A DNA stretch of 64,000 nt, taken from positions 64,001 to 128,000 of the forward strand of contig CAXBMO010000016.1 in assembly GCA_963977015.1 (NCBI GenBank), in the 5' to 3' direction. The position numbers and the translations under genes are program-made. This document shows positions 1 to 64,000 of the stretch, in pieces (position 1 is the stretch's first letter; every line of letters begins with the position of its first letter). The DNA comes from an uncultured bacterium. GTDB taxonomy: Bacteria > Verrucomicrobiota > Verrucomicrobiia > Verrucomicrobiales > DEV007. The notes beneath the pieces are model-generated. The model did not search any database. It saw only the letters and a program-made list of their open reading frames with translations, and was not told the DNA's origin.

Positions 1-2241
1 CAAGTAGATGGAACTCCACCAATCAACCGCCCCGGGCGGAACTTCACGCGGCGTAAAATCCACATCCGGCCAACCTAACGGTGCACCGGTTGTTGTCCCT
101 ACATCGGAGGTTGAAAAATCAAAATCGTTCCATGTCTTTGTCGGTATTGTAGCATCAACCGAATTTGCCCTTTCAAAAACAAACAAATTACACTTATAGC
201 TACCTATGAAATCAAGAGTTGGATCCACTCCATATCCCGGCTTGAAAGCCGACGACTTGGCGTATTCGGTACTCCCAAGCTTCGAAACGGCTGCATTACG
301 GATTTCAAGTTGTTTTTGGGTTTCTACCACACCAAAAAAATCTAGTTCCCCTTTTCTGAGGTTCTCGCTGTAAAGCCCTCCTGAATTCTCACCGTGCGGT
401 GCGTCAATTGAACGGACAAAGTTTACAGCCGTTTCTCCAGTTGTCGTATCAACTATAACCCTTGTCTGAAAAATCCCTGTTTCGGTAGCGAAATGTAAAT
501 ATTTCTGACCTCGTGCATGAGTACCTAAAGAGGCCCAGGGTGTGAACCCACCGTCTCCTTGAAGTTGGCGTGCCTGCCAAAAAATAAAATGTGAAGGGAT
601 TTCATCATATTCGATTCCTTCCAGCGTAAAATCTATCATTTCCATTTGTTTCACAACTAGACCGTTTTCAGGGGGAGCCGAGTCGTTGTGGCGTTTGATT
701 TCTATCCTTAGTTCCAACAACGTCCACTCCACAAACACATCCTGATAATACCATTGCCCATCTTGAATTCCACCGAGATGACGGGGGTCAGGATTAATCA
801 ACAAGGGCTCCGAGACCACCGCTCCGGCCGGGACAATCAATTTTTCGATCCTTGTGATCGGTTCATCCTGCCCCCAATAAACTCTCTCCTTGACCAGAAC
901 CAACTGAGAGAAGTCTTCCTCCATGGGTTCAGCCAATCGCAAACGCACTCGTTGGGAGGTGCTAAACCACGAAGAGGGTCCATGACCGTCGTCAACTTCA
1001 AACCCACTTGAGGAATGGGCGGTTCCTTGATCCGCTGGAGTCCAGTCCGTGATGATTTGCCTTCCGTTCTCCTCCAGGTAAATCTCGTCGTACTCCAACC
1101 ACCAGGGACCGTATAAATAGGCCTCCGGCCCTGGATCAACCGGTTGAAATCCATCTCCACCCGATCCCGATCCTGAATCTGATCCATCACCGGAATCCGT
1201 CGAACTTCCATCGGGTCCGCCCTCATCGGAAGGTGAGGGATCAGGCGACGTGCCTGGGCCACCACCCAGAGAATTCTCTTCCGACGAAGCTGGGTCCGTC
1301 GAATCAGGCCCCTCCTCGGGGCCATCAGATTCCTCCGAACTCGGCGGATCGTCAGGATTCCTTGGGTCCGTGCCAAACACGAAAACTTCATCTCCATCAA
1401 AATGACCATCTCCATCGGTATCGGCGAGATGATCCCAAGTCTGGTGAACGATTTCCTGAGCCAACGTCAACCCGTCAGAATCGATATCGCTTTCCCCATC
1501 CTGCGGCAAAAGCGGGTGATAGGGATATTGAGCTTCCAGTTGATCATTGAGGCCGTCTCCATCCGTATCGGCCAACCAAGGATCGGTGTAGACAAAAATG
1601 GGATCGACGGCACCTCCAAAATTCACTCCTGGTTTGCGAGCCTGTTCGCTGACCGGGTCGATCGCGTAGGTCCAATAGCCGTCCAGTTCCAGGAGATCGG
1701 GAATTCCATCTCCATCAGAATCCTCCAGGTCATGGTAATCGGCCGGATACGAGTCAGGATTGAGAAAGGAAAGATCCGGCCAGTTGGAATTTTCCCATTC
1801 ATTACCATCCGGATCGGTAGGATTGGCGACTGTTTCCTCTCCCTCCGTTTCGGGCGAGTAGTCTTCGTACGAACCTGAATCTTCCGGGTAAGTCTCACCC
1901 TCGTAATACCCTTCGCTATCCGAGTAGCCTTCTGATCCATCGTCAATTCCTTCCGATCCGTCGTAGTAGCTGTCAGTATCGGTTTCTTCACCGTAGGAAT
2001 CCCAGCCATAGTCGGTATCAGGATCTTCGTAGTATTCAGAATCCGTCGATGAATCGTAAGCGTAAGGGTCGTAACCTTCTCCGTAATATTCGTCCCAATA
2101 ATCGTCTTCGTAGTAGTCGTAAGAACCGTCGTCCTGCGCCTGAAGCAGGACCATGGTGAAAACCCCAAGGACAACTACCATCCCGACCTGAGGGCCTCTT
2201 GTTCGAAAACGTTGCAGCAACAAATTCCTGACTCTACGCAT
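1..2241 (-). CDS. Large secreted or anchored protein, 3'-truncated by the window edge: Tyr/Asp/Glu-rich tract, DxDGDG (TSP3-like) Ca-binding repeats, Gly/Ser/Pro linker, AT-rich C-terminal domain
   Basis: Translated by hand from ATG 2241 (AAGGTAG upstream) with no stop down to base 1: MRRVRNLLLQRFRTRGPQVGMVVVLGVFTMVLLQAQDDGSYDYYEDDYW...DSDGDGIPD...DTDGDGLND...DTDGDGHFDGDE...YKCNLFVFE...WWSSIYL. Probably absent from the ORF track because it has no stop in the window. Confidence 0.85.
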   Translation of the reverse strand, partial: MRRVRNLLLQRFRTRGPQVGMVVVLGVFTMVLLQAQDDGSYDYYEDDYWDEYYGEGYDPYAYDSSTDSEYYEDPDTDYGWDSYGEETDTDSYYDGSEGIDDGSEGYSDSEGYYEGETYPEDSGSYEDYSPETEGEETVANPTDPDGNEWENSNWPDLSFLNPDSYPADYHDLEDSDGDGIPDLLELDGYWTYAIDPVSEQARKPGVNFGGAVDPIFVYTDPWLADTDGDGLNDQLEAQYPYHPLLPQDGESDIDSDGLTLAQEIVHQTWDHLADTDGDGHFDGDEVFVFGTDPRNPDDPPSSEESDGPEEGPDSTDPASSEENSLGGGPGTSPDPSPSDEGGPDGSSTDSGDGSDSGSGSGGDGFQPVDPGPEAYLYGPWWLEYDEIYLEENGRQIITDWTPADQGTAHSSSGFEVDDGHGPSSWFSTSQRVRLRLAEPMEEDFSQLVLVKERVYWGQDEPITRIEKLIVPAGAVVSEPLLINPDPRHLGGIQDGQWYYQDVFVEWTLLELRIEIKRHNDSAPPENGLVVKQMEMIDFTLEGIEYDEIPSHFIFWQARQLQGDGGFTPWASLGTHARGQKYLHFATETGIFQTRVIVDTTTGETAVNFVRSIDAPHGENSGGLYSENLRKGELDFFGVVETQKQLEIRNAAVSKLGSTEYAKSSAFKPGYGVDPTLDFIGSYKCNLFVFERANSVDATIPTKTWNDFDFSTSDVGTTTGAPLGWPDVDFTPREVPPGAVDWWSSIYL

Positions 2242-2341
2242 ATCTACCTTGATCACGGGTTAGACCAAAGATCCTGGCAACCTTCAATCTTCACACCAGT
2301 TGTAGGAGAATCGTCAGGAAGGTGACAAGATTTTTCTCTCG

Positions 2342-2461
2342 TTGAACACCATTCAACATGAGTTAGGGCTCGATCACGAAAAGCTGACCTCCACCTACGC
2401 CGGGCGTCGATTTCGGCTGACCGACGTTGCGAGCCATGGCATTCATGACATCATCAGCTGA
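2342..2461 (+). pseudogene. 3' remnant of a DUF1501-family gene
   Basis: Reads [39 protein letters not shown]. This resembles the C-terminus of the DUF1501 gene at 63630 ([28 protein letters not shown]). No upstream gene body. Confidence 0.75.
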
Positions 2462-2783
2462 TCGCCCCTGCTTCCTGCTTCTCCCTTTACCCCAGAGGCG
2501 CATTTGCTCGGTTCGCATTTACCGCGACTGGAAAATGTCGCTGCTGAGACACTCCACGATGAGCGTCCGGAGGCCACGGTCGCGGACCGTCTCGTAGATT
2601 TCGTCGATCTCGAAGTCGTCGACCGGCTCCATGTGACGCCCGGTCGAGTAGCTGATTCGCAACCATCGGGAAGAATGACTCTCTCGGTCCCTTTTCAAGA
2701 ACCGTTCGTCATGCGGTATTTTTACCAAAACATGCGGCCTCCTTCATTGCGTGCTGTTTGTTCTTCGAGCATGCTTTCATGCC

Positions 2784-4172
2784 ATGTTCGACTTTCTCGC
2801 TGAAACCCCTGGAGATCATGCTCGGCTCTGCGCTGGAAAGAACCGGCGCGAATTTCTCCAAATTGGCGCGCTTGGCGCCGCCGGACTTTCGCTCCCCCAA
2901 TATCTTGCGGCGAAGCAGAATGGCGCGGTCAAACCCGGTCATGATAACCGTTCGTGCATCATGATCTTCAACCTCGGGGGCCCCAGCCACATCGATCTGT
3001 GGGACATGAAACCCGATGCCCCGAGCGAAATTCGCGGACCCTTCAAGCCCATTCGTACCAACTCACCCGAGATCGACATTTCGGAGATTCTCCCGATGCA
3101 CGCCAAGGTCGCGGACAAGTTTTCGCTGGTGCGCAGTTGTCATCATGGCGGCGCAGCGGTGCATGACGCCGGTTGGCAGATCATGCAGACCGGGCGACGT
3201 TTCACCGGAGGCATTTCGACACCGCACGCCGGAGCGGTGACGAGCTATTTGAAGGGACGAAAAAGCGATCTGCCGCCCTTCGTCGTCCTGCCGGAATTGA
3301 TGGGACGGGGTGGCGGAAATCTACCGAACGGACAGGCCGGCGGATTCCTGGGGAAAGCCCACGATCCCTTTGCGCTGATGGCCGATCCCTCGGTGAAAGA
3401 TTTTGAGGTGCCGGATCTGCTTCCCCCGGATCAGATCGGCGCGGCCCGGCTCGACCGTCGTCGCAAGATGCGCGACATCGTCGAAGAGAGCGTGAAGAAT
3501 TTCGAAGCGAGCGAGGATGCGCGTCTGCTCGACGAAAACTTCCAGGCAGCCTTTCGCATGATGACGAGCGAGCAGGCCCGCAGCGCGTTCGACCTTTCCC
3601 AGGAACCTGAGAAAGTCCGGGAGCGCTATGGGATGAACCGGGTCGGTCAGTGCTTCCTGCTTGCACGCCGCCTCGTGGAGAACGGAGTTCGCTTCGTCAC
3701 CGTGAACACCTTCCTCACGGTGTTCAACGAACTAAGCTGGGACATTCACGGCTCCAAACCCTTCATCAGCGTGAAGCAGATGAAGGAGCAGGTCGCCCCG
3801 ATGTATGACCAGGCCTACTCGGCGTTGCTCGAAGATCTCTTTGATCGTGGATTGTTGGATGACACGCTGGTGACGACGCTCGCGGAATTCGGTCGGACGC
3901 CCAAAGTCAACCCGGCCGGCGGTCGCGATCACTGGCCGCAGTGTTTCACCGTTTCGTTCGCCGGTGGCGGCGTTCAAGGTGGTCAGGTCGTCGGCGCAAG
4001 CGATCCCATTGGCGGTTTCCCTGCCGAGCGGCCCGTCGATCCTGCCGAAGTGGTGGCCACGATTTTCCACAGCCTCGGACTCGACCCGGAAGGCCACCTT
4101 CCCGGCCCTGCCGGACGCCCGTTCCCCCTGGTCGATTTCGGAAACGAGCCCATTCGCGAATTGTTCGGCTGA
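2784..4172 (+). CDS. DUF1501 domain-containing protein
   Basis: RREFLQIG leader, GGPSHIDLWDMKP, WDIH, EFGRTPKVN and GRDHW motifs. Confidence 0.92.
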   Translation: MFDFLAETPGDHARLCAGKNRREFLQIGALGAAGLSLPQYLAAKQNGAVKPGHDNRSCIMIFNLGGPSHIDLWDMKPDAPSEIRGPFKPIRTNSPEIDISEILPMHAKVADKFSLVRSCHHGGAAVHDAGWQIMQTGRRFTGGISTPHAGAVTSYLKGRKSDLPPFVVLPELMGRGGGNLPNGQAGGFLGKAHDPFALMADPSVKDFEVPDLLPPDQIGAARLDRRRKMRDIVEESVKNFEASEDARLLDENFQAAFRMMTSEQARSAFDLSQEPEKVRERYGMNRVGQCFLLARRLVENGVRFVTVNTFLTVFNELSWDIHGSKPFISVKQMKEQVAPMYDQAYSALLEDLFDRGLLDDTLVTTLAEFGRTPKVNPAGGRDHWPQCFTVSFAGGGVQGGQVVGASDPIGGFPAERPVDPAEVVATIFHSLGLDPEGHLPGPAGRPFPLVDFGNEPIRELFG

Positions 4173-4191
4173 CCAAACCTGGAATCCCATC

Positions 4192-6669
4192 ATGAAACCC
4201 CACTGCGCAATCTGGATTGCAGCCTTCGCCTTCGTCAAATTCGCGACGGCCCAAGAACTGGCGATCCTCCCCTCCACCATCAACCTGAGCGGACCGGAGT
4301 CCACGCAACGTCTGATCATCGCGCTCCAACTCGGCGAGGGGGAATATTCGCAAGGGCTCGACGGGGTCGCCCTCGCTTCCGACAATCCCAAGGTCGCGCA
4401 GTTCGAGAATGGCGCCGTTATTCCCAAGTCGAACGGAACCGCGACCATCGTTGCGACAACAACCGACGGAAAAACCGCGAAAGCCGTCGTCACCGTGAGG
4501 GACTTTGGCCAAGAAACCGAGTGGAGTTTCCGCAACCACGTTCAACCGGTCCTCGCCAAGCAGGGCTGCAACATGGGGGCGTGTCACGGCGCACTGGCGG
4601 GCAAAGGCGGCTTCCGGCTGAGCCTGCGAGGTTATGATCCCGAGGCGGACCACCACACCATCACGCGGGAAGCTCGCGGCCGGCGGATTGAGTTGAATGA
4701 TCCCGGTCGCAGCCTGCTTCTCACCAAGGCAACCACGGCGCTGAAGCACACCGGCGGCAGGCAGATTGTCGTCGGCTCCCGAGACTACGAAGTCCTTTCC
4801 CGTTGGATTGCGGAAGGAGCGAAGCCACCTCAGGCGAGGGATCCACGCCTGACCCATCTGGAGATCTTCCCTCCCCTCTCGATTCTCAAACCGGGCGACA
4901 AGCAACGCATCGTCGTTCGTGCCACCTACTCGGATGGACGCGAGGAAGATGTGACACACTGGGCAAAGTTCACGTCGTCCAATGAAGCGGTCGCACTCGT
5001 CGATGAAGATGGCTCCATTTCCGTGATCGGGCCTGGCGAGGGAGCTGTGACCGCCTGGTTTTCGAGCCAGATTGTGACCGCCCGAATCTCAGCTCCGTTT
5101 CCTCACCAGATTCCAGCCCAGGTTTATGCCCGGGAGTCTCGAAACAATTTCATCGACGCCCATGTTCTCGACCAACTCGAACGGCTCAACCTGAAGCCCT
5201 CACCTCGTTCCACCGATTCCGAATTCATTCGCCGCGTCCATCTGGACACGATCGGTCTTCTCCCGACTCCAGCCGAAACCCGGGCGTTCCTCGCGGATTC
5301 GAATCCGAAGAAGCGCGAGCGCCTCATCGATGCCCTGCTCAGGCGCGAGGAATACGTCGATTACTGGGCCTACCGTTGGTCCGACATGCTGCTGGTGAAC
5401 GGGAGAAAACTGCGCCCGGAAGCGGTCAAAGCCTACTACTCCTGGATTCGCAGCTCCGTGGAGAAGAACCTGCCGTGGGATGAAATGGCCCGCCAAATCG
5501 TCACCGCCACCGGAAGCAGCGTGGAGAACGGCGCGACGAACTTTTTCGCGGTTCATCAGGATCCGGAAAACATGGCGGAGAACGTGAGTCAGGCATTTCT
5601 CAGCTTATCGATCAACTGCGCCAAGTGCCATAACCATCCTCTTGAGAAGTGGACCAATGATCAATACTATCAATTCGCAAATCTCTTCTCCCGCGTCCGG
5701 GCGAAAGGTTGGGGAGGCGATGCCCGCAATGGCAATGGAATCCGGACCCTCTACGTTGAGCCGCGTGGCGAATTGATTCAGCCGCGCACCGGTCAACCTC
5801 AGATTCCGGCTCCGCTCGACGCCGAGCCGATCGATCCGGATGACACCCGCGATCGTCGAGAAGTTCTCGCCGCGTGGCTGACTTCGCCGGACAACAATCT
5901 TTTCAGCCGCTCGATTACGAATCGCGTTTGGGCGAACTTTTTCGGCATCGGCCTGGTTGATCCGGTGGACGACCTGCGAGCTTCCAATCCGGCCAGCAAC
6001 GAACCCGTGCTCCACGACCTGGCCAACTACCTCGTCCAGCAAAACTTCGACCTGAAAGCCGTGATGCGCCTCATCCTGCAAAGCGAGACCTATCAGCGCA
6101 GCAGCGTTCCGTTGGCGGAAAACAAGGACGAACATCGCTACTTTTCGCGCTATTATCCGCGCCGTCTCATGGCGGAGGTGCTCCACGATGCCGTCGCCGG
6201 AATCACCGAGGTTCCAACCGCGTTCAACCAGATCACCCTCAGCGATGGCAGCGTTCAGAAGACAGAGTTTTACGACAAAGGAACGCGGGCGATCCAGCTT
6301 TTCGATTCCGCCGTCGCGTCCTACTTCCTGAAAACGTTTGGTCGCAACGATCGCGAGATCAGCTGCGAATGCGAACGCTCGAACCAACCCAGTCTCGTTC
6401 AGGTTTTGCACGTTTCGAACGGGTCGACACTCAACGACAAATTGAAGGCACCGGAAAGCATCGTGACCAGCCTCACCAAAGACCATTCGGACGATCGCAA
6501 GATCGTGGAGCAAGCCTACCTGCTCTGCCTTTCCCGGGTTCCAACCGAACGCGAAGCCTCCAGCTTTGCTGAAATACTGGCGAGCACGCCTCCCGCCGAA
6601 AAACGCATCGCGGTGGAAGACCTGTTCTGGTCACTCATGAGCTCACGGGAGTTCCTCTTCCAACACTAA
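4192..6669 (+). CDS. DUF1549/DUF1553 protein with Ig-like (Big_2) domains
   Basis: Signal peptide, GCNMGACHG, NFIDAHV, FIRRVHLD, CAKCHNHP, NRVWANFFG, CECER and a terminal EFLFQH. Confidence 0.9.
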   Translation: MKPHCAIWIAAFAFVKFATAQELAILPSTINLSGPESTQRLIIALQLGEGEYSQGLDGVALASDNPKVAQFENGAVIPKSNGTATIVATTTDGKTAKAVVTVRDFGQETEWSFRNHVQPVLAKQGCNMGACHGALAGKGGFRLSLRGYDPEADHHTITREARGRRIELNDPGRSLLLTKATTALKHTGGRQIVVGSRDYEVLSRWIAEGAKPPQARDPRLTHLEIFPPLSILKPGDKQRIVVRATYSDGREEDVTHWAKFTSSNEAVALVDEDGSISVIGPGEGAVTAWFSSQIVTARISAPFPHQIPAQVYARESRNNFIDAHVLDQLERLNLKPSPRSTDSEFIRRVHLDTIGLLPTPAETRAFLADSNPKKRERLIDALLRREEYVDYWAYRWSDMLLVNGRKLRPEAVKAYYSWIRSSVEKNLPWDEMARQIVTATGSSVENGATNFFAVHQDPENMAENVSQAFLSLSINCAKCHNHPLEKWTNDQYYQFANLFSRVRAKGWGGDARNGNGIRTLYVEPRGELIQPRTGQPQIPAPLDAEPIDPDDTRDRREVLAAWLTSPDNNLFSRSITNRVWANFFGIGLVDPVDDLRASNPASNEPVLHDLANYLVQQNFDLKAVMRLILQSETYQRSSVPLAENKDEHRYFSRYYPRRLMAEVLHDAVAGITEVPTAFNQITLSDGSVQKTEFYDKGTRAIQLFDSAVASYFLKTFGRNDREISCECERSNQPSLVQVLHVSNGSTLNDKLKAPESIVTSLTKDHSDDRKIVEQAYLLCLSRVPTEREASSFAEILASTPPAEKRIAVEDLFWSLMSSREFLFQH

Positions 6670-6682
6670 CCTGCTTCCCACC

Positions 6683-9409
6683 ATGCCACGTATCCTCGCC
6701 TTCTTTTCGCTTGCGCTCATCACGGCAAACGCGGCACCGGATTACCAGAAAGACATCGCTCCGTTGCTTCGCCAATACTGCGCGGGCTGTCACAATGACG
6801 AAGACCTGGAAGGTGATTTTTCGGTCGAGTTTTTCGCCGATGTTCAGGAAGGAATGAACCTTCGTCCCGGCAATCCGGAAAAGAGCGAACTGATCCGCCT
6901 GATGACCGGCCAGGCCAAGGAACCGATGCCGCCTGCCGACGAACCTCAGCCTACTGAAGCGGAGATCTCCGTCTTTCGGGAATGGATTTCCGCCGGCGCG
7001 AAAGGACCAACCGGCGATGCCGACCTGTCGATCCTCTCCAGTCTCGACGTCCCCAAAATCGCGGCTGCGCCAACTCAAACCGCAATCACGGCTGTCGCTC
7101 ACGCTCCCGATGGCTCAAGGGCGACGGCACGATATGGCAGGATCGAACTAACGGACGCGGCTGACTCCAAAAAGGAAACCCTTCGCGTGCTCGGGCCCCT
7201 TCCCGGCAAAGTGAACGCGCTGCATTTTTCCAAAAACGGAGCCCAACTCATCGCGGCATCCGGGATCACGGGATTGAACGGAATTGCCACCGTCTTCGAT
7301 GTGGAATCCGGAGAGCCCGTCCTTGAGATTGGCGATGGCTACCATCGTGACGTGCTCTATGACGCCGAGTTTTCGCCGGATGGAAAGCACATCGCCACAG
7401 CGGGCTACGACGCGAAAATCGCGATCTGGGATCGCGCGAGTGGGAACCGAATCCGGACGATCGAAGTCCACAACGGCGCGATTTTCGATCTCGCCTTCAG
7501 TCCCGACGGATCCGTTCTCGCCAGCGCGAGTGGCGATTCGACGGTCAAGATCTGGAAGGTCGATTCCGGGCTTCGGCTCGACACGCTCAACCAACCTCAA
7601 GGCGAGCAATTCAGTGTCGCGTTTACGCCCGACGGCAGGCACATCCTCGCCGGTGGCGCGGACAATCGCATCCGCATGTGGCGATTCATTTCGAAGACCA
7701 AACCGCAAATCAATCCGCTGATTCAGGCGCGATACGCCCACGAAGATGCGGTCGTGAACGTCGTGTTCTCGGCCGATGGCAAGAGCTTGATTTCCTCGGG
7801 TGACGATCGCGCTCTCAAGCAATGGAGCCTTCCCGGCCTTGAGCAAGTCCGAGCCTGGGAAAACCAGCCCGATGTGGCTGCCGCATTGAGTTGGGAAGCG
7901 GAAAAGCTCTTCGTCGCGAGAATGGATGGCTCGACCGCGACCCTTTCCCTAGCGGCTCCGAAAGGCCGGCGCGATTTGACGAGTGACTCCCCCGTGGTGC
8001 AACCTTCCAACACGGACCTTTCGCCGATCCTGCTCAGCGAGGTCGAGCCGAACAATGGACCGGCCGAAGCGATGTCCGCGCAGAGGCTGCCCGCCGAAAT
8101 CCGCGGCAAGATCGAGGCCGAAGGCGACTTCGATCATTTCTGGTTTCGCGCCAAACGCGGTGAACCCTGGGTCTTCGAGATCAACGCCGCGAGGACCAAG
8201 TCCAAGCTCGATTCCAAAGTTGAGATTCTGCATGCCGACGGCACCCCGGTTGAGCGGGTCAAACTCCAGGCAGTTCGCGATTCCTGGTTCACGTTCCGCG
8301 GGAAAGACTCCGATACGTCGAACGATTTCCGGGTTCACAACTGGCGCGAAATGGAGCTGAACGAATACCTCTACGCGAACGGCGAAGTGGTGAAGCTCTG
8401 GCTCTATCCCCGCGGCCCCGATTCCGGTTTCAAGGTCTATCCGGGCGTTGGGAAACGTCGCTCCTACTTTGGCACCACCGCGCTTTCCCATGCCCTTGGT
8501 CAGCCAACTGCGATTGTCGAACCGATTCCGCCCGGCACGGAGCCGGCGCCGAACGGCCTGCCGGTTTACACGATTTTCTACGAGAACGACGACGATTCCG
8601 AACGCCACCTCGGCACGGATTCCCGGCTCGATTTTGTGGCTCCGGCAACGGGCGACTACGTGGTTCGCGTGAGCGATGTGCGCGGATTCGGCGGCTCAGA
8701 TTTCTCTTACACGTTGAAGATTCGGCAGCCGAAGCCTGAATTCAACGTCGCGATCACGGACGTGAAGGATGTCGTCGTCAGCCCCGGCAGCGGCAGGGAG
8801 TTTAACCTCAAAGTGGATCGCCACGATGAGTTCATGGGCGAGATCCGGGTCGATATCTCCGGCCTTCCACCTGGATTTTCGGCGACCACTCCCATCATCA
8901 TCGAGGCGAACCAGCACCTGGCTTCCGGCGTTCTCTTCGCTGAAGCCGATGCGCCCGTTCCCTCCGCCGACCGGGCAAACCAGGCGAAGTTCATCGCAAC
9001 CGCCAATCTGGGCGGACGCAAGGTCACCCGCGAAGTCGGCACGTTTGGCACCATCAAACTGGGAGAACCGGCTCCCATCACGATCGAGATTCAGGCATCA
9101 AACGACGTCATTGAAATCCGCCCCGGCGAGACCGTGACCGCAAAAGTGGTCGCCAATCGTGGTGAATTCAAAGACCGCATCACCCTGGGGAAGGAAGATT
9201 CGGGCCGCAATTTCCTGCACGGTCTCTATGTCGACAACATCGGTTTGAGCGGGCTCATGCTGCCGGAGGGCGTTAGCGAGCGCACCTTTTTCATCACCGC
9301 CGCGCCCTGGGTTCAACCGAGCGAGCGGCTCGTTCATTTGCGCGCGGATCAGGGTGGGAAACAGGCCACCCGTCCGGTCCTACTCCGGGTTCTGGAGCCG
9401 AAGGAGTAA
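6683..9409 (+). CDS. Planctomycete cytochrome c + WD40 repeat + PPC-domain protein
   Basis: CAGCH heme motif, WD40 repeats (FSPDG...ASASGDSTVKIW), EVEPNN / GDFDHFWF PPC-like segments. In an operon with the two preceding genes. Confidence 0.88.
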   Translation: MPRILAFFSLALITANAAPDYQKDIAPLLRQYCAGCHNDEDLEGDFSVEFFADVQEGMNLRPGNPEKSELIRLMTGQAKEPMPPADEPQPTEAEISVFREWISAGAKGPTGDADLSILSSLDVPKIAAAPTQTAITAVAHAPDGSRATARYGRIELTDAADSKKETLRVLGPLPGKVNALHFSKNGAQLIAASGITGLNGIATVFDVESGEPVLEIGDGYHRDVLYDAEFSPDGKHIATAGYDAKIAIWDRASGNRIRTIEVHNGAIFDLAFSPDGSVLASASGDSTVKIWKVDSGLRLDTLNQPQGEQFSVAFTPDGRHILAGGADNRIRMWRFISKTKPQINPLIQARYAHEDAVVNVVFSADGKSLISSGDDRALKQWSLPGLEQVRAWENQPDVAAALSWEAEKLFVARMDGSTATLSLAAPKGRRDLTSDSPVVQPSNTDLSPILLSEVEPNNGPAEAMSAQRLPAEIRGKIEAEGDFDHFWFRAKRGEPWVFEINAARTKSKLDSKVEILHADGTPVERVKLQAVRDSWFTFRGKDSDTSNDFRVHNWREMELNEYLYANGEVVKLWLYPRGPDSGFKVYPGVGKRRSYFGTTALSHALGQPTAIVEPIPPGTEPAPNGLPVYTIFYENDDDSERHLGTDSRLDFVAPATGDYVVRVSDVRGFGGSDFSYTLKIRQPKPEFNVAITDVKDVVVSPGSGREFNLKVDRHDEFMGEIRVDISGLPPGFSATTPIIIEANQHLASGVLFAEADAPVPSADRANQAKFIATANLGGRKVTREVGTFGTIKLGEPAPITIEIQASNDVIEIRPGETVTAKVVANRGEFKDRITLGKEDSGRNFLHGLYVDNIGLSGLMLPEGVSERTFFITAAPWVQPSERLVHLRADQGGKQATRPVLLRVLEPKE

Positions 9410-9418
9410 TCCATCCAC

Positions 9419-9868
9419 CTACCGCGAAATCGTGCCACTGACGGTTCCGGCTTTGCCGCCGGGGCTCCACCAGCTTCCCACATACACATCGTTGTGAAAG
9501 AGCACCCGCGCGGACCAGGTTCCGCCGTCACCCGTTCGCGCGTCGTCGAGAATCACCACCGCGGTGTCGCCGGCAAATTTCACGACCACGGGAATCGGGT
9601 GCTCCAACACCTGTCCCTTGTGCTCCACCCGGGTCACGAGATGCCACTGATCTCCCTTTTGTTTCTCGGCACGCACGATGTGGTACGCGTCGTTGCGATC
9701 CTCACCCAAGCTTCCATCGCGGACCGGCGCCCAGGTTCCCTTCAACGTTGCATTTTCGAGCATGGCAACAAATGCAGACTCGGCAACGGCTGAATCTGTT
9801 TCGGCGAATAGCGGGCCGGCAAACAAAGCGGATCCAAGCAGGAAGAGGGAAGTGACCAGGGGTTTCAT
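9419..9868 (-). CDS. Secreted hypothetical beta-rich protein
   Basis: MKPLVTSLFLLGSALFA signal peptide; fills the gap between flanking genes. Confidence 0.75.
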   Translation of the reverse strand: MKPLVTSLFLLGSALFAGPLFAETDSAVAESAFVAMLENATLKGTWAPVRDGSLGEDRNDAYHIVRAEKQKGDQWHLVTRVEHKGQVLEHPIPVVVKFAGDTAVVILDDARTGDGGTWSARVLFHNDVYVGSWWSPGGKAGTVSGTISR

Positions 9869-10006
9869 GGAGTCCAATGAAGGATGACTATCGGCCGGGC
9901 GCCACCAGAAAGCTTTTCTAAAAAGGGATTGAAAACTCCGGCGAAAACGCGCCCAATCTCCATCGTGGCGACACTCTCCCCTCCCCAATTCAGATTCCAC
10001 CTTCGC

Positions 10007-10336
10007 ATGGTCGCAGCATCCCTCGCCGTTCTACTGTTCGGAGGATGCGCGTCGCTGGATGAAGGTGGCTCCGGAGCCGTGCGCGCCCTGACAAATCCGC
10101 CCAACGTCACTCCCTACCCGTTCAACACCTGCGCTGTGGCGATGTCGCGTCCCCTCGATGCCGAAGGCAAGGTCATCCGTCGCGTCTATCAGGGCCAGGA
10201 AGTCCTCTTTTGCTGCGTCCCCTGTGTCCGCGCTTTCGACATCAATCCGGAACCGTTTATGCCGCGGATTCTGGCTGCGGTCGAGTCGCAACGTCAGGGG
10301 GAAGTGTCACCCTCTCAGGAATTCAATTCCCAATGA
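10007..10336 (+). CDS. YHS/TRASH-like small lipoprotein
   Basis: Lipobox-like LFGGC; motif YPFNTCAV...YQGQEVLFCCVPCVRAFDINP. Confidence 0.75.
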   Translation: MVAASLAVLLFGGCASLDEGGSGAVRALTNPPNVTPYPFNTCAVAMSRPLDAEGKVIRRVYQGQEVLFCCVPCVRAFDINPEPFMPRILAAVESQRQGEVSPSQEFNSQ

Positions 10337-11562
10337 TCCAACACCCTTTTTCACGGTGGCTGCGTCTGTTCACGATCGCCACGTTTTTCACTGCAACCGC
10401 CATTGCGGAAGAATCGTCGGGCCGGTTTCATTTCGATGGGTCGATCTCGCAACCTGTCCTCGAAAACTACCTCTCCCGCGCCGTCACCCATGCCGGCCTT
10501 TGTGCCAGTAGCGCCGATCCCACCACTCGATATTTCAAGGACGACCTCCGAATGATTCTCGACCTCGGAGCCAAGTTCATCGGTCGTGCCGCTTTCGTCT
10601 GGGATTTGCCCAGAAACAACGAAACCCACTTTCAAGCCGCCGCCGATGCCGCGCGCGAGATTCACGAAGGTGATCCCGAGATCATCATCCAGGCGGCGAT
10701 CTTCGAGGTCGTGGAGAAAGGCGTCAATCGGATTGAAATTCCCGCCTGGGCTTTCACCGAGCTCGATCTGCCGATCGAGACCCGCAACTTCAGCTACGAC
10801 GCCATGCTCTTCGACCAGGGCCAGTTTCACAATCACTGGCGCGGCGGGGCCTCGGTCCCTGACATGAGCAAACTCGAAACCCGGCTTTGGTTCTATTACC
10901 GCGCGCGCCGCTACATCGATTGCGGGATTGAGGCGATCCACTTTGGACAAGTCCAGCTCATGGACAACGCCGATCCGTCACATCGGCACTGGATCGATCT
11001 GCTCACGAGAGTCCGCAACTACGCCAAAGAAAACGCCCGGCGCCACTACGTGGTTTGCGATGCCCACACCCACGGCATCTCAGAGCAGGAGCAACTGCTT
11101 TTCGACTTTCACTCCTACCCGATGCGGCTTCGTGAAGTGCCTGGCAAGCCGATGCAGGTTCGTCTCTCCGACCAAACCCGGGGCGATATCTTCGGACGCA
11201 GCCTGGGCGGCATCGCACCGAGCGGATGGAAGTGCGATTCCCTCCCCTACCTCGTCGAATTCGACAACTACGGATACAGTGGTCGGGGCGGTGAGAGCGT
11301 CGGCGGCATCTGGGTTTGGGGTTACGATGAGATGTCCTGGTTTGCCCACCAAACTCCGGAACATCGCGCTGAGTTTTTGCGTTATGCCAACGACTGGATC
11401 GCAAACCTGGATTCTCCCGGCTTTCTTCAAATGCCAACACGGCGCATTCTCGCCGCGCCGGTCGATCGACGACGGATGTATCACGCCAACCTCGCGAGCG
11501 ACACTTGTCCGGACGGCTTCGGCGATGAAGCGGTCATTCGTCAGATTTGGAACGCGCCCTAA
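10333..11562 (+). CDS. Secreted hypothetical protein, possibly a TIM-barrel glycoside hydrolase-like fold
   Basis: ATGA overlap with the previous gene, signal peptide, aromatic-rich sequence (QAAIFE, IEAIHFGQ, LVEFDNYG, WGYDE). Confidence 0.7.
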   Translation: MIQHPFSRWLRLFTIATFFTATAIAEESSGRFHFDGSISQPVLENYLSRAVTHAGLCASSADPTTRYFKDDLRMILDLGAKFIGRAAFVWDLPRNNETHFQAAADAAREIHEGDPEIIIQAAIFEVVEKGVNRIEIPAWAFTELDLPIETRNFSYDAMLFDQGQFHNHWRGGASVPDMSKLETRLWFYYRARRYIDCGIEAIHFGQVQLMDNADPSHRHWIDLLTRVRNYAKENARRHYVVCDAHTHGISEQEQLLFDFHSYPMRLREVPGKPMQVRLSDQTRGDIFGRSLGGIAPSGWKCDSLPYLVEFDNYGYSGRGGESVGGIWVWGYDEMSWFAHQTPEHRAEFLRYANDWIANLDSPGFLQMPTRRILAAPVDRRRMYHANLASDTCPDGFGDEAVIRQIWNAP

Positions 11563-11592
11563 CCCACCTCCTCTCCTTCCCAACCTTCCCTC

Positions 11593-13932
11593 ATGTCAGA
11601 AAAATCACCGTTTAAATTCCGCGGATTCCTCAGCTACAGCCGCCGGGACGCCAAGGAAGCCAAAAAGCTGCATCGCCGCCTCGAACGCTATCAGATTCCG
11701 AAAAGTCTTCGCTCGGTCGCGAAAAAGACGCTTGGAAGATTCTTTCGCGACAAGGAAGAGTTGGCCGCCTCCTCGGAACTGAAGGGCGAGCTCACCGAAA
11801 ACCTGGACGAATCCCAGTGGCTCATCGTGTGTTGCAGTCCCGAAGCTGCCGCCTCCAAATGGGTCAATGCCGAGATTGAGCACGTCATCCAAACCCGGGG
11901 ACGCGACGCCGTTCTCGCCGTCATTCTGGAAGGCGAACCGGAAGCCGTCTTCCCTCCCGCCTTGCAGGATCTTCCGCCGTTGGCTGCCGATTTTCGCCCG
12001 CAGGGAGACGGCCAGGACATCGGCTTTCTCAAACTCGTCGCCGGCATTCTCAATGTGGATCTCGGCGAACTCCGGGATCGGGAAGCAGCTGCGCAACGCC
12101 GCCGCGCCCGGCTGCGTTCGGCTCTCGTCACGCTCTTCGCCCTTCTCGCGATCGCCGCTTCCGTCAGCGCCTATCTTGCGATTCAACAACGCGATCGGGC
12201 CGAAAAGATGGCGCTGGAGGCGATCGACATCGGTGCGGGAGTTGTCGATAAGGCAGGCGATTTATCGCGCACCTATCAGGTTCCCACGGAGGCCGTCGAG
12301 GAAATGCTGACCTTCGCCGAGGAACGCTTCGAGCGTCTCTTTGCAGCGGGGGCGAAAGATCCGGAACTCGAACGGCGACGCGCCCAGTTGCTGCTCAGCT
12401 TCGCCTCGGTCGCGAAGCGAACCGGTGACGTGGCTGCGCAACGGCGTTATGCCGAGACCGCGATCGAACAGATGGCTTCCCTCGTCGAACGCGGCGAAGG
12501 CATTCCCGGCCACTACACTCAGGCGCTGATGACCGCGGGTCAGGCCGCGCTGGCCCAGGGCGACGAGACGACCGGCATGAAGCATTTGGAGGGCGCACTT
12601 TCCATCGCTCGCGCCAGCTACCACGATCGAGACGACACCGACCTCCACATTCGGCATCTCTATGGACGGGCACTCTACGAGATGGCGATGGCCAAGCTCG
12701 CGAATCAGGACGGCGCCGCCGCTCGACCCTTGCTCGAGGAAGCCGTACCGCTCTTCGAAGCGAACCGCAATGAAGCGCCGGACGACGAGATTCACGTCAC
12801 CAACCTGATCGTTTCGCTCGATCTTCTGGGTGGGGCGCAAGCTCTCGACCAGGATCGGGAAGCCGCGCTCGCCACTCTGGAACGCGCCATCGACCAGGGG
12901 CGAACCTGGGTTGAGATCCATCCCGGCAGTCTCACCGCGCGAACCACGCTCGCTACCTCGTTGACCAAACTGGCTCAGCTTCGACTGGATTCCGGCAACG
13001 CTCCCGGGGCCGTCTCCTCCTACCTTGAATCCATCGCCCTGACGCGTGAGCTCGCCGAGATCGACCCGGGGAACGCCGAATTGCAGAACAATCTTTCGCT
13101 TCGTCTCGTGCTTGGCGCTCAGGCGCTTCAAACCGTCGGGGATCTGGACCGGGCGGCTGAATTCACGAATGAAGGGATCGCGCTGACCAAGAATTCCATC
13201 GCCGCCGATCCCACCAACGTCGGGCTCAAGAACACCTACCTCTCCATGCTCGACGCCGGTTATGGCACCGCGTCGCAACGGAATGACGCACCGGGCATGC
13301 TCGCCATCGCCCGGGAACAAGCGGCGCTGCGTGGAGATTTGCGAACCCTTCTCGGGGATTCCACGGCACGCAAAACCGATCACGCCTATGCCCTGGAACG
13401 CGTCGGTGACGCCTCGGCCGCAAACCGCAACCTCGAAGGGATGCTCGAAGCCTATGGAGCCGCCGCCCCGTTGCGCCGCGAGCTCCTCGCTGAAGATCCC
13501 CAATCCATCGACGCCCGGACCGCACTCGCCGGAACGCTCCACGCGCTCGGCTTGAGCCACAAATTCGCCAAGCAAAGCGAAGCGGCCCTCGAAGCGCTCG
13601 GCCAGGCAGCGGAACTTCGCTCCGGCTTGGCCGAGCAGGATCCCGGCAACCGCGACATCGCCTTCGCCGCGTCCGACAGCTTTCAACAACTCGCCATCGT
13701 CCAAGCCGGGATCGACGGCGCCGCCAGCCTCGCGAGTCTGGAGTCTGCCGAAGCCCTGCTCGCCAAGCTGGTGGAGGCGCATCCGGACCACGCCGCCTAC
13801 CAGGAATCGCTCAAAAAGACGCGCGACATCCTGCAGATGATCCGCGAATCGCTCGCGCCCGTGCCGGAATCCGCCCTCTCGCCACCTGAGGAGACTTCCA
13901 ACCCTGAAGCGCCTGAAGATTCTCCCGAATAG
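11593..13932 (+). CDS. TIR domain - transmembrane helix - TPR repeat protein
   Basis: TIR motifs FLSYSRRD, FFRDKEEL, LIVCCSPEAAASKWVNAEI; TM SALVTLFALLAIAASVSAYLAI after an Arg-rich patch; helical repeats of the RELAEIDPGNAELQ type. Confidence 0.9.
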   Translation: MSEKSPFKFRGFLSYSRRDAKEAKKLHRRLERYQIPKSLRSVAKKTLGRFFRDKEELAASSELKGELTENLDESQWLIVCCSPEAAASKWVNAEIEHVIQTRGRDAVLAVILEGEPEAVFPPALQDLPPLAADFRPQGDGQDIGFLKLVAGILNVDLGELRDREAAAQRRRARLRSALVTLFALLAIAASVSAYLAIQQRDRAEKMALEAIDIGAGVVDKAGDLSRTYQVPTEAVEEMLTFAEERFERLFAAGAKDPELERRRAQLLLSFASVAKRTGDVAAQRRYAETAIEQMASLVERGEGIPGHYTQALMTAGQAALAQGDETTGMKHLEGALSIARASYHDRDDTDLHIRHLYGRALYEMAMAKLANQDGAAARPLLEEAVPLFEANRNEAPDDEIHVTNLIVSLDLLGGAQALDQDREAALATLERAIDQGRTWVEIHPGSLTARTTLATSLTKLAQLRLDSGNAPGAVSSYLESIALTRELAEIDPGNAELQNNLSLRLVLGAQALQTVGDLDRAAEFTNEGIALTKNSIAADPTNVGLKNTYLSMLDAGYGTASQRNDAPGMLAIAREQAALRGDLRTLLGDSTARKTDHAYALERVGDASAANRNLEGMLEAYGAAAPLRRELLAEDPQSIDARTALAGTLHALGLSHKFAKQSEAALEALGQAAELRSGLAEQDPGNRDIAFAASDSFQQLAIVQAGIDGAASLASLESAEALLAKLVEAHPDHAAYQESLKKTRDILQMIRESLAPVPESALSPPEETSNPEAPEDSPE

Positions 13933-13940
13933 GAGAAGCC

Positions 13941-14015
13941 CGTAGCGGAAGATGCCAAATCTTCCGATCACCCGCGCTACCATGCGATGTCGGAATTTTT
14001 GCAAATTCCGCTACG
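13941..14015. repeat. GTAG-type REP doublet (REPIN-like)
   Basis: CGTAGCGGAAGATGCCAAATCTTCCG (13941-13966) and inverted CGGAATTTTTGCAAATTCCGCTACG (13991-14015); each arm is itself a hairpin. Confidence 0.8.
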
Positions 14016-14055
14016 ACCGGACCGAATCAACCCTTCACTCTCGCATCCGTTCTGC

Positions 14056-14451
14056 TCAGCCTCCCTTCTCCACCTCCTCCATCAAGATCCTGAGCGCACC
14101 GCCGGAGTGCCAGATTTCGATGACGAGGGCGGCGAGGGAGAGGGCCATGAGGAAGAGGGCGAGGCCGAAGTTGATCGTGGCGAGGATTTCGGCGTTGAGG
14201 AGGATGGAGATCATGGAGGTGACGCAGAGGAGGAGGCTGACGGCGCCGAGCCATTGCATCCAGCGGATCAGGCGCAGACGGAGACGCAGGTTGTCGATCT
14301 GGCGCTTGAGGTGCTCGCAGCCGCGGTCGATCCAGTCCTGGTGAAGCTGGCGGATGAGGGCGGCGAGGTGGAGAAAGCGGTTGGTGTAGGAGAGGAAGAG
14401 CAGGGAGATGGCGGGAAAGAGGAGCGCGGGAGTGGTGATGTCGATCTTCAC
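14056..14451 (-). CDS. DUF2721 family membrane protein
   Basis: ITTPALLFPAISLLFLSYTNRFLHLAALIRQLH...QIDNLRLRLRLIR; GTG start inferred. Confidence 0.85.
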   Translation of the reverse strand: MKIDITTPALLFPAISLLFLSYTNRFLHLAALIRQLHQDWIDRGCEHLKRQIDNLRLRLRLIRWMQWLGAVSLLLCVTSMISILLNAEILATINFGLALFLMALSLAALVIEIWHSGGALRILMEEVEKGG

Positions 14452-14588
14452 GGTCGGAAGGTGGATTGGAAGGCAGGCGGTGTCCAGATTCACCTGTGTC
14501 ATGCTGGAGAGCGGACGGCCAAATTGAGATGGGGACGAGGGTGGAGCCAAGGGTGAAGTTGGGCTACCATGCGGCTTTTCCAACGTTT

Positions 14589-15584
14589 ATGAGTCTTCAC
14601 ATTCAGGTTCTCGGCAATCCCGGGCGCGACAACGCGCTTTGGGTCCGCTTGGATACCGGTCAACGCATCGTCAGCCTGCTCTTTGATTGCGGGCAGGGAG
14701 TGTTAACGCGGTTTGGTTCGTCGGAGGTGAAGGAGATCGATCACCTGTTGTTTTCCCACTTTCACATGGATCACATCTCGGGATTCGACGCGTTTTTTCG
14801 GGCGAATTTCAACCGGGAGACGAAGCCGATCGAGATCTGGGGACCGGCGCGAACGATCGAAATCATGCATCATCGGTTTCGAGGCTTCTGGTGGAATCTC
14901 CACGCGGATCAATCCGGGATCTGGGATGTAAACGAGGTGGTTCCCGGAAGGGTCGAACGAAGTCGATTCCGGACGGCTGAAGCGTTTGCCACCGCGGAGA
15001 AATCTCCCTCTCGCCCGATCACGGATGGAGTAATTCTGGATGATCCGGATTTTACGGTGAAAGCGATTCAAATGAAGCATCATGGCCCATCGCTCGGTTA
15101 CCTGGTTCGGGAGAAAACGCGGAGCAATATTGATCCCGAAAAACTTCTGAGCACGGGTCTCAAACCCGGCCCCTGGGTTCGGCAGCTAAAGGACGGGAGC
15201 GAGGAAATCGAGGTCGACGGAAAGATGTTGGACGCCGCAACACTCCGCGCTGATTTGTTGGTGGAGACGAAGGGAGAATCCGTGGCTTATCTGACGGACT
15301 TTCTGCTCGATGCGGAAACCCGGGCCCGGCTGGAAACCTGGCTGGCGGATTGCGAAACGGTCATTTGTGAGGCGCAGTATCATCACACGGATCTGGAGTT
15401 GGCGCTCCGCAATCATCATACGACGACCAAGCTGGTCGCTAAGTTGGCAAAGGCTTCCAAGGTTGAGAAGCTGATTTTGTTTCACCTTTCCCAGCGGTAT
15501 CGACCCTCGGAATGGTTGGCGATGCTGAAAGAGGCCCGGGCGATTTTTCCCAACACCTCGTTCCCCGCGCATTGGAAGCTATGA
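14589..15584 (+). CDS. Ribonuclease Z-like metallo-beta-lactamase fold protein
   Basis: LFDCG, SHFHMDH, GLKPGPW exosite-like segment, YLTD, CEAQY, HHTT, LFHLSQRY. Confidence 0.85.
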   Translation: MSLHIQVLGNPGRDNALWVRLDTGQRIVSLLFDCGQGVLTRFGSSEVKEIDHLLFSHFHMDHISGFDAFFRANFNRETKPIEIWGPARTIEIMHHRFRGFWWNLHADQSGIWDVNEVVPGRVERSRFRTAEAFATAEKSPSRPITDGVILDDPDFTVKAIQMKHHGPSLGYLVREKTRSNIDPEKLLSTGLKPGPWVRQLKDGSEEIEVDGKMLDAATLRADLLVETKGESVAYLTDFLLDAETRARLETWLADCETVICEAQYHHTDLELALRNHHTTTKLVAKLAKASKVEKLILFHLSQRYRPSEWLAMLKEARAIFPNTSFPAHWKL

Positions 15585-16886
15585 GGCGGGTTTCGCCTGA
15601 TGGCGTTTCGCTACATAGTAAACGGCAAATCCGGCAACGAGAGTCAGCAGGCCCCAGAGTGTTTCGCCCGGGCGTTCCGACGCAAACTTGACGAGCATCA
15701 ATACGGTTGCCGCGAGAAAGATGATCGGCGTGACCGGGTATCCCCAGGTTTTATACGGCCGATCCGCTTCGGGACGGCGAACGCGCAGGACAAAGACGGC
15801 AAGCACGACAAGGAACGAAGAGACAAAAAGGAGCGCCTGTATATAATAGATGAGGCTTTCGAACGTGCTGGTAACAAGAAGAATCAGGACGATGGCTGAC
15901 TGAAGCAGAATGGCCCAACCTGGTGAACCGAAACGATTCTTGACCGAGAGAAAGCCGAACAGGCGATAGTCCTCGGCCATGACCTGGGTCACGCGCGGAC
16001 CGGCCCAGATCATGGAACTGATGGTTGAGACGAGACCAAAGCTGATGAGCAATCCCATGACCTTCCCGCCTTGCTCACCAAAGATATGCGTTGCGGCAAT
16101 GAGCCCCACTTCCTCCTGAAGCTTCATCTCCTCGACCGGCGTGACGTGGAGAAACGCCGCGTTGAGCATGATATATAAGAGCGTGACGACACCAGTCCCC
16201 ACGACCAACGCAAGCGGAACATTGCGCCCGGGATTGCGCACTTCGCCCGCGACATAGGCCGCCGCATTCCACCCGCTATAGGCATACATGACCCAGAACA
16301 AGGAAATGGCGAACGCAGGTTGAAAGATCAATTCCAAGTCTCCCGGTTGGGGAAGTAAACTGACACCCTGGCCTTTTCCAATCACGAAGGCGAAGAAGCT
16401 CAGCAGGAGAATGAGGAGAACCTTGCCACTGGTGAACGCAATCTGAAACTGGCTTGCCGTGCGGACCCCACGCAGGTGCACCAGCGTGACGAGAATCACG
16501 AGAATCGCGGCGTAGAGTTCTCCCCGACCGACACCGGTGATGGCGCCCATGTATTCTCCAAAGGCGAGGCCGGCGGCGGCGATCGGCGCGCCAAACCCGA
16601 CCGTGACCGAGATCCAACCGCTCAGGAATCCGAGCAGGGGATGATAGCCTTCGGAAAGGAGATGATATTCGCCACCGCTGCGGGGCATCATCGCCGCGAG
16701 TTCGCCGTAGCAGACGGCCCCGCAAAAGGAAAGCACACCACCAATGAGCCAGAGAAGGAGAATCGGAAAGCCGGATGGAATGTCGACCACTTGAAATCCC
16801 AGGCTGGTGAACACGCCAACGCCAACCATATTTGCAACGACGATCGCGATAGCGGTGAGGAGGGAGATTTTGGGCTCGGGGCTCAT
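15579..16886 (-). CDS. APC family amino acid permease
   Basis: VANMVGVGVF, CYGELAAMMPRSGGEY, YAYSGWN, AGEVRNP, RPYKTWGYP; many TM helices. Confidence 0.92.
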   Translation of the reverse strand: MSPEPKISLLTAIAIVVANMVGVGVFTSLGFQVVDIPSGFPILLLWLIGGVLSFCGAVCYGELAAMMPRSGGEYHLLSEGYHPLLGFLSGWISVTVGFGAPIAAAGLAFGEYMGAITGVGRGELYAAILVILVTLVHLRGVRTASQFQIAFTSGKVLLILLLSFFAFVIGKGQGVSLLPQPGDLELIFQPAFAISLFWVMYAYSGWNAAAYVAGEVRNPGRNVPLALVVGTGVVTLLYIMLNAAFLHVTPVEEMKLQEEVGLIAATHIFGEQGGKVMGLLISFGLVSTISSMIWAGPRVTQVMAEDYRLFGFLSVKNRFGSPGWAILLQSAIVLILLVTSTFESLIYYIQALLFVSSFLVVLAVFVLRVRRPEADRPYKTWGYPVTPIIFLAATVLMLVKFASERPGETLWGLLTLVAGFAVYYVAKRHQAKPAS

Positions 16887-17003
16887 AGGCTTAGGAACGG
16901 CAGAATCTGAGACAATGCCATCATAAATCAGCCTAATTTTCGAAGGTTTTAGACCTTTCATAACTTTCAAAATCCGATTATCCTTCCGCTCACGAAACGA
17001 TCC

Positions 17004-18167
17004 ATGAAATTTGCGTACACTCTCCTCGTTCTCGTCTCGGTTTTGGGGCTGACCCAATGCAAGAATGCTTCCCAGGCCCAAGGCGGTTTCTCCAAGCCTG
17101 CAGCGTTCGGCAAGAAAGCCAAGAAACAGAAACACATCGTCGATCTCGGTACGAGTTATTCCGCCAAGAACTACGATCACATCAACGACACGGCACGGTT
17201 TCTGGCCGGCATGCCGGGGGGAATCAATTCTCCGCTCGCAGACCAACGCCGGACCTCCGCGTGGCAACAACACCATGCCAGCATGGACAAGATGTTCGAT
17301 TATTTCGCGCGGTCCCGCCAGTCATCCATCATGAGCTGGCAAGGTTCCGAGTTAGGTGATGTGAGCAATCGCAACGTCTTCTATCCGTTTGGCGGCCCGG
17401 ACTACCTCTACGCACACACCTTCTTTCCGCGGGCGAGTCGTTATGTCCTCGTTGGCTTGGAGCCGGTTGGTTCCGTGCCGGATATCGCGACGCTTTCAGG
17501 CGGAGATTTGACACCGAGCTTGAACAATTTGAAGGCGTCGATGAGTTCAGCGACGAATTTCAGCTACTTCATCACGAAAGACATGCGGGCCGACCTCTCG
17601 CGGACGAGCATCAACGGAACGCTCCCGATCGTGATGACGTTCATGGCACGGACCGGGCATCGGATCCAGTCGGTGAACAAATTGAGCAGCCCGGCTCCGG
17701 GATTCCACATTCTGGCGACCGGGCCGAGCGGCGGAACGAAGAGCGTCTACTACTTTCAAAAGGATCTCTCCAACAGCGGGATTTCCGCCAACAGCAACTT
17801 TCTCAGTTTTGTGACGAGCGTGGGTGCTCCGACCACGTTTTTGAAGAGCGCGTCGTATCTGATGCATCGCAACAGCTTCTCGAACATTCGAAACGCCATT
17901 TTGAGCCGGAGCTACGCGGTGGTTCAGGATCCATCGGGCATTCCGTTCAACGCGATTGCGCAAAGCGGCTATAACGTTCGGCTTTACGGCCAGTATTCCG
18001 GGACGCTCGACATTTTTCGCGAACACTATCAGCCGGAACTCGCGAGCGGATACAGCAGCGGACAGTTTCGGGTAAAGCCACTGCCATTCGGAGTTGGTTA
18101 CAAGCAAACATCGCTGATTGTGGCGAAGCGCGGGGTTAGCCTCGACCCGATTTTGGCTCAGTATTGA
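17004..18167 (+). CDS. Conserved hypothetical lipoprotein (YPFxGPD motif)
   Basis: Signal peptide ending LTQC; motifs VFYPFGGPD, YVLVGLEPVG, SYFITKDM, FLKSASYLMH, LPFGVGY. Confidence 0.75.
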   Translation: MKFAYTLLVLVSVLGLTQCKNASQAQGGFSKPAAFGKKAKKQKHIVDLGTSYSAKNYDHINDTARFLAGMPGGINSPLADQRRTSAWQQHHASMDKMFDYFARSRQSSIMSWQGSELGDVSNRNVFYPFGGPDYLYAHTFFPRASRYVLVGLEPVGSVPDIATLSGGDLTPSLNNLKASMSSATNFSYFITKDMRADLSRTSINGTLPIVMTFMARTGHRIQSVNKLSSPAPGFHILATGPSGGTKSVYYFQKDLSNSGISANSNFLSFVTSVGAPTTFLKSASYLMHRNSFSNIRNAILSRSYAVVQDPSGIPFNAIAQSGYNVRLYGQYSGTLDIFREHYQPELASGYSSGQFRVKPLPFGVGYKQTSLIVAKRGVSLDPILAQY

Positions 18168-18251
18168 TCGGAATTTCCGCAATTCGGGCTTGAGAAGGTT
18201 CACGTTTTTCGTGGGACGTGGAAAATCACGTAAATCTGGCACGTGGGAAGC

Positions 18252-18279
18252 TTGACGGCACCCTAGGCTTCCCTACAAT
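18252..18279 (+). promoter_or_regulatory. Sigma70-type promoter of the transporter gene
   Basis: TTGACG-N16-TACAAT, 33 nt upstream of ATG 18313. Confidence 0.65.
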
Positions 18280-18312
18280 CGCCCGACTGTTACGCACACA
18301 CCTGAAAATCCC

Positions 18313-20067
18313 ATGGACTCTGATAAACTAGCGCAAGAGCGCGCCGAACTTGCCGAGATCAATCAAAAGCCGTTTTTGAACCGTCTCGGGTATTACACCA
18401 AGAAGTCTGGCCCCGGCTGGCTCCAAGGCGCCATCACCCTCGGGGGCGGTTCGCTGGCAGGTGCGATGTATTTGGGCGTGTTCATGGGTTACAACATGAT
18501 GTGGATCCAGCCGTTGGCGATGATCCTGGGTGTGGTGATGCTGAGCGCGATTTCCTACGTGACGCTGAGCACGGGCCAACGGCCGTTTGGAGCAATTAAC
18601 GAGCATGTTTCGCCGGTCCTGGGTTGGGCCTGGCTCATTGCCGCGACCATGGCCAACATCGTTTGGTGCATGCCGCAATTTGCCCTGGGGACGGCCGCGA
18701 TTCAGCAAAACCTGGGCTTCGAGCTACCCACGGCCCTCATCTGCTTCGTCCTCCTCGGAGTCGCGTTTGCCGTGAACTTTTCGTATGAAAGCGGGAGCAA
18801 GGGAATTGCGCTCTTTGAGCTGATTCTGAAGGTTTTGGTCGGGATTGTGGTCATTTCGTTCTTCGGCGTCGTCGTCGCGCTTTCCTCCTCGGGGGTTCTC
18901 GATTGGGCTGCCGTTTTCAAAGGGATGATTCCGAATTTCGGACTCTTCAGCAGTCCGGCTCCGACCTACAACGAGTTTATCGCCGCAACGGGCGACTTTG
19001 CCTCCTACTGGACGAACAAGATCAACGCGGACCAACGCGACATCATGATCACCGCCTTCGGCACTGCCGTCGGGATCAACATGACCTTCCTCCTCCCCTA
19101 CTCCATGCTGAAAAAGAAATGGGGAACCGAGCATCGTCCGCTTGCGATTGTCGACCTGTCGATTGGTTTGATCGTTCCTTTCGTGCTCGCCACGGGCTGC
19201 GTGGTGATCGCCGCCGCGTCCCAGTTTCACACCAAGTATGACGACGTTCTCGACGAATCCGGAAATGTCCAGGCCGCCATGGCGAACGGATTCAACGGGA
19301 TCGCCGATGGCCGAATCAAGGCTGAGCTTGGTGAGAAAGCGTTCGGCATGCTTTCGGCTGACGAACTTGCAGAGATCCGAAAAGACCGCAAAGGCGCCAG
19401 CGATAGCGAAATCAAGGCGGTCCTCGCCGGCAAAGCCATCGGCGCGCTTTCCGCCGAGGAACTTGATCAGGTGCGGGCCAATCTGCCTCTCGCCGACAAG
19501 CAGATGGCCGCGATGCTGGTTCGCCGCGACAACTTCAAACTGGCAAGCGCTCTGGAGCCCTTGACCGGGAAGGCGGTTGCTCAGGTCGTCTTTGGAATCG
19601 GTGTTTTGGGAATGGCGCTTTCCACCATCATCATTTTGATGCTGATCAACGGCTTCACCTTCTGCGAGATGCTCGGCAAACCCGGAAATCGCGCGATTCA
19701 CCTGACCGGTTGTCTCGTCGCCGGAATTGCCGGGTTCATGGGGCCGTTCCTCTGGGGCAACGCCAATGCCAAAGCCGCGCTCGCCATTCCGACCTCCGTC
19801 ATTGGCTTCAGCATGCTGCCGATCGCCTACTTCACCTTCCTCCTGCTCATGAACAGCAAGAAAGTCCTGGGATCGAACATGCCCAAGGCGGGCTCCAAGA
19901 TCGCCTGGGATGTGCTCATGACGATTTCGACGCTTGTGGCGACGATGGGCTCTGTCTGGGTCCTCTCCAGCAAAGGGTTCTGGGGCCAGGTCGGCATCGC
20001 CGTTTTGGTCGCACTTTTCGTCATCGGGCTCATCGGCTTCCTTTCGAAGAACAAGAAGTCGGCGTAG
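18313..20067 (+). CDS. Nramp-like / divalent metal cation transporter family protein
   Basis: SGPGWLQGAITLGGGS N-terminal motif, TAVGINMTF, about 11-12 hydrophobic segments. Confidence 0.75.
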   Translation: MDSDKLAQERAELAEINQKPFLNRLGYYTKKSGPGWLQGAITLGGGSLAGAMYLGVFMGYNMMWIQPLAMILGVVMLSAISYVTLSTGQRPFGAINEHVSPVLGWAWLIAATMANIVWCMPQFALGTAAIQQNLGFELPTALICFVLLGVAFAVNFSYESGSKGIALFELILKVLVGIVVISFFGVVVALSSSGVLDWAAVFKGMIPNFGLFSSPAPTYNEFIAATGDFASYWTNKINADQRDIMITAFGTAVGINMTFLLPYSMLKKKWGTEHRPLAIVDLSIGLIVPFVLATGCVVIAAASQFHTKYDDVLDESGNVQAAMANGFNGIADGRIKAELGEKAFGMLSADELAEIRKDRKGASDSEIKAVLAGKAIGALSAEELDQVRANLPLADKQMAAMLVRRDNFKLASALEPLTGKAVAQVVFGIGVLGMALSTIIILMLINGFTFCEMLGKPGNRAIHLTGCLVAGIAGFMGPFLWGNANAKAALAIPTSVIGFSMLPIAYFTFLLLMNSKKVLGSNMPKAGSKIAWDVLMTISTLVATMGSVWVLSSKGFWGQVGIAVLVALFVIGLIGFLSKNKKSA

Positions 20068-20112
20068 ATTCATCTCGATTGCTTTGAGCTCAGAAGTCCG
20101 TTAGTTTCCAGA

Positions 20113-20697
20113 ATGGCCCGAATTTTAAAAGGAGCCGCGCTTGGAAAGCACGTTCACCCGATCTCCGTTGCGTTTTATCACGAAGCGGGAAATCTCGGTT
20201 TGATCGATGAACAGGTGGAACTGTTGCAGGGAGTTCTTTTCGACAAGATGTCCAAATCACCTCTCCACTACGCGATTTTTCAGAGGCTTCTGGGGATGCT
20301 GAACGCATTGAGCCTCGACGGATATTGCATTCGGTCAGAAGGGCCAATCACGACAACTGATTCCGAGCCCGAACCTGACCTGGCCGTTTGCAAAGGGAGT
20401 GAGAACGACTTTTTCGATTCCCACCCGACAACCGCTGAACTGGTGATTGAGGTCGCGATCAGCTCCTTGGAGATCGACCGCAAAAAGGCCGAGATTTATG
20501 CAGCGGCCGGCGTCACGGAATATTGGATCGTGATGCCGAAGACCAAAGCCATCGAGGTGTATACAAAGCCTTCCTCCGACCACTACGAATCCATCAAAAC
20601 GTTCGAAGGATCGACAACGGTGGCTTCTTTGGTGTTTCCGGAGCTGTCCGTGCAGCTGCCTGATCTCTTTTTGCCGCCGAAGGAGTTAGCGAAATAG
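20113..20697 (+). CDS. Uma2 family putative restriction endonuclease
   Basis: VELLQG, SEPEPDLAV, LVIEVAISSLEIDRKKAEIYAAAGVTEYWIV. Confidence 0.92.
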   Translation: MARILKGAALGKHVHPISVAFYHEAGNLGLIDEQVELLQGVLFDKMSKSPLHYAIFQRLLGMLNALSLDGYCIRSEGPITTTDSEPEPDLAVCKGSENDFFDSHPTTAELVIEVAISSLEIDRKKAEIYAAAGVTEYWIVMPKTKAIEVYTKPSSDHYESIKTFEGSTTVASLVFPELSVQLPDLFLPPKELAK

Positions 20698-20703
20698 AAG
20701 CGA

Positions 20704-21789
20704 CTAATTCGGCTTCATCACCAGCCCACCTCCCCCAACATAGGTCGCCAAGTAGGGATGGCTTCCACCTTTCTTCCAAAGTAGGAGGAAAAATGGATGG
20801 TCGAAGACCAACTTCCTTGGCTCCCCCTTTCCAAGCTTACCTGGTCCACCAAGAAAACCGGGAGGAACAAGAAACGACCGAGTTTCCATTTCCGCTCCTG
20901 ATTCATTGAGTTCAAGCTCAACCAACTGCAAGGCCGCATGAAAACGGTGATCATACGGATCTCCAGGCCCACGAAACCCTCCGTTAAGCAATGGGAGAAA
21001 ATTCGCCTGATTTGCCAGAGCTAAATAGGGAACCAGCAACGTATCATCGCCGTCCAAACGAGATTCAGGCTTCTTGGCATTGCCACCCAATTTCCGAACC
21101 AAATCGATCGCTCGGGCTATAGAATCGATCCGAGAATCCATCACCAAGAACATCGATTGATCGGCTTCTTTGAGCCTCAACCTCACTGCGATCAGCTCAC
21201 CCGGTTCATAGGCAAGAACCCATCCCGCGCCCGCATATTGAGGTTTTAGAGATCCATACGAACCAAAATATCGGACCGACTCCTCGCGACCATCAGTAAA
21301 CTTAAACGGAGCAGGTCCTGGTGCATACTCGCGAAAAGGAAGCTCGAACTCAACGCTTTGCTTCATCACGGTGAGACAGCAAATTCCTTGCGCCATCGGC
21401 ACATTCCAATCCTTAGGATTAAGTTTTGGAGTTCCCGGCCCAAAGGCTTGATCGATAATTCGATTTGCGGTTCGCGCGAATTCCGGACCTTTCCCTCCAA
21501 CGACCGAAATTGAAGTTCCAATTGGTATGGTTGCATTCGCGTCCCACTCGAAAGCATCCAATACTTCTGAGGTTGGGGTCACCAAATCGATCTTCTTCAG
21601 ATTGAACATCCCGCGAACTTCATCCCAACAACGTTGAAATCCCGGCGTCCAAATGGTAGTTGCTCCTTTCGGCAAAACCTCATCCAGATCCAAGGTCTGC
21701 CGAACCATCCTGTCATCTGCGCGTGTAACCGTTATGGACCCAAAATACATCACGATCACCATCCATCGTTTCCAATCTCCCAAGGTCAT
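20704..21789 (-). CDS. Divergent serpin-like protein
   Basis: C-terminal LELNESGAE hinge-like segment and the serpin-signature-like LVFDHPFFLLL; more AT-rich than its neighbours. Confidence 0.6.
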   Translation of the reverse strand: MTLGDWKRWMVIVMYFGSITVTRADDRMVRQTLDLDEVLPKGATTIWTPGFQRCWDEVRGMFNLKKIDLVTPTSEVLDAFEWDANATIPIGTSISVVGGKGPEFARTANRIIDQAFGPGTPKLNPKDWNVPMAQGICCLTVMKQSVEFELPFREYAPGPAPFKFTDGREESVRYFGSYGSLKPQYAGAGWVLAYEPGELIAVRLRLKEADQSMFLVMDSRIDSIARAIDLVRKLGGNAKKPESRLDGDDTLLVPYLALANQANFLPLLNGGFRGPGDPYDHRFHAALQLVELELNESGAEMETRSFLVPPGFLGGPGKLGKGEPRKLVFDHPFFLLLWKKGGSHPYLATYVGGGGLVMKPN

Positions 21790-21884
21790 TCTGCAATGAT
21801 GACGGATCTTTCGTGGACCGACAAGATCCGATTCAACTTTGGAAACTGCTTGAAACCGCAACCTTCCAACCGGAAAACTGCATC

Positions 21885-22928
21885 ATGAAATTCGGAATCA
21901 TCGGTGCTGGCATGATTGCCAACTTCCACGCCAAGGCGATCCAGGCAATGGAGGGTGGAGAGTTGCTCTCTGTGTATGGACGGAACGCGGAAAAGGCGGA
22001 AGCGACGGCTCAGGAACACGGTGTGAAGGCGTTTAGCGATCTGGATGCGTTTCTCGGCGATCCGGAGTTGGATATCGTGACGATTGCGACGCCGTCCGGC
22101 GCGCATCTTGAGCCAGCTGTGGCCGCGGCGAAGGCCGGGAAGCACGTGATTGTGGAGAAACCACTCGAGGTGACTCCCGAGCGGATCGATACGATGCTGG
22201 CGGCGGCGAAAGAGACGGGCGTGACGGTTTCGGGAATCTTCAACCGACGCTTTCATCCCGCGATGGAGGCGTTCAAAAAGGCGGTCGATGACGGGCGTTT
22301 TGGCAAGCTGACGATGTGTGATGCCTATGTGAAATGGTATCGCGATCAGGCGTATTACGACAGCGGCGCCTGGCGCGGAACCTGGGCACTCGACGGCGGT
22401 GGGGCGTTCATGAACCAGGGCATCCACACGATCGATCAGTTGCTCTACCTCGCCGGAGACGTGAAGTGCGTTTCCGCGAGCACCGGCTGCCTCACCCATA
22501 CCGGCATTGAGGTCGAGGATACTGGGGTCGCGATTCTGGAGTTTGTGAATGGCGCCCGTGGGGTGATTCAGTGCGCGACCTCCTGCTGGTCTTCAACCGG
22601 ACATCCCGCCGAGGTTCATCTCTGTGGTGAGAAGGGTTCGGTTTTTCTTGCCGACGAACAATTCCGGACCTGGGATTTCAAGGATCCAGCACCTCAGGAT
22701 GACGAAGTGAAAGCGACGATGATGCAGGGGGCGGAAGTCGCGGGAATGGGAGCGAACGATCCCAACGCGATCAATTTCACCGGACACCAACGCAATTTCG
22801 AAGACGTGGTCAGTGCGATTCAGGAAGGACGAGAGCCTTCCGTTTCCGGTCAGGAAGCCCGACGCGCCGTCGCCTTGATTTGCGCCATGTACGAAAGCGC
22901 GAAGACGGGTCAGCGAGTCGATCTCTGA
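21885..22928 (+). CDS. Gfo/Idh/MocA family oxidoreductase
   Basis: GIIGAGMI, AGKHVIVEKP, RFHP, GGGAFMNQGIHTID, VED. Confidence 0.95.
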   Translation: MKFGIIGAGMIANFHAKAIQAMEGGELLSVYGRNAEKAEATAQEHGVKAFSDLDAFLGDPELDIVTIATPSGAHLEPAVAAAKAGKHVIVEKPLEVTPERIDTMLAAAKETGVTVSGIFNRRFHPAMEAFKKAVDDGRFGKLTMCDAYVKWYRDQAYYDSGAWRGTWALDGGGAFMNQGIHTIDQLLYLAGDVKCVSASTGCLTHTGIEVEDTGVAILEFVNGARGVIQCATSCWSSTGHPAEVHLCGEKGSVFLADEQFRTWDFKDPAPQDDEVKATMMQGAEVAGMGANDPNAINFTGHQRNFEDVVSAIQEGREPSVSGQEARRAVALICAMYESAKTGQRVDL

Positions 22929-22940
22929 GGCTCAGCTACG

Positions 22941-23462
22941 CTAAAACTTGTAGCCGTAGATTTCGAGATCTCGTTGATGAACCGCATCGACGAGAGCCTT
23001 GCTCTCTTCATCAAAGTAGGAGCGGTAATCCCGGTTGCGCTTGCTTTTCCCGGTATGCGGAAGGTCGAGGTCGAGACCGAGGCGATTCTTGATTTCCACC
23101 CACCCGTCCTGCAGATTTTCGAAGCGACCGACGAAGTCGAGTTCTTCATCCAACCAGTAATCATGATACGCTTTCTGGAGCGAAGTGATGTTGGCCACGA
23201 AGTCGCGAAACGTGCTGTCCGGCATGAGGCGATCCTTGAACTTGCGCATGGAAACCATGCGATCATAGGGGTTCCTCACAAACCCGAACTTAAAGTACTC
23301 ATCCCAGTATTCCGCATAGCGTTTCCGGGCATGGGAAGCACGCAGGTGCTTGGCTTCCGCGTCAATTTTCCAGAAATCGCGTCCAAACAAGGCCTTCTCC
23401 ATCGAGGTCATTCCCGTCCGCGGAATGTGGATCCCGATTAACTTTCGCTCGTGACAAATCAT
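22941..23462 (-). CDS. Sulfotransferase family 2 protein
   Basis: IHIPRTGMTS (5'-PAPS-binding), FVRNPYDRMVS (3'-PAPS-binding), DFVGRFENLQ, DLEIYGY. Confidence 0.9.
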   Translation of the reverse strand: MICHERKLIGIHIPRTGMTSMEKALFGRDFWKIDAEAKHLRASHARKRYAEYWDEYFKFGFVRNPYDRMVSMRKFKDRLMPDSTFRDFVANITSLQKAYHDYWLDEELDFVGRFENLQDGWVEIKNRLGLDLDLPHTGKSKRNRDYRSYFDEESKALVDAVHQRDLEIYGYKF

Positions 23463-23509
23463 CAGTCCTCACACTGGACCTGATTGACGGGCAGATTTCA
23501 AGTCTGCGG

Positions 23510-24352
23510 TCACTTACAAAGATGCGGAGGATGGAGGCTCCACTGGCAGCCTTGAACCCAAAATGCGCCAAACTTGTCTTTGTCGATACCGGGAATCAGT
23601 CCGCTTTCCCCAATGGGAGGGTCGAATTTGCGATCGACATAAAGCTCCACATCGGTCGCCTTGATCTTGTTGCCCAGGTCGTAGTGAAGATCCTCGCAGA
23701 CGCGCACAAACGTCACTTCGATCACGTCTTTGAGTCCGAAACTCTTCTTGATGGAGTCCGTGTAGGAGCCGAGCACCGGATGGGTGAAAACCTCGCGGAT
23801 TGCGTCGATCCGCGGTTTTGCCTCCGGCCCCAGCTTGCGCCGCTTCCGTTCTGTCAGCTTGACCAGGGGCGTTCCCGGAAAATCGAACAGCTCATCGATC
23901 ATAAACCCTTTCCGGCTCATCACGAGATTGGCGAAGTACTTGTTGATCGCTCCAACCCAACCCAACAACACGCCGCGGGGATCCTTGAGATAGAGCGAAA
24001 CTGGGTAATTGCGGGGTTCATCTCCACAGCCGCGCGCATACGGAATGACACAGGCCGCTTCGAGGTAATTCAAATTCCGGGGCAGCACCGGAATGTCAGG
24101 AACCGGGCTGACGCCGTGATAGTTGCCGCAAAGAAACAGCACGGGGTGGAAATCCTCGTCCGGCCGAATCGCTTCCGGAATGGATTCATTCGGCATCAAC
24201 CCTACAAAGTCGGGCAAACACTCTCGAAGCGTTTCCTTATCGACTTCCCGAAGGATGACCCAAGTGTCGAGTTTCCCCTCGTAGTGAAAGTCTTCTTTGA
24301 CTTCGAATTCGGGCTGCGGGACGCGGAAAAGGGGCGAGGTCTGAAGTTTCAT
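23510..24352 (-). CDS. Acetoacetate decarboxylase-like (ADC superfamily) protein
   Basis: HPVLFLCG, NYLEAACVIPY, SLYL...GVLLGW...INK pattern; ATGA overlap with the upstream gene. Confidence 0.6.
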   Translation of the reverse strand: MKLQTSPLFRVPQPEFEVKEDFHYEGKLDTWVILREVDKETLRECLPDFVGLMPNESIPEAIRPDEDFHPVLFLCGNYHGVSPVPDIPVLPRNLNYLEAACVIPYARGCGDEPRNYPVSLYLKDPRGVLLGWVGAINKYFANLVMSRKGFMIDELFDFPGTPLVKLTERKRRKLGPEAKPRIDAIREVFTHPVLGSYTDSIKKSFGLKDVIEVTFVRVCEDLHYDLGNKIKATDVELYVDRKFDPPIGESGLIPGIDKDKFGAFWVQGCQWSLHPPHLCK

Positions 24353-25473
24353 GGATGATTCAAGAGTTCGGGCGAATGTTGGTTGGATGAAAAGTTCGGG
24401 CTTGGCTCGGCTGCTTTCGAACGTTGATCGAGAATGCGTCGAGCCATTGGAAAGACAAGCCGATTCAGGGCGGAAGGCGCACAAAGCCCATGCAGGTAGT
24501 TCTGCAAATTGCGACTTCGCGAAGCGGTTGCGAGGATGGCTCGATAACCGGCGTGCCCCAGCGTTTCCCACGCCCAACGATTCACCACCCCGGCCCGAAC
24601 CAAGGGCGTAAACCGGGACTCCGCCACCGCCTCGTAGTCCAACTGATTCAGCAGGCCTTGGGCGGCGAGAAAGCCGGATGTCATCGCATTGCGAACTCCG
24701 AATCCCCAGAGCGGATCCTGAAGACCGGCGGCCTCGCCGGCAAAGAACTGGTCACCACCGGAAAAACGCGGAGCCGCGCTGTAGGTCGTGAATCCCCCGG
24801 TCGAGTTCCCACCTTCCAGGTCGATTCCGGAAACGCGGCTCAGCTTCGCTTTGGCGATTTCCAACTGTTGTCGAGCCGTCGAAAAATCGGCGAAGAGAAT
24901 GGAGGCGAGACAGCCATGTCCTCCAGCAATCAGCAAATAGGCGTATCCTTTTGAAGCCGCCGAATTGTCGAGCAAGACATAAGCCTGATCTTCGAGATCG
25001 GTCTCAAACACCTCACTCACCGCCAAACCTCGCTTTGGTTTCCCGACCGGCCCCGAAGTCACCAGATTCGCCTCCTCATCCGCAATGGGCTGCTCAAACT
25101 GAAGCCGGACTCCTGCCTGCAACGCCTGTCTTTGGAGGCTCTGATCGAGCGAATCCCAAGCCGAACCACGTTGGATCACATAAAAGATGGTCGAATTTCG
25201 CCCCATCATGACGCTTCGCTCGCGATCGTCAATGCCGAGAGCTTTCTGGAACGGGCGCGCCATGAAATCGGCCTCAATCCCCCAGTCGCGCAGGTCATCC
25301 AGGAAATCCGTCGTTCCCAACCAGTTTTCCACCCCCTGCAGATCCCCATGAAACCGCGCACCACAATCCTTCCGGCTCTCAAACACCTCCACAACAGCAC
25401 CTTCACGCGCCAGCGCAATGGCAGCCGTCAATCCCGCAGGGCCTGCGCCCTTGATCCGAAAATCCGCCTTCAC
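24349..25473 (-). CDS. FAD-dependent oxidoreductase (geranylgeranyl reductase-like)
   Basis: GAGPAGL Rossmann motif, [31 protein letters not shown] start overlaps the upstream TGA. Confidence 0.85.
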
Positions 25474-27767
25474 AGATTGTCCCGGAAATATTTGCGTTTC
25501 CAACGGCGAAACAGTTGGGCGGTCTTGGATCCCGGGTAGCGATCGCGCTCGCTGAAGATGACCGCCGGATAACCGGAGATCGCTCGCGACGCCTGTTTGC
25601 CTGATGTCACCGTGCTTTCCACCGCCCCCACATTGATCCCGTTATCAATCCAGTCCCCAGCCAAAACCAGGTTGCGGAATCCGGACTCATCGGCGCGCAT
25701 CCGGCGCTTGCTACTACCCGGAATACTCAGCACATAGCGATCGGCGGGATTGATGTTTGGCCGAAAGTACTGGGAATCAAAGGGCCCCGCACCAAAATCG
25801 GCCAAATTGCTCCAATCAAATTTCCCTTCCGCGTCAACCACGTTGGGCCAGAGTTTGTGGGCGTGTTCCTCCAAAAACTTGCGGCCCAGCTCCTTGACCC
25901 GCTCCCGTTCCCGCACCGGAACGTGATCGCCTACCATGTCCGGCGCATCGGTCAGGGAGTCGAGCAGATACGCGAGATGGCCAACGCCGGCGGCTGATGG
26001 AAGATTCTCCCGCTTCGCCACCTGGTCATAATCCGCCCAGGTGTCGACCGGCCGACGAAATCCGAGCTCAATGAGCGGGTGAACCGATTTCCAGCCCAGC
26101 TCGCGAACCGTTTTCGTGACCCAAAGCTGAATGTTGAGCGTCTGGATGGTGCGCAGGGAATCGGGACGCCCTTTCTCCAACATCCAGGCCCATCGCTGGC
26201 TCCGCGCCGACAACTCCGTGCAGATGGAAGGAAGCGCACCAACCGGAATCGCGAGAACCACCTGGTCAAAATCCTCGCCACGCTTCAGCGTGATTTGCTT
26301 GTCCCAGGACTGCTCCGGCATCCATCCGCTTTCGAGATCAATGTTCTTCTCCGCATGCAGCTGCTTTAACGATTCTGCCTGAGCAGGATCGATCAGATCA
26401 TACTTGGGCTCGGCCGGCCAACAATTGAGGATTCCTTTCGGATCGGGAATCGGGACCAACGGGTCATAACTTTCGATCGCTGCGCCGTCTTTCAGGTCGA
26501 CCTGCTGCCGAATCGCAATGGTGCCGATGTTCCTTCCCTCCAATCCCAGATTCTCGACCTTGTGGAAAAACTTGAACTTCACTCCACGCGCTTTGAGCGC
26601 CTCATACAGCGGCGTGATCACCGCCTCCCCCATTCCCGCCTGCATCTTCCAAACGAACGCACCGCGGTAATCGAGGAACAATCGCAGCGAAAACCGGACC
26701 GCAACGCCGGCGGAGAGTTTTCGCTGACCGTCGTCGTCAGGATTGTAGGCGAGTGGAACGGCGTAAAGCGCTCGCATCAGAGCCGAATCGGTTACCATCT
26801 CCGGCGCACCGTATTTCTTGATCCAGTCCGTGAACTCGTGCTGATCCAGACAATCGAAGCCTTTGAGAAAGGCGCCCTCCCTGAGAATTCCACGTGCAAT
26901 GGCAGTGGCGAACCGAACCTCGATCAGGAAATGGCGGCGCTCGCTATCATCCAAGTTTGCTTCATCCGCGATTTTCTCGCTGTCTTCCTCGATCCGGCCA
27001 ATCAACCAAAGGATACTGCGTCGCGCACGACGGGTGACGGGCGCATCCGGAAAATTTTTCGCGATGTCATAGGCCAGATCCGCCGCATTTCGCGGGTCGG
27101 TAATCACGGCGTCGAGATTCCGGATCACCTTGATCGCGAATCGAACCACGCGGGGGATGAACCGCTCGTCCCGACCAAAAATAATCGAGCTGTCGCTGGC
27201 ATGCACCGCATCCACCCGGTCTTTCAGCCACGCGAGGAGCAGGAGGAGAAGCGCCCAGATCGTCGGTCCCTTGTCTCCGGCCCGGCTTCGTTTTCCTGGC
27301 ACGGTCCGAGTATCTTCCGGCATTCCGAAATCCCAGGACTTCCAAACTCCGTCCTTTTCTTCCATGAAGGAGAAGGTCGCTTTGTTTTCCCCACCCAAGG
27401 CATTGCGCAGCGGTTGAAACGCGGGATCGCGAACGCCGGTGGGATCCGGGAAACAGGTCGAAAGGGGCTCGTCAGCGCCGCGATTCAGCTCCTGAAAGCA
27501 ATCGTCCAGCATGTGGAAGGCATTTTCATAGCAGCCTGCCAGGTAGTGAATCCCATGTTCCAGACTGCGATTCATCACCTGACCATCCGGACCGACCTCG
27601 TGTGTTCGGCCGCTGGCACACTTCCCACCCAACCTCCATCCCATCTGATAGACGGTGATGTCGTATTGCTTCGGATTCTTGGGATCGCTCAGGTAAAACG
27701 CCGATGTCAGCCCGCCAATTCCTCCCCCAAGGATGGCAATTTTCGATTTTGAAGTTGAATCGCTCAT
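25470..27767 (-). CDS. Large flavin amine oxidase / carotenoid desaturase-like NAD(P)/FAD oxidoreductase
   Basis: [53 protein letters not shown]. Confidence 0.88.
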
Positions 27768-28237
27768 GAATATCGTTCTGCGGAAGACCTATCGAAACGA
27801 ACTACACACGTGCTCCTCACGCGTTGCGCCCAACTGTCTCTCGCAAACTTTTGGGCTGCTGGCAAGCTTTACCAGAGCACGAGGGCCACCGGGGATAGAA
27901 CCCGGAAGCCCTGCCCGATGTTCTACGTTCTAACCCTGCCAAAATCCTCGATGCCCAATATCCCACGATCCCCCCGATTGTCCCCCAATCCTTCCATCTC
28001 CAATACGAGAAACCCGGTGGCAGCCAAAGCTGCCAATGCTGTTGCCCAGCCATAAAATTCTGGTTGTTCACATGGTTCGAAATATGAACTCTGTTTGCGA
28101 TTTCTCATACCGTTGTACGCGTTATCCCTTTCTAGGAAAGCCGCGCACAAACGTGACAAACAATTTTAAAAAAATCGCAAAACCGGGCTGAAGACGCCCG
28201 AAACCTCGTCAATCCGAGGTAAAATCCGGCCCTCGGC

Positions 28238-29506
28238 TCAGAAATTGATCGTGTGGCTGATCGTAAAGACGTCCCACTGGGACTCGTAGTTCCCATTGAA
28301 CTGGGGAACGACGTTGGTGCGAATCTCTCGATCCTGGTAGAAGCCCGCCACGTAGGCGAAATCCCAGGAGCCCCGCTTGGTTTGATAGCCCAGGCCAAAA
28401 GTCACAATATTGCGATCCGCACCGGGAATCAGCGGAATGTAGGTTTCGTCAGGAATCGGAGTTTGGGTGTAAAGATAGCCGAGACGAAGGGTCAACTTCT
28501 CATTCACGCGGTAGTCCAAGCCTGTTCCCACGCTGAAGCTGTCTTCCCAATTCAGCCCAACACTATCAGAAGGCGCAAGGGCTTGATTGACACCAATATC
28601 GACCGGCAAATCGTCGTGGGTCGAATTTCCGATGTATTCGAAGTCAAACCCGAGGGTCACGGCTTCGCAAAGATCAACCGCATAGCCGACCCCATAGCTC
28701 CAGGGAAATTCCATCTCGGTGTTGTAGTCGCTCCGGTCGGAAAAAAACGGCTCCAGAGGCGCTGGAATATTGGTGATGGTGTAGTCGCCACTCAAATCGG
28801 TGGGAATGGACAACCGCCCGGTCGCCGCAATGCGGTGTCCTTCCGCGATTTCATGGGTAATCCCGAAGGTCGCCCCAACTCCCCAACCATCGCCATCAAA
28901 CTCCTGCACTCCGTTTGGAGTTCCCGGAACTCCCGTCAGCGCCACCCACGGAAAATCCTGCTCCAAATTCAATTGGCTCCACATCACGTTCAGGGCCGCA
29001 CCAACGGTCGTTTTTTCGCTGATTTGATAGGAAATTGCCGGGCTCAAATCCAACGTGACCAGAGATGCCTCATGAGGCAACGCGAACTCAAAGACGCCAT
29101 CCCGCTTCCAACGCATGTCGACACCGTAGGGCGCGCTGGCGCTGAATCCCCAGGAAAAGGGAGAATCGCCAATCGGCCCACCCAGGTAAAGACCACCCGT
29201 GTATTTCAGGGGATCGCCCATTTCCTCGCTGGTTCCAACGAGTGACTGAAAATCAACCTCACCATACCAAACTGACGCGCCAACCAACACCTGAGTGCCA
29301 TCCAGAAAGCTGAGATTCGCCGGATTAAAACGCGTCGCGGTGGGGTCATCAACAGTCGCGAACTTGGCTCCCATTTTTCCGGACACTGCAGCGGAATCCG
29401 GTAGCGATCGGAGTCCTTCCTGGGCCCGGCCAGATTGAACGAAAACGGAAAAGAGCGTTGTCGCCAGCAAAACAACTGCCCGCGAACGAATTGAAGAAAT
29501 GATCAT
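28238..29506 (-). CDS. OmpP1/FadL family outer-membrane transporter
   Basis: Signal peptide, DDPTATRFNPANL hatch motif, SAPYG, alternating beta strands, C-terminal Phe. Confidence 0.9.
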   Translation of the reverse strand: MIISSIRSRAVVLLATTLFSVFVQSGRAQEGLRSLPDSAAVSGKMGAKFATVDDPTATRFNPANLSFLDGTQVLVGASVWYGEVDFQSLVGTSEEMGDPLKYTGGLYLGGPIGDSPFSWGFSASAPYGVDMRWKRDGVFEFALPHEASLVTLDLSPAISYQISEKTTVGAALNVMWSQLNLEQDFPWVALTGVPGTPNGVQEFDGDGWGVGATFGITHEIAEGHRIAATGRLSIPTDLSGDYTITNIPAPLEPFFSDRSDYNTEMEFPWSYGVGYAVDLCEAVTLGFDFEYIGNSTHDDLPVDIGVNQALAPSDSVGLNWEDSFSVGTGLDYRVNEKLTLRLGYLYTQTPIPDETYIPLIPGADRNIVTFGLGYQTKRGSWDFAYVAGFYQDREIRTNVVPQFNGNYESQWDVFTISHTINF

Positions 29507-29727
29507 TGTGCGTGTGCCTCTAGGTGAATGAAGGCTTTGCCTTCACGGTTTAAGGCATTGTTCCTGTCAACAAATGACGCCGACGGCAAGGAAAAAGTGT
29601 CGAGCGACGAGTTGAACGGACCTTTGCATGGGTTTTTTGGCAATAAACCGGACTCCCAACCTGCCAGCGCTCGATTCTGAAGACCCGAAATTCGCTCGAC
29701 CAACCCGCGAGGCTCTGGGAAACTTGA

Positions 29728-30510
29728 GTGATGGGCCAGTTCCAGGAAATCACCCAACACGCGATCTCCAACGCCAGCTACCTGCAAATCTTTCTGGGGA
29801 TTTACATCACGTTTGGGTTGTTCTATTTCGGGTTGGCATTTCTCACCTTGCGCTTCACGCGCGATTGGCTTCCCAAAGCTGGAATTGGGCGTCTCATCGA
29901 CGGTCGGCCCCTCAAGCCGGGCCAGATGAAACGCGAGATGAAGAACTCCCTCGTTTCCATCGGTATTTTCGCCCTGTACGGAGTGCTGACCATCGCGTTG
30001 GAACGGAAGGAGTGGCTTGTGATTCAGTGGGAATTCGGATTTTGGGACTTTGTGATCGACCTCCTCGTGATTGCGCTCTGGAACGAACTGCATTTTTACG
30101 CGTGCCATGCGTTGCTTCATCGCAAGTGGCTCTATCGGAGGATCCATCGGGAACACCACCGATCGGCCATCCCCACGCCTTTTTCGACGTTCAGCTTCCA
30201 TTGGATCGAAGCCGTCATGTTAAGCAGTGTGATGATTCTGCTGATGCCGTTCCGGCATTTGAACATCGGCGTGATCCTCTTTTTTCCCGTCGCAAGCCTG
30301 ATCTACAACAACATCGGTCACATGAACTACGCGGTGTTTCCACAGCATCGGTTAGGAAGCTTTTTTTCCTCCTGCCGCCGTCACACCATGCATCACACCC
30401 GAATCCGGGGAAACTACGGGTTCGTGTTGCCGTGGTTCGATTTTCTTTTCAAAACCCGAGCGCGCAACGTGGACTACGACGCACCTCTCGAAGACCTGCC
30501 CGAAGCTTAA
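29728..30510 (+). CDS. Sterol desaturase / fatty acid hydroxylase family protein
   Basis: His boxes HALLH, HREHH, GH, HTMHH; FSFHWIE; NYGF...FDFLF. Confidence 0.92.
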   Translation: MMGQFQEITQHAISNASYLQIFLGIYITFGLFYFGLAFLTLRFTRDWLPKAGIGRLIDGRPLKPGQMKREMKNSLVSIGIFALYGVLTIALERKEWLVIQWEFGFWDFVIDLLVIALWNELHFYACHALLHRKWLYRRIHREHHRSAIPTPFSTFSFHWIEAVMLSSVMILLMPFRHLNIGVILFFPVASLIYNNIGHMNYAVFPQHRLGSFFSSCRRHTMHHTRIRGNYGFVLPWFDFLFKTRARNVDYDAPLEDLPEA

Positions 30511-30832
30511 AGCGCGCGCCGCGGCGGCCGGGAAGCACTACAACCAAGCACTTCCCGACCACCCACCTCGCGCGAGAGATGGCCCGTACACCTCTCATCC
30601 ACTCGACCTTCACAGGTCGTTTCGTTCTACCTTCTGACCTCCCAAATCCGCATCAAGGTTGCCCTCCCTGATTCGAACTCAGTCGATCGCCCCAAGTCGG
30701 CGATCTCATTCGTTTCTTGGGGAGAAGTCCTCGAAAGTGACACCCCAAAATGAAAAAAATTTCAGGAATGTGCTGAATTCCTTGCTAATGGTGCTGGTCG
30801 ATTGGATAGATGCCCTAGTTGAAGATGATGTC

Positions 30833-31546
30833 ATGAATCAGGAAGGAAACGCAGCATTTCCAACCACCGCGTGGAGCACGGTTCTTCGTGCCAAAAAAGG
30901 AAGCGAGGCCGACTTCGAAACTTTGTGCAAACGCTATTGGTATCCCCTTTATGCCTTTGCCAGGCGCTCTGGAAAGTCCCCCGAGGAAGCGGAAGACCTA
31001 ACGCAAGGCTTTATCTTCAAGCTGATGCAGCGCAATTGGCTTGAGCAGGTCAATCCAGACGACTGCAAGCTCCGAACCTTTCTCCTGACGCGGCTCAAAT
31101 CCTACATGAGGGATGAGTGGAAGAAGCAGACCGCCCAAAAACGCGGTGGTGTCGAAGCCCTCCCCAAACTCGATTACGAGTCCGCAGAGCGCTTTTACTC
31201 CTCTGAAATGTCCGACAAACTCAGCGCCGATCGTGTCTATCTGCGGTCTTGGGCCTCGGAAATGCTTCGAAGAACGCATCGCACGCTTCGCAATTACTAC
31301 GCCAAGAAAAACCAGGCCAAGGAATTCGAAACGCTCTATCCCTACATTCCGAAAGACGAGAAGCTCAAACCTTATTCCGAGGTCGCCGCAGAACTCGGGA
31401 CCACCGAGGATTGGGTGAAAACCAACGTTAGCCGGATGCGAAAGCGCTATCGCATGGTTCTGGAAAGCGAAGTTCGTGAAACGTTGGCCAGCGCCTCGGA
31501 GTTGGAAGAGGAACTCGCCAGCCTGATGACGGCTTTCAGCAGTTAG
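30833..31546 (+). CDS. ECF sigma factor (PVC type)
   Basis: FPTTAWSTV, LCKRYWYPLYAFARR, AEDLTQGF, AQKRGG, YSEVAAELG...VSRMRKRY. Confidence 0.92.
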   Translation: MNQEGNAAFPTTAWSTVLRAKKGSEADFETLCKRYWYPLYAFARRSGKSPEEAEDLTQGFIFKLMQRNWLEQVNPDDCKLRTFLLTRLKSYMRDEWKKQTAQKRGGVEALPKLDYESAERFYSSEMSDKLSADRVYLRSWASEMLRRTHRTLRNYYAKKNQAKEFETLYPYIPKDEKLKPYSEVAAELGTTEDWVKTNVSRMRKRYRMVLESEVRETLASASELEEELASLMTAFSS

Positions 31547-31711
31547 CGCATAACCTGAAAACTAACCCGACCTCGAATCGGTTTGGGATCGAGAGATAGC
31601 CCCTTCGCTTCGCGGCATGGATTGGTGATTGTGAATCTTCTGCCCGATCTCACCGTTGCGTCTTCAGACACGAAGCTCGCAAAGCCTGCCCACAGCCCCT
31701 AACGACTACCC

Positions 31712-32203
31712 TTAGACTGGAAGAACCAGATAAACGCTATCGTTCTCCGTCTGGAAAACAGCTTGGTTGCACTTCAACATCTCCACCGTCGACGTGGGAG
31801 CTGTGTTGTTGAAAACGCGAACTTCGACCACCGCGAGTCTCGGACAATTCGACAACTCGACCGGTAAACTCCCCAATCGCGGATCCCTTCCATCGGTTTG
31901 AAACGTGCTCATCTGAAGTGCGCCGCCGTTCTCGGCACATTTCATCGATTGTACCATCAAATTCGTAATGATTTCCGTCACTTCTTCCTCCGGGGTGGCA
32001 ACCAATGGTAGATCCAGAGACAGCGCAGTTCGGAGGTTGATGCCCGCGCATCGTAGGTGGAAGTGCAACCGCTTCAGGCACTTCTTGACCACTTCGGTCA
32101 AATCCGTCTCCCCTTGGCTGCCTCGTGTTGTGGGCCGCTCAACTTCGTGGTTATCTGCATATTCTGCGGAACCACCCACCACTGAATCACTTTGCTCGAT
32201 CAT
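31712..32203 (-). CDS. Hypothetical protein resembling a degenerate histidine kinase ATPase domain
   Basis: TDLTEVV...INLRTALSLDLPLV...EIITNLMVQS...GGALQMST follows the HATPase_c N-terminal pattern, but the N-box Asn and the G boxes are missing. Confidence 0.55.
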   Translation of the reverse strand: MIEQSDSVVGGSAEYADNHEVERPTTRGSQGETDLTEVVKKCLKRLHFHLRCAGINLRTALSLDLPLVATPEEEVTEIITNLMVQSMKCAENGGALQMSTFQTDGRDPRLGSLPVELSNCPRLAVVEVRVFNNTAPTSTVEMLKCNQAVFQTENDSVYLVLPV

Positions 32204-32310
32204 TCTCTCTCGCTTTCTGTTCACTACGAGGACAGGCGATGACGAAGGTGACACAACTCCGCGAAAAAAAAGAAACCCCACCCGCTGTGACGAGTGAGGT
32301 TCAGAAAATT

Positions 32311-32718
32311 GAAATCAATCTTCATAAGCCGAATTTTGTCCCGCCCGAAAGCGGTGACGGCCATTTATCTAATCACTCCGAAGAGCAATTCCCGCCCGAA
32401 GGCAGGTGCGACTATTACCCGGGTTTATCCACCGTAAGGTGACCGAACTGGCAGCTCGTTCGCCCTGTTATGTCTTGCACCGCACGGGGTTTACCTTGCC
32501 TCCCCGGTTACCCGAAGGAGCGGTGAGCTCTTACCTCGCCATTTCACCCTTACCCGCACCCGAAAGCACAGGCGGTATCTTTTCTGCGGCACTTTCCGTC
32601 GATCCCGCATTATACGGAACCTCCCTGGTTTTCACCAGGCATGCTGCCATGTGGTGTTCGGACTTTCCTCTCGCCAAAAACCGAAATTTCTGACGAGCGA
32701 CCGTCTCGGATTGATTTC
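32311..32718 (-). ncRNA. rnpB: RNase P RNA (bacterial class A)
   Basis: Minus strand has GAGGAAAGTCCGAAC, AGTGCCGCAGAAA, GGTGAAATGGCGAGGTAAGAGCTCACC, GGTAAACCCCG and ACAAAATTCGGCTTAT; terminal P1 pairing GAAATCAATC / GATTGATTTC. Confidence 0.97.
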
Positions 32719-32723
32719 CCCTC

Positions 32724-32751
32724 AGGTTAATCGCTGCAAAAAAATTCGCAA
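32724..32751 (-). promoter_or_regulatory. Candidate rnpB promoter
   Basis: TTGCGA-N16-TAACCT ending 5 nt before the P1 5' end. Confidence 0.6.
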
Positions 32752-32836
32752 CATTCACTTTTGGCGTGACTCGGATTTTCAAATCCGATACCCTGCAGCC
32801 AGCCTGACACGTCTCTTACCCTCAAACACACAATCT

Positions 32837-33340
32837 ATGAAAATCCTACGCCACTCCCCCGAGTGGATGCGGGCGGTCGCGAAGGCATCGGATGGAAAAA
32901 CGACCAACTGGTTGTCAGTCGTCGTTCTCTATGATGACGCCCAACTCGCCCATGCCGCATCGCGAAAATGCCGCGAAATTGAAAAAAACGTCGATCACGC
33001 CAAGATCTACGCCATTCGGACGATCAACCTGAACACCCTACCGGGCAGCGAAGGCTCTCAGATGGCCAGCGCGGAAGCCGCAACCGCCGATCTCGTGTTC
33101 GTTTGCCTTAAAACTGATCACGAACTCTCCCGCTGGACCCAGCTCTGGATGCGGGAATGGGCCTCCAAACGACAGCAGAACGCTGGCGCGTTAATCCATT
33201 TCTGCCATCAAGAACATTGCGATGATTGGAGAACGACTCTCGTCCGCGAGTTTCTCGGAACGGTCGCATCCCTGGGGCACATGGAACTTGTCGAAGCCGG
33301 CACTGAGCAAAACACACCGACCTATTCCGGACTGAATTAG
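32837..33340 (+). CDS. Hypothetical alpha/beta protein
   Basis: Clean ORF filling the gap (VVVLYDD...AATADLVFV...WMREW); no recognisable catalytic motif. Confidence 0.7.
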   Translation: MKILRHSPEWMRAVAKASDGKTTNWLSVVVLYDDAQLAHAASRKCREIEKNVDHAKIYAIRTINLNTLPGSEGSQMASAEAATADLVFVCLKTDHELSRWTQLWMREWASKRQQNAGALIHFCHQEHCDDWRTTLVREFLGTVASLGHMELVEAGTEQNTPTYSGLN

Positions 33341-33432
33341 TGCCTTTTGCCGGCACTACCCAGTACGCTTCGCGGTTTTTCCAGCCGGTTCGTTTCCAGA
33401 CGATCCTCTGAGTGGGGCTCAGGCAGCCAAAT

Positions 33433-34569
33433 TTAGCCAACGGCTTCGAGCGTCCGCTTCAGCGTCCCCGTCAACTCATCGGCTGCCGCCGCCGAGAGCG
33501 GAGCTTTCGTCACCATACTGAGGCAAACCGGGCCGTAGCGCGTTTCACAGCCGAGCACGCAAAGCCACTGTTCCGATCCCATCGGTAAGTAAACTCCCGA
33601 ACTGGCTCCTTCTCCGCCAACTTTCGGCCCAACGTTCTCGAGCACTTTCATGAGCTGGAGAGCCGACCCCACAAACGAAGCTTCCTGCTGCTTCTCGTCT
33701 TCCATCAGGGAATAACCCTGACCATCGGTGATTTGAAACCGGGTGCATTCGGTCACTTGATGAACCCAATCACCATAGGCCTGCAGTCGAATGCGAAGCG
33801 ATCCTTGAGGCAGCAACAGAACCTGGTCGAGATTCTCGGCAACTTCCTCATCCTCAGCCGATTCCGGCTCTCCTTCGACGATCTGCTCAACTTCTTCTTC
33901 CTCTTCCGGTAAAACGGCCTCCACGGGTGGCTCGGGAACCGAACTTGGCGGCTGGGGAAGATTTTCCGAAACGGGAATCTCTTCCGCTTCTTCTTCGATC
34001 GCCTCCGGATCGGACTCGGCCTTCAAGAAGGGCTCTGTATCTTCGGCTTCCGGAAGGGAACTACGTCCCAAGCGCCGAATATGGGCCAGCGTTTCGTCCG
34101 CTCGCACCTTGCTCTGCATCGAAATCACTTTGGGCGGTGGAATATCGTCTTCGTCTTCGACAATCTGCTCATCCTCTCCCGAATCCGGCTCCACAATGGC
34201 TTCCGGCTGATCTGGCTCTTCAGAAGGGGGAGCCAGATCCTCCTCAACAGGTGCCTTTTCCGTGAAGATAGCTTCCGATTCAACGATCTTGTCTTCCGCA
34301 ACCTCCTGTTTTTGAGGCACTTCCAACTCATCCAAGCTGGGAAACGAACTCAACCCGTCGGATTGAACCTTCTCCCAAGCCAACGGAATGTCGGGCACCA
34401 GTGAAACTGGCGCGTCGTCCAAAGAAGAACCTGCCTGAGGGGAGCGAAGCGGCGGAAGTTGCGGAGGTTGCCCGGAATCTTTTGCCTTTTCGTCGGGCAT
34501 CAATTGCTCGACCAGCTTCGCGATCTCGCTGAGATCAATCCATGAGTCGGATGAGTCGTGGGGTGGCAT
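33433..34569 (-). CDS. Acidic Pro/Glu-rich disordered protein with a C-terminal roadblock/longin-like domain
   Basis: Short N-terminal helix (WIDLSEIAKLVEQL), long E/P/D tract, compact C-terminal alpha/beta domain (FQITDGQGYSL...WLCVLG...VCLSMV); overlaps the 3' end of the ParA gene. Confidence 0.7.
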   Translation of the reverse strand: MPPHDSSDSWIDLSEIAKLVEQLMPDEKAKDSGQPPQLPPLRSPQAGSSLDDAPVSLVPDIPLAWEKVQSDGLSSFPSLDELEVPQKQEVAEDKIVESEAIFTEKAPVEEDLAPPSEEPDQPEAIVEPDSGEDEQIVEDEDDIPPPKVISMQSKVRADETLAHIRRLGRSSLPEAEDTEPFLKAESDPEAIEEEAEEIPVSENLPQPPSSVPEPPVEAVLPEEEEEVEQIVEGEPESAEDEEVAENLDQVLLLPQGSLRIRLQAYGDWVHQVTECTRFQITDGQGYSLMEDEKQQEASFVGSALQLMKVLENVGPKVGGEGASSGVYLPMGSEQWLCVLGCETRYGPVCLSMVTKAPLSAAAADELTGTLKRTLEAVG

Positions 34570-35353
34570 CTTCGTCTTCTGAGGTATCAAGGTTCATGCG
34601 TCCCTCCAATTCGGCCGCCAATTGCTCGAAAATCAGCGCCAAGGGCGTCGGGTTCTTCTGCAACAAGCCTAGGGGAACGCCGTAATCGCTGGCCCGGAGG
34701 AACATGGGGTCGCGCGGAATGGTCGTATCGAGCATCAACTCGCCGGGCAGCATCTGGCGCATTTTTCGCAAAACATCAAGGCTGGTCGGATCGTCCCGCT
34801 GCACCATGGTCGCCAAAATTCCGGCAACCTTGATCGGAGGATCCTTCTTCGATAACTCCGCCATGCGTTGCAGAACCTGTGGCAAACTCCGCATCGCAAG
34901 CGGCTCCGCCTGCTCGGGAATCATCACGTAGTCCGCCACGCTCAACAAATCGCTGGTCACACTGTGTGTTCCCGCCGGGGTATCGATCACGATAATCTCG
35001 AAATCCATCAGGTTGATTTGCGAGAACAAGGTCTCGACCTGAGCGCGGCGGGCGTCCGGATCAACGGCAATCGGCGTCTTCAAAAACCGCTCGTAGTCTC
35101 CCGCCGTCAAAATCTGGAACTCGGGCAACCGAGTCTTGATCATGAGTTCTTCCAGGCTATCACCGACCATGGCATCAAAAAACCCACGGTTGGAGTTGGC
35201 TTTGTCCGTCACGGAAAGGCCCACGGATCCCTGGGGATCACAATCAAGTAGCAAAACCCGCCAGCCGCGTCGTGCCAGGCTGTAAGCAAGGTTCACGGCG
35301 ACCGTGGTTTTCCCCACGCCTCCTTTTTGGCTAGATATACAAAGCTTCGTCAC
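34535..35353 (-). CDS. ParA/Soj family ATPase
   Basis: Deviant Walker A SQKGGVGKTT, LLDCDPQGS, IVIDTP; GTG start inferred. Confidence 0.93.
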   Translation of the reverse strand: MTKLCISSQKGGVGKTTVAVNLAYSLARRGWRVLLLDCDPQGSVGLSVTDKANSNRGFFDAMVGDSLEELMIKTRLPEFQILTAGDYERFLKTPIAVDPDARRAQVETLFSQINLMDFEIIVIDTPAGTHSVTSDLLSVADYVMIPEQAEPLAMRSLPQVLQRMAELSKKDPPIKVAGILATMVQRDDPTSLDVLRKMRQMLPGELMLDTTIPRDPMFLRASDYGVPLGLLQKNPTPLALIFEQLAAELEGRMNLDTSEDEDATPRLIRLMD

Positions 35354-35500
35354 GCAGGTTCGACTATTAGCGAATCCTAACAGGTTGCAAGGCCGAGAAT
35401 TTGAGGAAAGGCGGATTTCTTCGATCAAATCTGCGACACCCTGACGCTCAGCCAAATCGAGCACGTTCACGCGCCCTGACACCGATTCGATCCCTGACCA

Positions 35501-36001
35501 TCAATGGAGCGTAACCGGTGTTCCAATCGCCGATTCGTAGACCTGATGGAGGAGAAACGTCTGTTGTGCACCCAGTTTCTGGCCGATCTGCGCGATGGCA
35601 TAGAGGGCGAGTGCCGCCGCCAAAAACCCTCCAAAAATCCAGAACCCCCATGGTCTGGAACCAATGGACCACTGGCAAAACGCAAAAATCCCCGAAACGA
35701 AGCCGAGGAACCCGACGATGATGTAGCCGTAGAGAAACAGGGCCCAGACGTTCGCGTTGGGCCCGTAGACGCCGCGAATCAGCGTTTCGCCTTCGCCGGT
35801 GGATTCCAGATTCAAATGAAGTCTGGGTGACCAGAAATGTTGATCCTGCTCGGGAATCCGAAGGCAGAGAAACCCGGAGAACCGTTTGAGCTCACATCGA
35901 TCGCTCTGCTCCGCAATGCTGGTTTGGATCTGCTCTTCGACTTCGTCGGGCTTCAAGGCCACCACTTGGCGGAATTGGAGCCTGATCTTGAAACTGCTCA
36001 T
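35501..36001 (-). CDS. Hypothetical membrane protein (2 TM)
   Basis: HFWSPRLHL...YGPNANVW followed by two hydrophobic helices. Confidence 0.75.
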   Translation of the reverse strand: MSSFKIRLQFRQVVALKPDEVEEQIQTSIAEQSDRCELKRFSGFLCLRIPEQDQHFWSPRLHLNLESTGEGETLIRGVYGPNANVWALFLYGYIIVGFLGFVSGIFAFCQWSIGSRPWGFWIFGGFLAAALALYAIAQIGQKLGAQQTFLLHQVYESAIGTPVTLH

Positions 36002-36006
36002 CGCTC

Positions 36007-38100
36007 CTACCAGTTTGCGTCGCTGCCGAAGAAGCTGTCAATCCTGAAGGTTTGCATCGTTACTTTGGGTGCGGGCGTTTCAATCTCGTAATGGAGAATG
36101 TTGCCGGAAAACCGGTTCGGCGTCTCGTAGTCACCAACCGGATCCTTGAAATCTTCGTTCAGGTAGAGACCGATCGCGGGTTGGTTCGTGAGGAGCCCGG
36201 ATGATGGAGCTGTCGCCACCGTGACGCCATTGACGGCCACCGACAGTTGCTCAGCGTTCAAGGCAGCGGAGATCGTGACCTTTCCGGAGACTGGCATCCG
36301 CGCTTGCACCGAAAAGAGTTCGCCTTCGTTCCGGACCGAAAAAACCGGGCACCCATCGACAAAATGCACCGCATACCCAAAGGCAAATCCCCCATGAGAA
36401 AGCGCAACGCCGGACGGTCTCGGATGATCAATCGTCACCGAAACAGTGAATTCCCGGCCCTGAACTTGAGGTGGGTTCGGAATCCCTTGGGACGGCACCT
36501 TCTTCGGGTAAACGCCGACTCTCGCAGCCCAGTCATCCCACTTTTGGGCAAGCGCTTTCACGATCCCCGGATTGCTCGCCGCAAGGTTCGTCGTTTCCGT
36601 TCGATCCTTGACCATGTTGTAGAGTTCCCACTTGGTTGGATCAACGCCTTGATTGGCGGCAACTCCTCGCCCCACCAGTTTCCAACCGGCATCGCGAACA
36701 AACGCGTTGTTTTCGTGCTCGATGAAGAGGGGAGCCTTGCGTTTCAGGGGCTTCGCGCCAAATGCAGGCCGCAGGGAAACTCCGTCCAACGCGGGTAGGT
36801 CGTTCCCATGAAACGTCTTCGGATACCTGGCGCCGGCAACATCCAGAATGGTCGGCATCACATCGATCAACTGACCCGGCTCCGCATACCAATCCTCGTG
36901 CCTGGCGATCTTGGCCGGCCAATGCATGAAAAACGGTGTCGCCGCACCTCCCTCGTGAGCAAAATGCTTGTAGAGCCGAAACGGCGTACTGCCCGCGTTC
37001 GCCCAGGCTTCGCCGTAGCTGTTCGCACTTTCCTGGTTTCGCTTCTCAATGTCGTAAAAATTTCCGCGCCCCAACTTTCCGCCCTCCTGACACGCGCCGT
37101 TGTCCGACAGAAAAAGTATCAGGGTATTGTCAAACATTCCGGCCTCTTTCAGGAACCCAACCAACTTCCCAACATTCTGGTCAACGCGGTCAATCATCGC
37201 GGCATAGACCGCCATCTTCAGATCCATCTCGTCCTGCTTTTTCTCATCCAGCGACTCCCAATCCGGAATGCCCGGCGTTCTCGGCGAAAGCTCCCATTCA
37301 GGCTTGATCAATCCCAGTTCAATCTGCTTTTGATAGCGGGCCTTGCGCAACGCATCCCAACCCGCTTTGTACTTCCCGCGATACTTCGCAATGTCATCCT
37401 CGAATGCCTGCAACGGCCAATGCGGTGCGGTGTAGGCCAGGTACAGAAACGAGGGCCGCTTCCTCCCTGCCTGCTCTTCTTTCAGAAAGCGGATCGCATG
37501 ATCAGTAAAGGCATCCGTGGTGTAGAATGCCTCCTCCGTTGTGCTTTCCGGCTTCTCGACATGCTCGTTACCCGAGGTCATTCCCCGAGGGGCTTCGGGA
37601 TGAAAAAACCGGGTCGCACCGGAGATGCAGCCGTAGAATTTTTCGAATCCGCGCTGCATGGGCCAACGGTCCTGATCGTTGTATCCCAAGTGCCACTTCC
37701 CGGCCATCAAGGTCGCATAACCGCTTTCCTTCAGCACCTCACCGATGGTGACGCATTGCTTGTTGATATAGCCCTGGTAGGCAGGCGGTTCACTTTTGCC
37801 CCGCTCCTTTCCCGGCGGTTGCGTCATCCAGCCAATCCCGGTTTGGTGCGGGTGCAGCCCCGTCATCAACGTGGCCCGGGTCGGGCAACAGCGACCGCTG
37901 TTGTAAAACTGGGAGAATCGAACTCCACCATGGGCGAGGCGATCCAAGTGGGGCGTCTCGATCTCACTTCCGTGGTAACCAAGATCAGAGAATCCCATGT
38001 CATCGACCATGATCAAAATGACGTGAGGACGTTCGGCGGCCACGGCGTTGGCCAGGATCCCGAACCAGAGCGCCAGCAGGAGAAAAGGAGGGGTTTTCAT
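36007..38100 (-). CDS. Arylsulfatase (S1 family) with a C-terminal beta-sandwich extension
   Basis: DDMG, CCPTR formylglycine motif, GKWHL, APHWP, SDNG, EGG. Confidence 0.95.
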   Translation of the reverse strand: MKTPPFLLLALWFGILANAVAAERPHVILIMVDDMGFSDLGYHGSEIETPHLDRLAHGGVRFSQFYNSGRCCPTRATLMTGLHPHQTGIGWMTQPPGKERGKSEPPAYQGYINKQCVTIGEVLKESGYATLMAGKWHLGYNDQDRWPMQRGFEKFYGCISGATRFFHPEAPRGMTSGNEHVEKPESTTEEAFYTTDAFTDHAIRFLKEEQAGRKRPSFLYLAYTAPHWPLQAFEDDIAKYRGKYKAGWDALRKARYQKQIELGLIKPEWELSPRTPGIPDWESLDEKKQDEMDLKMAVYAAMIDRVDQNVGKLVGFLKEAGMFDNTLILFLSDNGACQEGGKLGRGNFYDIEKRNQESANSYGEAWANAGSTPFRLYKHFAHEGGAATPFFMHWPAKIARHEDWYAEPGQLIDVMPTILDVAGARYPKTFHGNDLPALDGVSLRPAFGAKPLKRKAPLFIEHENNAFVRDAGWKLVGRGVAANQGVDPTKWELYNMVKDRTETTNLAASNPGIVKALAQKWDDWAARVGVYPKKVPSQGIPNPPQVQGREFTVSVTIDHPRPSGVALSHGGFAFGYAVHFVDGCPVFSVRNEGELFSVQARMPVSGKVTISAALNAEQLSVAVNGVTVATAPSSGLLTNQPAIGLYLNEDFKDPVGDYETPNRFSGNILHYEIETPAPKVTMQTFRIDSFFGSDANW

Positions 38101-38235
38101 GATCCTACCCATACGAAACCTCAAACTCGGGTTCTAGGGGAATTCCTGCCGATTTTTGGCAAAACCTGACCATCCGAACTCCCTCGAACGATTTCTGATC
38201 GGGATGACCGACGAATTGCGTGAACTCGCCGGGAA

Positions 38236-38889
38236 TCAGTTTTCTACCGGAACCGCCGCCCGTTGAAGCTGCAGTTGGTCAAGCTCCGTTTGGTGCCGGC
38301 GACTCAAGAAAACGACCGCAAACACCGCCCCGACAAGCGCGAGAAACATGTCCCACTGCGTATCCCAGATATCTCCCTGCATCCCGAGGAACTGATCCGC
38401 CGTCTCATCTCCGGTCGAAATCGCGACCCACCATTCCAGAATCTCATAAAAGGCGCTGAAGGCGAGACAGGAGGCGATCACAAAACTCCATAACCAGGGA
38501 CCTCGCCGCAGTGGCGTGTGGCGGACCACCAGTTCCCGAATCAAGATGGCCGGGAAAAAGCCCTGGGCCAAATGACCAATGCGATCATAGGGATTGCGTT
38601 CCCAGCCAAGCCATTCCTGCAAGGTAAAGCCCAGCGGAACACGGGCATAGGTATAATGGCCACCCACCACGAGAATCAGCCCGTGAACAAACAGCAGCCG
38701 ATAGGTAAGTGGAGTCAGAGGAAACCTCCGATAGGTCAGAAAAAGCACGAGCACCCCAACCAGCACGGGGGAGGTCTCCAGGAACCAGATAAGCTGACCG
38801 TACGGTTGAATCCCTGAAATCGCGAATGCGATCAGGCTCGCCGTGAGCAAAATCAGGGGTTCGTTGCGGTGGGGGGCTTTTTTCGACAC
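38236..38889 (-). CDS. DUF2238 (YjdF-like) membrane protein
   Basis: GGHYTYARVPLG, RNPYDRIGH, YEILEWW, FLGMQGDIWDTQWDM. Confidence 0.92.
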   Translation of the reverse strand: MSKKAPHRNEPLILLTASLIAFAISGIQPYGQLIWFLETSPVLVGVLVLFLTYRRFPLTPLTYRLLFVHGLILVVGGHYTYARVPLGFTLQEWLGWERNPYDRIGHLAQGFFPAILIRELVVRHTPLRRGPWLWSFVIASCLAFSAFYEILEWWVAISTGDETADQFLGMQGDIWDTQWDMFLALVGAVFAVVFLSRRHQTELDQLQLQRAAVPVEN

Positions 38890-39078
38890 GTGTTTCTTTT
38901 AAGGTCAGGTGTTTTCCGGCACTTGCAATCCCTCCCACTTGCTCCGTCCCGAACCCCGATCACTTGAGGTGACGATCCAGAAAATTGGCCGAGTGATTCA
39001 CGCAAACGTCGAACCGTTCCTGACCGCTGATGAATCCATGCGGCGCCCCTGGAATCATCGTAAAGCTGCCTTCAACTC

Positions 39079-39459
39079 CTACTCCCGCTTTTTGCTGTAA
39101 CGGCGGGACGTTGGCCCGGAAGGTCCACCGGCACCGGCAGGAGCACGCTTGCGAACCTGGGCCTCACGTCCCGGCTCATCGGAATTCGACCGGATCAACG
39201 GGGGAAGAAAGCTCGTCCGTGTCGAACTTGTGCCCGAGCTCAGTTCCGATTTTGCAATCGCCTGATTCCCATCCGCATCCACCGAACTCACCAATTCCTG
39301 AAATCGCTTGGTATGGTAGGCGATGAACTCGCTTTGCGTGATTTCACCATTTTGATCGGCATCCACCCGATCAAAGGTGGATGAGAGGCTTTCCTGGGCT
39401 TGTGATGGAACCATGAGGCCAACGACCAGGAGCAATAGAGTTGAGAGGGAGCATTTCAT
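39079..39459 (-). CDS. Secreted EF-hand protein
   Basis: Signal peptide; loops DADQNGEITQSE and DADGNQAIAKSE. Confidence 0.8.
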   Translation of the reverse strand: MKCSLSTLLLLVVGLMVPSQAQESLSSTFDRVDADQNGEITQSEFIAYHTKRFQELVSSVDADGNQAIAKSELSSGTSSTRTSFLPPLIRSNSDEPGREAQVRKRAPAGAGGPSGPTSRRYSKKRE

Positions 39460-39596
39460 GTCGGGGGAGATTATGACCAGAGTTGGGCAAAATGCTAGAA
39501 CCGATTTTTGGACAGATTTCGGCCCCCGACATTCGCCTCACCGTCCAGAAATCACTTGGCTTTGCCGCGATTCTACGCGTTGGAGTGAATTCACCC

Positions 39597-40877
39597 ATGA
39601 TGAAACCTCTTCTCTTTTTTATCGCCCTACTTCTCACTGCGCCCCACCTCTTTTCGGAGGACGATTACCCGCTCCGCGACGCCGTGGAATGCCATCCCCG
39701 CAGCGGTCTCCCCAATGTGTTGGCAAAGCTGGAAGCCGGCGAGCCGGTAAAGGTTGCCTATCTCGGCGGGAGCATCACCGCCGCAGCAGGTTGGCGCGTC
39801 GGTTCACGAACCTGGCTCCAGGAACAGTATCCGGATGCTGAAATCAGTGAGATTCATGCTGCCATCGGTGGAACGGGCTCGGATCTCGGCGTTTTTCGCC
39901 TCGGACTGGACGTTCTTCGTCACCAGCCGGATCTGCTCTTCGTCGAATTTGCCGTCAATGATGGAGGTGCCCCTCCCGCGCGGATTCACAAGGCGATGGA
40001 AGGAATCGTCCGCCAAACCTGGAAGGCGAATCCGGACATCGACATCTGCTACGTTTACACGTTGACCGACAAAATGCTCCCAGATCTGCATGCCGGAAAG
40101 ATGCCGCGGGCAGCAAGTGCCATGGAGGCTCTCGCGGATCACTATCAGATTCCCTCCATCCATTTTGGAGTGGAAGTGGCGAAGCTTGAAGCGGCCGGAG
40201 AACTCGTTTTCAAAGCGCCCAAGCCCGAGGATCTCGAGACGGCAAAACCGATGGTTTTTTCATCCGACGGGGTCCATCCCCATGCCCAAACCGGTCACAA
40301 ACTTTACACCGAAGCGATCGCAAGATCCTGGCCCGCCATTCAGAAAGCCAACTCTGATCCCAAGCCCCATCCTCTGCCAAACCCGTTCCGCGAGGACAAC
40401 TGGGAACGCGCAACCCAGGTTCCCATTACTCCCGCGATGCTAAGCGGAAACTGGGAAAAACTCGATCCCGAGCACACCCTCGCCAAGCGCTTTGCCCGCA
40501 ACATGCCGACCATCTATCAGGCCAAGGAAGCGGGCGCCTCGCTCACCTTTTCCTTCAACGGCACCACTGCGGCGGTCTTCGATCTTCTCGGTCCGGATGG
40601 ATGCGAAGTTTCCGTTCAGGTTGATGACGAGACACCTGCCATGAAGAAACGGATCGATGGCTATTGCACCTATCACCGGATGAGCAAACTCAACGTTGCC
40701 AGCGAATTGGAGGAAGCTACTCACGCCATTACCGTGACCGTAACGCCTACCGCGCTCGACAAGCGCTCGATCCTTTTTGAGAAAAATCGAGAGACCTACG
40801 ACAAGAATCCTGACAGATACGCCGACCACACGTGGTATGCAGCGTCGCTTCTGATTCTGGGTGAGCTGATCGAGTAA
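39597..40877 (+). CDS. SGNH/GDSL hydrolase
   Basis: GGSIT, GGTGS, EFAVND and DGVHP blocks; signal peptide. Confidence 0.92.
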   Translation: MMKPLLFFIALLLTAPHLFSEDDYPLRDAVECHPRSGLPNVLAKLEAGEPVKVAYLGGSITAAAGWRVGSRTWLQEQYPDAEISEIHAAIGGTGSDLGVFRLGLDVLRHQPDLLFVEFAVNDGGAPPARIHKAMEGIVRQTWKANPDIDICYVYTLTDKMLPDLHAGKMPRAASAMEALADHYQIPSIHFGVEVAKLEAAGELVFKAPKPEDLETAKPMVFSSDGVHPHAQTGHKLYTEAIARSWPAIQKANSDPKPHPLPNPFREDNWERATQVPITPAMLSGNWEKLDPEHTLAKRFARNMPTIYQAKEAGASLTFSFNGTTAAVFDLLGPDGCEVSVQVDDETPAMKKRIDGYCTYHRMSKLNVASELEEATHAITVTVTPTALDKRSILFEKNRETYDKNPDRYADHTWYAASLLILGELIE

Positions 40878-40940
40878 ACGCCCGGTTAACCACCGTCCGC
40901 AAATTCCCGTTCACGCTCGGGGATCAGCCGTCGGCATCCC

Positions 40941-42425
40941 CTACCTCCGAGTCCGAGGTTTCGCTTCCGGGTAAGCCGCCAGCTTCGCCCGCAGTTCCTG
41001 AACCACTTCCGGCAACTGCGCGGCCAGGTTCGCGGTTTCAACGGAGCCGTTCTCGTAGTCATAGAGCTCAATCTCGGCACTTGCCGGGTCCGCTCCGGGC
41101 GCTTTCCATTCCACCAACCGGTAGCGCTCCGTGCGAATCGCCCGGCCCAACTTCCGTTTTGGGTAGGCATGAAACGCGTGATCGCGCACCCGTGCCTCAG
41201 GATTTTTCAAGACCGGAACCAACGAAACGCCGTCGATTGGCTGCGGGCCTTTCGGCGCGGGCAAACCTGCAAGCTCAGCCACGGTCGGAAAAAGATCGAC
41301 ACTCTCGGCAGGTTGATTGGTATGGGAACCCGGTTTGGTCACTCCGGGCGCCGTGATCAAAATCGGGATGCGGGTCGCTTGCTCATAGTTCGTGTGCTTG
41401 GTCCAGATTCCCAAGTCACCGAGATGAAAGCCATGGTCGCCCCACAACACCACGATCGTATTCTCCGACAACCCCAACCGATCCAGCTCAGCCATCACCT
41501 TGCCGATTTGGGCGTCCACGAAACTGGTGCTGGCATAATAGCCATGAATGAGTTTGCGCTTCAATTCCTCGCTGAATTCGCCATTCACCGGCACCGGCTC
41601 GTACGCGGCGATCTCCCCTCCCCGCTTGTGCGCCACGGTTGGCGAATCCTGCGGCACCTCTTCGATCGACGGCAGCGGCAACTCGTCCGGATGATAGAGA
41701 TCCCAATATTTTTTCGGCGCACTGAACGGCAAATGGGGGCGAACAAACCCCGCCGTGATCAAAAACGGGGTTCCCTCTTTCTCCCGGAGTTCCCGGGCTG
41801 CCTGCAATCGCGCCACCGTTTCCGCCGCCACTCTTCCATCGGCATACTCTTCATCCTCAGCCTCGGGAGATTCAAACGCGGCCCCGCGCGGCAGGGATTT
41901 GATCTCTCCAAGGCGCTGGTTGGTGAACAACGCCTCTTCGCGAGTCAACTTTCCCCCATCCGTGCTGGCGGGATCCAGATACTCAATCACCAGGTCCTTG
42001 AAATGCGGCACGCTGAAGGACTCCGGATCGCCTTCATTGCCGTGCCCGATATGGAAGACTTTGCCGAGCGATTCCGTTCGGTAACCATGGTTGGCGAAAT
42101 GCTGCGGCATCGTCACCGCGTCCGGCAAAACGTTCCGCAGCTTGCTGCCAAGTCCATAGAGCCCGGTCGAGGTCGAATGCGATCCCAACATCAAGGTAAA
42201 TCGTGAAGGAGCACACACCGCCTGATTGCAGAACGCGAGATCGAAGCGCATGCCTCGCTCCGCCAACGCATCGAGGTGCGGCGTCTTCGCCACGGGATCC
42301 CCATAACACCCCAACGAAGGCTTGAGATCGTCCACCAGCAGGAGGAGCACATTCGGTCGCTCGGCAAAGAGCGGTGGCGCGAGCAGAACGAGGAGAAGCA
42401 GACAACAACAATGGGGTTTGGTCAT
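40941..42425 (-). CDS. Sulfatase (iduronate-2-sulfatase-like)
   Basis: VDDLKP, CAPSR, GKVFH, RPHLPF, WGDHG, WTKH. Confidence 0.95.
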   Translation of the reverse strand: MTKPHCCCLLLLVLLAPPLFAERPNVLLLLVDDLKPSLGCYGDPVAKTPHLDALAERGMRFDLAFCNQAVCAPSRFTLMLGSHSTSTGLYGLGSKLRNVLPDAVTMPQHFANHGYRTESLGKVFHIGHGNEGDPESFSVPHFKDLVIEYLDPASTDGGKLTREEALFTNQRLGEIKSLPRGAAFESPEAEDEEYADGRVAAETVARLQAARELREKEGTPFLITAGFVRPHLPFSAPKKYWDLYHPDELPLPSIEEVPQDSPTVAHKRGGEIAAYEPVPVNGEFSEELKRKLIHGYYASTSFVDAQIGKVMAELDRLGLSENTIVVLWGDHGFHLGDLGIWTKHTNYEQATRIPILITAPGVTKPGSHTNQPAESVDLFPTVAELAGLPAPKGPQPIDGVSLVPVLKNPEARVRDHAFHAYPKRKLGRAIRTERYRLVEWKAPGADPASAEIELYDYENGSVETANLAAQLPEVVQELRAKLAAYPEAKPRTRR

Positions 42426-42530
42426 GGCAAGGCCCAGCATTCACAAAGTTCGCTCAAAAGAAAAGCCTGATTGAACTTTCCTCCTTGTGCATTGCGGCAT
42501 TGCACCAACCATACAATCAACCCCGCATTC

Positions 42531-43370
42531 ATGACCAACGAACAAGCCATTCAGGAAAACCTCGAAGGATGGGAGAACGTCGCCCACCTTCATGCGCAAG
42601 GCTCCGGAGCCGCGTTCTATCGCATCGAGCAATGGCTTGCCGGTGAGTGTAAACTGGGAGACTGGGAAGTGGAAGAGATCGGTGAGATTGAAGGCCGGAG
42701 CCTGCTTCATTTGCAATGCCACATTGGGACCGACACGCTGAGTTGGGCAAGACGCGGCGCCAAGGTCACCGGACTCGATTTTTCGTCCAAGGCGATTCAG
42801 GAGGCGGAACGTTTTGCTGGCTTGTTGGGAATCGACAGCGCCCGCTTTGTGATTTCCTCCGTCGAGAACGCGGTCAACACTCTCAACGGCGAGACCTTCG
42901 ACATTCTCTACACCGGTCGCGGCGCACTCTGTTGGTTACCCGATCTCAACGAGTGGGCTGCTGTTTGTCGTCAACTGGTCAAGGACGGCGGCGTACTCTA
43001 TCTGGAGGAGGTTCATCCCACCCTCAGCTTGCTCGATTGTATCGAGGTCGATGGAAAGAAGATCCTGGCCCCAAAATATGATCCCTTTCATCAAGGACCG
43101 GTCTCTGAAACCTGCGAAGGTTCCTACGCCGACCGCGACGCGAAGACGGGCCCGATCATCACGCATTGCTGGGAGTTTCGCTTCGACACCCTCATCAACG
43201 CACTGGTTCAGAACGGCTTCCGGATCGATTTCCTTCACGAACGTCCCCAATGTTTCTACAAGCCGCGGGACGACGAAATGTTCGTGGCGGTCGATGAACG
43301 CTATTGGCGATTGGCCGACGACCAGGTGCCCATCCCCATGTCCTTTACGTTGCGGGCGATTGCGGACTGA
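42531..43370 (+). CDS. Class I SAM-dependent methyltransferase
   Basis: LLHLQCHIGTDTLS, GLDFS, FDILYTGRGALCWLPDL. Confidence 0.92.
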   Translation: MTNEQAIQENLEGWENVAHLHAQGSGAAFYRIEQWLAGECKLGDWEVEEIGEIEGRSLLHLQCHIGTDTLSWARRGAKVTGLDFSSKAIQEAERFAGLLGIDSARFVISSVENAVNTLNGETFDILYTGRGALCWLPDLNEWAAVCRQLVKDGGVLYLEEVHPTLSLLDCIEVDGKKILAPKYDPFHQGPVSETCEGSYADRDAKTGPIITHCWEFRFDTLINALVQNGFRIDFLHERPQCFYKPRDDEMFVAVDERYWRLADDQVPIPMSFTLRAIAD

Positions 43371-43410
43371 CAACTCCGCGCCCGCCGAGTCGAGGATCTC
43401 TCGTTGCTGC

Positions 43411-45822
43411 CTATTTGGTTCGAAAGGCTTCACTGGAGACGACGATTTCTACCAGCTTTCGCAAACGGTAATCGTTCTCGGCAAACTCGTGACGTATTCC
43501 CTCGATCTCCGGTTCATCGGTGAGTTCCAGCGTCCGGCCCACCGCATAACTCAAGAGCTTGGAAACCAAGGCGTGAGCAAACTGATCTTTCCGTTCCGTC
43601 AGAAGAAAGGCTCGCAGTTCTTCGACGCCCTTTACCTCATGACCACCGGGCAGCACATCCATCGCCACCACCGGATTCGAGACAAACTTTTTGCCCGCCT
43701 TCCGCCGAATCGTCTCTCGATAGAGCCCGACCGCATCAAAATGTTCCAACGCGATCCCCCAGGGATCGATCCCGCGATGGCAATCGACACAACCGGGCTC
43801 GTCACGGTGAGCGGCGAGTTGTTCACGAACCGTCAACTTCGCGAAATCCGGGTTCTCCGCGTCCAGACTCGGCACATCGGGCGGAGGTGGCGCCGGTGGA
43901 TCGTGAAGCAGACGTTCCCGAATCCAGACCGCCCGTTTGATGGGATGAGAGTCTTCCCCGGTCGACGCTCCCAGCAACGTGCTCGCCTGAGTCAACAATC
44001 CCCCTCGCCGCGAATCGGATGCCAGCACCACTTTCTCAAACGCCGTGGTTCGCGGGCCATTCTCAAGGCCGTAGTGACGAGCGAGCGGTTCATTTGCCAT
44101 GACGAAGTCCGAGTCCAGAAACAAAAGCGCTGACAAATTCTGTTCCAGAATTTCCGCGAAGAACGCCTCGGTTTCCTGACGCATCCACGGCTTCAGCGCA
44201 GGATCGAAATCCGGGTAATATTCGGGATTGATCGCCACCCGATCCAACTGGTCCAGATCCAGCCATTGACCGGTAAACTGCTTCACGAAGCGACGCGATT
44301 TCGGACTCTGCAACATCCGCTCAACCTCGGCCGAAAGCGTCGCCGGATCGCTCAGGGTTCCCGCCTTCGCCAACTCAAAGAGCCGGTCGTCCGGCATCGA
44401 ACTCCACAGAAAATAGGAAAGCCGCGAAGCCAGTTCATATTCGTTCAAGGGTCGCTTTTCGTCCGACGAACCCGGTTCCACCAGAAACAGAAACTCGGGC
44501 GAGATCAATGCCATCGCCAACGTCTCTCGCGCCGCTTCTTCGAAGGTCTCAAAGGTGGGGCGAACTTTGGCGAAGTAACGTTGCAGATTCTTCACCTCCA
44601 CTTCGGTTGGCGGCCGACGAAACGCCCGCGCGAGAAACTGCTCCAGAACTTCCCTCATATAAACCAACTCCCCTTCTTCCCGGGTCGCCGAGTCAGGCAA
44701 AATCTGCCGGTGATGGTTCGGCGGCCAGGCCTCGAAAATCGGCGACTTGAACTCGACGGACTCGACCACAATTTGCGGGAAATCGGGATCGGCTTCGTAA
44801 ATGGTTTTCCTGGACTTCTTCTTCGGGTTCTTGGGATTGACCGTTTCAATCGTCATCGCCTCCTTCACGTTCTTCCCATCGTGATAAGCATTGGAAACCC
44901 AGATCAACAGTCCCGGGTACTTGCTCTGAACACGGCTCTGCAGCGGGAACTCTTCAAGGCGGCCGCGAAGCACGTACTCCCTGGACTCAGGCGCCACATC
45001 AATCCTGGCAACTTCCCGCGACGGTCGCTGCGTGTCGGCACGATAACCCAGATCCACTTTCATCACCGGATAAGCCGAGTCCTGCGTCGGCAGCTTCGCG
45101 TGAGCTCGGACCCGAATTTCAAACTCGCCTTCTTCCGGAAAATCGGGAACGCGGGAGACAAACACACCGCTGCGGGCAAGTTGATTCGTGAAGTTCCCCC
45201 TACCCTTGTCCGCATCGCTCTTCTCCGTGAGGTGAACAACGGGCTCGGGCTCGGGACCCAACACGATCGCCCGGCTCAGGGCATTGCGCGCCGTGGCAAG
45301 AAAGTGTTCCAGTTGCATCGCCGACATCCCCAACGAAGCGCCGTTGTTCTGAAATCCATCCGGGCTCAAGGGATCACTCGGCAGATTTCGGACGTAGTTG
45401 AGATCCAGCCTCAGCAGATCCTGCATCGTGTTCTGATATTCCACTCGGTTCAGCCGCCGAATCACCACCCGACCTCCACTTGACTGCTTCGCCGCAATCG
45501 CGCGTTGCAACTCATCATTGATCCAATCGCTCAACACCTTGCGCTCGGCATCGGACGGCTGAGCTTCGTCGTCAGGCGGCATCTCTCCGAGTTGCAGGGC
45601 GTTCAACGCGTCGTGCCAGGTTTCGGCCGCCGCGGAATCGGCTAGCATGTCCGTCGAAAGCGTGTCGAATCGCACCTTGCCCTTTTCCCGGTCCGGTCCG
45701 TGACAACGGATGCAGTAGTCGTTCAAAACGGGACGAACATCACGGTCAAAATCCACGTCTGCAGCCATGGCAAACGCCGGAATCAAGCAAAGGAAAGGAA
45801 GTGGCAGGTGGCGAAACATCAT
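43411..45822 (-). CDS. DUF1592/DUF1588/DUF1585-type planctomycete cytochrome protein
   Basis: CIRCH, RRLNRVEY, ELASRLSYFLWSSMPD, RGGLL, CVDCH, IDPWGIALE. Confidence 0.92.
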   Translation of the reverse strand: MMFRHLPLPFLCLIPAFAMAADVDFDRDVRPVLNDYCIRCHGPDREKGKVRFDTLSTDMLADSAAAETWHDALNALQLGEMPPDDEAQPSDAERKVLSDWINDELQRAIAAKQSSGGRVVIRRLNRVEYQNTMQDLLRLDLNYVRNLPSDPLSPDGFQNNGASLGMSAMQLEHFLATARNALSRAIVLGPEPEPVVHLTEKSDADKGRGNFTNQLARSGVFVSRVPDFPEEGEFEIRVRAHAKLPTQDSAYPVMKVDLGYRADTQRPSREVARIDVAPESREYVLRGRLEEFPLQSRVQSKYPGLLIWVSNAYHDGKNVKEAMTIETVNPKNPKKKSRKTIYEADPDFPQIVVESVEFKSPIFEAWPPNHHRQILPDSATREEGELVYMREVLEQFLARAFRRPPTEVEVKNLQRYFAKVRPTFETFEEAARETLAMALISPEFLFLVEPGSSDEKRPLNEYELASRLSYFLWSSMPDDRLFELAKAGTLSDPATLSAEVERMLQSPKSRRFVKQFTGQWLDLDQLDRVAINPEYYPDFDPALKPWMRQETEAFFAEILEQNLSALLFLDSDFVMANEPLARHYGLENGPRTTAFEKVVLASDSRRGGLLTQASTLLGASTGEDSHPIKRAVWIRERLLHDPPAPPPPDVPSLDAENPDFAKLTVREQLAAHRDEPGCVDCHRGIDPWGIALEHFDAVGLYRETIRRKAGKKFVSNPVVAMDVLPGGHEVKGVEELRAFLLTERKDQFAHALVSKLLSYAVGRTLELTDEPEIEGIRHEFAENDYRLRKLVEIVVSSEAFRTK

Positions 45823-45961
45823 GAAGAATCAGGAACAGACACGGAAACCGGTCCGCTGGTATTTCAGCCGGATTCCAACTTTGAAAATCGCGTTCCCCAG
45901 CCATCCGCGCCATCCAGGGATCGTCCTTGTTGACCTCCCGTTGCACGGGTATGAGTCGTTC

Positions 45962-47476
45962 ATGACCACGAAACTCCTCCTTGGCCTTCTGCTGGCGACG
46001 GTCGCCAACTCGATCGCGGAACCTCGCTACGCCCGGATTTTTACCGATCACGCGGTCTTGCAGCGGGACGCCAATGTCCTGGTTTGGGGATTCGATGCGG
46101 ACCCCAAAGTTCCCCTTCAACTCCGATTTGGCGCCATCACCGCCAATGCCGGGATCGAACCGGACGGCAGCTGGACCGCCGAGTTGCCGCCGATGCCGGC
46201 CAGCCAAACCGGAAGAAATCTGGAGTTGCTTCAGGGCGAGACCGTCGTGGCCGCCCTGCGCGACATTCTGGTTGGTGACGTGTGGTTGGGCGCCGGGCAA
46301 TCCAACATGCAATTCGTGGTTCGCGGCATGTTGAAAGGACTGCCGGAAGCTCAACGCTGGGCGGACTCGGCAACGAAACCAACGATTCGGATTCGCCGCA
46401 TCGACGCGCCGGTTCTGGAGAGTCGAACCCGGGAATCGCGGGATCTCCCAAAGGCCGATCCCTGGATGGCGATGACGCCTGAGAGCGTGCCGAATTTCTC
46501 CGCGGTTCTCGCGGTCTTCGCCCGCCAACTCAACGATGAACTCGCGGTGCCGATCGGAATCATCGACACCTCCTGGGGAGGGAAACCCATCGAGCCGTTT
46601 ATTCCGCGCGAAGCGTTCGAATCGCCCCTCCTCAGCCCCATTCGCGACCTGGCGGATCGCGATCAGCTGGACGAACTCGCGAAGCACCGTGGCGGCGTCA
46701 TCATTCGCAATCCCGAGGGACATCCCGGCGCGATTTTCAATGCGCGGATTCGCCCGGTCATTCCCTATGCCTTGAAAGGCTTCCTCTGGTATCAAGCCGA
46801 ATCGAACGCCGGCAAAGGCGAGGACCCGCGCAACTATCGGCACAAGATGGAAGCGCTTGCCAGTGGCTGGCGGAATCGCTGGGCGCATCCGGATCTGCCG
46901 TTCTACTTTGTCCAGCTTCCGAGTTATCCCAACGCCACCGGCTGGATTCGGGTGCGCGAAGAGCAACGCCGCTCGCTTTCGATTCCCCATTCCGGGATGG
47001 CCGTGACCATCGACATCCGCGGCGAAGGCATTCATCCGCCCAACAAAGTCGCGGTGGGTGAACGGCTCGCCGCCCTCGCTCTCGCCGACATCAACGACAC
47101 CCCCAGCGGGACCGGCTCCGGCCCGATTTACGCTGGGCACCATATCGTCGGTTGGGAAGTGCGCGTCCGGTTTCGCGAAGTCGGTCAAGCTCTCTTCATC
47201 GGAGACAAACCCGGATTTGGCCCACCGGAGAAAACTCCGGACGAACCCCTCCGCTGGTTTGAACTCGCCGGAGCCGACGGCGTCTGGAAACCCGCCGAAG
47301 CGCGGATCGAAGGCAACGAAGTCGTCGTGCTCTGCCACGAGATCCCGCTCCCCGTCGCCGTCCGCTACGCCTGCACCACCGAACCCCAGGGAGGCAACCT
47401 CTACAACGCAGCCGGCCTCCCCGCCTCGCCCTTCTGCAGCGACCTGGAACTGCTCCCCTGGCAAGATCATCAGTAG
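45962..47476 (+). CDS. Sialate O-acetylesterase family protein
   Basis: HAVLQR, GQSNM, WGG, WYQAESN, IHPPNK, VAVRYA. Confidence 0.92.
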   Translation: MTTKLLLGLLLATVANSIAEPRYARIFTDHAVLQRDANVLVWGFDADPKVPLQLRFGAITANAGIEPDGSWTAELPPMPASQTGRNLELLQGETVVAALRDILVGDVWLGAGQSNMQFVVRGMLKGLPEAQRWADSATKPTIRIRRIDAPVLESRTRESRDLPKADPWMAMTPESVPNFSAVLAVFARQLNDELAVPIGIIDTSWGGKPIEPFIPREAFESPLLSPIRDLADRDQLDELAKHRGGVIIRNPEGHPGAIFNARIRPVIPYALKGFLWYQAESNAGKGEDPRNYRHKMEALASGWRNRWAHPDLPFYFVQLPSYPNATGWIRVREEQRRSLSIPHSGMAVTIDIRGEGIHPPNKVAVGERLAALALADINDTPSGTGSGPIYAGHHIVGWEVRVRFREVGQALFIGDKPGFGPPEKTPDEPLRWFELAGADGVWKPAEARIEGNEVVVLCHEIPLPVAVRYACTTEPQGGNLYNAAGLPASPFCSDLELLPWQDHQ

Positions 47477-47479
47477 CGC

Positions 47480-47504
47480 CGTAGCGGAATTTGCAAAGAT
47501 TCCG
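47480..47504 (+). repeat. GTAG-type REP, single copy
   Basis: CGTAGCGGAATTTGCAAAGATTCCG is 24/25 identical to the reverse complement of 13991-14015. Confidence 0.8.
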
Positions 47505-47537
47505 CCCCACCGGGCTTCGAAACGCTTCGCCCTGATC

Positions 47538-47608
47538 CTCACGCAAAGCCGCAAAGACGCGGAGTCAGGAATTGAAAGAATCTCTGCGACTCAGCGCCTC
47601 TGCGTGAG
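47538..47608. repeat. Imperfect palindrome with about 9-nt internal periodicity (REP-like)
   Basis: CTCACGCAAAGCCGCAAAGACGCGGAG ... CTCTGCGACTCAGCGCCTCTGCGTGAG (21/27 complementary). Confidence 0.75.
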
Positions 47609-47671
47609 ACCAAATCTTTCCCCTTGCTTCCAAGTATCTTCCTTCTTTACCCTCACCCAGATCTTGAGGCC

Positions 47672-50600
47672 ATGGCAGACGAGAATATCTCCTTCACTCT
47701 GAAACGCGAATACTGGTGCTTCATCAGCTATCGGCATTCCGATAACACCGAGCCCGGTCGCGAGTGGGCCTCCTGGCTCCATCACAGCCTGGAAACCTAC
47801 GAGGTGCCCAAGGACCTCGTCGGCAAAACCAACGAGCGCGGCGAAACCATCCCGGCCCAGATCTACCCCGTCTTCCGCGACGAAGAAGAACTTGCCGCCG
47901 GCCATCTCAAGGAAGGCATTCGCGCCGCTCTTGCAGTCGCCAAATCGCTCGTCGTCATCTGCTCCCCCCGCACGCCGGAGTCGGAATACGTCGACGAAGA
48001 AATCCGCACCTACCAGCAATTGCGCAACCAGGAAATCCGCGAAGGCAAAACACCTCGCCGTGCCGATCCCATCATCATGGTCATCGAGGGCGACCCGCAA
48101 GCCGATCCTGCTGACAGCAAAGCAGCCTGCCTCCCGAAAAGCCTCCGGTATGAGATCGACGAAGCGGGTCAAATTACCGACCGGCCCGCACCGGAATCCC
48201 TCTGGATGGATTTCCGCCCGCCCACCGGCGAACCTGGTTGGACGTCCTCGGGCGCCTACCGCGAAGCTGCTCTGGAAGCCGGTTCTTCCGATGACAAAAA
48301 GGCCATCGAGTCCGAAGTCGCCGCCTACGCCAAAAAGCTGGACAACCTCAAGCTCCAAATCATCGCTGGGATTCTCGGGGTTCCGCTGGGCGAGGTGCAG
48401 AAGCGGGACGAAGCTTATCAGGCGATGAAAGCGCGCAAACGCGTTCGTGCCTTGCGCCTCTGGTTGGCGGCAGTGGGGGTGTTTGCGGTAGCTGCTGTGA
48501 TTGGCGGAATTGTCGCGGTCAATCAGCGTGAAAAGACCGTCACTGCGCAGCTGCTAAGCCAAAAGGAAAAGGCACTCAGGCAAAAGGAAATCGAATATCG
48601 TGCGGAAGAGCAAATCCAGCTAGGAATCGCAGCTAGCAATCTCAAAAATCGAGATGAGGCGGCGATTCGCCATCTGCTCGGCTACGAGTTGGCCGAGACT
48701 CATGAAGAAACTCGCCAGGCAGCCACCGAGCTAATTGCCAATGTTCCGAAACCTTTGCAGATTCTTCGCCACCAAAGTGCCGTTGAACGTGCAAAGTTCA
48801 TAAGTTCGACAGACCTGTTGATAAGCGTCAGCGAAGATAAGACAGCAAAAATTTGGAATACCCAAAGCGGACAAATTGTAGGCGAAATTAATGCGCGTCA
48901 AAGTGATGTCAGATCGATGGAATTCAGCAATGAAGGTCAATCTTTCTTTACTCTGAATGGGCGCTCCACAGTTCAAATCTGGGACACACGAAGCGGGAGA
49001 CGTATCGGTGAGCCGCTTAAACATGAATCATATGTAGTAAGCGGAGAATACAGCGTAGACGGCAGTCGCATAGCTACAGTCAGTAGCAAAAAGGCGTGGA
49101 TTTGGGACGTGGGAAGCCGGAGGCAGATCGTCGGACCCCTGGTTCATGGAAGTTACAATCTGAGAGAGGCACGGTTCAGCGCAGACGGTACAAAAGTCAT
49201 CACTATAGGCGACTTTGCAGTTAGAATTTGGAATCTAGAAAGTGGATTGCCCGTCGGCGAGCCGCTAGTTCATGAAGGTAGAATCACCATAGCAAAGTTC
49301 AGTTCCGACGACAGGCTTTTGCTCACGGCAGATGATGGCGGTTCTCTGAAAATATGGGATGCCAAAAGTGGTGTACCGGTTGGTAACGCCTTTCAACACG
49401 AACATTCCATTTACGATGCTCAATTCGCTCCAGATAGCCTGCGTGTCGCTACAGCGAGCAGAGACCAAACAGCACGAATCTGGAACCTACAGAATAGCAA
49501 ACCGGTCGGTGAGCCCCTTCGGCATGAAGCTTCTGTCGTTAGTGTTGATTTTAGTGCGGACGGACGCTTTTTAGTCACCGCCAGCGCGGACGGCACTGCG
49601 CGAATCTGGGACGCGACCAGCGGACTGCCTGTTGGTGCCCCTCTCCATCAAAGTGGTCTCGTTGGTGGAGCAAAGTTCAGTGTAGACGGGCACCAGGTTC
49701 TCACTTATGGGAGGACCGGTGAGGTTGTGAAAATCTGGGACGCAGAATATGGCCAATCCGTGGGCGAAGTATCATTCGGCCAAGAGTCAGCCTTTGCTGA
49801 CTTGCACTTCTCTGCAAAGGGAGCTCGCGTACTCTCGACCACCGGGAACACGGCACGAATTTGGGACCTGCTGACTGGACAGCCAATCGGCGAGGTTTTT
49901 GCGCATGAATGGGATGTCTACGGTGCGAAATTCAGCGTAGACGGACGATTTGTGGTAACGGCAAGTTTTGACCGCACGGCTCAAATCTGGGACGCGAATA
50001 CCAGTTTGCCCGTCGGTGCACCTCTTGAACATGGGGGGATAGTAAGGAGAGCAATTTTCAGCGCCGATGGGCGCCGTCTCTTGACTATTGGTAGGGACGA
50101 TCGAATCGTGCAAATATGGGACGCGGTTGCAGGCCAGCGGATCGGCAACGGCCTTAGCCACGATTCATTTGTAGTGAGCGGGAAGTTTAGTGCGGACGGG
50201 CATCGTGTAGTAACGGTAAGCGATAATCGGTTGGCTAGGATTTGGAACGCAGAAGCCGGGCAGCTTGTGGGTGAGCCTATCGCCCATGAGAGGGTGGTAT
50301 TCAGTCCTGAATTCAGCCCAGACAGCCAGCGATTGTTTACAGCAATCAATAGCGATTCGATTGGTCTTTGGGACTCCAATACGGGGCAATCCATCGGCAT
50401 CCCTCTCACGCACAGGTTTAGTATCAATGGAGTTCGATTCAATCCCAACGGTCGAACTTTAGTTACAGCAAGCGACGACTGTACAGCGCAGATTTGGGAC
50501 GTGCAAAACGGTCATCCTGTTGGTGATTCGCTTCGGCATGGGGGTAGCGTCTCCAGCGCAGAGTTCCGAGGGGACGGACGTCGTGTGGTGACGGCAAGCT

Positions 50601-51136
50601 TGGACGGGACAGTGCGGATCTGGGATGCAGAAACCGGTCAACAGATCGGCGAGCCCTTACGCCACGATGACAAGGTATTTCATGCGCGATTCGATGCAAA
50701 TGGCCGTCGAATTATTTCTCTGGATGCTGAAGGTTCCGCCAGAATTTGGGCTACGACAACCGGCCAGCAACTTGGCGAGGCGTTTACCCACAAAAGCAAA
50801 ATTCGTTCGGCAGAATCCAGTGGCGACGGCCGCTACCTGATCACAAGAAGTCAAGATTCGATTCGTACTTGGAATATGCCAGCCCCGGCTTGGGACGACC
50901 CTGAATGGCTCAAGCTCTCAGTAGAATACCGCTCAAATCATATCTACGATCACGAAAGCCGACTGATCCGAAAATTGACTTACCCGGAACACTTAGAGCG
51001 CCTGAAGTCGCTGCACGAAGAATACTCCGATGAACTCTGCGACTCCCCAACGTGGGAGCAAATCGACCGCTGGGTCGCAGAACAACGGCCGGGTTGGGAG
51101 AGTATGGTCCAATTTTCGAAGCAATCCGAACCTTGA
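47672..51136 (+). CDS. TIR domain - transmembrane helix - WD40 repeat protein
   Basis: CFISYRHSD, VFRDEEEL, LVVICSPRTPESEYVDEEI; TM LWLAAVGVFAVAAVIGGIVAV; more than a dozen repeats of the GEPLRH...FSxDG...TASxDxTARIWD type. Confidence 0.92.
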   Translation: MADENISFTLKREYWCFISYRHSDNTEPGREWASWLHHSLETYEVPKDLVGKTNERGETIPAQIYPVFRDEEELAAGHLKEGIRAALAVAKSLVVICSPRTPESEYVDEEIRTYQQLRNQEIREGKTPRRADPIIMVIEGDPQADPADSKAACLPKSLRYEIDEAGQITDRPAPESLWMDFRPPTGEPGWTSSGAYREAALEAGSSDDKKAIESEVAAYAKKLDNLKLQIIAGILGVPLGEVQKRDEAYQAMKARKRVRALRLWLAAVGVFAVAAVIGGIVAVNQREKTVTAQLLSQKEKALRQKEIEYRAEEQIQLGIAASNLKNRDEAAIRHLLGYELAETHEETRQAATELIANVPKPLQILRHQSAVERAKFISSTDLLISVSEDKTAKIWNTQSGQIVGEINARQSDVRSMEFSNEGQSFFTLNGRSTVQIWDTRSGRRIGEPLKHESYVVSGEYSVDGSRIATVSSKKAWIWDVGSRRQIVGPLVHGSYNLREARFSADGTKVITIGDFAVRIWNLESGLPVGEPLVHEGRITIAKFSSDDRLLLTADDGGSLKIWDAKSGVPVGNAFQHEHSIYDAQFAPDSLRVATASRDQTARIWNLQNSKPVGEPLRHEASVVSVDFSADGRFLVTASADGTARIWDATSGLPVGAPLHQSGLVGGAKFSVDGHQVLTYGRTGEVVKIWDAEYGQSVGEVSFGQESAFADLHFSAKGARVLSTTGNTARIWDLLTGQPIGEVFAHEWDVYGAKFSVDGRFVVTASFDRTAQIWDANTSLPVGAPLEHGGIVRRAIFSADGRRLLTIGRDDRIVQIWDAVAGQRIGNGLSHDSFVVSGKFSADGHRVVTVSDNRLARIWNAEAGQLVGEPIAHERVVFSPEFSPDSQRLFTAINSDSIGLWDSNTGQSIGIPLTHRFSINGVRFNPNGRTLVTASDDCTAQIWDVQNGHPVGDSLRHGGSVSSAEFRGDGRRVVTASLDGTVRIWDAETGQQIGEPLRHDDKVFHARFDANGRRIISLDAEGSARIWATTTGQQLGEAFTHKSKIRSAESSGDGRYLITRSQDSIRTWNMPAPAWDDPEWLKLSVEYRSNHIYDHESRLIRKLTYPEHLERLKSLHEEYSDELCDSPTWEQIDRWVAEQRPGWESMVQFSKQSEP

Positions 51137-51210
51137 CGTGGTGATTTGGGGATTGCTAGTGGAATTATTCGGACCCTCAAACAGTTACCGGTGGGCGAAA
51201 GTGAGCACAA

Positions 51211-51522
51211 TTGGCGGCTCTCTATCTCAAGGCGCTGGAGGCGGAAAACTGGGCTGCGGCGGAGACTTTTACGTCACAGCGACTGGCCAAGATGAAGCCG
51301 GGGGCGGAACGGCTCACCTGGGCCAATTCGAGCGTCGTCTGGGCCGTGACGCAGGTGATTCCCAACCAAATCGACGCTGCCTTGCAGAACGGCTTCATCA
51401 AGCTGGCCGAAATGCGCCTCGCCTCTTCCAAGGTGTTTGCCGCGACGTTGCCGGAGGCGCATCGGGCGCATTTCGCGGATCTGGAGCGCAAGATTGCGGA
51501 GGCGAGGGCCAACGCGGATTAA
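51211..51522 (+). pseudogene. Orphan helical C-terminal gene fragment
   Basis: TTG start with an in-frame TGA 9 nt upstream and no RBS; its tail is duplicated at 51628-51724. Confidence 0.5.
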
Positions 51523-51529
51523 ACGACAA

Positions 51530-51626
51530 GGAGCGGCGACAATCCTGTCGCCCCCGGTGCCCTTGAATGACCTGCCGCGCACGAACTGCACGGATACTTC
51601 GCGGGCGACAGGATTGTCGCCGCCCC
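51530..51626. repeat. REP doublet (REPIN-like)
   Basis: GGAGCGGCGACAATCCTGTCGCCC (51530-51553) and inverted GGGCGACAGGATTGTCGCCGCCCC (51603-51626), 23/24 complementary. Confidence 0.85.
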
Positions 51627-51724
51627 GTGCGCCTCGCCTTGGCCAAGGTGTTTGCCGCGAGGCTGCCGAAGGAGGAGAAGTATCGCGCGCTTTTTGAAGA
51701 CCTTGCGCGGAAGATTGCGGAGGC
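51627..51724 (+). pseudogene. Second, diverged copy of the same C-terminal fragment
   Basis: VRLALAKVFAARLPKEEKYRALFEDLARKIAEA versus MRLASSKVFAATLPEAHRAHFADLERKIAEA at about 51412-51503. Confidence 0.65.
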
Positions 51725-51752
51725 CCCAAGTTTCCGAGCTACTGACCAGAAT

Positions 51753-51783
51753 CTGACTCTGCGTCTTGGCGGCTCTGCGTGAG
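51753..51783 (-). repeat. Distal inverted-repeat arm matching 47538-47568
   Basis: Reverse complement CTCACGCAGAGCCGCCAAGACGCAGAGTCAG is 28/31 identical to 47538-47568. Confidence 0.8.
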
Positions 51784-51820
51784 GGTTCCCGGCAACCTGA
51801 GATCCGACTTCGCTCGCAGC

Positions 51821-52273
51821 CTACCGCCTTCGTTTCGGCGGCAATTTGATCAGCTGGGTGCCTTCCAGATCTTCCCGTGCCTGGCGGGCCATGGCGGCGG
51901 CCACTGGATTGACATCGGAATCTCCTTCGTCCATCGGCTCGGGAACTTCCAATTCCTCCACGGTCAGGATGTTGAGTGTGACGGCTTTGCCGAGGATGAC
52001 TTCGTCGCCGTATTGGATCAACAAGGCATCCCAGCCCACCGCCATCCCATTGATCTGAGATCCATTGGTCGATCCGAGGTCGCGAAAGATCCATTGGGAG
52101 GAGTCCGCGCCTTTGACAAATTCGCAGTGCGTGTTGGAGAGCGCTGGATTGTCGATCTGGAGATGATTGTGCTTCGAGCGTCCAATGCGAATCAGGTCTC
52201 CGTCAACGTGGAAACAGCGAGGTGCCTCGTTCGACACCGTCACCATGAGAACAGTCTTGAGTATTAAGCTCAT
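51821..52273 (-). CDS. FHA domain protein
   Basis: IGR, LSNTHC and DLGSTNG FHA signature residues. Confidence 0.9.
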   Translation of the reverse strand: MSLILKTVLMVTVSNEAPRCFHVDGDLIRIGRSKHNHLQIDNPALSNTHCEFVKGADSSQWIFRDLGSTNGSQINGMAVGWDALLIQYGDEVILGKAVTLNILTVEELEVPEPMDEGDSDVNPVAAAMARQAREDLEGTQLIKLPPKRRR

Positions 52274-52637
52274 TGAAAAAGTACCTCGCTACTTTTATGC
52301 CATCTGTCGCGGCAAATTCCTAAAAAAATCCGGAATTTTCTGGGTTTTTTCCGCTCTTTGCCGGAATTCGCTCGGAAGGGAGATTTTCCCAGCACAAAAC
52401 AACGATTTTGGCCAAGTGCCGCGACTGGATTTCGCATTCCCCGGACATTGCGACCGATTTCCGGTCGCGGTCCGCTCACGCTCGAGAAAAGCGGGGTTGG
52501 CGTCCGTGGTTCATGTGCCGAAATGGACAGCAAGTGCGGCTTGCACGTTGATGGTGTGTTCGCGGTTTGGCGGCAACGCACCGGCGCCGAAATCGACCCT
52601 GGCGAAAGATGTATTGTGATCGGTCCGTGCAAACCAT

Positions 52638-53966
52638 ATGACCAAATCGTGGCATCTTGATCGTCGCACGCTGCTTCACGGGGCGGGCGCTTCCCTTGCG
52701 CTTCCTTTTCTGGAATGCATGGGCGCAGCGACTCCGGCGTCCGAGCTTCCGAAACGATTTTGCGCAATGTATTTCCCCTATGGCGCGAGCACGCCGCCGG
52801 ACAATCATGAAGACCGAAAGTGGGGATTTTTGCCGACGGGCGAAGGGCGCGATTTCCAGTTTACGGAGAGCCTGAAATCGCTCGAGCCATTGCGTGACCA
52901 GGTTTCCTTCCTCCAGGGCCTGTCTCACCCCAACGGGCGAAGCATGGGAGGTCACGATACTGCCGACATTTTTTTGACCGGCGCCAAGCTCAAAGGCGGT
53001 GAGCTGAAAAATTCCATTTCACTCGACCAGGTGCTGGCCCAGCCGATTGACGGGCAAACGCGCTTTACCTCGCTCGCGCTTTCGACCGATGGAGGCGTGG
53101 GCGAGCCGAGCCGTTCGAGCACGCTCTCGTTCAGTCAAACCGGTCAGCCCATTCCGGCCCTGAACTCTCCCCGGGTGCTGTTCGATCAACTCTTTGGGGC
53201 AAACAGCGCCTCACTCTCAGCCCAACGCCGCGAACTGGTCAATTCCGGGAGCATGCTGGATCTGGTTCTGGAACACGCGAAGTCGGTTCGCGGAAATCTC
53301 GGCCGTCTGGACCAACAGAAGTTTGACGAGTACCTCGATTCGGTTCGCCAGATCGAGCAGCGCGTCGAGCGCTCGCAGGAGTGGCTCACGGTTCCCAAAC
53401 CCCAGGTCAACGCCACGGGCCTGCATCTCGAAGCGGACGACAACACGCCCGCCGATTTGATCCGCACGATGTATGATCTGCTCTTTCTCGCGTTTCAAAC
53501 CGATTCCACCCGAGTGGCGACGTATCAGCTCGGCAACATGAATGGCGCGACCTCGATTGCCGGGAAGTTTCCCCAGCTGCTCGGCCTCGGGAAGACCATG
53601 CACAGCACCGCTCATGGCGCCGGCAAACCCGGCGGATTCAAGGCACAGGGAAAGTGGGATCAATTCCTCGCGTCCCAACTGGCCTACTTCCTGAACCGGC
53701 TGGCCTCCACGCCGGAAGGATCGGGAAGTCTGCTGGACCGCACGGTCGTGTTTTACGGGTCGAGCAACAGTCGCACCCACAACAACTCGAACTACCCGCT
53801 GGTTCTGGCCGGAGGCAAAGACCTCGGGTTCCGTGGCGGGGCGCTGCACAAGTTCGACGCCAAAACGCCGCTCTCGAATCTCTTCGCCACGATTCTCCAT
53901 CAACTGGGCAATCCGGCGGAAACGTTTGCCGACAGCCGCGGGGAGATGACCGAGGTTGTGGGTTAG
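52638..53966 (+). CDS. DUF1552 domain-containing protein
   Basis: RRTLLHGAGASLALPFLECM, SISLDQVLA, EYLDSVRQIEQR, AFQTDSTRVAT, PLVLAGG. Confidence 0.92.
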   Translation: MTKSWHLDRRTLLHGAGASLALPFLECMGAATPASELPKRFCAMYFPYGASTPPDNHEDRKWGFLPTGEGRDFQFTESLKSLEPLRDQVSFLQGLSHPNGRSMGGHDTADIFLTGAKLKGGELKNSISLDQVLAQPIDGQTRFTSLALSTDGGVGEPSRSSTLSFSQTGQPIPALNSPRVLFDQLFGANSASLSAQRRELVNSGSMLDLVLEHAKSVRGNLGRLDQQKFDEYLDSVRQIEQRVERSQEWLTVPKPQVNATGLHLEADDNTPADLIRTMYDLLFLAFQTDSTRVATYQLGNMNGATSIAGKFPQLLGLGKTMHSTAHGAGKPGGFKAQGKWDQFLASQLAYFLNRLASTPEGSGSLLDRTVVFYGSSNSRTHNNSNYPLVLAGGKDLGFRGGALHKFDAKTPLSNLFATILHQLGNPAETFADSRGEMTEVVG

Positions 53967-53995
53967 TTAGCGCCGGTTCAACGAGACCCAACCAA

Positions 53996-55837
53996 CTAAA
54001 GTTCCTCGAGAAACTTGTCGACGTTCAACGTCCCGAAGCCGCAGCAGGGATCGTGAGATCCGTCGTAGCCGCTGCTGGAATGGATCAGGGCGTGGCGGAT
54101 CTGGGTCGCGTTGGGCAAGGGCTGGCCGGCTTCCATCTTTTTCGCCATGAGCAGCGCGATGGCGCCGCTCACTTGAGGCGCGGCAAAACTGGTGCCCGTA
54201 ACGGTCATCAATCCTGTTTTGGTATGCGCTTTGGCTCCCCGGATATTGGATCCCGGCGCACAGATTTCCGGTTTTGGTTTTCCGTCCCGAGTGGGGCCCT
54301 GGGATGAGTAGGGAGCGGCGACTTTCGGACGATCAGCCCGAATCACGGCCCCCACGGTGATGAGGTGGTCCGCGGTTCCGGGAATGGTCAGCGCCATGTC
54401 GTTGGTGGACCGGACAAAGCGCATCGGCGTGAGAACCGGCGAGTCCCGCAAATCGAGCCAGGCATCGACGCGCGCGGTTTCGCGGTTGAAACTGAGCAAG
54501 CGGCGCAGGCGGATCGTCCACGTCCCGGTTTCATAGCCGGTCATTCCTTCGCCGGGATGAATGCGAAGCGAAACCCGAGTCGCACCGTTGTCACTATCAT
54601 AGCGATTCGACGTCAGCAGAACCTGGTTCTTCTTCGCGGTGGTCTGTCCTTCCGCCTTGGGTTCAACGCCGGGTTTCACCGTCAAGGTGGCGACCTCGCG
54701 TTTGTCCGGGGAAATGGCGGTGACTTCCATGGGGAAACAGCTTTCGAACCAAAGCTCGACGCAGAGTGATGGCGGAATCCCATCCTTCAGAATCTGAAAA
54801 TCGATCGTCTTTTTCCCGTTGAACGGAACTTCGGTCGATGTGTGTCCCTGGCGATTGCCGACGTTGCCCGCCGATTTGACGACACAAACTCCGGAATCCC
54901 GGCCATCGCCGGAAAAGACGCCAAACTGGGACTCCAACAGGGTGGAACCATCGTGACCACCGACATGATCCCCCCGGCTCAGGTTCACGACCATGGCCTG
55001 GCGGCCAAACTTCGGCGCAAGCTGCTTCAGCCACTTGAGAATCATCACCAGGCTGAGGGAGTAGCCCAGATTCTTGCTTTTTTGCTCCTCGTATTCCTGA
55101 TCCGCGCTGCAAATGAAAATGATGTCGGCTTCGGGCGCGACGCCGCCGGGATAGGATTCCCCACCCTCTTCATAGCCGGAACCCGCCGCGATACTGGCGA
55201 CCATAGTTCCGTGGTTCGGGTTCCACTGAAAGGGGAGATCCTTGCGCCCCTCATCGATCAACTTCTGGATGTCGTCCTGAAAGTAAAGACCGTCGATACT
55301 GCGGTCGCCTTCGACCTGAAACGACGAAGCGAACTTGCCCATCCGGTTGCCGACCTGATCGTAGATCGCGAAAATCCGGGTCTTGCCGTTTTCGTCGAGA
55401 AACGCACGATGAAAAATATCGATGCCGCTGTCGATGATGATGATGGCGGCACCTTTGCCCTTGTGCCCGGCCTTACTGGTCAGAGGATCGACATGGGCCG
55501 GCGGCTTAACGCCAAAGCCGAGTTTCGAAAGCAGGGTCGGTTTGTCAGGAATGACATCGTCTTTGGCGGCCGGCTCGGAGACGTTGAGCTTGGCGACGCA
55601 GTGAAGGCCGCGCAATCCCGGAAGTTCGGTGCGATCCACGAGGGCGGTGACGATGCGTTCGGGAAGGTCCGGGTCGTTGGACGAGTCTTCCACCTGGGCG
55701 TCTGCCGGGGCGGAGAGCGCCGCGATGAAGTCCTGGGTGGTGGTCCCGTCCCGCAATTCGACCATGACGCGCACCCGCGTGTCGGCCTCGGGTGGTGCGG
55801 TGGAAGAGGCGGCGGCGGTCGAACTGGTTTCAGACAT
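53996..55837 (-). CDS. S8 subtilisin-like serine peptidase with an inserted beta domain (CspA/B-like architecture)
   Basis: Catalytic triad IIDSGID / HGTMVASIAAG / GTSFAAP, oxyanion SAGN, long insertion before SSQGPTRDGKPKPEICAPG; no signal peptide. Confidence 0.92.
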   Translation of the reverse strand: MSETSSTAAASSTAPPEADTRVRVMVELRDGTTTQDFIAALSAPADAQVEDSSNDPDLPERIVTALVDRTELPGLRGLHCVAKLNVSEPAAKDDVIPDKPTLLSKLGFGVKPPAHVDPLTSKAGHKGKGAAIIIIDSGIDIFHRAFLDENGKTRIFAIYDQVGNRMGKFASSFQVEGDRSIDGLYFQDDIQKLIDEGRKDLPFQWNPNHGTMVASIAAGSGYEEGGESYPGGVAPEADIIFICSADQEYEEQKSKNLGYSLSLVMILKWLKQLAPKFGRQAMVVNLSRGDHVGGHDGSTLLESQFGVFSGDGRDSGVCVVKSAGNVGNRQGHTSTEVPFNGKKTIDFQILKDGIPPSLCVELWFESCFPMEVTAISPDKREVATLTVKPGVEPKAEGQTTAKKNQVLLTSNRYDSDNGATRVSLRIHPGEGMTGYETGTWTIRLRRLLSFNRETARVDAWLDLRDSPVLTPMRFVRSTNDMALTIPGTADHLITVGAVIRADRPKVAAPYSSQGPTRDGKPKPEICAPGSNIRGAKAHTKTGLMTVTGTSFAAPQVSGAIALLMAKKMEAGQPLPNATQIRHALIHSSSGYDGSHDPCCGFGTLNVDKFLEEL

Positions 55838-55938
55838 GGGAAAATCGGCTGGGCGTGAACGTGAAAGGGTTCCTCAACAGTCGGCCCCGAGACACCCGAA
55901 GCCACATTTGGCTCACCATCGACGGCGGTGTATTCGCG

Positions 55939-56850
55939 TCAAGCGTTGGCTGAATCCCGCCCCTTGCCAAACCACGCAAAAAGACCCTTTCGCTTCTTCT
56001 TGGGTCGACCGTTGTCCGGGCCCGTTGGCTTGGGAGGTTGGTCGGGCACGTCGGGGAAGATGATCGACGCCTTTTCCTGCCACGCAATGATCTGGCCGGC
56101 GACATCCTGGGCCAGCAACGGTCCCGAATTGACTTTCTCCCCCTCGGCGGCGTCCTTGGCAAATCCGTCGGAATGAATTCCCACAACCTGCGGGTCATCA
56201 CCGGGATATTGCACCACGAAGATCGGCGATCCACTTTGGCCTTTGGAGCTGTCGGTCTTGTAAAACACGCGTCCGTCGGCAACCCGGGTCACCACATCAG
56301 CATGGCGATACTGTTTCTGGCCCAGCCCAAGTTTGAAATCGCCGGGATAACCGCCGACGTTGACCTTCTGGCCGATCAACTCATTCGGATCGGCAACTTT
56401 CATCTGGCGAAACCGTCCCAATCTCTTGGGCCACGGTTTGGGGACGAAAATCGCCCCGTAATCGTGACGATCATCTTTCTCGACACCGAGTTCCTCCCAG
56501 GCCGCTTTGAATTCGGTGCTTTCCTGGCATCCGAACGGAAAATCACCTTCGTGGCGCCCCGGAATCACCCGAATTTTCGTGAGGCGTTCGGTCGTCCGCT
56601 TTGGATGAAACAGGCAGTGGCCCGCGGTGACGACCAGTCGAGGAGCCGCAATCCAACCCGTTCCCATCGGAGCCCAGATTGAGGCTTCGTCGTCATAATA
56701 TTCCAGGGAACAAATCCGGGCCCAGGGAATCTCCGAGCAATTCCCGACCGGCTTCCGTTCGTCCATATCCGCCACGCTTTCGAAAGAAGCGTCAAACTTC
56801 CCGAGAGCGAGGCTGCTATCGACCGGTAATGGTTCGTCGTCGTTGGACAT
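55939..56850 (-). CDS. Trypsin-like (V8 glutamyl endopeptidase type) serine protease
   Basis: TAGHC, DYGAI and GQSGSP triad motifs; CAGGAG RBS before ATG 56850; no signal peptide. Confidence 0.92.
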   Translation of the reverse strand: MSNDDEPLPVDSSLALGKFDASFESVADMDERKPVGNCSEIPWARICSLEYYDDEASIWAPMGTGWIAAPRLVVTAGHCLFHPKRTTERLTKIRVIPGRHEGDFPFGCQESTEFKAAWEELGVEKDDRHDYGAIFVPKPWPKRLGRFRQMKVADPNELIGQKVNVGGYPGDFKLGLGQKQYRHADVVTRVADGRVFYKTDSSKGQSGSPIFVVQYPGDDPQVVGIHSDGFAKDAAEGEKVNSGPLLAQDVAGQIIAWQEKASIIFPDVPDQPPKPTGPDNGRPKKKRKGLFAWFGKGRDSANA

Positions 56851-56902
56851 CTGGCTCCTGGATTGAATGGAGTTGGGAAGCGATGATCGATCGATCGGCA
56901 AC

Positions 56903-57445
56903 TTAGCCGCGAATTTCGTCCCACGTTTCCCAGCGCATTTCTTCCAACTGCGAAACGAGCAAACTGACGCTTTCGGCCCGTTTCGCATCCGCAAAACTCT
57001 TCGCCTTGGAAGCAACCTGCATCACCATGCCGAGCGCAATCGCGGACTCATCGGTTTCGCCACCGGCGGTCGTGACCGCTTCCTCAAAGCTGTTTTTGGC
57101 CCGCACGATGCTGCTGATGGAATCGGGCGACAGATCGACCTGACCGATGCTTTTGAGCGCGAGGCGCTCGGCTTCGGCGGTCTTCTGGTCGATCCATTTG
57201 TCGACCATGCGCTTGGTAATCGTGTATTTGGCCTTGGCGCTATCGTCCGCCGCCAACTCGACCAGAACTTTGCATTCCTCCTCGAGATACGCGAGATTCT
57301 TCATCCCCTCGGCGTTCTTCGGCACCACACTCGTCAGGCCAAGTCCGGTTGCGGCTCCGTCACCACCGCCGTCCAGATTGTTGGAGGTGCAGCTTGTAAA
57401 AATGGCCAAGGAAAGGCAGGCGGATAGAAAAAGTGGAAGTTTCAT
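56903..57445 (-). CDS. Helical lipoprotein
   Basis: MKLPLFLSACLSLAIFTSC lipoprotein signal; first gene of the protease operon. Confidence 0.8.
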   Translation of the reverse strand: MKLPLFLSACLSLAIFTSCTSNNLDGGGDGAATGLGLTSVVPKNAEGMKNLAYLEEECKVLVELAADDSAKAKYTITKRMVDKWIDQKTAEAERLALKSIGQVDLSPDSISSIVRAKNSFEEAVTTAGGETDESAIALGMVMQVASKAKSFADAKRAESVSLLVSQLEEMRWETWDEIRG

Positions 57446-57624
57446 GTTGTGATGGAGTGTAGATTGAAGTGCTGAATGGCAAACTCGTTCAAAGCTGCTT
57501 ACCTCATTCACGTTGAGGATTCCACAAGCCCTTTCACGTAGCCAGCTGCCACACTCCCGATTTAGCGGGGAACGCTCTAACTTGGCAAGCAATTTTTCGA
57601 AAAGCCGTTAGGATCGATCGGCTG

Positions 57625-59250
57625 CTAGAACGACAGCACGATATAGAGCACGAGGACAAACGCCACCAACCCAAGGCCCACTTTGGGAGCGTGCTCCCAC
57701 GGCGTCAGATCCACGAGCCCGGCGTCCTTCTGCACATACGGCGTTGAGCGGATCATGGTCCGGCCCAAGACCATCTGCAGGGCAATCTGCCCAATGAAGA
57801 CGGCTCCCATGAAGTGATACCCGGAGCCGAACACTTTTGCCATGAGGTCTCCACCGATAAACGTGCCATAAAACATCGCCACCAACCCGACGAGGATCGA
57901 AATAAAGGCCGACTGACCATTCGCGGTCTTGTTGAACATGCCCACGAGAATCGCGGCAAAGAGCGGGATGAAGTAAACGCCGTTCAGCTTCTGGAAATAC
58001 CCGAAAATCCCATCCTGCCCCATGAACACCAGCGGAGCCGCGATCGCGGAAAACACCGCCACCGCAATACTGCAGCCCCGGCCCGACTTCACAACTTCAG
58101 CCGGCGTCGCGTTCGGCTTGATGACCTTCTTGTAAACTCCGAGCGAAAAGAGCGTCGCGCTCGAGTTCAACACTGAGTTGTAGGTTGAAAGGATGGAACC
58201 CACGATCACCGCGGCGAAAAAACCGGTGAGCGGAGCGGGAAGGACGAGGCGCACCAGCGATCCATAAACCCGCGATCCGTCGCGTTCGCCGTCCGAATCG
58301 AGCAAACCCTGGTTAAACTCCGGGTTCTGCGTCGCGATATACAGCGCGATGATTCCCGGCAACACCAGGATGAGCGGCGCGAGAATCTTGAAAAACGCGG
58401 CCAGCAAAACCCCCTTTTGTCCCTCGGCCAGACTCTTCGCGCCGAACGTGCGCTGAATGATCTGCTGATTGGTGGTCCAGTAGAAGAAATTCAACAGCAG
58501 CACGCCGGAGAACAAGGTCGGCCAGTGCACGTCTTCCCCCGCTTTTCCGAAGGACTTGAACGCGTCGGGATTGGTTTCCTCGATCGCGGCAAACACCTGG
58601 AAAAACGATCCGGTCTCGCCCGCCGCGTACTTGAGCGAGAAAAACGTGATCATGAATCCACCAATCAGCAGACCCACTCCGTTGAACGTGTCCGAAACCG
58701 CCACGGCGCGGAGACCGCCAAAAATCGCGTAAGCCGATCCCACGATCGCGATAAACATCACGATGAGCCAGATCGTCGCTCCGTCGCTCATGCCCAGCTG
58801 CGTCGGGAGGTCCAACATGTAGGCCAACGCGCTCGCCCCGCTGAAAAGCACGAACGGCAGCAAAATCAACATGTAGGCAACGATGAAGATGCCGGTCGTG
58901 AGGCCGCGGATCCTGGCATCATAGCGCTCCTCCAAAAACTGGGGAATCGTCGAAATTCCAGACTTCAAATAACGCGGCAGGAAAAACAGCGCCAGAACCA
59001 CGAGCGAACAGCCCGCCACCACCTCCCACGCCATGACGGAAAGCCCCTCATTAAAAGCGCCGCCATTGAGACCGACCAATTGCTCCGTCGAAAGATTCGT
59101 CAGAAGGAGCGAACCCGCGATCACCCAAAACGAAAGACTGCGTCCCGCGAGGAAAAAGCCATCCTCGGTATTCGTCCCTTTTCCACGAGTGATTCGCCAG
59201 GTTAAAAATGCGACCAGGACGGTAAAAAACAGAAAGGTGAGCAATGTCAT
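57625..59250 (-). CDS. Solute:sodium symporter (SSS) family transporter
   Basis: FFLAGRSL, TNLSTEQLVG, PQFLEERY, GGLRAVAVSD, NQQIIQR. Confidence 0.95.
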   Translation of the reverse strand: MTLLTFLFFTVLVAFLTWRITRGKGTNTEDGFFLAGRSLSFWVIAGSLLLTNLSTEQLVGLNGGAFNEGLSVMAWEVVAGCSLVVLALFFLPRYLKSGISTIPQFLEERYDARIRGLTTGIFIVAYMLILLPFVLFSGASALAYMLDLPTQLGMSDGATIWLIVMFIAIVGSAYAIFGGLRAVAVSDTFNGVGLLIGGFMITFFSLKYAAGETGSFFQVFAAIEETNPDAFKSFGKAGEDVHWPTLFSGVLLLNFFYWTTNQQIIQRTFGAKSLAEGQKGVLLAAFFKILAPLILVLPGIIALYIATQNPEFNQGLLDSDGERDGSRVYGSLVRLVLPAPLTGFFAAVIVGSILSTYNSVLNSSATLFSLGVYKKVIKPNATPAEVVKSGRGCSIAVAVFSAIAAPLVFMGQDGIFGYFQKLNGVYFIPLFAAILVGMFNKTANGQSAFISILVGLVAMFYGTFIGGDLMAKVFGSGYHFMGAVFIGQIALQMVLGRTMIRSTPYVQKDAGLVDLTPWEHAPKVGLGLVAFVLVLYIVLSF

Positions 59251-59472
59251 GGGGTTTGAATAAGGGTCAATTGAGTGGGCCGTTGGCTTCCGCCATAGAG
59301 GAAATGAAAGTTCGATCAATCGGCCAACCCTTTTTTCAAAGCCTTTTTCTCAATTTGGGCGAATTTTGCCGCCTCAAGCTCCGCTTTGGGGCCGGAGCGG
59401 TGGTGATTTGGGCAAACGTTCGCGACCTGATCGCTTTACCCCCTTCCAAATTGCGCTATCTCGGAAGAACCG

Positions 59473-59970
59473 ATGCCCAAACCCATTCGACCCTGGTACT
59501 GGCCTGAAAACGGCCAACCCGAACGAACCGAACCATTCACCTGGATCGTGGAAGACGTCATCGCCGCCTCCTGGTGGCCCGATCCCTACGTCTTCGACAT
59601 CTACGAGGAAAACAACATCCGGGCCGTGGTGAACTGTTGCGAGTTCGACAATCGCCGGGATGTGCCGGATCAGTTCGCCTATCATCACATCAACGTGCCC
59701 GACTACGGGGTGCCCACCGATGCCCAGATCGAGAAATTTCTCGATCTCATGGATCAACATCACCAGGCCAATGAAGCGGTCGCTATCCACTGCGTTGCGG
59801 GCTGTGGCCGGACGGGACAGTTCATCATCGCCTGGTGTGCCAAAGCCGGATTCATTCCCAAAGGCACCAATCCCGTCGCATGGATCCGGGCACGCCGGAA
59901 GTGCTGCCTGGAAACCGAGGAGCAGATCAAGTGCGCCAAACGGTTCACCCAAAAGCATCAGGGCACTTAG
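59473..59970 (+). CDS. Dual-specificity / tyrosine protein phosphatase
   Basis: VPDYGVP acid loop and HCVAGCGRT CX5R motif. Confidence 0.93.
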   Translation: MPKPIRPWYWPENGQPERTEPFTWIVEDVIAASWWPDPYVFDIYEENNIRAVVNCCEFDNRRDVPDQFAYHHINVPDYGVPTDAQIEKFLDLMDQHHQANEAVAIHCVAGCGRTGQFIIAWCAKAGFIPKGTNPVAWIRARRKCCLETEEQIKCAKRFTQKHQGT

Positions 59971-60041
59971 AGCTTCAACGAAGTGACCATGCTCGTTGCG
60001 AGCCTTTTGAATTTGTCGGTTGAGCCCGGCCCGTGAGGTTC

Positions 60042-60332
60042 CTATCCGGATTTGAACTCGCTAATGGCTTTTTGAACCGCTCCCTTCATTTCACTCCAGG
60101 ATTTCTTGCATCCATCGGCCAAGTCCTCCCAGGCATCTGACGTGCTATTTTGGAGCTTGTGGATATCACCTTTGACCTTGTCTCGTTGCTCTTCCAAACT
60201 CGCGATTCGTTCCTCCAGCGCATCCTTCGCCTCAGCCTTGGCCAAATGCGTTTTCAGCTTCAATTCGTCAATGGTTCCCGATGCCTCATCGATCCTTTCA
60301 TGCAATTCAGCTACGATTTTTTCCTTAGTCAT
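60042..60332 (-). CDS. Small coiled-coil protein (sll1863-like)
   Basis: IDELKLK...KLQNSTSDAWEDLADGCKKSWSEMK pattern. Confidence 0.75.
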   Translation of the reverse strand: MTKEKIVAELHERIDEASGTIDELKLKTHLAKAEAKDALEERIASLEEQRDKVKGDIHKLQNSTSDAWEDLADGCKKSWSEMKGAVQKAISEFKSG

Positions 60333-60440
60333 CCCCTAACATGCATCGTCCCAATCCATCTTGCTGCTCCTATCCTGCCAAATGCAGATCCGCATTTGCT
60401 TCGTGGATGTGATTTGGCTGCACAGGAAATTACGCTTCGT

Positions 60441-61052
60441 CTAGTGTGGATATCTGATCTCCTTCAAATCGTCCAAGATTTGTGGCATTGACGCATCAGG
60501 ATTGATCTCAGAAGCCAAAGAAGGAGTGAGTGGCTCGTGTTCAAAGATCCTGTCGATGACAGAAACATCAAGATCCCTCTCAAAATATTCGCAGGCGAAT
60601 TCTTGGTAACCACTCGCACCGGAAGACAAAATGCTCAGCAATGCGTTGGCCCCAGTCTCCAATTCCTCCTGCTCACTCGGTTCTATCCAAACTTCCTCAG
60701 ATTTCAGCCACCAGAAACAGAATGACGTCGAATCCCAACGAAAAGCAGGCTCCTCAGCGAATCCCGCAAGCTGAACGGGAACTCCAGCCTGCAGTCTCTC
60801 ACTTAGTCCCTTATCTAGTGCTGCCGGAGCCTCGTGAGCGAGTCCCTTCAGTCCCGCATTTCCATCACTGTCAAAAAGGAGAAACCATTCATCCCCGCAT
60901 CCGTTTCGCATACTCGCCATTTGCTCCGTGTCCGACCAACGCGAATTGTAGCTATAGTAGCGGTATTGCCATTCCGGCTCATTAATGAGATCCAGAGTCG
61001 CTAGCGATTGAGCGATCCTTTTCAGCTTTGGAAGGTTGGGAATCTCGATCAT
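60441..61052 (-). CDS. Hypothetical protein (AT-rich, immunity-like)
   Basis: Clean ORF (RYYSYNSRW...MASMRNGCGDEW...FACEYFE); starts just after the attC-like hairpin. Confidence 0.75.
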   Translation of the reverse strand: MIEIPNLPKLKRIAQSLATLDLINEPEWQYRYYSYNSRWSDTEQMASMRNGCGDEWFLLFDSDGNAGLKGLAHEAPAALDKGLSERLQAGVPVQLAGFAEEPAFRWDSTSFCFWWLKSEEVWIEPSEQEELETGANALLSILSSGASGYQEFACEYFERDLDVSVIDRIFEHEPLTPSLASEINPDASMPQILDDLKEIRYPH

Positions 61053-61060
61053 CTCGTTCT

Positions 61061-61184
61061 AAGCAACGTCAAAGGCACCCCATCCCCGATCAAGGTTGCG
61101 GATGAATTGAAGTGAACGTGTTCGAAATACGTTCATGCGCCAACTCCACAGCAGGTCGGGGTTTGATCATCGCTGACTTGGTAT
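61061..61184 (-). mobile_element. Degenerate attC-like palindromic site
   Basis: Long imperfect hairpin: GTCA..CCCCGA pairs with TCGGGG..TGAC, inner TGAACGT/ACGTTCA, ends in CTTTGACGTTGCTT; contains the stop codon of the upstream gene. Confidence 0.5.
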
Positions 61185-61508
61185 CTCTGTATCAATGCTC
61201 CTCCACTGGCGAATCATGTCATATTCTGCATCCGCATGAATTCGTTCCAGTCGCTTCTGCGAAACGTTCTTCGATTGAACCTCAATGTGAGCCGATTCGG
61301 GTTCATATTCGTACACTCGAACCTGAACCTCCACATTCCCATTCGAATAGAGCGTGTAATGCTTCGCTGAAACTTGATCGTCCTGCGCATCGGCAAAGAT
61401 ACTTTCGATTTGCTTGCTTGATAAATTTACATCCAAGACACAACGGAGCCCGAATAGAGTGCGTCGCAACCGCTCATCGATTGTCGCCAAGATGGATGCT
61501 CTCTTCAT
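61167..61508 (-). CDS. Hypothetical protein (AT-rich)
   Basis: 113-aa ORF, co-oriented with its neighbours; stop lies inside the hairpin arm. Confidence 0.6.
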   Translation of the reverse strand: MKRASILATIDERLRRTLFGLRCVLDVNLSSKQIESIFADAQDDQVSAKHYTLYSNGNVEVQVRVYEYEPESAHIEVQSKNVSQKRLERIHADAEYDMIRQWRSIDTEIPSQR

Positions 61509-61780
61509 TTCTTTAGATACCTTTATGTGGGTGACAGATGTTTCAAATCAACCCAACAACTTTGACACGGAAATGGGTGGTGCGTTGAGGGGACGAAATC
61601 TTGAGGAACCTACTCTCCATACTGCAAAGAGAATTCGATGCCGGCGGAAAGGTCAAGGGGCTATTTGGAACTGGATTCGAGCGGAGGTCGTCATTCTTTA
61701 ACCCGTTTTCGATGTCGGGCAAGGGACGTTGAAGAGCAATGGTTCCCTCCTGTACTACCTCCCAAACCCAGCCATCAAAC

Positions 61781-62944
61781 TCAATCAGGCATCGGCAAAC
61801 CGAACGCCTCCCGAGCCGCTTTGACCCGCGCCAAGGCTTCATCGAGCGAATCGGCAACAAACGTGGCGTGACCCATTTTACGGCCGGGTTTGGCCCGTTC
61901 CTTGCCGTAGAGATGGAGCTTGGCGCCCGGCGTTTTCAGGATCGGGGAGAAGTCGGGAAACTCGGTTTCGGACGGCCAGAGATCGCCTAACAAATTCCAC
62001 ATCACGACAGGGCAGAGCAAGCCGGTGCCGCCAATGGGTTGGTTGGTTACGGCGCGGAGTTGCTGTTCGAATTGGGACGTTTCGCAGGCGTCGAGCGTGT
62101 GGTGACCGCTGTTGTGCGGACGTGGCGCGATCTCGTTGACGAGGAGTTTGCCGGACGAATCGAGAAAGAATTCCACGGCCATGACGCCGATGTAGTTGAG
62201 GGCGTTGGCGACTTCGACCGCGACGTCCCGTGCTTCGGCGAGGAGGGATTCCGGATGGCGCGCCGGAACGATCGACAGGTCGAGGATGTGGTTGCGATGA
62301 AAGTTCTCCGCCGGGTCGTAGCTCCGGCAATTGCCCTGCTGATCGCGAACGACGAGGACGGAAATCTCCGAGGCGAGTTCGATTTTTTGCTCCAGCACAG
62401 CGCGCGGCGTGTCGAATTCCTGCCAAACGGTTTCCGCATCTTCGTCCGGCCGCGTGACGCGTTGGCCTTTGCCGTCGTAGCCGAATTCCGCCGTTTTGAG
62501 AATGGTGTCCGTCCCGATTTCATCCAATCCAGCTCGAAGCGTGTCAGCACTGTCGACAAGGTGAAATCGAGCACAGGGAAATCCGTGCTTCTGCAAAAAC
62601 AACTTCTCGCGTTCCCGATGCTGGCAAGTCGCGACGGCTTCCGCACTTGGCATGATCGGCAGGGTCTCGCCAAGGCGTTCAAGCAGGGAACGCGGAATGT
62701 TCTCGAACTCGACACTGACGACATCCACCGAGCTGGAGAACTCGGTAAACGAGGCTTCATCGGCAAAGTTCTTCGCGATGACTTTCTCGGCAACCGCAGC
62801 GGGCCCGACTTCGCCATCAACGCCGGTCCAGGTGACGATGGTGTATCCAAGACGCCGAGCTTCGAGCGCGAGCATGCGCCCGAGTTGGCCGCCGCCGAGC
62901 ATCCCTACCGTGCTCCCGGGTGGAAGAATTCGCAGAGGGATCAT
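61781..62944 (-). CDS. purK: N5-carboxyaminoimidazole ribonucleotide synthase
   Basis: GGGQLGRM, EFEN, GYDGKGQ, NEIAPRPHNSGH, HLYGK...RKMGH; downstream of purE. Confidence 0.97.
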   Translation of the reverse strand: MIPLRILPPGSTVGMLGGGQLGRMLALEARRLGYTIVTWTGVDGEVGPAAVAEKVIAKNFADEASFTEFSSSVDVVSVEFENIPRSLLERLGETLPIMPSAEAVATCQHREREKLFLQKHGFPCARFHLVDSADTLRAGLDEIGTDTILKTAEFGYDGKGQRVTRPDEDAETVWQEFDTPRAVLEQKIELASEISVLVVRDQQGNCRSYDPAENFHRNHILDLSIVPARHPESLLAEARDVAVEVANALNYIGVMAVEFFLDSSGKLLVNEIAPRPHNSGHHTLDACETSQFEQQLRAVTNQPIGGTGLLCPVVMWNLLGDLWPSETEFPDFSPILKTPGAKLHLYGKERAKPGRKMGHATFVADSLDEALARVKAAREAFGLPMPD

Positions 62945-62966
62945 GAGTTTCCGTTCGCGATCAACG

Positions 62967-63476
62967 TTAGTCCTCCAAGGGCGGCAACTCGCTCGCCTCG
63001 ATTTTGGTGCGAAGCGCCTCGCGATAGTCCTTCAGTTTTTTGGCAAGGTCAGGATCGTTCCCCGCCAACATGGACACCGCGAACAATCCGGCATTCACCG
63101 CGCCGGCGTCGCCAATCGCAAACGTGGCCGTTGGAATCCCCGCCGGCATCTGGACAATGGAAAGAAGGGAATCAACCCCATTCAAGGTTCGGCTTTTGAC
63201 CGGAACGGCCAGGACGGGAACCGTCGTAATGGCGGAGGCCATCCCGGGAAGGTGAGCGGCGCCGCCGGCTCCTGCGATGATACATTTCAGTCCGCGCTCC
63301 GCGGCGGTTTCGGCGTAATCATAGAGCAGTTGAGGTGTGCGATGCGCGCTGACGACGCGGGACTCGAACGGGACGCCAAAATCGCGAAGCGTGCTCGCGG
63401 CTTTGCCCATCGTGGGCCAGTCGGACGTGCTTCCCATAATGATGCCAACCAGGGGCTGTGGATCGGTGGATTCCAT
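62967..63476 (-). CDS. purE: N5-CAIR mutase
   Basis: [35 protein letters not shown]. Confidence 0.98.
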
Positions 63477-63629
63477 CGTGAATGTGTGAGGGCCACTGCA
63501 TACGCTTCGAGAACGCGTTCGGCAAGTCGATCTCGATTTTTAGCAGGTTCGGGAAAAATCCGGGCTCGGAATCGCAGAGGAACGTTTTCAAAGGATGACG
63601 GACGCGCACGTTGTTCCCAGTTTCCCACC

Positions 63630-64000
63630 CTAGGCCAGCAACGGGCGAATCACCTTCGCTTTCTCGACCCCGGTCAACCGCATGTCTAACCCTTGAAATG
63701 GGAAGCTAAACCGCCCTCCGTCGATTCCCAATTGGTGAAGCATGGTCGCGTGAAGGTCGCGAACGTGAACCACGTCGTTGACCGCGTGATAGCCGAGTTC
63801 ATCCGTTTCCCCATGGCTCACGCCCCCTTTGATTCCGCCCCCAGCCATCCACATGGAAAAGCCCTTGATGTGGTGATCGCGACCCGGCCCGCCCTTGCCT
63901 TGAAACATCGGCGTCCGGCCAAACTCCCCACCCCAAATCACCAGGGTGTCGTCGAGCAGGCCGCGCTCCTTCAGATCCGTCAGCAACGCCCAGGTGGGCC
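63630..64000 (-). CDS. DUF1501 protein, C-terminal part (5' end outside the window)
   Basis: [31 protein letters not shown]. Confidence 0.92.

Follow-up and report, generated by a model that had tools for sequence, protein, structure and literature searches.

The TIR-TM-WD40 gene described here is probably a recombinant, derived from an ancestor with a TIR-TM chassis, a WD40 array and a conserved tail, the middle part of which was replaced. Its product would be a single-pass membrane protein with the TIR domain and the juxtamembrane helices inside the cell and about 870 aa outside. A preliminary description of the window (the whole stretch of 64,000 nucleotides analyzed) had read the gene as a mosaic, one of a family of membrane TIR receptors whose ectodomains are exchanged by recombination. 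The mosaic reading is supported by sequence comparison, and ectodomain exchange by recombination by the junction behind the TM helix, a shift in GC3, a cassette resembling the ectodomain of the nSTAND1-TM-WD40 protein P0131, and an orphaned tail after the stop codon.

The TIR-TM chassis and the layout of the protein

The gene lies in a frame at 47624-51136 (+ strand), and its ATG at 47672 gives a protein comprising, in order, an N-terminal TIR domain, a helical juxtamembrane region, one TM helix, a linker, 17 WD40 repeats, and a C-terminal domain.

47672..51136, + strand: TIR-TM-WD40 gene; 1154 aa, stop TGA, TIR N-terminal, WD40 array after the TM
47672..48531, + strand: chassis; TIR at about aa 1-185, juxtamembrane helices at aa 193-262, basic patch, TM at aa 265-285; GC3 about 0.70
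48464..48526, + strand: predicted TM helix, aa 265-285, at the Kyte-Doolittle peak
48532..51136, + strand: putatively swapped-in ectodomain cassette; helical linker at aa 287-365, 17 WD40 repeats at about aa 366-1070, C-terminal domain at about aa 1064-1154; GC3 0.49

Pfam assigned the head to TIR_2 (PF13676, aa 17-120) with 30.6 bits against a cut-off of 28, with an overlapping ThsB_TIR match of 28 bits, and NTPase families were absent from the matches of aa 1-343; the chassis comprises TIR, helices, and TM. The AF2 model of the chassis (pLDDT 87.3) matched the TIR domains of SARM1, RPP1, RUN1, L6, AbTir, and SPARTA with a Foldseek probability of 1.0, which confirms the TIR fold of the head at the level of the predicted structure. 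A phmmer search of PDB sequences with the chassis gave no match at E ≤ 1, and PADLOC returned a weak SAVED_TIR match alone (24.9 bits). The profile search against the PDB also matched a chain of 9m0n annotated "Tetratricopeptide repeat protein" (E 0.002), and the sole PDB match of another protein, P0005, was a designed helical repeat protein.

The glutamate at the catalytic position, reported earlier as retained, is indeed in place. This residue, E110, is the second E of YVDEEI and aligns in the profile-to-PDB alignment with the Glu of the flax L6 TIR motif, which we take to be the catalytic residue of enzymatic TIRs. The column is invariant in 14/14 rows of alignment A2 and in all 126 chassis rows, as is the surrounding motif in the latter set. 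On this basis the TIR head is a predicted NADase.

A single strongly hydrophobic 19-mer is present (Kyte-Doolittle 2.65 at aa 265), preceded by a net charge of +4.9 and followed by +1.1; the charge before the TM exceeds that after it in 123 of the 126 chassis rows. This bias would place the TIR domain in the cytoplasm. TIR domains need NAD+, and NTPases and kinases need ATP, so the heads should be cytoplasmic and the WD40 repeats would therefore lie outside the cell. In that case a WD40 domain of 870 aa would have to be exported. Pfam scored the WD40 match at 249.7 bits. Tandem Repeats Finder detected no near-identical WD40 repeats, which rules out an array of high internal conservation or recent amplification.

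The window encodes a second protein of this kind, and the preliminary description had attributed one chassis to both.

11593..13932, + strand: "Receptor 1"; 779 aa, a short-form chassis paralogue with TIR, motif, TM at aa 179, and a TPR-like helical ectodomain

The shared chassis was borne out by BLASTP, which aligned the two proteins at 28% identity over 281 columns (E 2e-11), spanning the TIR, the post-TIR motif, the basic patch, and the TM; the quoted post-TIR motifs map to 11986/12037 in Receptor 1 and 48206/48362 in the target. One TM helix in each, as described, agrees with the single strongly hydrophobic 19-mer of Receptor 1 (2.24 at aa 179), whose TIR_2 match scores 49.8 bits. The contrast between WD40 and TPR repeats also stands: Pfam TPR matches in Receptor 1 are below their cut-offs (TPR_17 18.5 vs 24.4), and phmmer matches the protein to the TPR region of a paralogue at 2e-18.

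The junction, the cassette and the tail remnants

DNA identity to gene P0007 of G001, a genome of the same genus, is confined to 47670-48531, which runs from the start codon through the TM helix (85.6% over 863 bp; L019:9996-10854 in G001), with no DNA match upstream of 47670 or in the WD40 part. P0007 is the nearest chassis relative of the target, with 87% identity in the chassis vs about 25% in the ectodomain (638 aa), and by WD40 score it ranks just 32nd of 57 family members. Identity to G001 drops from 0.73 to 0.42 between 48466-48525 and 48526-48585, and the recombination junction lies just 3′ of the TM helix, at about 48527-48560. The protein-level switch to nSTAND1-TM-WD40-like sequence also falls at the TM end, coinciding with the GC3 breakpoint and with the end of DNA homology at 48531.

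The hand counts of G+C given earlier are exact (38/60 at 47761-47820 vs 26/60 at 48781-48840), and GC3 analysis places the proposed compositional breakpoint at the TM end, where the value falls from 0.722 to 0.506 at codon 270 (z 6.27). Among 450 ORFs of ≥800 aa, which served as proxies for annotated genes, this changepoint ranks 12th by |z| (95th percentile, 4.79), or 13th once 60 codons are trimmed. Corrected for amino acid composition, the chassis has a GC3 of 0.696 vs 0.648 expected (z +1.7), while aa 287-1154 have 0.491 vs 0.650 (z −9.95). The six other chassis paralogues of the genome reach |z| values of at most 2.23, Receptor 1 has no GC3 breakpoint (z −2.1), and P0007 has a milder step (z 3.1).

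The linker and the C-terminal domain match P0131 alone among 245 family and WD40 proteins. In P0131, the nSTAND1 domain spans aa 14-413 and the TM lies at about aa 506, and by sequence the closest relative of the presumed swapped-in module is thus a STAND NTPase ectodomain, not that of another TIR protein. A donor of the cassette was not found: the best database matches have 31-44% identity, and the cassette DNA matches nothing in G000-G003 besides itself.

The surroundings of the gene carry further traces of its history.

47537..47608, no strand: hairpin after the upstream esterase gene (inverted repeat I3); the left copy of direct repeat D12 (27 nt) forms its right arm, 47582-47608
51205..51522, + strand: orphaned remnant of what would be the ancestral C-terminal tail; still open over 105 codons but not in frame with the gene; GC3 0.77 (0.774)
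51527..51629, no strand: REP-like palindrome separating the first tail remnant from the second (inverted repeat I2; arms of 30 nt, 90% complementary)
51628..51724, + strand: second, partial tail remnant, duplicating 51413-51503 (direct repeats D7 and D8)
51757..51783, no strand: right copy of D12, 4175 nt away from the left one and 85% identical to it

The longer remnant has 65% aa identity to the last ~100 aa of P0007 (tblastn span 51220-51507) and 88% DNA identity to G001 over 51335-51508; the second has 72% over 32 aa (tblastn, 51627-51722). With its frame still open over 105 codons, some use of the longer remnant may be possible. Displaced remnants also follow related genes in other genomes (two in G001, one in G002, compared with one and a third here), and those of G001 are separated by ParE-type and DUF6883/DUF4926 gene pairs. 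At third positions, identity to G001 reaches 0.705 for the chassis (0.847 in its first 260 nt) and 0.828 for the tail, vs 0.488 and 0.508 in the two genes that make up the baseline. Mismatches are less biased toward third positions in the tail (27/58) than in the chassis (84/124; Fisher p 0.009).

The gene sits in a 4.2-kb block (47620-51820) that the closest relative, G003, lacks at its syntenic position, where the flanks are 77-80% identical and homology picks up again at 51821. The 27-nt direct repeat flanks this block, and the hairpin at 47537-47608 is colinear with a lone hairpin at the empty G003 site. Four G000 contigs and six G001 contigs carry short copies of the REP-like element (84-94% identity). 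The neighbors are genes for a SASA esterase, an FHA protein, a DUF1552 protein, and an S8 peptidase; the esterase and FHA genes are adjacent in G003, which lacks the TIR-WD40 gene at that site. The mosaic may predate the entry of the block into the genome.

We propose that the ancestor resembled P0007, with a chassis, a WD40 array, and a conserved tail, and that the stretch lying between the TM helix and the tail was replaced. The incoming cassette would have brought lower GC3, its own stop codon, and an ectodomain most like that of an nSTAND1-TM-WD40 NTPase, leaving the old tail downstream as a decaying, out-of-frame remnant. The direction of this event is suggested by parsimony, given a single foreign piece enclosed by two ancestral ones, and by GC3. 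The same TM-anchored WD40 modules serve STAND NTPase heads too: in G001, the WD40-plus-tail module sits on a chassis TIR (P0007), on another TIR_2 head (P0355), and on nSTAND1 (P0356).

Other histories and other functions

The same mosaic could have arisen from the opposite end, if a resident gene of nSTAND1-TM-WD40 type lost its NTPase head and gained a TIR-TM chassis, which would then be the incomer, or could have been imported ready-made within the block. The chassis is much closer to G001 at third positions than the baseline genes are, which suggests that it moved recently, and the whole block is missing in G003. However, a P0007-like tail remnant with chassis-like GC3 lies on the far side of the cassette, and a single replacement of the middle part accounts for the two flanks at once, while a head swap calls for another, independent insertion; the compositional outlier, moreover, is the cassette and not the chassis. 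We consider this origin unlikely, and a ready-made import leaves the mosaic conclusion unchanged. Very rapid divergence of the WD40 array under diversifying selection, with domain-specific codon usage and no recombination, would find a precedent in the fast-evolving WD40 sensor arrays of fungal NLRs, and the GC3 step of the G001 gene also fits it. Yet such divergence is hard to reconcile with a linker and C-terminal domain that are homologous to P0131 and not to P0007, with a fall from 0.73 to background identity within ~60 bp, with an expected GC3 that is equal for both parts given their amino acid composition, and with a displaced tail physically present past the stop codon, and it is highly improbable.

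A chimeric contig that joined two genes at conserved chassis sequence is just as hard to credit. The source assembly, a draft, consists of 51 contigs and its contamination is estimated at 2%, and contigs of sequencing run X1, which may be the source sample, alone bridge the junction. The join is in frame within a 1154-aa ORF, though, synteny with G003 holds on either side of the block, the chassis paralogues of the genome (≤43% aa identity) are too diverged to mislead an assembler, and an artifact would need two simultaneous chimeric joins. A Logan contig of X1, from an independent assembler, spans the 5′ junction (48188-48737) with 0 differences, and a second X1 contig spans the stop codon and tail remnant. 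In a second study, runs X2-X4 contain each of the two parts at ≥99% identity, and none of the pieces listed for them bridges 48531; no RNA run is among the sequencing runs listed as holding the gene.

Separate from these histories is the question of function. If the replaced ectodomain does face outward, its propellers would bind an extracytoplasmic ligand and cluster, the TM and juxtamembrane helices would pass the signal inward, and the N-terminal enzymatic-type TIR domains would assemble into an active NAD+-cleaving form. Oligomerization-dependent activation is known from SARM1, plant TNLs, and bacterial TIR enzymes. A ThsA partner gene is absent next to the target and no small gene directly follows its stop codon; with no partner gene conserved, the TIR is probably the effector itself. 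There is an appreciable, if lesser, chance that the protein acts instead in envelope or environmental signaling, or as a scaffold, with the TIR as an interaction module rather than an NAD+-cleaving immune or abortive sensor. No defense genes flank the target and none form an island context in G001, where the flanking genes encode sulfite reductase and isocitrate dehydrogenase; TIR_2 matches number 34 in the genome; and the ectodomains of the family include FGE-sulfatase, PDZ, and LysM types, which are typical of envelope biology. On the other side stand the invariant catalytic column and motif, the enzymatic TIRs as best structural matches, and the toxin-antitoxin pairs beside the G001 gene. 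Presence/absence polymorphism, paralogue expansion (13 chassis matches in G001 and 9 in G002), and cassette turnover are typical of conflict genes. In addition, one- and two-gene TIR systems of Escherichia coli with TM or TPR domains protect against phages in a manner that depends on the TIR active site, according to PMC11350192.

The chassis family and known TIR systems

The chassis family is defined by an N-terminal TIR, D-F-R and A-G-I-L-G motifs, a basic patch, a single TM at aa ~180-290, and a variable C-terminal region, all of which the target has (alignment A2 and 126-row conservation). Judged by profile matches, it is very large and mostly verrucomicrobial, with 7233 cluster representatives (50% identity clusters) at E ≤ 1e-30; the best 150 of these all match profile positions ~2-266, at the N terminus. 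Trees were built with FastTree on all 126 rows and with IQ-TREE on a 39-row subset (18 chosen and 22 random rows, minus P0022, which was left out of the trees as no TM peak was found). The target and P0007 pair (99) within an eight-row clade (100) alongside six TPR proteins; together with the divergence of their ectodomains, this agrees with the expectation that TIR and WD40 histories are incongruent. Exchange across the family, as first proposed, is likewise upheld: the ectodomain class (WD40, TPR, ankyrin, or other, with 13 of the 126 labels assigned by hand from Pfam lists) changes at least 29 times on the chassis tree, and the ectodomains are unrelated in 9 of 143 pairs with chassis identity ≥80%.

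Toll-like and IL-1 receptors are likewise single-pass proteins with a repeat-built ectodomain and a cytoplasmic TIR, and share the logic of sensing outside and assembling TIRs inside. Unlike the type I layout of TLRs (signal peptide, LRR ectodomain, TM, C-terminal TIR), however, the target has its TIR at the N terminus, no signal peptide, and a predicted type II topology; TLR-type ectodomains are LRR or Ig, whereas those of the chassis family are WD40 or TPR, and the TLR TIR is an adaptor scaffold, whereas that of the target keeps the catalytic Glu. The resemblance thus appears to be one of logic only, with no evidence of shared architectural descent. Enzymatic TIRs (SARM1, plant TNL and TIR-only proteins, AbTir, SPARTA TIR-APAZ, and Thoeris ThsB) have the fold, the Glu column, and the TIR_2/ThsB_TIR matches in common with the target but are soluble or coupled to an NTPase or Argonaute, while the target TIR is tethered to the membrane via a conserved helical juxtamembrane module and has no conserved partner gene. 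ThsB is a small TIR protein next to the ThsA effector, in contrast to a 1154-aa protein between a SASA esterase and an FHA protein. STAND sensors (nSTAND1, Avs/NLR-like proteins, and fungal HET-E/D NLRs) carry the same kind of WD40 array, and the cassette is nearest to an nSTAND1 ectodomain; they place a P-loop NTPase between effector and repeats, whereas the target lacks an NTPase and has its repeats after the TM, presumably outside. Heads and repeat arms of fungal NLRs are reportedly shuffled in a modular way, and here the swap appears to be caught at the DNA level, with a remnant left. Rhs/CDI polymorphic-toxin loci also have a conserved 5′ part, a replaceable 3′ part, and displaced orphan C-terminal modules downstream, a likeness of process and not of protein family; what varies there is a toxin accompanied by its cognate immunity gene, and in the target a WD40 sensor ectodomain.

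The E. coli antiphage systems, compared by description only, share the combination of TIR with TM or TPR with the chassis family. PMC11350192 states that bacterial TIR systems seem to lack TLR-like features (a TM together with repeats), whereas this layout is present in the chassis family. The literature searched, with subscription journals and supplements outside its scope, held no description of a TIR-TM-WD40/TPR family, and neither did the accessible parts of PMC7075850, PMC7159879, and PMC11350192.

The locus thus displays a TLR-type membrane-plus-repeat design in a family with thousands of 50%-identity clusters, and with its sharp TM-end junction, foreign-composition cassette, and leftover ancestral tail it appears to catch a sensor exchange in the act. 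An outer part taken over from another gene, and TM-anchored WD40 modules shared by TIR and STAND NTPase heads, suggest that bacteria shuffle sensor modules between signaling heads. This offers a testable model for the diversification of surface-sensing receptors in bacteria, as well as natural chimeras for experiments. More speculatively, Bacteria, and above all Verrucomicrobia, might possess a very large undescribed class of transmembrane innate-immune-type receptors, with an NADase TIR or STAND NTPase head, one TM, and extracytoplasmic WD40, TPR, ankyrin, or other sensors that are swapped at a membrane-proximal hotspot and leave orphan tails. To our knowledge, the known bacterial TIR defenses sense invaders inside the cell. 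If such a class exists, it would be a prokaryotic counterpart of TLR logic with built-in renewal of the receptor repertoire, and threats would be sensed before they enter the cell.

Architecture and composition of the putative receptor gene

The protein encoded by the TIR-TM-WD40 gene carries a Pfam TIR_2 domain at aa 17-120 (30.6 bits against a cut-off of 28), one very hydrophobic 19-mer (aa 265-283, Kyte-Doolittle 2.65), and strong Pfam WD40/beta-propeller matches over about aa 366-1060, with an array of 17 repeats of period 42 aa that ends at aa 1066. The gene, the remnants behind it, and a second TIR gene of the window are located as follows.

47672-51136, + strand: TIR-TM-WD40 gene, ORF of 1154 aa
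51205-51522, + strand: tail remnant 1, starting 69 bp past the TGA stop, open for 105 codons, out of frame with the gene
51628-51724: tail remnant 2, a partial copy of the tail
11593-13932, + strand: Receptor 1, 779 aa, TIR_2 at 49.8 bits, helical TPR-like C-terminal part

The preliminary description proposed that the two TIR proteins have a common chassis (TIR domain, post-TIR motifs, basic patch, and one TM helix), one continuing into WD40 repeats and the other into TPRs. The motifs were recovered exactly, and the proteins align at 28% identity (E 2e-11) across the TIR domain, post-TIR motif, basic patch, and TM helix. The TPR Pfam matches of Receptor 1 fall under the cut-offs, and its likeness to the TPR region of a paralogue is supported by phmmer (2e-18). 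The TIR core of the chassis profile also matches (E 0.002) an 824-aa "Tetratricopeptide repeat protein" of solved structure (PDB 9m0n / 9umd), which may be a TIR-TPR protein and bear on Receptor 1.

The fall in G+C beyond the TM, first proposed from hand counts of 38/60 and 26/60 that proved exact, reflects a real compositional break. The third-codon-position G+C (GC3) is 0.722 up to codon 270 and 0.506 beyond (z 6.27). Expected GC3, calculated per amino acid from the codon preferences of the genome holding the window (G000), is about 0.65 for both parts; the observed value is 0.696 in the chassis (aa 1-286, z +1.7) and 0.491 in aa 287-1154 (z -9.95), and gene proxies of G000 average 0.644 (sd 0.064, n=4417). 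The changepoint ranks 12 of 450 among ORFs of at least 800 aa, or 13 once possibly over-extended starts are trimmed. A comparable break is absent from the six other G000 paralogues with this chassis (three TPR-like, two WD40 of which one weakly, and one with an unassigned ectodomain), all with |z| <= 2.23.

The G000 genome has 34 TIR_2 matches, and 11 of its ORFs of at least 800 aa contain this domain. Six of the 11 rank among the first 25 of the 450 ORFs for the strength of their GC3 changepoint (ranks 7, 8, 12, 13, 17, and 19; hypergeometric p 6e-6), which indicates that compositional mosaicism is common among the TIR genes of this genome. Other apparently mosaic TIR genes include C32:18981-23327, C36:12123-18149, and C11:148150-150954. 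Giant ORFs of 12520, 8967, 8881, and 6417 aa lie on contigs C14, C12, and C3, some with strong internal GC3 shifts.

Origin of the chassis, the ectodomain, and the orphaned tail

Of the 7995 proteins scored against aa 1-300, 458 reached E <= 0.001. The best match was P0007 (1162 aa, WD40), encoded at L019:9998-13486 of G001, a genome of the same genus, with a chassis 87% identical. When 20 kb around each gene was compared by blastn, the sole match was 47670-48531 against L019:9996-10854 (85.6% over 863 bp), that is, from the start codon through the end of the TM helix, with no match upstream of the gene and none in the WD40 part. In sliding windows, identity to G001 runs at 0.87-0.98 over 47686-47925, is lower (0.70-0.77) over 48286-48525, and lies at background (0.3-0.45) from about 48530 onward. 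The two ectodomains are only 25% identical over 638 aa, and P0007 comes 32nd when the 57 family members are ordered by the score of their WD40 part to that of the receptor. At the protein level the receptor tracks P0007 to about aa 286; beyond this point its non-repeat linker and its C-terminal domain both follow P0131, and among the 245 proteins compared, P0131 alone matches these two regions. In P0131, nSTAND1 (aa 14-413) is followed by a TM segment at about aa 506-530 and by a linker that leads into WD40 repeats. The DNA of the linker-WD40-C-terminal cassette (48532-51136) has no match in G000 or three related genomes (G001-G003) except itself, and its best protein relatives are only 31-44% identical, so that no donor emerged from these searches.

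Tail remnant 1 shares 65% identity with the final 100 or so aa of P0007 (DNA 88% over 51335-51508) and has a chassis-like GC3 of 0.774. Mismatches against G001 at codon positions 1/2/3 number 23/17/84 in the chassis and 18/13/27 in the remnant (Fisher p 0.009), and the remnant alignment contains a 19-nt gap; the flatter spread and the gap are consistent with a displaced, decaying gene end. Orphan tails also occur 3' of P0007 (two copies) and of one gene in the related genome G002 (one copy). Two further WD40 proteins of G001 have a tail like that of P0007, namely P0355 (different TIR_2 head, E 1e-24), whose TM and ectodomain are colinear with P0007 and 52% identical, and P0356 (nSTAND1). The tail copies behind P0007 (L019:13486-15700) alternate with a ParE-type toxin-antitoxin pair and a DUF6883 + DUF4926 pair, forming an array that resembles orphan modules and is flanked by genes for sulfite reductase and isocitrate dehydrogenase. 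At 51527-51629 the window contains a REP-like palindrome whose 30-nt arms are 90% complementary, and half of this palindrome recurs at 84-94% identity on four G000 and six G001 contigs.

These data support the proposed mosaic nature of the gene. The simplest history is that a P0007-like gene with chassis, WD40 repeats, and tail had its middle replaced by a foreign linker-WD40-C-terminal cassette, which would have supplied its own stop codon. An assembly artefact is an unlikely alternative. The reading frame continues across the junction, the flanks of the surrounding block are syntenic on both sides with the closest related genome (G003), and contigs of sequencing run X1 made with another assembler span 48188-48737, without difference, and 50837-51415. 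The bridging run may itself be the source sample, however, and in three marine metagenome runs from another study, which contain pieces of the chassis, the WD40 part, and the tail (>=99% identity), the pieces listed include none that spans 48531.

Ectodomain exchange across the chassis family

A profile built from 14 chassis sequences matched 21497 cluster representatives at E <= 0.001, of which 14546 remain when the cut-off is tightened to 1e-10 and 7233 when it is tightened to 1e-30. The top 150 of these 7233 (326-1947 aa) all match the whole profile at the N terminus. Source names of the homologues are chiefly Verrucomicrobia (Prosthecobacter, Luteolibacter, Roseimicrobium, Akkermansiaceae, and Chthoniobacterales), with a few from Rhizobium and Kiritimatiellia. 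For phylogenetic analysis, 119 of 120 listed matches (P0022, with no TM peak, was left out) were combined with seven own-genome copies. The 126 ectodomains comprise 65 WD40, 22 TPR, 1 ankyrin, and 38 others, with 13 labels assigned by hand from Pfam lists. Some WD40 members add families that we take to be FGE-sulfatase, PDZ, or LysM, and some of the others carry what is presumably LprI.

The preliminary description envisaged ectodomain exchange across a family of TIR receptors, and the trees agree. The FastTree chassis phylogeny needs 29 ectodomain-label changes (shuffled mean, 51.8), and its starred branches by themselves force at least 10 WD40 changes. The histories of the TIR and WD40 parts are incongruent: the receptor and P0007 (support 99, starred) are nested in an eight-row clade (100, starred) beside six TPR proteins with chassis 61-64% identical, a placement also found in a 39-row IQ-TREE analysis. 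Among pairs with chassis identity of at least 80%, which are non-independent, 9 of 143 carry ectodomains unrelated to each other; these 9 reduce to 6 distinct cluster pairs, the receptor and P0007 being the most extreme; at 70% or above, 201 of 400 such non-independent pairs are discordant.

Mobility, topology, and relation to known systems

The flanks of the gene are contiguous in G003, where contig positions 1-785 correspond to window 46829-47619 and 850-1353 to 51821-52326 (77-82% identical), so that a 4.2-kb block with the gene and its remnants is missing there. The repeats bounding this block and the neighboring genes are the following.

47582-47608 and 51757-51783: direct repeats, 27 nt, 85% identical
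51821-52270, - strand: FHA-domain protein
52638-53963, + strand: DUF1552 protein
43411-45822, - strand: large protein, putatively of PSD1/DUF1592 type

Both repeats derive from the right arm of a hairpin that follows an esterase gene at window 47537-47608 and is single in G003 (L026:700-850). The right-arm copies bounding the block measure 27-32 nt, with the right-hand one at 51753-51784. Site-specific insertion and deletion between the repeats may each explain the presence or absence of the block, and both fit alike. Elsewhere, G000 and G001 differ much more: over 20 kb of window DNA they are 67-78% identical. Third-position identity reaches 0.705 for the chassis and 0.828 for the tail remnant, higher than in two baseline genes (0.488 and 0.508), which indicates that the P0007-like gene passed between members of the genus once the species had separated. 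Judged from these alignments, this is an accessory gene with a history of movement, and the mosaic may be older than the arrival of the block in this genome.

DUF1552 and PSD1/DUF1592 proteins are typical of Planctomycetes and Verrucomicrobia, and none of the three neighbors looks like a partner. The SASA esterase and FHA genes adjoin each other in G003 without the receptor; a partner gene is thus not evident, and the TIR domain itself is probably the effector. The gene context contains no defense island, a mild argument against an antiphage role.

The chassis model (AF2 pLDDT 87.3) shows a TIR domain followed by long helices leading into the TM, and the structures that match it best are those of enzymatic TIRs (SPARTA, SARM1, RPP1, RUN1, L6, and AbTir). 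The catalytic-position Glu, reported earlier as retained, is confirmed as E110, which aligns with the plant TIR motif Glu and is invariant in 126/126 rows together with S19, S98-P99, G140, and R182. Net charge over 15 residues is +4.9 before the TM and +1.1 after it, and is higher before than after in 123/126 rows. The 119 best WD40 relatives mostly have nSTAND1 or kinase heads, and 103 of them likewise contain a strongly hydrophobic segment. P0131 and other WD40 relatives have nSTAND1 or Ser/Thr kinase heads with a TM helix between head and WD40 array, and such transmembrane STAND NTPases may deserve separate attention as a class.

We infer the function of the receptor as follows. The TIR, NTPase, and kinase heads would be cytoplasmic, because they need NAD+ or ATP, with the propellers outside the membrane. 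In other TIR enzymes, NAD+ cleavage is switched on when TIR domains come together; here, ligand-driven clustering outside would bring them together and turn cleavage on. The layout resembles Toll-like receptor (TLR) logic turned round, with repeats (presumed) outside, one TM, and TIR inside; however, the reversed order, the lack of a signal peptide and of LRRs, and the enzymatic-type TIR set it apart from TLR members. ThsB was rejected (1154 aa, no adjacent ThsA), as was a STAND NTPase, whose sensor arm it shares but whose NTPase domain is absent. Rhs/CDI loci likewise turn over 3' cassettes and leave orphan remnants, but here the sensor is exchanged rather than the toxin.

According to PMC11350192, TLR-like features are apparently absent from bacterial TIR systems, and no description of a TIR-TM-WD40/TPR chassis family was found in the literature searched. 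Bacterial TIR sensors with repeat arms are already known; what is notable here is the transmembrane design, the size of the family, and a sensor swap caught with its remnant still in place.
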